DNA from: Verrucomicrobiota bacterium
Lineage (GTDB): Bacteria > Verrucomicrobiota > Kiritimatiellia > UBA8416 > JAQBFJ01
Length of the DNA stretch: 35,980 bases
Direction: 5' to 3'
Assembly: GCA_032123435.1 (NCBI GenBank)
Contig: JAQBFJ010000230.1
Location: forward strand, 1-35,980
Shown: positions 1 through 35,980 of the stretch, piece by piece
Position numbering within the stretch: position 1 is the first letter of the stretch
Layout of the letters: each line of letters starts with the position of its first letter
The notes under the pieces: generated by a model
The model's database searches: none
What the model saw: only the letters and a program-made list of their open reading frames with translations
What the model was told of the DNA's origin: nothing
Position numbers and translations under genes: made by a program

Positions 1-2
1 GG

Positions 3-2093
3 CATGCCGAATCGAACGCGGCAAGCTGGGCAAGACATAATGTGGGCCGCCTGCTTGCCGCTGTTGGTCTTGTCTTTCTTTGCGTTGTTTTATTCAGGAA
101 TTTGCCTAAAGCCGACGCGCGGTCTGCCGCCATGGTTAATAGATACGCCGAAGCAGTCATCGGTAATCTGCCGGAAGATTGTTCATGGCTGATAGCAGAC
201 GGCATTTGGGATAGTCATTTTATGATCACTGCCATGGAAAAAGGCAAGGATTTGAAAGTATTGAACATTCGCGGTGGGGCGAGTGAAGTTTACATGAGAT
301 GGGTGGCAACGCTTTTTGATCAAATCCGGTTCAGGAATCTGGCGCGGATCGGAATGATTCCCATGCTTCAGGAATGGTTCGGATCGGATCCGGATGTTCA
401 GAATAAAGTGGCTGTGTTGTCTTCGCCGGATCTGTGGATATCATCCGGTTTTACCGTGGTTCCGCACAAGCTTGTGTTTGTTGGGGTTCAAGGAATAAAA
501 AACATCAATGCTGAAAAACTTTACACCGAGCAGGAACAATTCTGGGCTGAATTTGCGCCTGTCCTTCAGGATGCCAATGATGGAGCCGAACGCGTATCTA
601 ATTTCGGACGGGAAGCTGTAAGACACGCCAGCATGGTCGCGAACAATCTTGGTGTGTTAATGGAAGATCTGGCAGAGACAGGGATCGGAGCCGAGAAAGT
701 GGAACGTCAGGGACACGCGTTCGCGTCTTACAGGAAGGCGCGTGAAATAAATCCTGAGAATATCAGCGCGCTTCTGAATATGGCCAATATGGTCGAAAAC
801 GGATATCCCGCTCCTGACGCTGAAGCAATAAAGAAGGACCTTGAAGAGTTGGGTTCCAATATGCCTGCAAATGTTCGCATGTGGGCCCTGTCGTATTTTC
901 ACGGATACGTGCGCATGCCGGCTGCGTTTGCTCAGCTTGGCTGGACATGGGCTTTGTCGGGTCAGCCTGGACTTGCTTTCGCCGGATTCAAGAAAGCCAT
1001 GGATCTTCTTCCGGACGGAGAAAAGGGGTCGATTAAACAAAGGTTGGCCGATGTTTATTTCATGCAAAACGAAAATGATGAAAGTGAAGCGCTTTATTAT
1101 GAACTGCTGGTCGAAGACCCGGAAAACATGCAGGCCCTGCTTGGCTCAGCACGGATAGCGTGCAGAAAGGGTGATTTTGTTAAAGCAGGAGAATTTCTGG
1201 ATAGAGCTGAAAAATCAGGGGTTAATCCTGTGTCAATGGCTTTCGAAAAAGCGCTCTTATCCCTGTATGAAGGCAATATGACGGAGGCCCGGACAGTATT
1301 GGAGGATCTGCTGGAACGTAATCCGGCGCATGTAAGAGCATGGACAGTTCTCGCTGATGTCTGCATGGGGCAGGGCGATAAAGAAGGGTTGAAAAGATGC
1401 GCTCTGAAATTGAAAGAGATTAACGGCGGCGAACTGATAAGTAATATGATTGAAGGTAAATTAGCACTTATGGATTCGGATTTCGATTCTGCCAGAAGAA
1501 TTTTCAGACAGGCGCTCGGACGTGACCCGAATAATATCTACGTACTGGAACAGGTGTTGCGCCTTGATGTTGTTCTGCGCAGGGAAAACGACGCCCGTCT
1601 CCATACGCTCCACTTGCTTCGGATTGATCCCGGAAACGCTCTGGCCAATTTCATCAGGGGCTCATTGCAGATGCTGGATGGCGATTACGATATGGCTGAA
1701 GATTCGTTCAGGAAAAGCCTTGAGAAACAGAAAACACCACATGCTCTGAATGAGCTGGCATGGCTTCTCGCGAAACGGGAACGGTACAGGGAGTCCGAAC
1801 GGCTGGCACGCGAAGCTATAGCGCACAATGACAAAATGAGTTCTTCATGGGACACGCTGGGAGTTGTTCTGATGAAGACGGGGCGCCTTGATGAGGCCAA
1901 AAAAGCGTTCGAAAAGTCGCTGTCCATAAATCAGTCTGATCCAAGCGTGTTTCTGCACATGGCGGAATTCCATTTGATGAAAGGCGATAACACGCAAGCG
2001 CGCGAACTTATGGTTATGCTCGACGGAAAACGCGATGAATTGTCGAGTGAAGACAAAAAACAGCTTGAAAAAATGTTCACTGAACTGCCGTGA
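3..2093 (+). CDS. TPR-repeat membrane protein, 5'-truncated by the window edge (possibly the C-terminal part of a TMEM260/DUF2723-like protein)
   Basis: Frame is open from position 3. A TM segment (LLAAVGLVFLCVVLF) is followed by many TPR motifs (e.g. WDTLGVVLMKTGRLDEAKKAFEKSLSINQSD). The DUF2723 link is inference. Confidence 0.8.
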   Translation, partial: HAESNAASWARHNVGRLLAAVGLVFLCVVLFRNLPKADARSAAMVNRYAEAVIGNLPEDCSWLIADGIWDSHFMITAMEKGKDLKVLNIRGGASEVYMRWVATLFDQIRFRNLARIGMIPMLQEWFGSDPDVQNKVAVLSSPDLWISSGFTVVPHKLVFVGVQGIKNINAEKLYTEQEQFWAEFAPVLQDANDGAERVSNFGREAVRHASMVANNLGVLMEDLAETGIGAEKVERQGHAFASYRKAREINPENISALLNMANMVENGYPAPDAEAIKKDLEELGSNMPANVRMWALSYFHGYVRMPAAFAQLGWTWALSGQPGLAFAGFKKAMDLLPDGEKGSIKQRLADVYFMQNENDESEALYYELLVEDPENMQALLGSARIACRKGDFVKAGEFLDRAEKSGVNPVSMAFEKALLSLYEGNMTEARTVLEDLLERNPAHVRAWTVLADVCMGQGDKEGLKRCALKLKEINGGELISNMIEGKLALMDSDFDSARRIFRQALGRDPNNIYVLEQVLRLDVVLRRENDARLHTLHLLRIDPGNALANFIRGSLQMLDGDYDMAEDSFRKSLEKQKTPHALNELAWLLAKRERYRESERLAREAIAHNDKMSSSWDTLGVVLMKTGRLDEAKKAFEKSLSINQSDPSVFLHMAEFHLMKGDNTQARELMVMLDGKRDELSSEDKKQLEKMFTELP

Positions 2094-2105
2094 CAGGGAC
2101 GGCGT

Positions 2106-2858
2106 TCATTTTTTTCTGAGTATGTCCAGCTCGTGTTTCGTTAAATCACGCCACTTGCCCTGCTGAAGGCCTGTCAGGGAAAGAGTTTTTACTTTTGTAC
2201 GAATAAGACGGTGAACCTTTAAATCAACTTGTTCGCACATGAGTCGAATCTGGCGCTTGCGTCCTTCCTTGAGTATGAATTCAAGTACGGAACGATCTAT
2301 TTTAGAGTTATTACTTATTAACCTGACAACAGCAGGCCGTATGGGGCGGTCATATCCAAGCGACATGGGCGATCGTAATGTTTTCAGCACGGTATTATCA
2401 ACTTTTCCCGATACTGTTGCCTTGTACGTCTTGTCCTGTTCAAAACGAGGATGCGTTAAGTGATTGATCAGATCTCCATCATTCGACATCAGAAGCAGGC
2501 CTTCACTGTTTTTGTCAAGGCGGCCGATTGGTACAAGTCGCTCCTTGATGCCGCTGATGAGTTCATAGACAGTTGGGCCTTGAATAGACGATGTACTGCA
2601 AATATATTCGCGCGGCTTATGAAGCATGATGGTGCGCAATGGTTCTCTGCCCCGTTCAAGAGGCCGGTCATCCAAAGTTACCTTGTCTTTTGCCGGATCT
2701 ATGCGTGTGCCGGGTTCCAGCGCCGGCGTTCCGTTCACCTTTACTCTGCCGGAAGTTATATAAGAAACTGCGTGCCGTCTTGACGCTATGCCGCGGTCGG
2801 CAAGAAATTTCTGAAGCCTGATAGTAGTATTATTCACAATCCGGATAATAACCTGCAT
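2106..2858 (-). CDS. rluB: RsuA/RluB-family rRNA pseudouridine synthase with N-terminal S4 domain
   Basis: S4 motif RLQKFLADRGIASRR, catalytic GRLDKNSEGLLL, and EGRKRQIR motif. Confidence 0.9.
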   Translation of the reverse strand: MQVIIRIVNNTTIRLQKFLADRGIASRRHAVSYITSGRVKVNGTPALEPGTRIDPAKDKVTLDDRPLERGREPLRTIMLHKPREYICSTSSIQGPTVYELISGIKERLVPIGRLDKNSEGLLLMSNDGDLINHLTHPRFEQDKTYKATVSGKVDNTVLKTLRSPMSLGYDRPIRPAVVRLISNNSKIDRSVLEFILKEGRKRQIRLMCEQVDLKVHRLIRTKVKTLSLTGLQQGKWRDLTKHELDILRKK

Positions 2859-2900
2859 GCTCCATGAAGGAAACTAAATATTGTGCTCCGCGTCCACCGA

Positions 2901-3683
2901 GGTGGTAAGAAGAAAGATGTTTACCACGGAGTGCACCCGCCTACGTTAGCTTCGGCGTGGCAGGCGGAGAAGAAAAGGAAGAAGGGAGCGTTTAGACAGG
3001 ATTAACCCGCCTTCGCAAGAAAGCTTCGGCGAGGCGCGGCAGGATTGACTGGATTAAGATAAGACCCGGCTTCGTCGCAAACTACGCCGTGGCAAGCAGG
3101 ATGGTCCAAGAAATCTGGATAAAAATATCCGCAGATTTCTTGAACAGTGTTTCTGATTGGGAAAAGAAGAGAATATTAGACAGGATTACAAGATATACAT
3201 GATGGGACATGATCAACATCCGAGATATGCGTGAAATCTCAGATGGATTATTTAATCCATTGAGATTTTACGGATCCCGTTCTTTATCAATCCCGTCTAT
3301 CCTGTTATCCTGTCAGAAATATATTATTCTCCGGGCCCTCGAGGCGGGGACGCCGGGTGGTAAGAAGAAAGATATTTACCACGGAGTTCACGGAGGCACA
3401 GAGCAATACAGAGAAGAGAGTTGATTTAATTTGGAAACGAGTGTTTCACAATTAAATCAACAACCTGCATATGGGATCCGGCTTCGGCGCAATAACGAAC
3501 TACGCCGGGACAAGGGAATGAGGTTGTCTCGGAGGTTTGCTCCCTGATAACAACGTTGCGTCAAATCATGGATTGCTCCTGCAATACTGGATTTGATGCA
3601 ACCTCTGTATTTTGTATTCTCCGTGTTCTCGGGAACTCCAGCGCGGGGGCGCGGGTGGTAAGAAGAAAGATATTTACCACGGA
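2901..3683. repeat. Three direct copies of a 30 bp imperfect palindrome, GGTGGTAAGAAGAAAGATRTTTACCACGGA (2901-2930, 3356-3385, 3654-3683), separating hairpin-rich modules
   Basis: Read directly; arms GTGGTAA/TTACCAC flank a 12 nt purine-rich centre; start-to-start spacing 455 and 298 bp. Confidence 0.9.
3376..3660 (+). repeat. Multi-hairpin repeat element (MITE/BIME-like or structured RNA), copy 1
   Basis: Core 3419-3626 aligns with the reverse complement of about 11708-11917; hairpins GTTGATTTAATT..AATTAAATCAAC and GTTGCGTCAAATC..GATTTGATGCAAC. Confidence 0.85.
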
Positions 3684-3779
3684 TAGCGGCGTGATAAATA
3701 TGAACCGGATTTGATTGAATATTTTGCTGATTTGTGAGATATTGTTCCAATATCGAAAAGGAATGTCGTATGACCAAAG

Positions 3780-3800
3780 CCCTTCGACAAGCTCAGGGTA
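3780..3800 (+). repeat. Short REP-like palindrome CCCTTCGACAAGCTCAGGGTA
   Basis: Imperfect palindrome resembling a widespread intergenic REP-like class; lies just upstream of the 3817 RBS. Confidence 0.6.
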
Positions 3801-3816
3801 AAGAAAGGGAAATGGA

Positions 3817-5205
3817 ATGACTGTCGGTTATGATGAAGCTGTGAAACTGATGAGTAAGCATGGCCAGGATCATGTGTTCATGTTCTGGGATAAGCTTAAC
3901 GGCACGCAACGCTCCAATTTGCTGTCACAGATTGATTCGCTTGATTTCACCGGGATAGAAAAAATGCGTACCATTCTTTCCTCCAATGAATGTGCGGTCA
4001 GTAATCTTGAGATTGAACCGGCTGAAGTGATAGGAGCGGATAAAGCGCGGATAGAGGAAGTAGTACGAACAGGTGAAAATATTATCAAAACAGGGAAGGC
4101 CGGTGTACTGCTCGTGGCCGGTGGGCAGGGATCAAGGCTTGGCTTCGATGGACCAAAGGGCGCATTCGGGCTGGCGCCAATAACTAACGGCACTCTTTTC
4201 GAGATACATTCCAGAAAAATACTGGGATTGGAGCGAAAGTATGGGTGCGAAATACCGTTTTACATAATGACGAGTCAGGCGAATGACACTGCAACCAGAT
4301 CGTTTTTCAAGGAGCACGAATATTTCGGGCTATCGAGCGACAGGGTAATGTTTTTCAAGCAGGGCATGTGGCCCGCGTTATGGAAGGACGGCCGAATCGT
4401 CATGGAAAGGGCGGACAGTCTTTTCATGAGCCCTGATGGGCATGGCGGGATTCTCGCGGCGCTTGAATGTAACGGAATGCTTAATGATATGGAGAGACGC
4501 GGGCTGGAAACGCTTTTCTATTTTCAGGTGGATAATCCGCTTGTTGAAATACTGGATCCCGGCTTTATCGGCCTGCATGTGAACAGTAAAGCGGAGGTGT
4601 CCGTTAAGGTTTGTGCCAAGCGTGATGCCAATGAAGGGCTGGGTGTCGTTGTCAAACGCGGCGGCCGTAATGCCATTGTGGAGTATATCGAGCTTACGGA
4701 TGAACAGAAATCAGCAATCGGCGCCGATGGCCGCTTGAGATTATTATACGGCAGTGTGGCTATTCATGTGTTTTCATTCGATTTTCTTAAGAAGGAAGCT
4801 GGCGCTGGTTTGCCGCTTCATATTGCGTGCAAAAAAATAACTTATTGTGATGAGAATGGAGATATTGTTCAGCCCGCAAAGCCTAATGCATATAAATTTG
4901 AAAAGTTCATATTTGACGTACTGCCCGATGCGGAACGGGTCTTAAATGTTGAGTTCGCGCGCGCGGACGAATTTTCACCGGTCAAAAACGCGTCCGGATC
5001 AGACTCGCCGGACACAGCGCGCAAGGATATGATACTCAAGTTCGCGCGTTGGTTCCGGGAGTGTGGATTGACCGTGCCTGTGGACGAAACAGATCAGCCC
5101 TTATACAGGCTGGAAATAGATCCCTGTTTCGCTCTTGGGCCGGCGGAGTTAAAAAAGAAGCTGAAGAGCGATTTCAAGATTACTGGTGATGTTCTGTTAA
5201 CCTGA
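3817..5205 (+). CDS. UDPGP type-1 family protein (UDP-N-acetylhexosamine/UDP-sugar pyrophosphorylase, UAP1-like)
   Basis: Motifs LVAGGQGSRLGFDGPKG, SPDGHGG, QVDNPL, KFEKFIFD and EFSPVKNA. Confidence 0.92.
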   Translation: MTVGYDEAVKLMSKHGQDHVFMFWDKLNGTQRSNLLSQIDSLDFTGIEKMRTILSSNECAVSNLEIEPAEVIGADKARIEEVVRTGENIIKTGKAGVLLVAGGQGSRLGFDGPKGAFGLAPITNGTLFEIHSRKILGLERKYGCEIPFYIMTSQANDTATRSFFKEHEYFGLSSDRVMFFKQGMWPALWKDGRIVMERADSLFMSPDGHGGILAALECNGMLNDMERRGLETLFYFQVDNPLVEILDPGFIGLHVNSKAEVSVKVCAKRDANEGLGVVVKRGGRNAIVEYIELTDEQKSAIGADGRLRLLYGSVAIHVFSFDFLKKEAGAGLPLHIACKKITYCDENGDIVQPAKPNAYKFEKFIFDVLPDAERVLNVEFARADEFSPVKNASGSDSPDTARKDMILKFARWFRECGLTVPVDETDQPLYRLEIDPCFALGPAELKKKLKSDFKITGDVLLT

Positions 5206-5252
5206 ATGTTGGTGAATAATAACCCGCTTGTTTCACGCAGAATTGCATGCAT

Positions 5253-6773
5253 TTAATTGGGCGCGATAACAACACGGAATCCAATGGTGTCATAACGTGC
5301 GTCGGGCAGATCAAATCCGCGAGTGTTAATTTCAAGATTTTCTTTCTTATCGAAATCCCAGCAGCCACCATGCCGTACTTTGCTTGTTTTTGACGAGTCG
5401 TGCCAATCGACGCACCATTCCCAGACGTTTCCTGCCAGTCCGTATATTCCCCATTCGTTTACGCCGCTTTCCTGTGTCGGACATGTTACCACGTAACCGT
5501 CTTTATACTCTTCAATGCCTGTCCATGTCATGAGCGCTTCCTTAGAGGAAAGATCTGAGTAGTTGCCGTAAGGGGGTGGCCAGTCAGAGCCCCATGGGTA
5601 TTTCCTTTCATCTCCGCATCGTGCGAATATGGTCCATTCCAGATCGGTTGGCAGGCGCGCCTTGGTGTTGCGCGGGAAATGTTCTGCTAAATTCTTGTTG
5701 AGCCATTCACAGAATGAAATCGCCTGATACCAGCTTATATATACAGCCGGCTGATCGCTTTCGTTTAGACTGAATCTTTCATGAAACATGCTGTCGTGTG
5801 ACGAATTGAACCTTCTGTATTGGTTGTTGGTTATCTCGTATTTGCCCACCCATAAGTTGAGAGACGGGATCCAGATGAATGTCAAGGCCTCTCCGTGTCC
5901 AAGTGGTATGACAAGTTCGGTTTCAGGCGAAACGGACATGGCTGACGGTGAAATGGATTTATAATCGGAATCCGATACAGAGATAGGAGATATGGGCTGT
6001 TGCGGCGTATCGGGCATGCTTTTTTTCAATTCCTTTTGAGTTTCAATCTGTGTGGAAACAACATTGAACGCGAGAGTTGCCGCCGCCCGCCCGGCGTTAT
6101 TCTTAACAGCCCAGTGGAGTGGTGTGAGGCCGGAGTCGGTTGTCGCTTCCATGTCGGCTCCTGCCGAGATCAGAAATAGAAGAACGTTTGTGGCATTGTT
6201 GTTTGCGGCCCAGTGCAGAGGCGTGATTCCGGCTGGTGTTGAAGCGTTTATCTTTGCACCTGATTCCAAAAGCAGTTTTACCGTGTTGATTGAATTTTTG
6301 CCCGCCGCCCAGTGAAGCGGTGTAAAACCGCCTTCTGTTTCAGCATTTACGTCGGCGCCATGATTTATCAGAATCGATACTATGTTTGTATTGTCAAGCG
6401 TTGAGGCAAGGTGAAGAGGCGTTGCGCCTCCGCGCAATGGTCGATTAACAATTTCGCCTGGAGTGGATTCAAGTGATTTGTTCAGCTTCTGCACGTCATT
6501 GGATCTTATGGCAATATAAAAATCATGTATAAGCCGAAGAGGAGGGGCGGCCGGCGATGTACTGCGGGTAGCCGTAAGTGTCAGACCTTCAAGTGTTGAC
6601 AAGGACTGCTGTGCTCTTTGCGCTTTGGGATGGCGTATATTGGAATTGGTTTTATCGACATCTATTTGTGCAAGTGAACGGCTTGACAGGAACATGGATA
6701 CAATAAGAGCGAATATTACGGCTGAAAGGAACTTTGATATAATGGGGCTTACTGCAGTCATGGGCTTGCGCAT
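5253..6773 (-). CDS. Exported ankyrin-repeat + FGE/SUMF1 (C-type lectin-fold) domain protein
   Basis: Signal peptide; four ankyrin repeats (GATPLHLA, GFTPLHWAA, GITPLHWAA, GLTPLHWA); FGE motifs RLPTDLEW, GNVWEWC and GFRVV. Confidence 0.88.
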   Translation of the reverse strand: MRKPMTAVSPIISKFLSAVIFALIVSMFLSSRSLAQIDVDKTNSNIRHPKAQRAQQSLSTLEGLTLTATRSTSPAAPPLRLIHDFYIAIRSNDVQKLNKSLESTPGEIVNRPLRGGATPLHLASTLDNTNIVSILINHGADVNAETEGGFTPLHWAAGKNSINTVKLLLESGAKINASTPAGITPLHWAANNNATNVLLFLISAGADMEATTDSGLTPLHWAVKNNAGRAAATLAFNVVSTQIETQKELKKSMPDTPQQPISPISVSDSDYKSISPSAMSVSPETELVIPLGHGEALTFIWIPSLNLWVGKYEITNNQYRRFNSSHDSMFHERFSLNESDQPAVYISWYQAISFCEWLNKNLAEHFPRNTKARLPTDLEWTIFARCGDERKYPWGSDWPPPYGNYSDLSSKEALMTWTGIEEYKDGYVVTCPTQESGVNEWGIYGLAGNVWEWCVDWHDSSKTSKVRHGGCWDFDKKENLEINTRGFDLPDARYDTIGFRVVIAPN

Positions 6774-7291
6774 TCATAAGCCAGGCCAGCGCGTAATGCC
6801 TGAATGTTAATATTAGCCAGGTTTTCGGTCTTATGTGAAAAAGCATCATGTATCGCGTCTTCAATGTCAGATACCGGTACGATCTCTTTCTTTGCGATAT
6901 ACGCGCCAAGCATTATGAAATTGGCCATTCTGGCATTGCCAAGAGCTATCGCTGTTTCAGAAGCATTAACGGGAATATGCGGCGCTTCAGGCGAACGGCA
7001 TAGAGAAATGTTTATGAAAGGCATGCAGTCACCAGTCATCTTGGCAAGGAACCTGTTGACACTGGCCTGATTCATCATGAGCATTGAATCGAACTTTTCA
7101 GCCATAGGTGATGCTATCTTTTCCGACGACAGGATTATCTGGCAGTTTGACGTTCCTCCCCTTACTTCCGCACCGTAGGCAGGAAGGAAAGTTACGTGCT
7201 GGATCCGTTTCAATGCTGACGCGGCAAGTATTTTGCCGATGAGTATCACGCCCTGTCCGCCTGAGCCTGCTATGAGTACCCGTTCATGCAT
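6758..7291 (-). CDS. 2-oxoacid:ferredoxin oxidoreductase gamma subunit
   Basis: IAGSGGQGV, YGAEVRGGTS and NFIMLGA motifs; operon context. Confidence 0.92.
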   Translation of the reverse strand: MHERVLIAGSGGQGVILIGKILAASALKRIQHVTFLPAYGAEVRGGTSNCQIILSSEKIASPMAEKFDSMLMMNQASVNRFLAKMTGDCMPFINISLCRSPEAPHIPVNASETAIALGNARMANFIMLGAYIAKKEIVPVSDIEDAIHDAFSHKTENLANINIQALRAGLAYECASP

Positions 7292-8042
7292 TGACGATTT
7301 CGCCCTCCTTTCGGAAAATTCTTACTGGGAACTGTTTGGCCATTTTATCTTTCACGAATTTCAATGATTCAACCGGTGAGCATCGCAGGTATGTTGGACA
7401 TGGCGACAGTATTTCCACGAAAGTATATCCCTTGTTTTTGACCTGTGCTTCAAGCGCGGTCTTGATGGCTTTCTTTGTGTTCCTGACGCCTTGTGGTCCA
7501 TCAAGAGCTACCCGTTCAATGTAGTAGGGTTTGGTCAATGTGTTCAGCATTTCACAAATTGGCATAGGTGTGCCCATGGTGTCGGCATCACGGCCGTTCA
7601 GAGAAGTTGAAGTGTGCTGACCGATAAGTGTTGTTGGTGCCATTTGTCCTCCCGTCATTCCGTAAACGGTATTATTTACGAAAATAACGGTTATATTTTC
7701 ACCGCGATTAGCCGTGTGAATGGTTTCCGCCAGCCCGATAGCGCCGAGATCGCCATCGCCTTGATATGATATTACAATGGAATCGGGCAGGGATCGTTTT
7801 ATTCCTGTCGCCATGGCGGGCGATCTGCCGTGCGCGGCTTCGGCTGAATCAACTCTCAGATAAAAATACATCAAAACAGCACAGCCGACAGGTGCGATGG
7901 CAATGGTTCTTTCGCGTATGTTCAATTCGTCAATTACTTCAGCGAGAAGTTTGTTGGCAAGACCGTGCCCACAGCCCGGACAATAATGAGTATGGGCATC
8001 CGTTAACGTTTTGGGTCGTTTATATATTGTCTTCTTAGCCAT
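7284..8042 (-). CDS. 2-oxoacid:ferredoxin oxidoreductase beta (TPP-binding) subunit
   Basis: HYCPGCGHG, GDGD...NN TPP motif, YGMTGGQMAPTT and LSPCPT. Confidence 0.93.
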   Translation of the reverse strand: MAKKTIYKRPKTLTDAHTHYCPGCGHGLANKLLAEVIDELNIRERTIAIAPVGCAVLMYFYLRVDSAEAAHGRSPAMATGIKRSLPDSIVISYQGDGDLGAIGLAETIHTANRGENITVIFVNNTVYGMTGGQMAPTTLIGQHTSTSLNGRDADTMGTPMPICEMLNTLTKPYYIERVALDGPQGVRNTKKAIKTALEAQVKNKGYTFVEILSPCPTYLRCSPVESLKFVKDKMAKQFPVRIFRKEGEIVNA

Positions 8043-9096
8043 TGCTGTTACAGATCTTATTGATCTTCTCCATTATATCGCTTTCGGTGGGAATGGTGCC
8101 GCCCATACGTCCTTCCAGAAATACGGGAATTTTTCCGGACACCGCGAGCTGAACATCTTCCACAAACTGACCGGCGCTCATTTCGACTACGAGCACGTTC
8201 CTGGCTGTCTGCGCTATTTCGGAAATTCTCGAATATGGAAACGGCCACAGGGTTATCGGGCGGAGCAGGCCAGCTTTTATGCCGCGGGAACGGGCTTTAT
8301 TGACGACATTTTCGGAAATTCGAGCACTGGTCCCGAATGCCGCGATTAACAGTTCGCAGTCATCAGTCATGTGTTCTTCAAAACGTATTTCTTGATTCTT
8401 GATCGTTTCATATTTTTTCTGGAGTTTTATATTATTGGCTTCAAGCTCGCCTTCAGGCAGAAATAATGACTTGACTATTTGAGGTTCTCTGCCTTTGCAT
8501 CCGGTTATGGCCCATGGCTTTGGCGGGACGGGCGGCGGATCTTCCTCTCGCAGATAAAGCGGCTCCATCATCTGGCCAAGTTGTCCGTCGGCAAGAACCA
8601 TTACAGGAGTGCGATACTTGTCAGCCAGTTCAAAGGCCAGAACTGTAAGGTCATGCATTTCCTGCACGGAATAAGGGGCAAGCACTATCATGTGATAATC
8701 ACCGTGTCCGCCGCCTTTGGTTGCCTGGAAATAGTCGGCCTGACTCGGTGCGATGTTTCCGAGGCCTGGTCCGCCCCGTTGTATGTTTACAATGACAGCC
8801 GGCATGTGTGATGCGGCTATGTATGAAATACCTTCCTGTTTAAGGCTGATGCCCGGCGATGATGAACTGGTCATTGCCCGCTTTCCAGCTGCAGCAGCGC
8901 CAAAAACCATGTTTATTGCCGCAAGTTCACTTTCAGCTTGAATGAAAATACGATTTTTATCCAGCATGTGCTTTGCCATGTAGGCGGTTAACTCGTTTTG
9001 AGGGGTAATGGGATAACCGAAATAAGAATCACATCCGGCGTGAATAGCGCCTTCACCTATCGCGTCGTTACCTGTCATTAAAACTCGGGACGCCAT
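8035..9096 (-). CDS. vorB: 2-oxoacid:ferredoxin oxidoreductase alpha subunit (VorB-type)
   Basis: GYPITPQNE, QAESELAAINM, TSSSSPGISLKQE and QRGGPGLGNI. Confidence 0.9.
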   Translation of the reverse strand: MASRVLMTGNDAIGEGAIHAGCDSYFGYPITPQNELTAYMAKHMLDKNRIFIQAESELAAINMVFGAAAAGKRAMTSSSSPGISLKQEGISYIAASHMPAVIVNIQRGGPGLGNIAPSQADYFQATKGGGHGDYHMIVLAPYSVQEMHDLTVLAFELADKYRTPVMVLADGQLGQMMEPLYLREEDPPPVPPKPWAITGCKGREPQIVKSLFLPEGELEANNIKLQKKYETIKNQEIRFEEHMTDDCELLIAAFGTSARISENVVNKARSRGIKAGLLRPITLWPFPYSRISEIAQTARNVLVVEMSAGQFVEDVQLAVSGKIPVFLEGRMGGTIPTESDIMEKINKICNSNG

Positions 9097-9100
9097 TCTA

Positions 9101-9313
9101 CTAGTTCTCCTCTTCCAGTTCTATTGCGGCATCAGGGCATATTTGAGCGCACAGCTGGCATCCCGTACACTTGTCAGGATCAGTGATTTCAGGGAAATGA
9201 AGTCCGTTACTGTTTAGCTGGGTTGTCATTTTAAGGACACCATGCGGACAGACGGAAACACAAAGCTCACAGCCTTTACAGCGTTCGGTATCTATGCATA
9301 TTGTTACTTTCAT
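9101..9313 (-). CDS. 2x[4Fe-4S] ferredoxin (oxidoreductase delta subunit)
   Basis: CKGCELCVSVCP and CTGCQLCAQICP. Confidence 0.93.
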   Translation of the reverse strand: MKVTICIDTERCKGCELCVSVCPHGVLKMTTQLNSNGLHFPEITDPDKCTGCQLCAQICPDAAIELEEEN

Positions 9314-9428
9314 TATCTTTTACAGCTTACTCTTGCTGTTATTAGAAGCCAATGATAAAATTTGAGTTTAAATTCTGAATTATGATTTAGTTATGGATAT
9401 ATAAATACAAGCATGAAGGGAATTGAAA

Positions 9429-10331
9429 ATGAAAAATATGAATAGACGTGATTTTATCAGGGGCGTAGTCGGAGTTGCGGCTGGATTCCCGTTTTTCTGC
9501 AGAACAACATGGGGCCAGGAAGCTGAACAGCGCGCCGTTGTATATGTGACACGCGGGACGGATATAAAGAAAATGGTCAACGCCGGTATTGCCAGAATGG
9601 GTGGATGGAACGCTTTTGTAAAGAAGGGCCGGAAAGTTACCATAAAGCCAAATGCCGCCTGGGCAAGCCGACCGGAACAGGGCGGCAATACGGAGCCAAC
9701 GCTTGTCGGCGAATGCGTTGCCGCGTGCAAAGCCGCCGGCGCGTCGGAAGTGGTTTTACCCGAAAATCCGTGCAGTAATCCCGAACAATCTTTTTCCATG
9801 AGCGGAATAGAAGAGGCCGCCAAGAAAGCAGGCGGCAAATTGTATCGGCCGGAATCCAATGACCATTTTCGCAAAGTGCAGTTGCCGGCGGCAAAGAATC
9901 TTAAAGAAGCTGAAGTCGCGGTTGATGTAATTGATACAGGCTGTCTGATCAATATGCCGGTAGCCAAGAGTCATGGCGGGGCCATCCTTACTTTGTCGAT
10001 GAAAAACTGGATGGGGTCGGTAAAGGATCGCGGATTCTGGCATAGAAACAACCTGCACCAGTGCATTGCTGATTTCAGTACATTTATTAAACCGTCCCTT
10101 ATAATTATTGATGCTACACGTATCATGTTGACCAATGGTCCGCGCGGGCCGGGTGAATTGGAGCATCCGAATCAGTTGGTTTTCGGCTGTGACCCGGTGG
10201 CTGTTGATGCCTATGCGGCGTCGTTATTCAAGAAACATCCGCTTGACATACCTTATATCAAAATGGCGCATGAAATGAAAATAGGTTGCGGCGATCCTTT
10301 GAAAATAGATGTTGAATACATTGACGTCTAA
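9429..10331 (+). CDS. Tat-exported DUF362 family protein
   Basis: Twin-arginine NRRDFI; IKPNAAW, KSHGGAILTLSMKNWMG and DPVAVDAY; start chosen from the GAAGGG RBS. Confidence 0.88.
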   Translation: MKNMNRRDFIRGVVGVAAGFPFFCRTTWGQEAEQRAVVYVTRGTDIKKMVNAGIARMGGWNAFVKKGRKVTIKPNAAWASRPEQGGNTEPTLVGECVAACKAAGASEVVLPENPCSNPEQSFSMSGIEEAAKKAGGKLYRPESNDHFRKVQLPAAKNLKEAEVAVDVIDTGCLINMPVAKSHGGAILTLSMKNWMGSVKDRGFWHRNNLHQCIADFSTFIKPSLIIIDATRIMLTNGPRGPGELEHPNQLVFGCDPVAVDAYAASLFKKHPLDIPYIKMAHEMKIGCGDPLKIDVEYIDV

Positions 10332-10359
10332 CCCGCATGTTTCATGAAAAATCGCATGA

Positions 10360-11550
10360 GTGTGGGAGATGACAATGCGTAAGATGAGACTGTTTTTCAG
10401 GTTATGTATTCTTGTTCTGGCTGTATTGTGCGGCATTCAATTGTTTCCATCTGAATACGCCTTTATCTTGCCTGCGATGAGCCCGTTTCTCGCGATCTGT
10501 TCAGCAATAAGCATGAGGCATGCAGGCCTTTTGTTTCTGGTGTGTGTGCCGATTCTCGTTTTGAGTTTTGTCAGGACGAGATGGTTCTGTTTATATATGT
10601 GTCCTGTCGGATTGACGCTGGAATATGCCGGAAACATCAGGCCTACAGCGAAGTCCCGATACACATCATGGCCGCGGCTGGGGCAATGGCTGTTACTGCT
10701 TGGACTTGGCGGCGCGCTGGCCGGCTATCCGCTTTTTATATGGCTTGATCCTTTGTCACTCTTTAATGGTTTCATGAGCGTATGGCATAAACCGGTTACC
10801 CTCATCGGCGCTTTGCCTGCCGCTGGATTGACACTGATTCTTCTTTTGAATATATGGCGTCCAAATACGTGGTGTTATCGTTTCTGTCCGTTGGGTGCTC
10901 TGCAGGAATATGCTGCCCGGCTGAAACGTACTGCGAATAAACACACACCCCAACCATTTTCAGAAGGAAGACGCGTGTTCCTTGGTTTGCTGGCGGGCTC
11001 GGCGGCAGGGCTTTTCGCGCATCGTCGAATAACTGGCGGCATTGGAAATGTTATACGGCCGCCAGGCGCCGTGCGAGAGGGCAGGTTCACGGCACTATGC
11101 GCGCGGTGCGGAAATTGTATTCGTGCATGCAAAGAAAAAATTATTTACCCCGACCTTGGCGCAACGGGTTTAAGGGGCCTGTTAACGCCTGTATTGAAAA
11201 TGGGGCCCGGCTACTGTTCGGAATGGTGTAATGAATGCAATAAAGTATGTCCAACCAGTGCGATATCGCATATGAATCTGGAAGAAAAAAGGACCGTTGG
11301 CATAGGAACGGCCAGACTATATAAGGAAAAATGTCTGGCATGGAAAGACAGCGCGTATTGTGTTGTGTGTCATGAGTACTGCGCGTATCAGGCGATAAAG
11401 CTGATTTTCAATAATGGCGTGAACTGTCCGGAGGTGGACCCTGAAATATGCAGGGGCTGCGGTTTGTGTCAAACAGTATGTCCGGCTGAGTCTGTCGCGA
11501 TTATTGTGGAAGGCGGCATACAGAAAAGATTGCCTCCCGTAAACATTTGA
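10360..11550 (+). CDS. Membrane polyferredoxin (NapH/MauN-like membrane part fused to NapG/MauM-like 4Fe-4S domains)
   Basis: RWFCLYMCPVG and WCYRFCPLG; IRPPGA; several CxxCxxCxxxCP motifs; start may be 10369 or 10375. Confidence 0.87.
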   Translation: MWEMTMRKMRLFFRLCILVLAVLCGIQLFPSEYAFILPAMSPFLAICSAISMRHAGLLFLVCVPILVLSFVRTRWFCLYMCPVGLTLEYAGNIRPTAKSRYTSWPRLGQWLLLLGLGGALAGYPLFIWLDPLSLFNGFMSVWHKPVTLIGALPAAGLTLILLLNIWRPNTWCYRFCPLGALQEYAARLKRTANKHTPQPFSEGRRVFLGLLAGSAAGLFAHRRITGGIGNVIRPPGAVREGRFTALCARCGNCIRACKEKIIYPDLGATGLRGLLTPVLKMGPGYCSEWCNECNKVCPTSAISHMNLEEKRTVGIGTARLYKEKCLAWKDSAYCVVCHEYCAYQAIKLIFNNGVNCPEVDPEICRGCGLCQTVCPAESVAIIVEGGIQKRLPPVNI

Positions 11551-11670
11551 CCCGAACGCCTGTGGCGGGGGAGCTTTTTTAGACAGGATAACCCGCCGTC
11601 GTCAATAGACTATGGCGAGGCGCGGCAGGATAGACCCGCCGATGGCGAGGCAGGCAGGATTTACAGGGAT
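11551..11670 (+). repeat. GACAGGAT-type repeat with nested CCCG...GG palindromic inserts
   Basis: TTTAGACAGGATAA[CCCGCC..GGCGAGGCGCGG]CAGGAT; parallels about 2991-3056. Confidence 0.75.
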
Positions 11671-11687
11671 ATGGGGCAGAAAGACAT

Positions 11688-11954
11688 TCACCACAGAGGA
11701 CGCGGAGACACGGAGAATACAAAAGACCGAGGTTACATCAAATCCAACATTGCTTCGCAATCTTGGATTTGATGCAACATTGTTGTCGGGGAGTAAACAT
11801 CCGAGACAACTTCCCTTTGTCCCGGCATAGTTACCGCCTTCAGGCGGTAACTATGCCGAATCCTCCTATGCAGGTTATTGATTTAATTTGAGACGTCAGT
11901 CCCGAATTAAATCAACTCCTTTCTCTTCATCTCCTCCGTGTGCTCCGTGGTAAA
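11688..11954 (-). repeat. Multi-hairpin repeat element, copy 2 (inverted relative to 3376-3660)
   Basis: Same hairpin order and linkers; perfect central hairpin GGCATAGTTACCGCC-TTCA-GGCGGTAACTATGCC; lies between convergent genes. Confidence 0.85.
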
Positions 11955-11991
11955 AACTATCTCCTTTCCCTTTTTTGCATTCCCACGTGTC

Positions 11992-13146
11992 TCAGGGTGC
12001 AAGGGTTTCCACGGGGATCCAGCCTCGTTTGTTATTAAACGAAATCTTTACCCAGTCTTCACTCGATTCAAGCACTTGAACGAGCGCGCCTTCAGGTAGA
12101 TCAAAGGTTGCAAGAGCCGACTGTGCAGGTGCCAGACGTGCGTTCTCGCTTTTCTTTATTTTCATCTTTCGTTTTGCTGTAAAACGGTTTTTCAGAATAT
12201 TGTGGAACCCGGAAGTCTGTTTCATGTTTTTTATTCCGACAGTTGAAGAATTGTCTCCATTTGCTTCAACCTGTATATCCGGACGGAATGGTGATGACTG
12301 TATTTGTTTTTCCTGCTGATGGAATGTTAACGGGAATGGCCCTTTTGAGACGATCGCGTATTTGTTTCTTTGCGGATCAAAGAAAGAAAATGAAGCCGCA
12401 CATATTTCGACCGCGTTCGTGGTTTGCGGAACAATAATTTGTTTAAAGATCCGGGTGTTAGTGTCTTCGCTGGCGATGGGTTCGGGATTATATGCCTTGA
12501 AATTACGGCCCGGCGATATGCGGGGCGGCAATATGTTCTCAAGATAACCAGGGCCTTTAACCGTCATTGTTGCTGTGATCAAATCGCCAAGCGCCACATC
12601 GGTTGGCGATACGGCAACGTCAAATGAAAACAGACCTACGGCTCCTGAAAAATCGGTTGGCCGCCCGGTTTCAGGGAGAGGCATGATGGAAATATCGACT
12701 GACTGCATGGGGATATCATGCAGCATCTGCACCCATCTTGTTCCTATAAAAACCCGTTGCTGAACCATTATGCCGACACGGAGTACGGGCGAGAACTGTA
12801 TTTGGCCGGACTTCATTGCCCGCGCGTCTGCCATGAACATGCGGGTTTCGAAAACATTGTTACTGACGGTCTCGCGTCTGACGGGCGATAATTCCTTGAA
12901 TTCACCGAGCAATTGGAAATTGTCGGAACCGGGCAGGCCCTGAAGCTGAAACTCCTGCGTAAGCTGGACCCCTGTTGATTTTATGGATAGTACCAGTTTA
13001 AAAGTTTCATGAATAAAAATGTGCTGACGATCCGGCTGAATGGAAGCGTGGATAGTCTGATAATTCTGGTCTTGCGCCGTTGATTTGGCGGCAAACAGCG
13101 CTGTTGTCAGAATGACCACGTATAATACTGATAAAAGTTTCTTCAT
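11992..13146 (-). CDS. BatD-family protein with C-terminal SH3-like domain
   Basis: Signal peptide; PTDFSGAVG BatD motif; C-terminal WVKISFNNKRGWIP. Confidence 0.8.
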   Translation of the reverse strand: MKKLLSVLYVVILTTALFAAKSTAQDQNYQTIHASIQPDRQHIFIHETFKLVLSIKSTGVQLTQEFQLQGLPGSDNFQLLGEFKELSPVRRETVSNNVFETRMFMADARAMKSGQIQFSPVLRVGIMVQQRVFIGTRWVQMLHDIPMQSVDISIMPLPETGRPTDFSGAVGLFSFDVAVSPTDVALGDLITATMTVKGPGYLENILPPRISPGRNFKAYNPEPIASEDTNTRIFKQIIVPQTTNAVEICAASFSFFDPQRNKYAIVSKGPFPLTFHQQEKQIQSSPFRPDIQVEANGDNSSTVGIKNMKQTSGFHNILKNRFTAKRKMKIKKSENARLAPAQSALATFDLPEGALVQVLESSEDWVKISFNNKRGWIPVETLAP

Positions 13147-13152
13147 GCTTCG

Positions 13153-15753
13153 TTACTCAAGAATATCAATAAACGCCTCGTTTTGCAGTACGTCTGTTCT
13201 CTGATCCATGCTTTCCATGTGTATGGATGTAAGACTGCTGGATCCGAATATCACAAAAAGAATAATTGCAATAGTCATTACCTGCTCATGTATATGCCTT
13301 ATTGTGTTGAATATTCGCAGGGCAAACGCGAGCCAGAAGATATTGAAACTGATAATGGCGATAATCGTTCTGGCCGATGCTGATAATCTATAGTGCCAGA
13401 AGAAGGGCACACGGTACCATGGCAGTGAGATGTCTATACTGTTATTTCGCGACAATGAGAGATGCATGTTGCGTTTGATTTCCCATGAAGTGCCCATGTA
13501 TCGTTCGGCGCGCAGAAGGGATGTCTTAGCGTCCGTGTATTGACCGGCCATAAGACATGCTGTGCCAAGATTGTAAAAAATGTGCCCGTTCTTTACACCT
13601 GCGCTTATCAAATCGCGATAACTTTGGGCGGCGGCAAGAAAATCGGGCTCAGTCAGTGCCGATGCCATTTGCGCGTTTGCTTTTTTCCACATGAATTCAT
13701 GTTCGCTTGATTTGCCGGTTAAACGGCCTGACGCGCTGAATGGCATCGCGAGCAGTATTAAGAATAAGGTAAGAGTATGCAGTTCTTTGCTGGAGCCGTG
13801 CTGTTTGACGCTGATGCCATGCTCTATGTCCTTGATCAATAATAAGGCATTCCTGCAGTCTGAAGCAGGATCAGCCGGGCCGGCGGATGACAGGTGGTAT
13901 TCAGCGTTGAAAGCGCGTTCAAGAATGTCATGAAACTGTTTTACCGTATCTTTGTTTACGGAGTGCTTTGTGAGAAGAGCCCTTATGTCCGATGGAGTAA
14001 GACCGGCTTCAATACTGCCGAACCTGACGCCGGCATATTTTTTCAAACTGGAACATAATAAACGACGGGCTGTTTCAGGATCAGAAGGTGATAGTTTTTC
14101 GGCTTTCCTGATCTGATCCAGAACCAGGGCTATGGTGCTACGGGTTCTTGTTTTTCCCGCGTTTCCGGCATGGAACCTGATTAGCCCGCGGCTTATGACG
14201 GCGATCAGGCAGATAAACGGACCGAATAATAATGCAAAGCCATATTGTTTGTCCGGGATTATGCTGTCCGGCCTGGCGCCGGCAGGATTTATGTCTATGG
14301 GGGCAGGGACAAGGATTTGTTGAAGCGTTGTCGCGTGTGTGTTTGCCGATTGATTGGTTGCAGTGTCAATTATGAAATCCGCGACTATCTCGGCCGCTTC
14401 GTTTGCCCGGACGGGTATGGGCTCGGTTTTAATAGTCTTATAGCATCGTTCGGCAGAATTAAAATATGACAGTTCAATCGGAGGAAGTTCGAGTGTCCCG
14501 GCCATCATGGGGCGAATGGTATAAATGAATTCCCTGCTTGTATCATCTCCACCTGTCTTTATTGTATCTTCGTATATCCTGAAATTACGGGTCAGTTGCG
14601 CCTGCTCGTTCAATGGGGGAGGAAAAATGTTTTCCAGTCTTATGTCGCCAGAAATGGCCAGTGTCAGCGTTAACGGGTCACCGACCTTGCATGTTTGAGT
14701 GTCCAGAGACGCGGAGCCCTTAAGAAATGTTCCGATTGCTCCGATATATGAAGCAGGTCTGTTTTCTTCCGGCGGCGGCACAACACGTACCGTGCAGGCG
14801 GGTCCGACCGCGAATATTGGGTTGGACCCGATTCGACCGGCGGCATCGGCTCTTATGCCTACCGCGCCTTTGAATACAACGGGACCGAAAGTATAGGATC
14901 CTTCCTCCTTGGGAATGTATGACAAGCTGACCGTGTATCTGAAATAAGGTTCAGCGCCTCTTTGGATGATACTGCGGTCAAACATGAATCTGGCAACGGA
15001 TCGTTCGGGAAAGAAAAAGTTGTCGGATTGCACCTTGTATTCATTAATCGTAAAACCAGGCATGTTCGCCTGTGGTATAAGCATTTTCTGCAGAATAGGC
15101 GACAGACCTTGAGAAGCAAGACCTGCAATCGGCTGGTCTATGTCCATGTATGGTATTTTGAGATTAGGCGGGTTGGCTGGATCAATGGGGTCAATCGCAG
15201 AATATCTGCCCTTTATTTGTTTTATATCAATTGCCAGCGTAATCTCGAAAGGTTCGTCAACAAGCACCGATTGCCTGGATGCTTCAATATTTATGATGAC
15301 AAAATCCTGCTGCTCGGTGCCGATAACCTGTATGACCGGTCCATCCTGTGATAATGTTCTGCCGTTAATGATTAAGGTTACGGGCCCAGTCATGAAAGCG
15401 CCTAATTTTGCAGGGATGATCTCGTACATGAATCTGCGTCCCGAAAATCCCGTTTTATTAACTACGCCGTTCACTATGGTTATGCTATGCCGGCTTTCGC
15501 TCTGACTGCCCAGCGACTTGATTGTGCAGTCGGTAATTGCGGACAAGTCTGGTTCAGGTGATGCGTCTGTGCCGGAAACGCGGACCGTTAAAGTGAATGA
15601 TTCTCCCTGATATATTTGAGCGCGATCAGAGGAAACGGTAAGCTCAATTTCTTTTGCGTTAAGGTTTGTACTGCCGGCAAGAAACAATGCGATGCAGACG
15701 CATAAAAACAGGAATAACTTGTATTGCCGGTGTGATATATCCGTTATTTTCAT
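13153..15753 (-). CDS. batD: BatD-family protein fused to a BatE-like TPR region
   Basis: SQSESRHSITIVNG and PASYIGAIG; C-terminal YNLGTACLMAGQY..LLRAERY. Start moved to 15753 (or 15762) to avoid overlap with the upstream gene. Confidence 0.82.
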   Translation of the reverse strand: MKITDISHRQYKLFLFLCVCIALFLAGSTNLNAKEIELTVSSDRAQIYQGESFTLTVRVSGTDASPEPDLSAITDCTIKSLGSQSESRHSITIVNGVVNKTGFSGRRFMYEIIPAKLGAFMTGPVTLIINGRTLSQDGPVIQVIGTEQQDFVIINIEASRQSVLVDEPFEITLAIDIKQIKGRYSAIDPIDPANPPNLKIPYMDIDQPIAGLASQGLSPILQKMLIPQANMPGFTINEYKVQSDNFFFPERSVARFMFDRSIIQRGAEPYFRYTVSLSYIPKEEGSYTFGPVVFKGAVGIRADAAGRIGSNPIFAVGPACTVRVVPPPEENRPASYIGAIGTFLKGSASLDTQTCKVGDPLTLTLAISGDIRLENIFPPPLNEQAQLTRNFRIYEDTIKTGGDDTSREFIYTIRPMMAGTLELPPIELSYFNSAERCYKTIKTEPIPVRANEAAEIVADFIIDTATNQSANTHATTLQQILVPAPIDINPAGARPDSIIPDKQYGFALLFGPFICLIAVISRGLIRFHAGNAGKTRTRSTIALVLDQIRKAEKLSPSDPETARRLLCSSLKKYAGVRFGSIEAGLTPSDIRALLTKHSVNKDTVKQFHDILERAFNAEYHLSSAGPADPASDCRNALLLIKDIEHGISVKQHGSSKELHTLTLFLILLAMPFSASGRLTGKSSEHEFMWKKANAQMASALTEPDFLAAAQSYRDLISAGVKNGHIFYNLGTACLMAGQYTDAKTSLLRAERYMGTSWEIKRNMHLSLSRNNSIDISLPWYRVPFFWHYRLSASARTIIAIISFNIFWLAFALRIFNTIRHIHEQVMTIAIILFVIFGSSSLTSIHMESMDQRTDVLQNEAFIDILE

Positions 15754-15787
15754 GCTGAACATTTTCAATTTATCAAACTTGCCATTG

Positions 15788-18529
15788 TTACCAGTCACGT
15801 TCACTGGGCAGCATGGGCATTTGCATGTTTTCCATGCGTTTTTGAGATTCATGTTCCTGTTCGCGCTGAAGCGCTTTTTTCAGTAATTCCTTGACATCTC
15901 TCGGCGTGGAATCTTTTTCTTCATCCTGTTTTTCAGGTTCCGGTTTCGCGTCCTTCTTGTCCGCGGCCTGCTCCTGTTGATCCTGTTCCTTCTTCTGTTC
16001 CTGTTCTTCCTGATTCTCCTGCTCCTGATTCTGGTTGTCTTGTGATTGCTGTTTCTGTTGTTGGTCCTGATTTTTCGGCAGGAGATTTTCTATTTCCTTT
16101 AAAATAGTGTAAGCTGATTGTTGATGGGGCAGGGCGCCGGCAATGTTGTTGCCCTTGAGCAGGCCGGATGCGAGTTCCTGAGCGTAAACAGCCTGATCGG
16201 CAAGTTGAAGGATCTTGGCGCGCAGTTCTGGTGTGATCGCGTTAGTGGGTGAAGATGATATACTGTTATTACTGTCCTGATTGTCTGGTGTGGACGTATT
16301 AGTATCAGGCGGTGTTTCCGGCACGGCTTCCGAGAAACGCTGGATAAATATCCGGGTAAGATCAATGGATTCCTCCTGTTCCATTTTTATCGTGTCTGAA
16401 TCGGATAAGGCTATGTTCATGGAATTGCTCTGAAGTCTTATATCCTGTGTCAATATCATTGGGTATGGCGCGATATCCTTCCATATCCGGTATATGACGG
16501 ACTGGGACAGTTTTGCGTCACGATATGCTTCAGGTTCAATGTCGCGAAGCCGGTTGGCCGAATTTATCATATTCTCACGTGTGGCTTCCATTGCCTGGTC
16601 AAGGTTCGCGATCTGTTGTTGGTCCTGCTGTTGGAGACCGGTCAGTAGTTTGGGTTTGAGTGGGATCCAGAGATCGGCAGTCGCTTTCTGTTTTAACGCG
16701 AGATCTTCAAGTTGTTTTATTTGTGACGGTGAGTTGTTTGTGAAGGCGTGCGCCATGTTCTTGTTTATGTCGGTCTGCGCTAAAAGCATTTCCATTGCCA
16801 GTTCGGCTGGCGGCGTTTGTTGATACCTGTTCATTAATTCCAGGAATTTAGCCTGAGTTTCGGCTTCCGGAAGGGCTTTGAGCACAACTGCGAGATTCTC
16901 CCGGGTGGATTCATTATCTTCGTCTGTTCGGGCGGCATTCTTGAAAGCTTCACCGGCATGTTTTAGAAAATTAACGCGTTCCGTGGCATTTGTTGCGTCG
17001 GATTTGCCGGTCAACGATTCGGCCGTACGGTACAGGGACGCGCCCAACGCCATGGAGGAAGATGCGGACTGTTTGTTTTCATTAAACGACGAATTCAGTT
17101 CGGAAAATATTTCAGACGCTTCGCGATATCTTCCGGCTTTGAATAATGCCACTGCCGCGTTATGACGGAAATCAAGTTGAGATTTGTATGTCGAGCCGTG
17201 TGCCGCCCGCAGATATGCCTCTGCGGATTCATCATATTTGCCGGTCATATAAAGTTTCTGCGCGATACGCGCGCCTTCCCGGCCGGGCGGCAGGGCGAAC
17301 GTGTTCGTATCGCCGGAAAGGCCCGGTTCCGTTACGGTGTTGGTCTTGTCAGCCGCGTTTGCGGTAAGGTCTTCCGGTGTTTGCAGGGCATTTGCCGTAA
17401 TGGCGGAAAAGCATAAAGCGGCAAATATTATCCCAACATGTTTCAATGGCCTTTTAGGCGGAGTCAAGTCCTTCAAAGGCAGTGCTGTATATAGTCCTGA
17501 CGATGATTCCGTTTTCGTGGAACTGCAGAGCCGACCACGGCTCAGAAAAGTTCCGGCAAGTATTAGCAGAATACCGGGCAGAAGAAATAGTTGATATCGC
17601 TCAATATGACGGCGCTGAAGCGATTCTTCCAGATCCTGAGCCAGAATGTTACGGAGATGATTTCTGTAAAGTGTTCCCAGTGTAGTGCTCGTCATGCTGG
17701 CAGTTTCAACAGGCACGTATGAGCCGCCTGTTATTTTTGCTATTTGATAAAGAGTTTCATGATTAAGTTTGGTTATTACCGCTTGTCCTTTGTACATTGA
17801 GTACGGATTGGATTTGTCCTGAGTTGGAATGCGGGAGCCCTGCCGACTGCCGAGTCCGATCGTGAATATGGGGATATTGCGTTCCGCGGCCGTGTTGGCG
17901 GCGTCAATGGCGCGATCAGACAGATCTTCACCATCGGAAATAAGGATGATAGCCTTGTGCGCGGCGTTATCGTTTTCAAATGAGTCCAGTGCCTTGATTA
18001 TGGCATCACCGATATCTGTTTCACCGCGTGGTGCTGAACCGATGTCAACCGCATCAAGCGCGTATTTCAGATAGGCGTAATCCGTGGTAAGCGGGCATAA
18101 CAGTACGGCTTTATGCCGAAAAGCCAGAAGACCGGCACGGTCACCTTTCAGTTCCCTTACAAGATCAAGTATGTCTGTCTTTGCGCGTTCAAGACGGTTC
18201 GGATGCACATCATTGGCAAGCATTGATCTGGATACATCGAGTGCGATCATTAGATCACGCCCGCGACTGTATACAAGTTCTTCTTTCATGCCCCATTTTG
18301 GACGCGCGGCGGAAACTAAAACGAGGAAACAACCAGCAAGCATCAGTGCCGATTGCCAGCCGAACCTTGCTGAATTGACTGAGGGACATAGCTTTTTCCG
18401 CATATCGTATGACATGAATTTTTCGAGAGCTGTTTGTCGCCTGCGATTGGCGGCATACCACCATGATCCGACAGCCGGTACCAGCCACAGTATAAACAGT
18501 ATTTCCGGATTTTCAAATTGCAGATTCAT
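15788..18529 (-). CDS. batB: BatB-like VWA protein fused to BatC-like TPR region and Q/E-rich tail
   Basis: MIDAS DVSRSM; PLTTDY; LISDGED; low-complexity tail ending ERDW. Confidence 0.88.
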   Translation of the reverse strand: MNLQFENPEILFILWLVPAVGSWWYAANRRRQTALEKFMSYDMRKKLCPSVNSARFGWQSALMLAGCFLVLVSAARPKWGMKEELVYSRGRDLMIALDVSRSMLANDVHPNRLERAKTDILDLVRELKGDRAGLLAFRHKAVLLCPLTTDYAYLKYALDAVDIGSAPRGETDIGDAIIKALDSFENDNAAHKAIILISDGEDLSDRAIDAANTAAERNIPIFTIGLGSRQGSRIPTQDKSNPYSMYKGQAVITKLNHETLYQIAKITGGSYVPVETASMTSTTLGTLYRNHLRNILAQDLEESLQRRHIERYQLFLLPGILLILAGTFLSRGRLCSSTKTESSSGLYTALPLKDLTPPKRPLKHVGIIFAALCFSAITANALQTPEDLTANAADKTNTVTEPGLSGDTNTFALPPGREGARIAQKLYMTGKYDESAEAYLRAAHGSTYKSQLDFRHNAAVALFKAGRYREASEIFSELNSSFNENKQSASSSMALGASLYRTAESLTGKSDATNATERVNFLKHAGEAFKNAARTDEDNESTRENLAVVLKALPEAETQAKFLELMNRYQQTPPAELAMEMLLAQTDINKNMAHAFTNNSPSQIKQLEDLALKQKATADLWIPLKPKLLTGLQQQDQQQIANLDQAMEATRENMINSANRLRDIEPEAYRDAKLSQSVIYRIWKDIAPYPMILTQDIRLQSNSMNIALSDSDTIKMEQEESIDLTRIFIQRFSEAVPETPPDTNTSTPDNQDSNNSISSSPTNAITPELRAKILQLADQAVYAQELASGLLKGNNIAGALPHQQSAYTILKEIENLLPKNQDQQQKQQSQDNQNQEQENQEEQEQKKEQDQQEQAADKKDAKPEPEKQDEEKDSTPRDVKELLKKALQREQEHESQKRMENMQMPMLPSERDW

Positions 18530-18536
18530 ATTCTGT

Positions 18537-19589
18537 TTACGTGATTCTCCGCGTTATCATCATATTCAGTGATGTGCCCAGCATGATGATGATTATTGCC
18601 GGCCACAGGAAACGTGGAAAGAGTTCGTTGTATTGATTATATATGTCTCTATCTATTTTTGTTTTTTCAAGAGAGTTGATGTCTTCCAATGCCCGTTCAA
18701 GGCCGGCCGGGTCCTGAGCGTTGAAATAACGGCCGCCCGTTGTTTCCGCTATCTTTTTCAGCAGTGTTTCATCAAGCGAAACGACTGCCTGCTGTATGAC
18801 TTCGCGTCCGAACATGTCACGTGCTCTGAATGGAGCTGGACCATTGGAGCCTACTCCGATCGCGTAAACCTTTATGCCGAGTTTTCTGGCGGCCTCAATT
18901 GCCTGTTCCGGTTTGATTATTCCGGTATTGGATTCGCCATCGCTGAGCAGTACGATTATTTTTGATGCGGTTTTACAGTTCTCCATTCGCGCGCAGGCTG
19001 TGGCAAGCGCGTCGCCTATGGCAGTAAGAGTCTCTTCGCGGTTTATGATGCGGCCAGCCTTATCGAGGGCAGGGCGTGGTATTTCAACACCTTTCAGTAC
19101 ATGCAGAAGAGCTCCATGATCAGTTGTAAGCGGAGAACGAGTAGACGCGTAACCGCCAAACGTAATCAGTCCGATTAGATCGTCAGGACGTTTTTCTATG
19201 AATTCAATAAAAGTTTCCTTCACGGCGTCGAGCCTGGTCCGATACTTTATGCCTGTTGGCGTTTTAATCGAAAGATCCAGCGCTTCCATTGAGCCTGAAA
19301 CATCAGTTACCATTTCTATGGCAATAACGTCAGCGCTCTTGCGCGCCGAGGATAGAATTGTTTGGGGCCGGGCGAGAGCCGTTACGGCTAGAATCAAGCC
19401 GGCAATGATAAGGGCTGAGAGAACGTTACTTGCGCGTGTTCGCCATGTGGGCAAAGACGCGGGCAGACGCGAGGTCTGCGCGAAAACAATGCCCTGTTTA
19501 ATTCTTTTACGGTATATGAACCATAGAGTTGATATTGCGGGAATAATCAAAAGAAAATAATATGGATGCGCGAATCTGAACATTATCAA
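18537..19589 (-). CDS. batA: BatA-like VWA domain membrane protein
   Basis: N-terminal FAHPYYFLL; ALARPQ; DVSGSM; TAIGDAL; LSDGESNTG. Confidence 0.9.
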   Translation of the reverse strand: MIMFRFAHPYYFLLIIPAISTLWFIYRKRIKQGIVFAQTSRLPASLPTWRTRASNVLSALIIAGLILAVTALARPQTILSSARKSADVIAIEMVTDVSGSMEALDLSIKTPTGIKYRTRLDAVKETFIEFIEKRPDDLIGLITFGGYASTRSPLTTDHGALLHVLKGVEIPRPALDKAGRIINREETLTAIGDALATACARMENCKTASKIIVLLSDGESNTGIIKPEQAIEAARKLGIKVYAIGVGSNGPAPFRARDMFGREVIQQAVVSLDETLLKKIAETTGGRYFNAQDPAGLERALEDINSLEKTKIDRDIYNQYNELFPRFLWPAIIIIMLGTSLNMMITRRIT

Positions 19590-20590
19590 TTACCGCCTGT
19601 TCTGTTGTCGGCCTGCATGGCAATGCAGGAATCCTTTTCTATGTAATCGCGCGCCGTTGTGATTGACCTGTCGACGGCTTCGCTGGATGGTTTGTGAGAA
19701 GCAAATTTCACCAGATCCGCCGCCTCCATGAACGTTTTCAGTTTTTTTACGACTTCCATGCTGAATCTGGAATCGTTGCTGACGGCAATCAGGAATTCCT
19801 GGGTTGTCTGTTCCGGTGCCCTGATGCCGTGCAGTCTTTCTATGTAGCGGCGAACGACCAGCGTTAATTCTATATAAAACCTTTTTACCTGATCCTTTTC
19901 TATCAGGCGCATTGCCATGAGCTGGTCTAATTCCTTCAGGGCCCGTTCCCGTGGCGACATGCGTCTCAGTTGTATCTCATGACGCGCTCTCTTCAACAGT
20001 AGAATTACTATTGCGATCAGACCGGCAATGACAAGGCCCAGCAGAGCACATATAAAGACTGTTTTGCGAGATGGCGGGATCCATACAGGCTTGATGTTTT
20101 CCGTGATGTTGTCCCGTGGATCACCGGTGATGGGGGGGATCAGGTCAAATGTAATGGGCCGCGTGAAGAACCAGCCGTCTTGAGCTGGACTGCGTCCTCT
20201 GTCGGTATACGTCAGAGTTATCGGTGCTATCCTGTATTCTTCGGCCAATATCGGCGTAATGCGTGCGCGACGCTCGAATGTCCTCGTGCCGGTGTCGGTT
20301 GTGCTGTCAGTGTCATATGATCCGTTCAGTATGAAACCATTAAGCCTGTCGTTCAGCGGCGGCAGACGCACGTCCATTTCCGAAGGGGCGGTGATTTTTA
20401 TTGTCAGGAAAATGTCCTTGTCCAGATACACGTTTGGTGGTTCGGCGGTTATGGTTATTTTTATCGGCCCATGCGAAAATCTTTCGATGCGCGGTTCGTT
20501 CAGGGATGGCTGTTGTTCGTCAATGTTCCTGCCGCATGCCGGAACAAGCAGTAAGCCCAGTATCAGAAAAATATGTCTACAGATGCTCAA
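19586..20590 (-). CDS. Bat-cluster membrane/lipoprotein (DUF4381-like)
   Basis: Lipobox-like LVPAC; one TM helix; APEQTTQEFL and ADLVKFA motifs typical of this gene in moxR-bat clusters. Confidence 0.75.
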   Translation of the reverse strand: MSICRHIFLILGLLLVPACGRNIDEQQPSLNEPRIERFSHGPIKITITAEPPNVYLDKDIFLTIKITAPSEMDVRLPPLNDRLNGFILNGSYDTDSTTDTGTRTFERRARITPILAEEYRIAPITLTYTDRGRSPAQDGWFFTRPITFDLIPPITGDPRDNITENIKPVWIPPSRKTVFICALLGLVIAGLIAIVILLLKRARHEIQLRRMSPRERALKELDQLMAMRLIEKDQVKRFYIELTLVVRRYIERLHGIRAPEQTTQEFLIAVSNDSRFSMEVVKKLKTFMEAADLVKFASHKPSSEAVDRSITTARDYIEKDSCIAMQADNRTGGN

Positions 20591-20667
20591 TTTGTACCTT
20601 CTGCCGATTAATAATCAGCCGTGATGACGATATGCATAATTTTGATTTTCCTTACGAAACATGCGAT

Positions 20668-21558
20668 CTAACCTCTGTTTGCCCGCACCTGTCTTTGTCT
20701 GAACAGTTTACGGACATCGCCGAAAAACGGGCGTGCGGTTGACAGGAACATGTTGTCGATCTTGAATTTCTTGAAGATCTTGCGCAGATCCTCCTGTTCT
20801 TTCCCGGCGTGGGCCGCGAAGCTTTCACGTACCGCTGGCGAACCGGTATCAAGCAATACAAGGTCGCCGGTTTCAGGGTCTTCAATTTCGATCAAGCCGA
20901 CGTTCTCCAGGGCGGTTTCGCGCGGATCGGAAACGGGACAGCAGATCAAGTCATGTTTACGCACCGTAACGCGCAGTTCCTTTTCGTATCCGGAATCCAT
21001 GAAGTCGGATATGAGGAACACTACCGCTTTCTTCTTTTGAACGTTGTTGAGAAAACGCAATGCGGCGGAAATATCGGTTCCGCGTCTGGTCTCTTCGGCT
21101 GCGAGTACTTCGCGCACAATACGCATGCTGGCAGTTCTTCCCTTGCGTGGCGGCAGGCATTTGTCTATGCGATCACTGAACAGGATCAGTCCTATTTTGT
21201 CCTGGTTCTTAACTGCGGAAAGCGCCAGTAGACAGCATATTTCCGCGGCTGCTTCGGCTTTTGACCGGGTTCCTGATCCGAAACACTGCGAGCCGGAAAT
21301 GTCCACCAGGAATATAACGGTTAATTCGCGTTCTTCGGCGAACCGTTTTATAAAAGGATGGCCCATTCGCGCGGTTACGTTCCAGTCGATAGAGCGCACA
21401 TCATCACCAGCGACATATTCGCGTACTTCGTCAAATTCGATGCCGCGCCCTTTGAAAACGGAATGATATTCGCCCGACAAATGCTCGTCCACAAGCCGAT
21501 TGGTGATGACCCTGATCTTCCCGACTTGTTTCATTAGTTCTCTGGTGTCTATCGCCAT
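20668..21558 (-). CDS. DUF58 domain protein
   Basis: GEYHSVFKGRGIEFDEVREYVAGDDVRSIDWNVTAR. Confidence 0.93.
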   Translation of the reverse strand: MAIDTRELMKQVGKIRVITNRLVDEHLSGEYHSVFKGRGIEFDEVREYVAGDDVRSIDWNVTARMGHPFIKRFAEERELTVIFLVDISGSQCFGSGTRSKAEAAAEICCLLALSAVKNQDKIGLILFSDRIDKCLPPRKGRTASMRIVREVLAAEETRRGTDISAALRFLNNVQKKKAVVFLISDFMDSGYEKELRVTVRKHDLICCPVSDPRETALENVGLIEIEDPETGDLVLLDTGSPAVRESFAAHAGKEQEDLRKIFKKFKIDNMFLSTARPFFGDVRKLFRQRQVRANRG

Positions 21559-21670
21559 GAGAAGTCCTTATGTTTTTCAGTTTTCTGTTCCGCTTTAATG
21601 CAGGTGATCTCAACGCGGAAACGATTGACGCATTGCACCTGGCGTTGATCCTGCCGTGATGAGCGCGTTT

Positions 21671-22657
21671 TCAAGGCACAACGATATTGCCAAGTATTTG
21701 TGTGATAATATCTTCGCTGGAGACCTCTTCGGCTTCAGCTTCATAAGTAAGTATGATTCTGTGCCTGAGTACATCACAGGCGATCTCCTTTACATCCTGC
21801 GGCGTCGCGTAAGCACGGCCGTTCAACATGGCGTTTGCTCTTGCCGCAAGATTGAGGTAGAGGGTCGCGCGCGGCGATGCGCCGTATTCTATCTGATGTC
21901 CGATATCGAGTTTGTAATCAGCCGGATTCCTTGTCGCGAACACTATATCAAGGATGTAATCGCCAACCTTTTCATCACAGTAAATCTGGTCCAGCACGTT
22001 GCGCATGGTGAAGATCTGTTCAGCGGATAGCGTTTGGTTCACCTTGATTTCCTGGCGCTTTGTGAATCTGTTCATTATTCGCCGTTCATCATCCCGTGCC
22101 GGATAAACTATTTTGCATTTCAGCATAAAACGGTCTATCTGTGCTTCTGGCAATGGATATGTGCCTTCCTGCTCAATGGGATTTTGTGTGGCCATCACCA
22201 GGAATGGTTCCGGCAGTTTGTACGATTTATCGCCTATTGTTACCTGATGTTCCTGCATGGCTTCAAGCAGAGCGGATTGTACCTTGGCTGGAGCGCGGTT
22301 GATTTCGTCTGCCAGCAGAAGATTAGTGAAGACAGGGCCATGTTTAGGCGCGAAGGAACCTTCCTTGGGATTGTATATCATGGTGCCTATAACATCTGCA
22401 GGAAGAAGATCAGGGGTAAATGAAATGCGCTGATATTGCACGCCCAGCGTCTGCGCCAGTGTGCGGACGGCTGTTGTCTTTGCCAAACCAGGAACTCCTT
22501 CCAGCAGTATGTGGCCGCCCGTTATAAGAGCTATGAGCATCCGATCAATAAGCTTTTCCTGACCGACCAGAACCTTGTTTATTTCCGCGCGCAGACTTTC
22601 TATTGCAGCAGCCTGACTGCCGATCAGGTCAGTCGTTTTTTCTATGTCAACATTCAT
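21671..22657 (-). CDS. moxR: MoxR-family AAA+ ATPase
   Basis: EGVPGLAKT, DEINRAPAKVQSALLEAM and NPIEQEGTYPLPEAQIDRF. Confidence 0.95.
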   Translation of the reverse strand: MNVDIEKTTDLIGSQAAAIESLRAEINKVLVGQEKLIDRMLIALITGGHILLEGVPGLAKTTAVRTLAQTLGVQYQRISFTPDLLPADVIGTMIYNPKEGSFAPKHGPVFTNLLLADEINRAPAKVQSALLEAMQEHQVTIGDKSYKLPEPFLVMATQNPIEQEGTYPLPEAQIDRFMLKCKIVYPARDDERRIMNRFTKRQEIKVNQTLSAEQIFTMRNVLDQIYCDEKVGDYILDIVFATRNPADYKLDIGHQIEYGASPRATLYLNLAARANAMLNGRAYATPQDVKEIACDVLRHRIILTYEAEAEEVSSEDIITQILGNIVVP

Positions 22658-22689
22658 GTATTGGCCTTTCTTGCGAATAAGTTTATGCG

Positions 22690-23898
22690 TTACTTGTCTT
22701 TATCGTCTTCCTTTTCCTTGATTAGGTCGGATTTAGTGACGAGCATTGTCTCAACCTTATGCGGAGCAATGATATAAGTCCATTTATTCAATGCCTCGTT
22801 TAGATCGTTAATCTCTATCGCCAGCATGACTCGTTCCTGTGTCTTCTGAAGTTCTTCAGCCGCCAGTTCCAGAGCAGGCTGTTCAGATTCAGATGTGTCT
22901 GACTCAAGACCTTTGTCCGGTTCATCGGTTTCCTCAAGTGTCTGTTCCGGCTGAGGTTCTTCCTGTTGGGCCGGTTTTCCCAATAACGCGCCGCTGACTC
23001 GGATATAACGGCCTGATCCGTCTTCTGTCATGGCGCCTATTTTCAAAGTATAAATCTCGCCTTTCAGGGTGATGGCCGTAAGAATGGACGCGCTGTCCAT
23101 GCCAAGCTGTTCTTCGGTCAGCGCGGGATCGGCGATGTCGTCGAAACGTAAATACGTAAGCGCGGACCGGATTTTGCCGATCTTATCATCATTGGGCTCC
23201 TTGTTACGCGGCAATTCAGGTAAGGCCAGCTTGTTTTCCCCATTAACTGAAAGGATAACATCTTCCTGCTCCGGCATGGTGATGGTAATGTTGGTTATAT
23301 TGTCCGACTGCACATTTAGCAGAATGGTGTTCAGCCAATATCTGGCAAACAAGGGAAAGTCAGTGATGGCTTTGCCCACGAGATATACGCCGTGGTCTGC
23401 CCCTGTATCCACGTAATGTCCATCATAATCGCCGCTGAAACGCTGTGTTTCAGCAGGGCGTTCCCGGCCTTTCCCGATCAGAACTGAGGCGGCTTTCTTG
23501 TCGTTGCTGTCGTAAAGAGTCACTCTGGTTCCAGCCGTCTCTGCTCCGGGCGGCTCGGTGAGCTGGAGTGCCTGACGCTGACTGCTGTCAATGTCAATCA
23601 CCTGTCCGATTGTTGCTTCTGAAAGAGACAGGATTGCGCGCCTTACTTTTTCAAAGTCGACGGGATGATTGAAGTTTTCGGCAAGACACCATATGCCGTC
23701 ATGTTTTACGATGGTTGATAATTCTTGCGGCGACTGCACGACCATTTTGGTAATGTCATTAACATCAAGATTCGGTAGAAGAGGGGAGCCAATGATGTCG
23801 AGAGATACTTTTTCTTCTTTGTCTCGTGATGTTATCAAAGCGGCGCCGACCAACAGAATGGCCAGAGCTGAAAGAATAAGCAGGTTCCTGGTTTTCAT
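22690..23898 (-). CDS. DUF4340 domain protein
   Basis: N-terminal anchor; internally repeated domain; typical position downstream of a GldG-like gene. Confidence 0.75.
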   Translation of the reverse strand: MKTRNLLILSALAILLVGAALITSRDKEEKVSLDIIGSPLLPNLDVNDITKMVVQSPQELSTIVKHDGIWCLAENFNHPVDFEKVRRAILSLSEATIGQVIDIDSSQRQALQLTEPPGAETAGTRVTLYDSNDKKAASVLIGKGRERPAETQRFSGDYDGHYVDTGADHGVYLVGKAITDFPLFARYWLNTILLNVQSDNITNITITMPEQEDVILSVNGENKLALPELPRNKEPNDDKIGKIRSALTYLRFDDIADPALTEEQLGMDSASILTAITLKGEIYTLKIGAMTEDGSGRYIRVSGALLGKPAQQEEPQPEQTLEETDEPDKGLESDTSESEQPALELAAEELQKTQERVMLAIEINDLNEALNKWTYIIAPHKVETMLVTKSDLIKEKEDDKDK

Positions 23899-23938
23899 TT
23901 TCCGGTATAATCTCCTTTTTTGATAAACTTTATTCCTA

Positions 23939-25828
23939 TTATTTGAATCTTCTATACATTGCGAACGCTACTCCCATTACGCATACCAGGAGCGGCATGA
24001 GCGCTATGTTGATGAACTTGAGCTGCATCCCGAGCTGGTCTATATCTTTGCGCAGGTTCTTCTTAACGTTTCTCAGTTCCTGTTTGATCCTGATCTCTTC
24101 ATTCTTGAAGGATTCGAGGGCCTTTTTCTGTTCGTTGCTCAGGATATAGCGTTGATCGGATTCCTTTTGGGCTTGAAGCTGGTTCAGCTTCTGCTGTGTA
24201 TCCGTGAGTTTCATGGTGAGATCCTGCTCTTTTTCGCGCCATTCATTTTGAGCCTTCTGCTCAAGCGCGCGCACGCGTTCGAATGGCCGGTCGAATTTTC
24301 CGCGCGATCTGATCGCAATCAGATCAGTGCTTCCGCTCATTTGTTCCACCGCGTTCTGGAAGAAGTTTATGTTGTCGTTAAGCGGCTGAAACGCCCTGGC
24401 TCCGAAGAAGTTCATTTCCTGCACGCAGAATCGGTCGTAAATCATATCCGAGTCACCGATAAGGATTACCGCACTGCTTCCTGTCTTAAGCCCGGTATCC
24501 TTTGTTTCGTCCGGTTTTTCTTCCTTTTTGTCCGATCCGGCATCCGCGGATTCAGGTCGGCCGTCTGGAAAAGCTGTTGGGAATGTGCCGGTGATCCGCA
24601 TGGCTATGTTCAATGGGATTCCAGCAGGCTTGAAATCACGGTTTATCGCACCAGCTCCAAACTGGGCGTTCATGAAATGGATCAAGCCGGCATTGCTGGA
24701 AGATGTAAGAAGTGGCGTTACCGTCAGATCATCGGATGTATTGTCGACGAATGTTCCGGAAAATGGCAGCATTATCGAGTCCAGCCTGGCTGTAAGCAGA
24801 TCGTCTTTCGCTATGTTCTCCTTTCTGAGCGACAGCCATACCGGCGAATCTTCAATCTGACCATCGCCGGATCTGATGCGGGAAGCAGCATTCATGTCGG
24901 CAAGAACCTGGGTCTGATCATATTCAATGCCCCAGGCGGCAAGCAGTGGTTTCAGGTTCGAAGCTGCCTTGGGTACGCGATACTGTTGCGGCGGGTTGGC
25001 TTCGAGATCAGCTGTGCTGACAGGATCAAGGAACGCTATTATCTTGCCGCCGCGCATTAGAAACTGATCAATCGCGTACATGGTGATATCAGGCAGATCC
25101 TTTGGATGCACAATGACAAGCGTGTCTATGCCTATATCTATATTGTCCGTGTCGGTTGATACGGGAATGATGTCATAATCCTGCTGAAGATTCTGGAATG
25201 CCAGCCATGTCTGCTGAGGTTGCTGGGCAGGCGCGAACGGCGATGTACTGCCGAGCACGGACAGACTGCTGAGTATACCAATCGTCGATCTTTGCGGATG
25301 CGTGGCCTTGTAAATCAGACGCGATATGTTGTACTCAAGAAGCTCTTCAGCGCGTGGATCAAGGAATGGAATAACCTGTTCCCTGGCGCCGGCTACGGCA
25401 ACCAATCCGAAATAAAGAGGAGGCCCGAACATTTCTATCGGCTGTCCCACAATGCCGTATTTCTGCGCCCATTCTTCAGTGTCTGAATCAGGTTTGGGAT
25501 CGTATTTTTCAATACTGATCCTGCGCGGATTGGTCATCCTGTATTCGTACAGCAGATCTTCAACCTGTTGGGCGTAGGTTTTGAGTGAAACGGGCACGCG
25601 TGGATTACTGCCGTTGAAGAAGAGTTTTAGTGTAACCTTTTCGTCGATATCATTGAGCATGGACTTGCTTCCATCTGAAAGAGAATACAGTTTGTCTGCC
25701 GTAAAATCCTTTCTAAGGTTGAAGCTGTCCAGTATGATATTTACTGCGACCAGACAAGCAAACAAAGCGATCAATCCAATGAAGCCGCCTGCGGCTTTCC
25801 AAACAGAATTTGAATTTATTTTTTTCAT
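23939..25828 (-). CDS. GldG-like ABC transporter auxiliary component
   Basis: DFTADKLYSLS, AIDQFLMRGG, LIAIRSRG, coiled coil and C-terminal TM helix. Confidence 0.88.
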   Translation of the reverse strand: MKKINSNSVWKAAGGFIGLIALFACLVAVNIILDSFNLRKDFTADKLYSLSDGSKSMLNDIDEKVTLKLFFNGSNPRVPVSLKTYAQQVEDLLYEYRMTNPRRISIEKYDPKPDSDTEEWAQKYGIVGQPIEMFGPPLYFGLVAVAGAREQVIPFLDPRAEELLEYNISRLIYKATHPQRSTIGILSSLSVLGSTSPFAPAQQPQQTWLAFQNLQQDYDIIPVSTDTDNIDIGIDTLVIVHPKDLPDITMYAIDQFLMRGGKIIAFLDPVSTADLEANPPQQYRVPKAASNLKPLLAAWGIEYDQTQVLADMNAASRIRSGDGQIEDSPVWLSLRKENIAKDDLLTARLDSIMLPFSGTFVDNTSDDLTVTPLLTSSSNAGLIHFMNAQFGAGAINRDFKPAGIPLNIAMRITGTFPTAFPDGRPESADAGSDKKEEKPDETKDTGLKTGSSAVILIGDSDMIYDRFCVQEMNFFGARAFQPLNDNINFFQNAVEQMSGSTDLIAIRSRGKFDRPFERVRALEQKAQNEWREKEQDLTMKLTDTQQKLNQLQAQKESDQRYILSNEQKKALESFKNEEIRIKQELRNVKKNLRKDIDQLGMQLKFINIALMPLLVCVMGVAFAMYRRFK

Positions 25829-25842
25829 GGTATTATGTTTCC

Positions 25843-26589
25843 TTACGCTGATTTTCTGTTATCGAGCACAATATGAGTGCTCATGATCATGAAGATTATT
25901 ATGCTCAAATAGTAAACAATATCCCGTGCGTCAATGACGCCTCGCTGTATAGATTGAAGATGAGGCATCAGACTGAATGCGGTTACAGCATCGACGAGCC
26001 ATACTGGCGCTTTCCATTCCAGTAATACCCGGATTACAGGTGGCCATCCTGCAATGATCAAAATTAAACAGAAGACGAAAGACAATACAAAACTTATAAC
26101 CTGACTGCGTGTTATTGATGATGTCAGCATGCCTATCGAAACACAGGCGCCGGCAAAAAGAATGGAGCCGATATAGGCGCACATAATGACACCCATATCC
26201 GGATCGCCCAGATAACATACAGTGAATACAATGGGGAATGTTAGACATACTCCTATCAGAATGAACAGCCATGCGGCCATGAATTTACCAATAATCGCCT
26301 GCATCATTGTTACGGGCATGGTGAGCAGAAGTTCAATTGTGCCGCTTCTGCGCTCCTCGGCCCAGAGCCCCATTGTCGCCGCAGGCACGAATAGAAGATA
26401 TACCCACGGATGCCAGAAGAAGAACGGAAGCAAATCCGCTGTCTGTCTTTCATATAGTTGTGTGACAAAGAAAGTCAGGAATCCAGTGAGCACAAGGAAC
26501 ACAACTATAAATACATATGCCACCGGTGATTCGAAATACGATTTCAATTCACGTTTGAAAATTGTAGCCATTATCTTGATGCTGTTCAT
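25843..26589 (-). CDS. GldF-like ABC-2 permease
   Basis: KRELKSYFESPVAY and WAEERRSGTIELLLT; six TM helices; ATG at 26589 follows the upstream stop. Confidence 0.9.
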   Translation of the reverse strand: MNSIKIMATIFKRELKSYFESPVAYVFIVVFLVLTGFLTFFVTQLYERQTADLLPFFFWHPWVYLLFVPAATMGLWAEERRSGTIELLLTMPVTMMQAIIGKFMAAWLFILIGVCLTFPIVFTVCYLGDPDMGVIMCAYIGSILFAGACVSIGMLTSSITRSQVISFVLSFVFCLILIIAGWPPVIRVLLEWKAPVWLVDAVTAFSLMPHLQSIQRGVIDARDIVYYLSIIIFMIMSTHIVLDNRKSA

Positions 26590-26590
26590 T

Positions 26591-27316
26591 TTATGCCTCC
26601 TCGCCGAGAGTAAGTTTTCTGAATACCTCGTCAAGCCGTTTGGAAGGACTCCTGGATTTAAGTTCGTCAGGCGTCCCGTTCGCGACTATTGAGCCTTTGT
26701 TGATGATTATGGCCTTTGTGCAGACGGCGTCTACTTCCTCAAGTATGTGTGTGGAAATAATAATGGCCTTCTCCGCCGCCATTTCGCGGATCATTGTTCT
26801 GACCAGGTGTTTCTGGTTCGGATCAAGACCGTCCGTAGGTTCATCCATTATGAGGATTGGAGGATTGTGAATTATTGCCTGCGCGAAACATGCCCGCTGT
26901 TTGTATCCTTTCGACAGGGTTGCTATCGATTGATGACGCACGGAATCCAGTTTGCATTGCTCTATCGCGGTTGAAACAACCGTGTCGCGTTCCTTCCCGT
27001 GATAGCCGCGGATTTCAGCGGCAAATCGCAGGAAATTAATAACCGTCATAGAGTCATACGCGGGAGCGTTTTCAGGAAGGTATCCTATCTCTGTTTTTAC
27101 CGCTACGGGATCCTTCGCGACATCATGTCCGCAGACATTGATCGAACCTGATGAAGGTGGAAGAAATCCTGTTATCATGCGCATGGTAGTGGTTTTGCCG
27201 GCGCCGTTAGGCCCGAGAAAGCCGAGCACGTCGCCTTTCTCCACATTGAACGATACTCCGTTAACGGCCTGTATCCGGCCAAACGACTTATACAGGTCTT
27301 TTACTTCAATCATCAT
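26591..27316 (-). CDS. GldA-like ABC transporter ATP-binding protein
   Basis: GPNGAGKTT, LSKGYKQR and DEPTDGLDP. Confidence 0.93.
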   Translation of the reverse strand: MMIEVKDLYKSFGRIQAVNGVSFNVEKGDVLGFLGPNGAGKTTTMRMITGFLPPSSGSINVCGHDVAKDPVAVKTEIGYLPENAPAYDSMTVINFLRFAAEIRGYHGKERDTVVSTAIEQCKLDSVRHQSIATLSKGYKQRACFAQAIIHNPPILIMDEPTDGLDPNQKHLVRTMIREMAAEKAIIISTHILEEVDAVCTKAIIINKGSIVANGTPDELKSRSPSKRLDEVFRKLTLGEEA

Positions 27317-27608
27317 ATTTATTCATCTCCTTAAATGCTGAGATCCGAACGAATCTATAGATATCAGCCATGATTACTGTGACAGGTGTTTACAAGTATT
27401 TTGACCATTTTTCAAGATGTTTTTATTGTTCTCCATGTTGTGTGAACATATCCGCGGCAAATGTTCAATGCGCTGATCTCACAGAATGTTGCCTGGCTGT
27501 TGATGATACAGTCGGCACTTACGCGGCAAGACGAGCTTGTGTGTGGAAATGCGGCAACGCCAATCAATAACGGTGTGTTTGAATAAAAAGTTTTTTCCAT
27601 AAGTATTA

Positions 27609-28364
27609 TCAGATATCCCTGTTATCGTCCGTTGTTGAATTCCTGTCTTCTTTCGGAATCACTATCTTGAGAATATTGTTCGTAAATACAGTTTGTACAT
27701 CAGTCCCGTCCTTGACCGGGCCGGGCAGGAGCAGTTTTCTTTCGAACCGGGCTTTTCTGATCTGGTCTGGATTCTGTTCGTCATGACGGGACGATACCGT
27801 AAGGAGCCGACCGTCAAGATTTATGGATATGTTCGAAATGTTCATGTCCGGAATTCCCATTATAACTACGTAATCATCGCGCTGTTCCCGCATGTCGAGG
27901 GCTGGTGACATGCCAAGCGTGCTCCAGCCGGTATCCCAGTTCATGAGCATTTCCTCCATCTGCTGAAAATCAGTGGCCGCTTCCTGAAACATGCGATCCA
28001 TCTTTTCATGAAAATCCATGAAAGGATCGTTCATAAACGATGAGAACAGTGATGATGGTCTGTGTGTGCGTTTAAAGATTCGAGGTGGACGATAATTGAA
28101 CGACAATGATACGCTATTGGCATCATGTTTGTGCGGCGTGGCACCTTTGACCGATTTGTTATCATCAATGTCCTGTGTAGGGCGCGGCGTGCTGATTTCT
28201 TCCTGCATCGGATGCGGCGTTGTCTGGTTCGTTTTTCCAAACAATTTGGCCAGAATCAAAACCTGTAGAGCGATAACTGACAGAAGCAGAACCCGATTAA
28301 AGCTTAACCATCTGCCGGATACCGGTTTGTAATGATTGTTAAATGTATCGTTAGCCATAATCAT
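27609..28364 (-). CDS. Hsp20/alpha-crystallin family protein with N-terminal membrane anchor
   Basis: C-terminal alpha-crystallin domain (PALDMRE..FERKLLLPGPV..ILKIVIPK); hydrophobic VLLLSVIALQVLILAKLF near the N-terminus. Confidence 0.82.
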   Translation of the reverse strand: MIMANDTFNNHYKPVSGRWLSFNRVLLLSVIALQVLILAKLFGKTNQTTPHPMQEEISTPRPTQDIDDNKSVKGATPHKHDANSVSLSFNYRPPRIFKRTHRPSSLFSSFMNDPFMDFHEKMDRMFQEAATDFQQMEEMLMNWDTGWSTLGMSPALDMREQRDDYVVIMGIPDMNISNISINLDGRLLTVSSRHDEQNPDQIRKARFERKLLLPGPVKDGTDVQTVFTNNILKIVIPKEDRNSTTDDNRDI

Positions 28365-28393
28365 TTTCCTGTTAGTCTGTTTACAGGAATTAC

Positions 28394-28409
28394 TGCAGGA
28401 ACCATGCCA
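28394..28409 (-). promoter_or_regulatory. Sigma-54 -24/-12 promoter for the Hsp20 gene
   Basis: Minus strand TGGCATGGTTCCTGCA (GG-N10-GC), 30 bp upstream of the start. Confidence 0.75.
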
Positions 28410-28452
28410 GTCAGGCTTGGCTGTTTTTCCGTCAGTATGACAAGGAAAGGGC

Positions 28453-28486
28453 GCGACATTTTGGCTTCTAATGTGACAAAATGTCC
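28453..28486. promoter_or_regulatory. Putative enhancer (bEBP-binding) sites
   Basis: Tandem near-palindromes GACATTTTGGC and GACAAAATGTC, 20 bp apart, between two sigma-54 promoters. Confidence 0.55.
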
Positions 28487-28606
28487 GGTTAATTCCTGTT
28501 TAAGGCGAACACTGCACAATGCTGGTGCAATGTTCGGGTTTAACGGAGGATCATGAAGATTGCACGTTAATGTGTTTTTATATTAAATTAAAACAGACTC
28601 GAGTTC

Positions 28607-28622
28607 AGGCATAACTTGTGCT
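28607..28622 (+). promoter_or_regulatory. Sigma-54 -24/-12 promoter for the two-component operon
   Basis: AGGCATAACTTGTGCT (GG-N10-GC); AT-rich tract immediately upstream. Confidence 0.6.
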
Positions 28623-28637
28623 TAAATAACAAATACT

Positions 28638-29978
28638 ATGAAAAACGCGCACTTTCGTTCGTCACTTATGATGATAACCACGTTGGTTGTCATTCTTATC
28701 GCAATACTTAGTGCCGCGGCACTTTGGTATCTGCATGATATGCAGTATCGTTCCGCGCACGCGACGGCGGCAATGTCGGTGATGGACAAGGGGGGATTGC
28801 TGGCTAAACATCTCGCCGGCGAGTCTGTTGTCAAAGAAGCAGGCGTCGGAAGCGAAGATTGGAGTGGGTTCTCCCGTCAGATTCGTTCGTTATGCGCTAT
28901 GGACGATGATCTGCAATATGTTTCTGTAATGAAGGACGGGATAACTGTTTTCCATGAGCAAAGGGATTCGATCATTGCATCTGAAGAAGGTTTGAAGAGC
29001 AATGCCGTGCCGCCTGATCTGTCCGTTGGGCTGAGTCGGGAACTATTGGGGATCGGCAATGAAGTTATGCCCGTAGTTGTTTTTTCAACACGGTTCACGG
29101 ATAATGATGGTGTGGACAGGACTATTGAAGTGGCATTGAAAAGGGGTGCCGTTCAACGCGAGGAAATGGCATCAGCGGACACCATAGTTTCCATGTTCAA
29201 GGTATCCTTGCTGACGGTAATTATTTCATTCGGAGTATGTGTTTTGCTCATCATCTGGATGATACGCAGGGAGAATGTCAGAGAGTCGAAACGGAGACAG
29301 GAGGAGCATCTTGCGTTCGCCGGTGTAATGGCTAACGGTATAGTTCATGATTTTCGCAATCCGATGTCGGCATTAAGGCTTGATGTTCAAATGCTGAACA
29401 AGGAGGCGAACAAGCAGGGGGACGCCTGTGATCTTGATCGCCTGAAGGAGTTGTCAGAAAGGGCAAGGATTACAATTGACAGGATGGATAAGGTTTTTCA
29501 GGAATTTTTATATATATCAGGTCCGTCACGTGATAAACGGGAAAAATCCGATTTAACGGCTTGTCTAAAGGATTGTGTCGCTCTGATGAAACCGCGCATT
29601 GAACAGGCCGGGCAGACCTTGGATATAGAGTTTGGCACTGAAAAAATAGAAGTTCTGGCGTATCAGTTGTCGTTAAATCGTGTTCTGCTCAATGTGATTG
29701 GGAACGCGGAGCATTTTGCCGGAAAAGGCGGAATGATAAGGGTGCTTGTATCCAAAATGAAAGATGAGGCTGTTATTGACGTTATGGATAACGGCCCGGG
29801 CATATCTGAAGATGACTTGTCCCGTGTATTTGATATGTTCTTCTCCACGCGGCCGGATGGCACTGGACTTGGTCTGTTTCTGGCAAAAACGGCAGTCGAA
29901 AAAAGCGGTGGTACCATCAAGGCAATGAACAGACCGGAAGGCGGCGCGTGGTTCCGTATTACATTGCAGGTTGCTTGA
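28638..29978 (+). CDS. Membrane sensor histidine kinase
   Basis: Two TM helices; H-box VHDFRNPM; N, G1 (DNGPGI), F and G2 (GTGLGL) boxes. Confidence 0.93.
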   Translation: MKNAHFRSSLMMITTLVVILIAILSAAALWYLHDMQYRSAHATAAMSVMDKGGLLAKHLAGESVVKEAGVGSEDWSGFSRQIRSLCAMDDDLQYVSVMKDGITVFHEQRDSIIASEEGLKSNAVPPDLSVGLSRELLGIGNEVMPVVVFSTRFTDNDGVDRTIEVALKRGAVQREEMASADTIVSMFKVSLLTVIISFGVCVLLIIWMIRRENVRESKRRQEEHLAFAGVMANGIVHDFRNPMSALRLDVQMLNKEANKQGDACDLDRLKELSERARITIDRMDKVFQEFLYISGPSRDKREKSDLTACLKDCVALMKPRIEQAGQTLDIEFGTEKIEVLAYQLSLNRVLLNVIGNAEHFAGKGGMIRVLVSKMKDEAVIDVMDNGPGISEDDLSRVFDMFFSTRPDGTGLGLFLAKTAVEKSGGTIKAMNRPEGGAWFRITLQVA

Positions 29979-29999
29979 AGAAAAGATGCGGACAATTAA

Positions 30000-31352
30000 A
30001 TGAGTAAACAAAAAATATTGGTTATTGAAGACGATCCTGACGGGCGCGCGGCAGTTGCCGACGCTTTGAAAGACGCCGGATTCGAAGTTGTGACGGCGGT
30101 TGACGGGAGCACGGGTTGTCGTTTATTCAAGGAGCAGACGTTTGATGTTGTTCTATCCGATTTGATTCTGCCGGATATTGACGGTATAACGGTGTTGAAA
30201 CAGATAAAGCAGGTGGATGTGGAAATGCCTGTTCTGATAATGACCGCTTACGGAACGGTATCTACTGCGGTACAGGCATTAAAGGATGGCGCTTATGATT
30301 ATATTACCAAGCCGCTGGATCTGGACGATTTGCAGTCAAAGGTGCGGCACGCCGCTGAGACACAGCGTCTGAAAACGGAAGTGACTCGTCTTCGGCAATG
30401 TGTAGACGAGCGTTATGGTATCGCGGCAATGGTGGCCGAATCCAGGGGAATGCAGGAAGTGATCAGGCAGGTGAAAATATTGGCTGATACCACGGCAACT
30501 GTCCTGATTCAAGGTGAAAGCGGAACGGGCAAAGAACTGGTTGCGCGTGCTTTGCATGTTGAAGGCAGACGGAGTGGCGAGCCGTTTGTGGCGATTAATT
30601 GCGGCGCGTTCGCCGAGAGTCTTCTGGAATCGGAGCTGTTCGGGCATGAGAAGGGCGCCTTTACCGGCGCTGTAAACACGCGCAAGGGCGCATTTGAGCG
30701 TGCGCATGGCGGAAGTCTTTTTCTGGATGAGATTGGTAACGCGCCGATGTCGGTACAGGTGAAACTGTTGCGCGCGCTGGAAGAACGGGAGATGGTTCGT
30801 GTCGGCGGACAATGTTCGATTCCTGTTGATGTTCGGGTCATCTCGGCTTCCAACAGGATGCTGGATGAGCTTGTTGAGGAAGGCGAGTTCAGGGAAGACT
30901 TATTTTACAGATTAAAAGTGGTTGATCTTACTATCCCGCCGCTTAGAAAACGACCTGCCGATATACGTCCGTTAGTTGATCGTTTTGTTGCGTTGTCGTG
31001 CAGTGAGCATGGCCGCAATATCAAGGCGATTGATGGCGCGTGTTATGACGCGCTCGAAAAGTATGATTGGCCCGGCAATGTACGGCAATTACGCAATGCT
31101 GTTGAGTCGGCGGTCATAATGGTGGCCGGTCCGATTTTACGTATATCGGATTTTCGGATTGATCATGGTATTGATCGGGTGTCAGACCAGTTTCATGTGC
31201 CTGATGGAATGACGCTTGATGAACTTGACAGGGCGATACTTCTGCAATTACTTCAGCGTAATGATGGTAATCGAACGATTGTGGCTGATAAGCTTGGGAT
31301 CTCTCGCCGCACAATTCAACGCAAGATCAAGGAATACGATTTGCCATTTTGA
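30000..31352 (+). CDS. Sigma-54-dependent response regulator (NtrC/ZraR/AtoC family)
   Basis: Receiver domain; GESGTGKE; GAFTGA; WPGNVRQL; Fis-type HTH. Confidence 0.95.
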   Translation: MSKQKILVIEDDPDGRAAVADALKDAGFEVVTAVDGSTGCRLFKEQTFDVVLSDLILPDIDGITVLKQIKQVDVEMPVLIMTAYGTVSTAVQALKDGAYDYITKPLDLDDLQSKVRHAAETQRLKTEVTRLRQCVDERYGIAAMVAESRGMQEVIRQVKILADTTATVLIQGESGTGKELVARALHVEGRRSGEPFVAINCGAFAESLLESELFGHEKGAFTGAVNTRKGAFERAHGGSLFLDEIGNAPMSVQVKLLRALEEREMVRVGGQCSIPVDVRVISASNRMLDELVEEGEFREDLFYRLKVVDLTIPPLRKRPADIRPLVDRFVALSCSEHGRNIKAIDGACYDALEKYDWPGNVRQLRNAVESAVIMVAGPILRISDFRIDHGIDRVSDQFHVPDGMTLDELDRAILLQLLQRNDGNRTIVADKLGISRRTIQRKIKEYDLPF

Positions 31353-31483
31353 TGATATCTGCTGTCCGATTTATCCTTTATTTTGAACCACTACTGTCCG
31401 GTTTTAAAGCCTTGTAATACAGTTGATTATTGATGTTGGGCTCTTGGAGTTCAAGCGCATTTTGCGAGAGCGCCTTTAAAATG

Positions 31484-31520
31484 GGGGTAATAGTTTAGCG
31501 CCTTTCGGGTCCCTCAGTCT
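31484..31520 (+). repeat. GGGGT..TTTAGCGCCTT / CCCTCAGTC REP-like boundary motif (left end of the variable region)
   Basis: Same motifs recur in direct orientation at 35488-35509 and 35570-35578; degenerate inverted copy AAGGCGAATT at 32279. Confidence 0.55.
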
Positions 31521-31521
31521 C

Positions 31522-31549
31522 CCTCAGCGATGGGTCTCCCTATCCCGAT
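31522..31549 (+). mobile_element. Group II intron 3'-terminal (domain VI) remnant
   Basis: CCTCAGCGATGGGTCTCCCTATCCCGAT is nearly identical to 33194-33224. Confidence 0.7.
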
Positions 31550-31554
31550 CGGTG

Positions 31555-31659
31555 TTATTCCATTTCTTTACTTCGTGCCCAGTCAACGTAATCCCACACT
31601 TGATAATCAATAATGATGCTCGCCAGAATGTCCGATGGAATCAGTCCTTGGCTAAACTG
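31555..31659 (-). pseudogene. Orphan 3' fragment of a cassette-like gene
   Basis: 34 open codons (QFSQGLIPSD..RSKEME*) without a start, ending 5 bp from the intron 3' end. Confidence 0.35.
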
Positions 31660-31687
31660 TTAGTCTCGTAAAAAAGAAAGAATAGGA

Positions 31688-31718
31688 TTGCATGCTCCTG
31701 TATTCTATTGTATTCTAT
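31688..31718 (+). promoter_or_regulatory. TA promoter/operator
   Basis: TTGCAT-17-TATTCT overlapped by the tandem repeat TGTATTCTAT x2 (31699-31718). Confidence 0.6.
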
Positions 31719-31739
31719 AGTTGAAGAATGGAGGTAACA

Positions 31740-31979
31740 ATGTCAAAAACGGTAACTCTCAGATTAGATGACAAAGTTTATCGCAAATTTCGAGACTTTG
31801 CGGAAAACGACCGCCGTCCCCTCTCGAATTTTATTGAGACGGCGGCTCTCCGTTTTGTTGAAGAACATGAATATATTGATGAGTTTGAAATGGCGGAAAT
31901 CCGAGACAACGCGAGTCTGAACCGTAGCATCACAGCCGGTCTTCGCGATGTCAAAGCTAAACGAGGTCGGTTTGTCTGA
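31740..31979 (+). CDS. CopG/RHH-family antitoxin
   Basis: MSKTVTLRLDD..LSNFIETA RHH pattern; GGAGG RBS; overlaps the toxin start. Confidence 0.85.
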   Translation: MSKTVTLRLDDKVYRKFRDFAENDRRPLSNFIETAALRFVEEHEYIDEFEMAEIRDNASLNRSITAGLRDVKAKRGRFV

Positions 31980-32280
31980 TTTTCGAATTTTCGAGACCGA
32001 TGAATTTGCAAAGCAGTTCAAGAAGCTGTCCTCGCGCGACGGGAATTTCCTCCGCAGGAAACTCAATTCCTATGTCTACCCACAGATACGAACGGACCCA
32101 TTCTGGGGTACCAACATCAAGAAACATCAAGATTACTCCCCCGCCACATGGCGATATCGGATCGGCAGATTCCGACTGTTTTATGTCGTCGACCAGGAAT
32201 CAAAAACAATCTCTATCCTCACGATCGATGATCGGAAGGATGCTTACAAGCGACCAGGAGAATGGATAACAAGACAATAA
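31972..32280 (+). CDS. relE: RelE/ParE-family toxin
   Basis: FETDEFAKQFKKL..WRYRIGRFRLFY..DDRKDAY; TTG start coupled to the antitoxin stop. Confidence 0.88.
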   Translation: MSDFRIFETDEFAKQFKKLSSRDGNFLRRKLNSYVYPQIRTDPFWGTNIKKHQDYSPATWRYRIGRFRLFYVVDQESKTISILTIDDRKDAYKRPGEWITRQ

Positions 32281-32311
32281 GGCGAATTGTTGACGTTCGC
32301 ATCGGGAGAGG

Positions 32312-32351
32312 CTGAAGGGTCAGAGCCCCCAAAATAGCAAAATAAGAAATT
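32312..32351 (+). repeat. Left arm of a ~40 bp inverted repeat
   Basis: 19 bp core CCCAAAATAGCAAAATAAG (32328-32346) is the exact reverse complement of 35544-35562. Confidence 0.85.
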
Positions 32352-32468
32352 GACGCTGGGTTTCCAGTCGGCTTTAGCTGGAGCAGAAAACGGGCTCGAA
32401 TCTAAGTATTAGCCAATGTTTTCAATAGAAAAAAGATGATCTCGTTGTTTTAGAGAAAAAGTGTTAGG

Positions 32469-32504
32469 CCGACCAGGCCTAGTCGGTATAATAAGTAGTT
32501 GGTT
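32469..32504 (+). mobile_element. attI-like integron recombination site
   Basis: GTATAAT-AAGTA-GTTGGTT preceded by the palindrome CCGACCAGGCCTAGTCGG; GTTGGTT is complementary to AACCAAC (32780-32786) at the end of the next gene. Confidence 0.65.
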
Positions 32505-32514
32505 GAAAGAGGAA

Positions 32515-32847
32515 ATGAAGATATTGAGGTCCACAGGTATTGCCTTGTTGCTCCTAGCGGCCTGCGGTGCGTTCTTCTTCGCAAACGTCGTTGCGGATCC
32601 AACTTGGATCACCGGCCCCGTTCCTCCGTGGTCTGGTTCGGGCATGACTGAGCAAGAGTTCGTTGCGGATTTGAAACACCAGACGCTCCCGTGGAGAATC
32701 GCCTCGGGAGCCCTTCTGGCTGGGGCTCTTGCCATGCTTGCCGTTCAAATCAAAGGAAGACACACAAGAGCCGAGACACAACCAACAACAACATCCACCC
32801 CGAAGCGGTTCATTCGAGGCGTTAAGCGTGGAAATGAGTATGAATAG
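32515..32847 (+). CDS. Small hypothetical membrane protein (gene cassette)
   Basis: GAGG RBS directly after the core site; two hydrophobic segments; reads through the damaged attC. Confidence 0.65.
   Translation: MKILRSTGIALLLLAACGAFFFANVVADPTWITGPVPPWSGSGMTEQEFVADLKHQTLPWRIASGALLAGALAMLAVQIKGRHTRAETQPTTTSTPKRFIRGVKRGNEYE
32780..32827 (+). mobile_element. Shortened/chimeric attC site
   Basis: R'' AACCAAC ... R' GTTAAGC, only 48 bp, with non-complementary inner arms. Confidence 0.55.
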
Positions 32848-32864
32848 AATCCTTCCCTCATCTT

Positions 32865-32893
32865 TGCGGCAACCGTCAACCAGATTGTTCTGT
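32865..32893 (-). mobile_element. Half attC (R'' ACAGAAC + spacer + L''-like GGTTGACG), truncated
   Basis: Begins 9 bp after the stop of the 32903 ORF; no complementary arm. Confidence 0.45.
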
Positions 32894-32902
32894 CGATAGG
32901 AA

Positions 32903-33130
32903 TTACGTTTTTGGCAATGATGGCCAATTTGTCCATTCATCCTGAAATGCGACTGGAACGCCCTGCTTTCCACACACTCTGATCGTGTGACCGGTCCCGC
33001 CTTTCATTGGATTATCCTGATTGACGTAAAAGATGCCTACTGTCGCAGGTGACAACGCGCATTCCGCCGCGCCAATAACTTTGATGGTGTCGCGTAGAAG
33101 GTACAGTATGTCGGAGGATGTGAAGTTCAA
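32903..33130 (-). pseudogene. 3' fragment of a SLOG-like (DprA/YpsA-related) cassette gene
   Basis: GGTGHTIRVC..GVPV resembles the SLOG C-terminal motif; the 5' part is replaced by the intron remnant. Confidence 0.45.
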
Positions 33131-33147
33131 TGGAGCTTCACCAGCAA

Positions 33148-33224
33148 GAACCGCCCGGTGCGGACCCGCATGCCGTGGTGGTGTGGGAGGGGGCCTCAGC
33201 GATGGGGCTTCCCCCTATCCCGAT
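33148..33224 (+). mobile_element. Group IIC(-attC) intron remnant: domains V and VI
   Basis: GAACCGCCCGGTGCGGACCCGCATGCC..GGTGGTGTG (CGC triad); domain VI ends CCTATCCCGAT; 3' exon TCGGT; no RT ORF present. Confidence 0.88.
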
Positions 33225-33670
33225 TCGGTTATTTTTTTCTTTAATTCATTCAAATGGCGAAACGGGAAGCAGATCCAAAACGTCATCTGGTTTCCTTGCC
33301 GATTGCTCGGCCCATCTTTCATGACAAAGATCTTCTCCCCTCGACACTTGGCGAGGAATGCATCAATCTTCCGGTTCTGCTCCTCGATTTCCGCAATTGT
33401 GCCAAGGCGACCGACAAGAGGTCTTCGAAGGAGCCACGATGCAAAACGTGCGAACCATTCCCCTTTGATCGGTTCAGGTGATCGGTTTGTAAAACTGTCA
33501 AGATCAGACAACAGCGACTCTTGATCTCGATATGGCCATACGGTGTGATAACTATGACGTGTGCCTCCCGTGCGTTCGACTACATCAATCTTGAGTTCCT
33601 GACCATCTGGATGATCAGCTATTGTTGTCTGATACGTCGTGGGGCCAATTTTGATAGTTTCGTTTATCAT
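33215..33670 (-). CDS. Hypothetical protein (gene cassette)
   Basis: ATG at 33670, 8 bp after core site GTTCGGT; ends at R'' ACCGAA, with the stop supplied by intron sequence. Confidence 0.7.
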   Translation of the reverse strand: MINETIKIGPTTYQTTIADHPDGQELKIDVVERTGGTRHSYHTVWPYRDQESLLSDLDSFTNRSPEPIKGEWFARFASWLLRRPLVGRLGTIAEIEEQNRKIDAFLAKCRGEKIFVMKDGPSNRQGNQMTFWICFPFRHLNELKKKITESG

Positions 33671-33678
33671 TCTCTTAA

Positions 33679-33757
33679 ACCGAACGTCCTGCTCACCGGA
33701 CCAGTGAGGACGCGCACCGCGCGGCCTTACTGGGTACGGCGTAGCAACTGGTTCTGC
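33679..33757 (-). mobile_element. attC site (79 bp)
   Basis: R'' GCAGAAC-CAGTT-GCTACGCC ... GGTGAGC-AGGAC-GTTCGGT R'; long imperfect hairpin with two extrahelical bases. Confidence 0.85.
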
Positions 33758-33789
33758 ATTCTGTCTCAAGGATTGTAGGGAGACACTAT

Positions 33790-34638
33790 TTAGTCTGTTT
33801 CGAGTACAACTCGAAACCCGGTCGTGTACCATCCATCGTCTTTGTCGGTCCGCGTAGTGTAAGCATCAGATGCCACCAAGTCAGGCAAATCGTACCACGA
33901 TCCGCCGCAGCACACGATTTCGGTACACCATTCGGCCACGTTCCCATGCATGTCGTAGAGACCCCACGGATTTGGCTTGAAGCTGCCGACCGGGGCCGTG
34001 TTGTTGTGGCCGTCACTGTAGAGCTTGTCCTTAAAGACAAGATCATACGGGTTCGACGGATCGAGTCTGCGGGAGTTGTCAGCGTAGTTGGCGTGTTCTG
34101 GTAATTCGGCAACATCGTCGCCAAAGCTGTACTTCGTGCTAGTTCCCGCTCTGCAAGCGTATTGCCATTCAGCCTGGCTCGGCAGTCTGTACTCTTTTCC
34201 ATCCGTGGCACTGAGCGTCCGGCAGAAGTCGACAGCTTGCTGCCACGACACTTTCTCAACAGGGCGCTCGCCACCCTCAAACTGACTTGGGTTGTTCTTT
34301 GTGACGGACTCGTACTGACTCTGTGTAATTTCGTGAATAGAGAAGTAGACTGCCCTTGGCAGATCCGTTGTGGCAGATCCCGGATTCCCGGGCTCGATAA
34401 GTCGGAATTCAATTCCGATTGAATTTGTCACTACATGCGCAAGTGGTGCAGAGGCGGAACTGGCGAGAAGCACGTCGTTACCCTCGATAGTCTGGACAGC
34501 CTCAGAATGCGGGACGGTGATGTCCGTGGCCGTGTTGGTCGATGCCGACCTCGCTGGTTCGGGTTGTCTATCTCCACCACATCCAGACATTAACATCACT
34601 GCGGCGATTGCGCAGACACCAGTGGATAGTGTTTTCAT
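33790..34638 (-). CDS. FGE/SUMF1-domain lipoprotein (gene cassette)
   Basis: Lipobox LMSGC; RLPSQAEWQYACRAG, NPWGLYDMHGNVAEWC and GFRVV. Confidence 0.9.
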   Translation of the reverse strand: MKTLSTGVCAIAAVMLMSGCGGDRQPEPARSASTNTATDITVPHSEAVQTIEGNDVLLASSASAPLAHVVTNSIGIEFRLIEPGNPGSATTDLPRAVYFSIHEITQSQYESVTKNNPSQFEGGERPVEKVSWQQAVDFCRTLSATDGKEYRLPSQAEWQYACRAGTSTKYSFGDDVAELPEHANYADNSRRLDPSNPYDLVFKDKLYSDGHNNTAPVGSFKPNPWGLYDMHGNVAEWCTEIVCCGGSWYDLPDLVASDAYTTRTDKDDGWYTTGFRVVLETD

Positions 34639-34655
34639 GCCGATCTCCCTTCCTT

Positions 34656-34674
34656 GCAGAACTACTTATTAGCC
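34656..34674 (-). mobile_element. 19 bp hybrid attC-R''/attI junction (attI*-like)
   Basis: GGCTAAT-AAGTA-GTTCTGC. Confidence 0.7.
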
Positions 34675-34682
34675 GTGATTCT

Positions 34683-34880
34683 CTAAGCCGTTGCAAGCTG
34701 GTAGGAGAACTCGTTAACATCGGTTTGGTCTTTGGCATGTTCAACTGTCATGCTGACGACATGACCATCTTTATCAACCTCGACCAGAACGTCTTCATTC
34801 AAGTCGTATGTCTCTGTGATGTCATGCTTGCTAAATGTCAGCAAGAGTGTGTCTGTGTCTGAGAAGTATTTTGCTTTCAT
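34683..34880 (-). CDS. DUF2283-family putative antitoxin
   Basis: MKAKYFSDTDTLLLTF..VDKDGHVVSMTVEHA; acidic, 65 aa. Confidence 0.85.
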   Translation of the reverse strand: MKAKYFSDTDTLLLTFSKHDITETYDLNEDVLVEVDKDGHVVSMTVEHAKDQTDVNEFSYQLATA

Positions 34881-34885
34881 TATAT

Positions 34886-35122
34886 TTACTCCTTAAATCT
34901 TCTGTCAAAAAATGCATTATGAATGGTAGTGCCATCTTCCAGAAGGACTACTCTTAAATACTTGCTATCTGCTTCAATTATCTTTTTCCACCGGCGAATG
35001 CGGCCATCGGCCTGAACTCTTTCGACGTCAGGGGCAAGAACCGTGCTTTCGATCCAGTCCAACTTGATTGTAGCACGGTCAGGCCGTATTCTCGTATGTT
35101 CAAAATACTGGGTGAACTTCAT
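34886..35122 (-). CDS. Putative toxin partner (DUF4258/RelE-like fold)
   Basis: Basic, 78 aa; QADGRIRRW..YLRVVLLEDGTTIHNAFFDR; directly upstream of DUF2283. Confidence 0.75.
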   Translation of the reverse strand: MKFTQYFEHTRIRPDRATIKLDWIESTVLAPDVERVQADGRIRRWKKIIEADSKYLRVVLLEDGTTIHNAFFDRRFKE

Positions 35123-35128
35123 GCTGAA

Positions 35129-35157
35129 AACATAGCAAAGAGCTACCCGATAGTCCA
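35129..35157 (-). promoter_or_regulatory. Cassette-internal sigma-70 promoter giving a probably leaderless transcript
   Basis: TGGACT-17-TATGTT with TGn extension; ATG 6 nt after the -10 box; no SD. Confidence 0.55.
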
Positions 35158-35177
35158 GACATTCAATTGTTCTTTAC

Positions 35178-35269
35178 GGCTAACTACTTATTCAACAGAT
35201 CTCGTTATCCTTCCAAATCGGGAGGTAAACGCTATCTCGTTATCCTGCCAATTTGGGAGGCAAAGTGTT
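35178..35269 (-). mobile_element. Second attI-like site with upstream 35 bp-period direct repeats
   Basis: GTTGAAT-AAGTA-GTTAGCC (35178-35196); repeats ATCTCGTTATCCTKCCAAWTYGGGAGG start at 35199 and 35234. Confidence 0.65.
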
Positions 35270-35538
35270 CTCACTCGTCATTTCGTGTCGCAAGTACCAC
35301 TCCATGCCGTATTTGTTCTCAAACATGCGACAACACAGCCAGACTATAATACGTGCTGCGCCAACGTCAAGCATGTTTCGGAATGGAAATGAGATGCGTT
35401 CATGCATCCCACTTGTTGTTTGGAGCAGAATGACACCTGGCTGAGTGAGAAAAACACTTTGCAGAAAGACCAAGGTCACACAAAGTCGGGGTCTGCCATT
35501 TAGCGCCTTGATGGCTGGTCCCGGTAAGAGATAGAAAT

Positions 35539-35576
35539 AATTCCTTATTTTGCTATTTTGGGAGCTGACCCCTCAG
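35539..35576 (-). repeat. Right arm of the ~40 bp inverted repeat
   Basis: Reverse complement CTGAGGGGTCAGCTCCCAAAATAGCAAAATAAGGAATT vs CTGAAGGGTCAGAGCCCCCAAAATAGCAAAATAAGAAATT. Confidence 0.85.
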
Positions 35577-35614
35577 TCCCACGACTCCTCAGTCCCACAC
35601 TGTGTCCCCGAAAT

Positions 35615-35980
35615 CTACGTTTCCAGGTCTTTTGTATTGTTGGCATCGAAAGTCAGGATGAATTCAGAGCCTTTCCCTGGTTCACTTACTACATCTATTG
35701 TACCGCCGTTCCTGGTGATAAGGCGATATGTTATGGAGAGTCCGAGTCCGAGCCCTTTTTGCGCTTTTTTTGTCGTGAAAAAAGGATCGAAAATATTTTC
35801 CTGCACCTGTTTTTCCATGCCTGGTCCATTATCCTTTATCCGGACAACGACAGATTCTCCTTCCGCCTGCAATGATATTTCGATTGTTCCTTTGTTGTTC
35901 ATGGCGTCTGCCGCGTTGTTCAGCAGATTCAATATGGCGTGCTGGATCTGTATTCCATCCAGGAACAGGGTTGGGATATT
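35615..35980 (-). CDS. Histidine kinase, C-terminal HATPase_c domain (5' part outside the window)
   Basis: NLLNNAADAM, DNGPGM, FDPFFTTK and GLGLGL. Confidence 0.9.
   Translation of the reverse strand, partial: NIPTLFLDGIQIQHAILNLLNNAADAMNNKGTIEISLQAEGESVVVRIKDNGPGMEKQVQENIFDPFFTTKKAQKGLGLGLSITYRLITRNGGTIDVVSEPGKGSEFILTFDANNTKDLET

Follow-up and report, generated by a model that had tools for sequence, protein, structure and literature searches.

Two probable decayed chromosomal integrons of different classes, arranged tail to tail and capped by REP-type elements, on a Verrucomicrobiota contig

The window analysed here is a stretch of 35,980 nt (contig C230) from the 2.57-Mb genome of a Verrucomicrobiota bacterium. 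Between a gene for a sigma-54 response regulator and a gene for a histidine kinase, it holds a segment initially delimited as 32312-35576 and really extending over about 31500-35600, which carries gene cassettes on both strands (Table 1). The integrase profile TIGR02249 gives 11 matches genome-wide and none on C230, and a Y1-family scan finds no transposase on this contig. The absence of intI from the window, reported in the initial annotation, is thus confirmed, and the reported absence of transposases holds for the Y1 family, which is what the scan covered.

Table 1. Features of the segment between the response-regulator and histidine-kinase genes
Feature	Position	Strand	Description
attC-family half (left)	31500-31560	-	Family of 33145-33233; then degenerate REP-like hairpin
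Toxin-antitoxin cassette	31728-32301	+	83-aa antitoxin-like ORF 31728-31979; ParE-type toxin 31948-32280; left limit approximate
Left REP-type arm	32306-32350	+	Weak G/C hairpin, then CAAAATAGCAAAATAAG
L1, distal attI-B region	32351-32435	+	Box CCAGTCGGCTTTAGCTGG; attI-core-like box at TAAGTATTAGCC
L2, putative attI-B core	32438-32501	+	Consensus TATAAT; left simple site of the initial annotation
Cassette A	32498-32820	+	110-aa ORF 32515-32847
Truncated plus cassette	32821-33099	+	Starts GTTAAGC; distal part of a minus-strand ORF, 75 aa
c4 5' stub	33100-33151	-	Starts GTTCTTGC at 33151; severed at 33099/33100
attC-family repeat closing c3	33145-33233	-	Variable left flank AACCGAAT complements c3 start GTTCGGTT
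c3 ORF	33218-33664	-	149 aa
Canonical attC closing c2	33679-33758	-	R'' TGCAGAAC, long imperfect bulged hairpin, R' GTTCGGT
c2 ORF	33790-34638	-	282-aa lipoprotein-like, FGE-sulfatase (SUMF1-like) domain
Site B, hybrid c1/c2 joint	34660-34679	-	c1 R'' box CGGCTAAT directly into AAGTAG/TTCTGCA
c1 ORFs	34683-35122	-	78 aa (34886-35122); 65 aa, DUF2283 (34683-34880)
Putative attI-A head	35181-35384	-	Core ...TGAATAAGTAG/TT at 35182-35192
Filler	35385-35420		About 36 nt, unrelated (36-50 nt by the alignment chosen for the right edge)
MR	35422-35543	+	Homologue of C206 sequence between intI-A stop and REP arm
Right REP-type arm	35539-35598	-	Arm 35539-35578; 16-nt tandem duplication of hairpin flank 35567-35598 (D5)

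The circular-cassette rule was tested by searching downstream of each cassette start for the complement of its opening 8 nt, with C or T allowed as the last base. In four cassettes this complement recurs 281, 509, 904 and 455 nt downstream, each time just before the next junction, the chance rate being about 1.1 matches on each strand of the full 35,980 nt. All four cases of complementarity between cassette start and R'' listed in the initial annotation are therefore confirmed beyond chance, and the two truncated cassettes have no complement partner in the same test. On the plus strand, the R'' of cassette A (CAACCAAC, 32779-32786) complements its start GTTGGTTG at 8/8 positions, 281 nt downstream; its attC (32779-32827) is degenerate (fold z=-0.95), and its ORF has no family match in Pfam or NCBIfam. 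The truncated cassette that follows is 91% identical over 279 nt to C218:2960-3238, where the ORF is longer; an attC-like hairpin precedes the homology there, whose exact starting point is GTTAAG. Because this cassette matches C218 up to 33099, the two arrays meet at 33099/33100 and not at about 32830-32890, as had been proposed.

On the minus strand, the attC-family repeat that closes c3 has 39-46-nt matches of up to 98% identity in G026, G022 and G005, and of 92% in G029. In these matches the ends AATCGG...GGCGGTTC are conserved and the flanks variable, and the element is kept in other families of the order. Its minimum-energy fold consists of two hairpins (z=-1.19), and the c3 ORF has no family match. 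The attC closing c2 folds into an end-to-end hairpin of -21.1 kcal/mol (z=-2.88), equalled by 2 of 200 shuffles; its R'' complements the start of c2 at 8/8 positions, and copies 87-90% identical exist in G021, G023 and G004. The c2 protein matches Pfam PF03781 (E=1.1e-28), its NCBIfam matches being partial and under the cut-offs. As for c1, its 65-aa ORF matches Pfam PF10049 (E=8.5e-13), its 78-aa ORF has no family, and the cassette is 78% identical to G021:C75 11862-12282, with homology beginning at 34665. G021:C75 is itself a cassette-like contig with homologues of window cassettes.

Cassette DNA is also found outside the left arm. The toxin-antitoxin cassette, whose toxin is of the ParE type (Pfam ParE_toxin, E=2.5e-5), has at its end an R'' box GGATAAC (32264-32270) within a miniature 38-nt attC (32264-32301), which folds poorly in the window (z=-1.71). 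The cassette is 71% identical to G021:C75 7024-7533, where R'' GGATAAC complements the start GTTATCC. Further to the left, the direct-repeat families D4 and D6 relate 31522-31549 to 33194-33224 (89-93%), and 31500-31560 is the remnant of a further minus-strand cassette, beyond the inverted repeats.

In class 1 integrons, attI1 carries direct-repeat integrase-binding sites upstream of its simple site. The attI-A head, from which the minus-strand array starts, resembles it in having two direct repeats upstream of the crossover core: they are 31 nt long, contain GGATAACGAGAT and lie at 35199-35264 (repeat family D1; 87% identical, spacing 35). The attI-B head on the left has, by reading, three similarly oriented boxes. 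Both heads differ from attI1 in having no sequence similarity to it, and integrase binding is putative. A promoter-like TTGACG-16-TATAGT at 35370 to 35343, found by promoter scan, is directed into the array, promoter-like sequences being no more numerous in the region than in shuffles (8 vs 4.4 +/- 2.1). The right-hand head (35181-35384) is 85-92% identical to G010:C185 1142-1386, and the homologous stretch of about 200 bp ends there 41 nt before a 324-aa ORF, full-length IntI-A (386 bits on TIGR02249, cut-off 265). In G053:C115, the attI-A region is 72% identical and the core identical, and intI is only a 7-codon stub. When the three genomes are aligned, identity extends up to ...TAAGTAGTT and ends right after GTT. 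The right-hand site thus appears to lie in a genuine attI/promoter region, the name attI being based on homology and location as seen in a single relative (G010), with a degenerate copy (G053) in addition.

The integrase gene expected beside this head is missing. Homology to the G010 leader stops at 35384, 41 nt ahead of the intI-A ATG, and homology to the C206 trailer restarts at 35422 or 35437 (two alignments), about 100-115 nt past the stop; the filler replaces the intI-A leader, ORF and proximal trailer, and about 1.1 kb is gone. MR, which has two copies in the genome (nhmmer), is 90% identical to C206:2612-2770 and 89% to G001:C40. On C206, MR-plus-arm sequence follows an intI remnant, which shares 91% identity with IntI-A across 172 aligned residues.

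With regard to the left head, L1 has six genome copies (nhmmer) and aligns to the intI-B-proximal region of G010:C112, while L2 has 18, all with TATAAT, 6-7 nt and GTT, and divergent thereafter. Together they match positions 2011-2148 of G010:C112 at 88% identity. A divergently transcribed full-length intI (IntI-B; 323-aa ORF, 404 bits, 56% identical to IntI-A) lies about 315 bp away there, and among 64 genomes of the order L1+L2 is found only in G000, the genome studied here, and G010. Homologues of both simple sites, whose core the initial annotation proposed to seek beside an intI elsewhere, do lie near full-length intI in G010. The crossover junction G/TT of L2 is at 32498-32500; the cassette rule holds there at 8/8 positions, and at 4 of 13 usable L2 copies vs 13 of 188 cross-matched controls. 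Judging by this complementarity, the GTT of L2 appears to be a cassette junction. Copies of L2 also lie within arrays, preceded by the left portion of an attC. This placement and the unusual number of copies of the attI-B head, about 18, count against the attI reading, as a classical single attI does not behave so.

Both heads share the 11-mer AATAAGTAGTT, which has three exact copies in the window, at 32490 (+), 34660 (-) and 35182 (-); 0.36 are expected at one mismatch or less, and three copies were reached by 1 of 100 shuffles. Four exact copies exist in the whole genome, the fourth at C129:3216. The core first described for the two simple sites is thus present at both beyond chance, its copies being three and not two. 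The third copy, Site B, has no attC hairpin, and at its position the homologous cassette of G021 has a full attC; the TTCTGC that follows it also follows attI-A in G053. Standard attI x attC chemistry gives no explanation for the 11-mer at this position.

The inverted repeat with a perfect 19 bp core noted at the outset is confirmed, with copies at 32328-32346 (+) and 35544-35562 (-) and no mismatches (0.01 matches expected; two copies in 0 of 100 shuffles). A repeat finder gives arms of 28 nt at 32324-32351 and 35539-35566, 93% complementary and 3187 nt apart. The arm pattern has 30 matches in G000, one in G001 and none in the other 62 genomes, a reversed control giving none, and on C87 inverted arms border a 339-aa ORF with a Y1_Tnp match (E=2.4e-10). 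The bounding inverted repeats are REP-type elements, two of about 30 dispersed copies. A Y1-transposase gene (RAYT, or TnpA-REP) bordered by REPs has been described as a REPtron (PMC8266576). Like REP/BIME sequences as described there, the arms are short G/C-rich palindromes that number in the tens, lie mostly between genes and often form inverted pairs. Unlike them, the window arms show no GTAG tetranucleotide conserved on the 5' side of the palindrome and have instead, on the 3' side of the hairpin, an A-rich tail that is conserved, CAAAATAGYAAAATAAGG. Several arms of this type are fused to modules that carry a promoter, one of these modules being the attI-B head.

According to these data, the region of about 31500-35600 probably consists of two decayed chromosomal integrons of different classes, placed tail to tail and capped by REP-type elements. 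Both platforms are devoid of integrase genes and keep their docking sites. The proposed history draws on the observed homologies, junction positions, deletion, repeat census and assembly support; the past attI function of both heads and the order of events are what we infer. The right integron (class A) keeps its putative attI site, direct repeats of the integrase-binding type and cassette promoter (35181-35384), and has cleanly lost its intI gene, with about 1.1 kb swapped for some 36-50 nt. Besides the head, the former intI 3' flank (35422-35543) and a REP element remain, together with a minus-strand array of three complete cassettes and one 5' stub. The left integron (class B) retains its putative attI/promoter head (32351-32501), a REP element occupying the expected integrase side, and a plus-strand array of one complete and one truncated cassette. 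A rearrangement at 33099/33100 probably fused both arrays, cutting one cassette on each side. The common 11-mer would go back to homology between the attI cores that belong to two related integrases (56% identical), two substitutions in the window's attI-B copy making the match exact. Two decayed integrons joined through REP-like ends had been proposed from the outset, which is essentially right given the homology of the sites to intI-adjacent sequence in G010 and the REP type of the arms; the geometry is not head to head, since the attI heads are placed outward-in and the arrays meet by their tails.

An unlikely alternative, which was the other reading given in the initial annotation, is that both heads are competent and form a working double platform, served in trans by an integrase from the cell or the population. 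Their cores are intact and conserved, and different L2 copies lead different rule-obeying cassettes. In three sequencing runs another attI-A copy diverges right after ...AATAAGTAGTT into a different cassette (35182), and in the same runs a separate contig continues past 35384 like the G010 intI leader, although these copies are not assignable to the same organism. Relatives have 1-4 full-length intI each, and in the genome studied here a third integrase type lies at a contig edge (C182, 113 bits); the genome assembly, however, has no intI above the curated cut-off, and a protein 52-55% identical to types A and B would have to cross-react (52-56% among the integrases). The reading is weakened by decay: out of five attC-type sites, three have become miniature or fold poorly, and two cassettes are truncated at the collision. 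Clearly improbable is a second view, in which L2 is not an attI and simply lies beside intI-B in G010 as a mobile promoter module, either a promoter cassette lacking an ORF or a promoter associated with REPs. Half of its 18 copies are fused to a REP arm, some stand between the left part of an attC and the next cassette, and conservation ending some 7 nt after TATAAT would also be produced by a transcription start. Nevertheless, L2 in G010 has the canonical position and orientation relative to the divergent full-length intI, its end shares 10/14 positions with the homologous attI-A core (by reading), it has no attC-like end-to-end fold, and matching R'' boxes occur in the cassettes at 4/13 copies vs 7% of controls.

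That the inverted repeats bound one discrete unit, as initially thought, is not supported, and it is very improbable that a non-autonomous element (MITE-like or composite) with 40-bp ends moved as a 3.26-kb unit. The arms are 93% complementary, and arm-L2-arm units of about 190 bp on C275 and C150 look like empty carriers, but they are deleted RAYT loci, because the RAYT gene has left its 3' end in them. No other locus contains the interior as a unit, cassette DNA extends beyond the left arm (31500-32301), and single arms exist as well as tandem ones, in either orientation. For the whole unit 32312-35576 there is neither a transposase (Y1 scan on C230) nor a target duplication, the arms having, by reading, no flanking direct repeat. 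The closest relative, G001, has no synteny downstream of the regulator, so that the empty-site comparison gives no support for an insertion. A chimeric assembly joining unrelated pieces across repeats is extremely improbable. The MAG is in 289 contigs, many of them ending at L2 or at an arm; the whole stretch is not covered by any one contig of the compared runs, and 32393-32403, within a repeat, is unbridged by the listed pieces. Against this, contigs without mismatches cross each of four joints (the collision, Site B, site A and the intI deletion) and extend at least 31 nt to either side; they come from two to four runs per joint and from as many as three studies. Contigs with 0 mismatches cover 33180-35249 in two studies and 33358-35249 in a third, spanning the Site B joint in all three; the collision is crossed by X2 record 11 (32931-33131) and X1 record 4 (33066-33177), both with 0 mismatches, and the deletion joint by contigs in 4/4 runs compared. 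A 16-nt indel at 35571 is present in X1 and X2 contigs. The run giving the best support may be the MAG's own source sample, so read support is not all independent. The assembly holds.

Two decayed integrons, the reading preferred here, have counterparts among known systems. In most Xanthomonas strains, intI is described as "either truncated or absent" (bioRxiv 10.1101/2025.06.18.660453), and the locus resembles these sedentary chromosomal integrons, as the preprint presents them, in that the cassette array persists. It differs from them in that a platform of the IntI-A type is opposed to one of another class, the IntI-B type (56% identical), and that one intI is wholly removed with both flanks kept. 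It also resembles CALINs, cassette arrays without a nearby intI, whose origin by integrase loss has been proposed and near which intI pseudogenes were reported in only 15 of 279 cases (PMC4889954). CALINs are defined by at least two model-detected attC sites, while this locus was judged by folding and complementarity; canonical folding is limited to one of its five attC-type sites, with z between -0.95 and -1.71 at the rest, and formal assignment to the CALINs is therefore not assured. According to the same source, attI is known only for classes 1-3 and IntegronFinder is blind to attI heads; the locus differs from CALINs as so detected in keeping identifiable attI/Pc heads, which are invisible to the program. 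Today the locus would be inert unless an integrase acts in trans, and it offers a concrete illustration of how orphan gene-cassette arrays can arise.

The two arrays of the locus, which meet tail to tail at 33099/33100, each begin at a head that matches a region abutting a full-length integron integrase gene (intI) in G010, another genome of the same order, and in both heads the identity ends right after GTT. The right head (attI-A) is, judged by homology, an attI region whose integrase gene is gone. It is 85-92% identical to G010:C185 1142-1386, a stretch followed 41 nt later by a 324-aa ORF (IntI-A) scoring 386 bits against the integron-integrase model TIGR02249 (cut-off 265). The genome G053 holds the same region at 72% identity, with an identical core and then a seven-codon integrase stub. 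In the alignment of the three genomes, conservation covers a TTGAC...TATTAT promoter, the GGATAACGAGAT direct repeats and the sequence up to ...TAAGTAGTT, and then ends, which is the signature expected of a putative attI crossover point. The promoter predicted in the window (10/12 positions) is directed into the minus-strand array; the promoter and terminator scan of the region gave a predicted count not above that of shuffles.

Features of the convergent locus
Feature	Position	Strand	Description
Half attC-family repeat	31500-31560		outside the left arm
Left 19-bp inverted core	32328-32346		left arm
L1	32351-32435	+	follows the left arm; part of the left head
L2	32438-32501	+	follows L1; part of the left head
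Cassette A		+	first from L2; 110-aa ORF
Truncated cassette	cut at 33099	+	after cassette A
Conserved attC-family element	33145-33233		two hairpins
attC	33679-33758		end-to-end fold
c4		-	fourth from the right head; 50-nt stub
c3		-	third; 149-aa ORF
c2		-	second; lipoprotein with FGE-sulfatase domain
c1		-	first; 78-aa ORF and DUF2283 ORF
Candidate cassette promoter	34908-34879	-	TTGACA-18-TATAAT
attI-A head	35181-35384	-	right head
Predicted head promoter	35370 to 35343	-	TTGACG-16-TATAGT
Right 19-bp inverted core	35544-35562		right arm

Homology to the G010 leader ends in the window at 35384, and homology to the trailer of an integrase remnant on contig C206 of the same genome (G000) resumes at 35422, or at 35437 by short-query alignment, so that about 1.1 kb including the whole ORF has been replaced by ~36-50 nt, which are of unrelated sequence. 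The C206 remnant is a 5'-truncated, stop-interrupted copy, 91% identical to IntI-A over 172 aligned residues and followed by the same trailer and REP-type arm as in the window. The presence of an intI remnant in the right module itself was considered and rejected, since DNA homology to C206 there is confined to the gene trailer and there is no protein-level match. The initial annotation had stated that no intI lies in the window, and this is borne out: TIGR02249 at E<=0.001 gave 11 matches across G000 (2.57 Mb, 289 contigs, 92% complete, with the window as one entire contig), none of them on C230, and none in the genome exceeded the 265-bit cut-off. G000 does hold the C206 remnant together with a third integrase type, which sits at the edge of contig C182. 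In its relatives, full-length genes over the cut-off number four in G010, two each in G001 and G053 and one in G021, and multi-integron genomes seem to be usual in the order. Within a species-level collection, the integrases closest to IntI-A, after one identical protein, are ~52% identical.

Comparison with G010 likewise suggests that the left head (attI-B) is the attI and promoter region of another integron, one of a second class. L1 and L2 together are 88% identical to G010:C112 2011-2148, located ~315 bp from a divergent 323-aa ORF that scores 404 bits (IntI-B) and is 56% identical to IntI-A. The cores of the two heads are related (TGAATAAGTAG|TT in attI-A vs TAATAATAAG|TT in the L2 consensus), and two substitutions in the window's L2 copy render its 11-mer, AATAAGTAGTT, identical to the attI-A copy. 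One site with this 11-mer had been described on each strand; the plus-strand site is present as a single copy (32490), whereas the minus strand carries two (34660 and 35182), these three being the exact copies in the window, and one further copy is found elsewhere in G000, at C129:3216. The GTT of L2 has apparently served as a cassette junction, an R'' box matching the cassette start at this GTT being found in 4 of 13 usable copies vs 13 of 188 cross-matched controls.

L2 is present in ~18 copies in G000 by nhmmer, eight of which have a REP arm fused upstream; the contigs bearing it are C117, C287, C26, C87, C129, C150, C218, C275, C258, C248, C33, C211, C108 and C276. Among 64 genomes of the order it occurs outside G000 once, beside intI-B in G010, and no intI-B has been assembled in G000. 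Every copy shows TATAAT, 6-7 nt and a terminal GTT, followed by a differing small ORF; the consensus TATAAT is accompanied by no good -35, and L2 was not called in the promoter scan. Depth over the L2 bin is 15-19x that of flanking bins in the contig sets of runs X1, X2 and X6 and ~4x in X7, values not usable as copy number. Several copies head cassettes demonstrably integrated at the GTT of the module, while others are embedded within cassette arrays. In some copies the preceding sequence is the left part of an attC, and the joint corresponds to the place of an attI-core-like TTAGCC box in full-length L1; this box may be a secondary crossover site. It is conceivable, though rather improbable, that the attI-B head, with its attI and consensus -10 promoter, is itself a multiplied, movable module. 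Reading L2 as the 3' half of a long attC was discarded, as it has no R''/R' symmetry and no end-to-end fold.

A separate observation concerns contig C258 (reverse strand, ~520-1150), where two short-form L2 copies lie 480 bp apart within a cassette array. Both are preceded by a left attC part, with the joint at (CC/TC)AGCCAATG instead of TT, and this joint matches the position of the TTAGCC box in full-length L1.

The inverted repeats that bound the locus are REP-type elements. The 19-bp inverted core reported in the initial annotation is confirmed (0.01 matches expected; two reached in 0/100 shuffles), and the inverted arms are 28 nt long and 93% complementary. Each arm consists of a G/C hairpin plus CAAAATAGYAAAATAAGG, and its 18-mer, with at most one mismatch, has 30 copies in G000, one in G001 (the only family-mate) and none in the other 62 genomes of the order; the reversed pattern gave no matches. 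This census relies on fuzzy patterns, nhmmer seeded with the arm alone having recovered only the seed. The hairpin of the window's left arm is weak when taken alone (z=-0.18). Arms occur singly, in tandem and in either orientation, with a few recurring modules on their inward side. On contig C87, inverted arms at 14904 (-) and 13796 (+) border a 339-aa ORF that matches PF01797 (Y1/IS200-like transposase, E=2.4e-10); G000 has three Y1_Tnp ORFs in total, and arms were looked for beside this one. Two of the arm-adjacent modules are the 5' and 3' ends of the C87 transposase gene. The 3' end is also included in the seemingly empty ~190-bp arm-L2-arm units on C275 and C150, which are therefore deleted RAYT loci rather than empty carriers. 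The arrangement in G000 is that described for REPs bordering their transposase gene in the accessible text of PMC8266576; the GTAG tetranucleotide conserved there 5' of the palindrome is, however, absent from the aligned G000 arms, in which ATAG is present in the conserved tail 3' of the hairpin.

The arm was also tried as an attC-type site and rejected because it has no R''/R' symmetry and no end-to-end fold. In at least three places (32301/32306 in the window, ~12742 on C87 and ~15939 on C287) a REP arm adjoins the 3' half of an attC-type site or stands in its place, as if REP and attC-type hairpin elements targeted or displaced each other. Downstream of the truncated intI-A on C206, positions 2700-5375 hold a run of small minus-strand ORFs spaced ~500-1000 bp apart, each preceded by a REP arm in the same orientation and a TTGAC...TACAAT-type promoter module. 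This is an array punctuated by REPs, not by attC sites.

The proposal that the inverted repeats are the boundaries of a unit is not sustained. They do not delimit the integron-derived DNA, because a ParE-type toxin-antitoxin cassette, whose terminal R'' box is the same as in its G021 homolog, and a half attC-family repeat lie outside the left arm. Nor does the locus behave as a MITE or composite transposon, as its interior is unique in G000, where the same unit is found at no other locus; reading of the sequence revealed no direct repeat outside the two arms that could be a target-site duplication. In G001, the only genome of the same family available for an empty-site comparison, the regulator stands at the contig start, and what comes after it is not the kinase but a 307-aa ORF of unknown family. 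An Rfam scan of 31500-35980 at E<=1 returned a single sub-threshold match (PYLIS_4, 24.6 bits vs 50, E=0.86), and no RNA family in it accounts for L1/L2, the arm or the conserved attC-family element.

The cassettes follow the circular-cassette rule as had been noticed initially: in the four complete ones (4/4), the first 8 nt recur as their reverse complement immediately ahead of the following junction, at a distance of 281-904 nt downstream, when ~1.1 matches would be expected by chance per strand across all 36 kb. The agreement, at the expected place in each, is 8/8 positions in A and c2, and 7/8 in c1 and c3, where AAT replaces AAC. The truncated plus-strand cassette is 91% identical to C218:2960-3238, the homology starting exactly at GTTAAG. 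Within c1, just upstream of the DUF2283 ORF, a 12/12 match constitutes a candidate cassette-internal promoter.

A CALIN is defined by at least two attC sites that the covariance model of IntegronFinder recognises, and by the absence of intI from the surrounding 4 kb; by hand, one canonical attC-type site, three miniature ones and one that belongs to a conserved family and folds non-canonically were distinguished, their R''/R' boxes being read against the usual consensus. Of these sites, only the attC at 33679-33758 forms an end-to-end fold (-21.1 kcal/mol, z=-2.88), which is equalled in 2 of 200 shuffles. The element at 33145-33233 obeys the complementarity rule; its ends (AATCGG ... GGCGGTTC) are conserved, whereas its flanks vary. 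It recurs in genomes G026, G022, G005, G029, G001, G024 and G002, with up to 98% identity over ~45 nt in members of other families of the order, where it is often near contig ends.

At 34660, c1 retains only its R'' box, directly followed by the attI-A half-core and then by TTCTGC, as after attI-A of G053, and the G021 homolog of c1 has a full attC at the matching place. Loss of the hairpin, recombination by microhomology with a second attI-A and an 11-bp duplication on insertion all fit this structure.

The assembly was assessed with contigs from four runs of three studies aligned to 31300-35980. Contigs without mismatches cover 33180-35249 in two studies and 33358-35249 in the third; two runs bridge the junction at 33099/33100, and all four bridge the deletion joint. 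No single contig spans all of 31300-35980, and 32393-32403, within a repeat, is unbridged by the listed pieces. In three runs, loose ends reveal a further attI-A copy in which another cassette begins directly behind the 11-mer, and a separate contig of the same runs continues beyond 35384 like the G010 leader; neither loose-end motif has a match in the MAG. Population variants comprise an indel of 16 nt within the tandem repeat at 35567-35598, next to the right arm (X1, X2), a 10-nt deletion at 31699 in a repeated motif, GTATTCTATT, that lies upstream of the antitoxin gene (X2) and, in all four runs, an attI-A head with an additional direct-repeat unit. The loose tails of the X6 contigs ending at 31511 and 33684, presumably sequencing adapter, are artefacts that reflect how this run was assembled and not biology.

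In Xanthomonas, arrays that persist although intI is lost or truncated have been described in the available portion of bioRxiv 10.1101/2025.06.18.660453. CALINs are catalogued orphan arrays for which, according to the accessible text of PMC4889954, an origin by integrase loss has been proposed but is rarely traceable; the same text states that 95% of them have no recognisable intI remains, and catalogues attI sites only for classes 1-3. Compared with these arrays, the locus differs in having two convergent classes, recognisable attI heads and a clean excision of intI. It is a concrete case, at base resolution, of the way in which an orphan cassette array originates. With the integrase ORF wholly removed, a pseudogene search would find nothing, while the attI head and the former 3' flank persist, which bears on the puzzle of CALINs without intI remains as it is put in that text, and suggests that CALIN origins can be traced via attI homology rather than via intI remnants.

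The locus also supplies candidate attI sites and natural crossover-point evidence for two integron classes in one order of Verrucomicrobiota. The ~18-fold copies of an attI/promoter head coupled physically to REP elements are unusual, and no description of multiplied attI heads or attI-REP fusions was found in the accessible text of the literature searched. If REP/RAYT activity, or integrase action at a secondary box within attI, spreads such heads, cassettes would have landing pads with promoters of their own at many scattered places in the genome, on which any integrase present could act in trans; no such organisation of the integron system is described in the papers searched. The multiplied, REP-coupled head makes it testable whether integration sites, besides cassettes, spread within a genome.

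Follow-up and report, generated by a model that had tools for sequence, protein, structure and literature searches.

Toxin-antitoxin cassettes in sedentary chromosomal integrons (Vibrio) carry normal attC sites. Another kind of cassette end, in which attC is replaced by a partial attI, is described from class 1 and class 2 mobile integrons, numbering 96 in 1,685 class 1 integrons and 14 in 57 class 2 integrons, with delta-attI1-11 predominating (PMC12901181). According to the available text of that source, the minimal delta-attI1 consensus is AAACAAAGTTRRRY, the attI1 L box is CCCTAAA, and these ends are traced to crossing over of the attI1 L box with the R'' box of an attC, for which Partridge 2000 is cited; aadA1-delta-attI1-11 and Tn1331 are named, bearing out the precedent that a preliminary description of the present locus had invoked (an attI1 hybrid after aadA1 in Tn1331, formed by crossover between R'' and attI). 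The same text has delta-attI cassettes circularising and inserting with IntI1, excision from attI1-aadB-delta-attI1-11 being poor and not significantly above the no-integrase control, upstream direct repeats acting as accessory sites in a full attI, and attI x attI recombination taking place in class 1. Delta-attI ends are rare and so far on record only from clinical resistance integrons of classes 1 and 2, in which they alter both the ease of cassette release and the expression of the gene that follows.

Here we analyse a stretch of 35,980 nucleotides (the window), which is the entire contig C230 of a MAG (G000) of 289 contigs in a 2.57-Mb assembly. Judged by its sequence, a site between two cassettes of the window is a new case, in an environmental chromosomal integron, of a type already known from mobile integrons of classes 1 and 2, where it has been shown to function (PMC12901181, available text). 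A literature search for such sites in environmental or sedentary chromosomal integrons surfaced no description, which is weak evidence that none has been published.

Results

A cassette junction without an attC

Positions 34656-34674 read gcagaactacttattagcc on the plus strand and GGCTAATAAGTAGTTCTGC on the minus strand, the latter being the succession of GGCTAA, TAAGTAG and TTCTGC that the preliminary description had read at 34674..34656 (Table 1). The DUF2283 gene stops (TAG) 8 nt before GGCTAA and the FGE gene starts (34638) 21 nt past the TT, leaving a gap of 44 nt from the DUF2283 stop to the FGE ATG, which is too short for an attC between the two genes; folding of the 26-nt junction predicted no structure (0.0 kcal/mol). 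Nine nucleotides at the junction, AATAAGTAG, are identical to attI-A, the base preceding G↓TT (the arrow marks a point of exchange) is A, as in all five attI-A copies, and R'' ends in T, like the L arm of attI (GTTGAA↓T), not in C. Within the folded set of attCs with a defined R', C precedes G↓TT in eight of nine, the exception being the atypical 85-nt site behind cassette 3.

The junction is not an assembly artefact, as contigs assembled in other studies run through it with 0 differences (X7 record 22, covering 33600-35249; X14 record 10, covering 34592-34742) and likewise cross both neighbouring boundaries with 0 differences (X7 record 22; X14 records 10, 11 and 12). An Rfam scan of 31000-35980 returned one sub-threshold chance match only, and the repeats of this region are explained by no known RNA.

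Table 1. Coordinates of the cassettes, recombination sites, predicted promoters and repeats discussed in the text (positions in the window).
Feature	Position	Strand	Basis or remarks
attI-B copy	32362..32500	+	Homologous to attI beside intI-B in G010:C112
REP-like repeat preceding attI-B copy	32324-32351	+	Dispersed-repeat comparison
Cassette 3	33151..33684	-	Starts TTCGGT; 152-aa ORF (33673..33215), family without assignment
Atypical attC-like site of cassette 3, 85 nt	33229..33145	-	R'' ACCGAAT, R' GTTCTTG; contains dispersed G-rich repeat
Cassette 2 (FGE)	33685..34661	-	ORF and canonical attC
FGE-sulfatase-domain lipoprotein-like ORF	34638..33790	-	Pfam PF03781, E 1.1e-28
FGE attC, 79 nt	33757..33679	-	R'' GCAGAAC, R' GTTCGGT; ends GAC-GTTCGGT
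Delta-attI-type junction (probable)	34656..34674	-	GGCTAA-TAAGTAG-TTCTGC, read 34674..34656
R'' remnant GGCTAA	34674..34669	-	Part of junction
attI-A centre TAAGTAG	34668..34662	-	Part of junction; ends at crossover G before TT
FGE cassette start TTCTGC	34661..34656	-	Part of junction
Cassette 1, 522 nt	34662..35183	-	Starts TTAGCC (G↓TTAGCC), ends GGCTAA-TAAGTAG, without attC
DUF2283 ORF	34880..34683	-	Pfam PF10049, E 8.5e-13, 48.7 bits (cut-off 23)
78-aa ORF	35122..34886	-	Partner of DUF2283 ORF
Sigma-70 consensus TTGACA-18-TATAAT, 12/12	34879..34908	-	Promoter scan; predicted
attI-A	35184..35384	-	Primary recombination site of integron without intI here
Pc-like promoter of attI-A, TTGACG-16-TATAGT	35370..35343	-	Promoter scan
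Two 31-nt direct repeats of attI-A	35234-35264, 35199-35229	-	Repeat search
attI-A core GTTGAA-TAAGTAG	ends at crossover G, 35184	-	Comparison of attI-A copies
Dispersed repeat block in place of intI	35437..35600	-	90% identical to C206:2612-2770

The repeated 11-mer and the expectation by chance

The 11-mer AATAAGTAGTT occurs exactly three times in the window, once on the plus strand (32490..32500) and twice on the minus strand (34660; 35192..35182), where the two copies lie 522 nt apart, flank the two-gene module of cassette 1 and are extended by the inverted hexamers TTAGCC and GGCTAA, the latter complementary to the start of cassette 1. With up to one mismatch allowed, 0.36 matches are expected in the window, and three were reached in 1 of 100 shuffles. 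By itself, the 11-nt direct repeat is within chance expectation: none of 200 first-order Markov simulations of the window was free of exact 11-mer direct repeats spaced within 1 kb, the average being 12. Nor is AATAAGTAGTT enriched in the whole 2.57-Mb assembly, where it has four matches against three for a reversed control pattern, and the genome-wide count that the preliminary description had proposed thus does not discriminate. The fourth match (C129:3216) was rejected as a genuine junction, as it sits inside the end of an ORF, in its last codons, and looks like chance, as do the extra core copies in two relatives (L054 and L057 in G010 and G045).

As chance by itself would produce exact 11-mers within 1 kb, the argument shifts to comparative boundaries. 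Three of these, independently defined, meet on AATAAGTAGTT and raise the signal above chance, namely the end of the attI homology, the end of the cassette homology with a locus in another MAG (L025), and the start of the FGE cassette, which is the complement of the R'' of its own attC.

attI-A and its missing integrase gene

The homology search with 33700-35620 covered 61 genomes (G000 and 60 relatives, mostly from the same order), among which 35384..35182 is conserved in G010 (85-92% identical; G010:C185:1142-1386) and in G045, with the homology stopping at the base equivalent to 35182. The G010 site comprises three repeats of the 31-nt unit of attI-A and the core GTTGACTAAGTAG↓TT, with an unrelated lipoprotein cassette after it and a divergently oriented intI before it, and this gene scores as an integron integrase (TIGR02249, 386.3 bits against a cut-off of 265). 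Five distinct attI-A copies, two metagenome contigs included, share TGA(A/C)TAAGTAG and diverge straight after G↓TT, continuing as TTAGCC, TTATGA, TTCTGC, TTGGAT and TTGTGC. What had been described as the right-hand attI-like site of the window is, from its identity to the region beside the divergent intI of G010, a true attI.

No intI was found in the window, where attI-A accordingly lacks the adjoining integrase gene of a complete integron, and the assembly holds no intact copy, only an IntI-A fragment on C206 (90% identical over residues 151-324, frameshifted and missing about 94 N-terminal residues; 215.6 bits against the TIGR02249 cut-off of 265) and a 76-aa contig-end piece on C182. Homology between the window and G010 ends near 35384, and beyond it lie a dispersed repeat block and a histidine kinase. 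The same repeat block adjoins the truncated intI-A fragment (C206:1821-2770; window region 35385-35615), and its boundary is reproduced in an independent contig (X14 record 12). A variant contig of X7 runs from 35384 into sequence like the intI-proximal side of the G010 site, so forms bearing intI probably exist in the environment.

The number of 31-nt repeats varies among the loci compared (35199-35264, L017 and L060), from two in the window to three in G010 and at least four in L060, and contigs of X5 and X7 hold a variant with 29 extra letters at 35220-35230. At G045:C115 (L022/L061), attI-A is followed by TTCTGC, the same six bases as the start of the FGE cassette of the window; the cassette there differs from FGE, being a two-gene pair, BrnT/BrnA-like by eye, with its own R'' GCAGAAC, and the intI start beside this attI-A meets a stop after 7 codons.

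The DUF2283 module and its homologues

Cassette 1 has the antitoxin-like DUF2283 domain of a DUF4258/DUF2283 type II pair and no partner from a recognised toxin family: the 78-aa ORF has no Pfam match at E<=0.01 and a homologue of it gives DUF4258 at E 0.15, so that toxin-antitoxin is a putative label for the module. The perfect predicted promoter (34908..34879) lies within the 3' part of the 78-aa ORF, immediately ahead of the DUF2283 start.

With seven aligned DUF2283 proteins as query, a scan of species genomes yielded 19 loci, in MAGs labelled Lentisphaerales, Victivallales, Kiritimatiellae and others; six of the 19 are the same records as loci from the 61-genome search. Past the stop codon, a clear R''-hairpin-GTT attC follows at six loci (L025, L027, L034, L035, L038, L040), an attC that is partial, uncertain or cut by the contig end at four (L029, L030, L039, L042), and none at the remaining nine. 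Homologous modules with an attC starting GGCTAAC, as the preliminary description had anticipated, were found at 3/19 loci (L025, L027, L029), where this R'' stands 7-8 nt past the stop, as in the window. At L025 the preceding attC ends GAC-GTTAGCC and is followed by two genes, TAG, 8 nt and GGCTAAC-AAGATG...GAC-GTTCGCA, and pairwise alignment places the homology with the window from GTTAGCC to GGCTAA(C/T)AAG. By this alignment L025 carries the canonical form of the same cassette, with a full attC.

The FGE cassette and its neighbour

The bottom strand of the FGE attC folds into an imperfect hairpin (-21.1 kcal/mol), and its R'' GCAGAAC is the exact complement of its own cassette start GTTCTGC. 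It has an RYYYAAC-like R'', departing from RYYY at two positions, an R' with GTT, an apparently bulged hairpin and a length within the 57-141 nt of attC sites. Starts that match R'' in the same manner also occur in G010 (TCATAAC/GTTATGA; ACACAAC/GTTGTGT) and G045 (GCAGAAC/GTTCTGC). Between cassettes we also observed a G-rich repeat, CGGGATAGGGAGCCCCATCGCTGAGG (window 31522-31549 and 33194-33224 (-); C129:3244-3267; C287:15887-15912), one copy of which is embedded in the 85-nt attC-like site behind the 152-aa ORF.

A second integron type and its dispersed attI-B

The copy of the 11-mer on the plus strand belongs to attI-B, with the centre TAAGTAG at 32492-32498 and the crossover G at 32498, followed by a cassette that starts TTGGTT and has the matching R'' AACCAAC. 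This left-hand site, previously noted as attI-like, is an attI, of a second integron type, because it is homologous to a site adjoining a second divergently oriented intI in G010:C112 (404.1 bits against the TIGR02249 cut-off of 265; 56% identical to IntI-A). The alignment with G010:C112 runs from CAGTCGGCTTTAGCTGG through GGTATAA-TAATAAG↓TTGG, and finding the element beside intI-B led us to drop its reading as an attC family or as a promoter-bearing MITE. This is the one occurrence among the 60 relatives searched (L045).

G000 itself holds 15 copies (14 by BLAST), each ending in G↓TT before a different gene, on C26, C33, C87, C117, C129 (two), C150, C211, C218, C248, C258 (two, 478 nt apart), C275, C287 and the window, and 0/15 stand beside an intI. 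The element spans 62 to about 140 nt, its upstream side being truncated in three length classes and abutting REP-like repeats, and a perfect TATAAT box precedes its crossover by a few bases; the promoter scan called no promoter in attI-B, owing to a poor -35. By their structure the copies look like long delta-attI-B sites spread through arrays. Among the 15 centre heptamers, TAATGAG occurs seven times, TAATAAG five times, and TAATAGG, TATTTAG and TAAGTAG once each, the last in the window copy only, which may be either a second L-side hybrid with attI-A, made at the same AA↓ breakpoint, or the product of two point changes.

Other features of this part of the window are of separate interest. The REP-like repeat, GGGACTGAGGGGTCAGCCC then CAAAATAGCAAAATAAGG, lies at 32324-32351 (+) and 35539-35600 (-) in the window and has about 35 copies in the genome, with its 5' part often tandem, often at contig ends and in several cases upstream of a putative IS200/RAYT-type ORF (C21, C23, C87, C132). 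Upstream of the REP/attI-B block, 31728-32280 (+) holds another putative toxin-antitoxin pair, made up of two overlapping ORFs, one of 83 aa (RHH-like) and one of 110 aa (ParE/RelE family; PF05016, E 2.5e-5). Within 32515-33145, the frame of a 110-aa ORF continues across its own short attC (32780-32827) to a stop inside the cassette that follows. The segment 32821-33099 is 91% identical to C218:2960-3238 and holds only the C-terminal part of a longer minus-strand ORF on C218, so that a plus-strand array fragment and the minus-strand array meet head to head near 33100-33145.

Discussion

A probable attI-derived cassette end and how it may have arisen

The site at 34656-34674 is, we think, probably a cassette end of the delta-attI type, belonging to an environmental chromosomal integron. 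The array lies downstream of attI, an attI 3' segment ending in G↓TT takes the place of attC, and an R'' remnant is left alongside a canonical form of the cassette elsewhere; in cassette 1, the 7-nt attI-A centre substitutes for the whole interval from the final R'' base to the crossover G. The coinciding boundaries and the canonical form at L025 support what had been proposed from the window by itself, that attI-derived sequence replaced attC in an environmental integron. Strand exchange would have taken place at the AA↓ common to the attC R'' (GGCTAA↓C) and the attI L box (GTTGAA↓T), 7 nt from G↓TT, which would be the L x R'' type of crossover proposed for class 1 delta-attI cassettes. The hybrid could have formed by excision, giving a circle with GGCTAA-TAAGTAG-TTAGCC that then re-entered an attI-A whose first cassette was FGE, or by a single unequal exchange between two copies of the array.

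Four other explanations deserve weighing, and the first is an internal attC deletion (Partridge type i, with only R'' recognisable) that fused R'' and a few bases after it to the last ones before G↓TT, the identity to attI being coincidental. Truncated attCs are a known class (PMC12901181, available text), short exact repeats are common by chance, and both GGCTAA and the AAG after it are native to the attC of this cassette at L025, L027 and L029, such that an attI origin and a deletion are told apart here only by the T, by the TA before G and by the absence of a hairpin. The T is weaker evidence than it appears, as the R'' ACCGAAT of the same array also ends in AAT. However, a deletion should leave a C at the end of R'' and, as in eight of nine attCs, a C before G↓TT, where the junction has T and TA; three additional substitutions would be required, each of them towards attI-A. 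All seven central positions match attI-A (about 6e-5 by chance for seven free bases) and the same heptamer recurs at attI-B, the second such site of the window. A deletion strikes us as improbable. We give much the same low standing to integrase-independent recombination at microhomology, in which CTAA(C)AAG of an attC paired with GAA(T)AAG of attI-A (eight of nine matching) between two array copies, with the same product, which sequence by itself does not tell apart from that of an integrase. TAA-AAG is indeed common to both sequences, the assembly is without an intact intI, and dispersed repeats and rearranged array fragments abound in the genome; against this, the breakpoint falls exactly where the class 1 model has the integrase cut, 7 nt from G↓TT, and the apparent attI-B hybrid breaks at the same place although its centre lacks that microhomology. 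The crossover mechanism is one that we infer from sequence and from class 1 work, and the position of the breakpoint 7 nt from G↓TT makes an integrase-mediated exchange the preferred form of it.

Explanations that dispense with integrons, or with the junction itself, fare worse. An ordinary two-gene module that shares an operon with the gene beside it, the repeat being accidental or the target-site duplication of a transposed module, would suit a window that has no intI and an 11-mer that is insignificant alone and not enriched genome-wide. We hold this to be very improbable, as the attI is homologous to intI-linked sites, the neighbouring cassettes are flanked by canonical attCs with matching R''/R', the same module is a canonical cassette elsewhere, and the 522-nt segment has neither a transposase nor terminal repeats. 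Least credible of all, to the point of being negligible, is an assembly chimera joining two contigs at a short repeat, which a fragmented MAG with many repeats at its contig ends might invite and which the error-free crossing of the junction and both boundaries by contigs of X7 and X14 contradicts.

Present state and wider meaning

If the site is a delta-attI-type end, the module lies between two directly repeated simple sites and could leave as the 522-nt circle with GGCTAA-TAAGTAG-TTAGCC. Were IntI-A supplied, excision should be poor and should leave attI-A joined to the FGE cassette. Neither a circle nor an empty attI-FGE joint was found in the contigs of four runs, but contigs drop rare forms, and the absence of these joints therefore says nothing on excision; a 23-mer of the junction or empty site had 0 matches in metagenome contigs, from a collection in which the organism seems to be absent or left out. 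With no intact intI assembled, the junction has probably become fixed in the population sampled here. The consensus promoter and the lack of a hairpin before the FGE gene suggest co-expression, the module and the FGE gene probably being transcribed together from Pc and from the promoter predicted in the 78-aa ORF. In this genome, a putative addiction module would thereby be kept in the place next to attI and linked to the FGE gene.

A more far-reaching reading, to which we give limited and tentative credence, is that attI-derived double-strand sites are a routine alternative to attC hairpins in this lineage, with cassettes shuffled largely by exchange of the attI x attI type, including cuts on the L-box side. 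It is based on one delta-attI-A junction, on 15 attI-B copies in three length classes and on one centre swapped to that of attI-A, and, if true, such shuffling would equip every cassette downstream with a promoter of its own. From the number of attI-B copies, sites derived from attI seem able to shape entire arrays, and this abundance is the more unusual lead of the two. For the junction itself, finding the same geometry in an unrelated environmental integron makes the L-box x R'' crossover look general to integron integrases, not a quirk of IntI1, and with attI-A, the canonical cassette of L025 and the hybrid, the locus offers a natural substrate set for that crossover.

Comparison with known systems

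Like the toxin-antitoxin cassettes of Vibrio, cassette 1 is a small two-gene module in an array, with its own predicted promoter and plausibly a stabilising role; unlike them, it stands first in the array, has a delta-attI end and includes a partner without a toxin family. Set beside the simple site of attI1 with its L and R boxes, as given in the available text of PMC12901181, the junction has two inverted integrase-binding-like arms and a short centre ending in G↓TT, whereas its arms, GGCTAA and TTCTGC, are putative and it has no accessory repeats. Its differences from the class 1 delta-attI ends of the same text lie in the setting, an environmental integron with the attI-A centre TAAGTAG and a TIGR02249-family integrase in PVC-type MAGs, in a cargo that is a DUF2283 two-gene module and not a resistance gene, in a retained attI identity of 9 nt including G ('-9', as against mostly -11 in class 1), and in the loss of intI at the window locus. 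What it has in common with these ends, within the scope of that text, is the arrangement that defines them: the 3' end of attI, as far as the G↓TT crossover, stands in for an attC whose R'' survives immediately upstream, 7 nt separate the AA↓ of R''/L from ↓TT, and the architecture is attI-ORF-delta-attI, with a canonical version of the cassette elsewhere.
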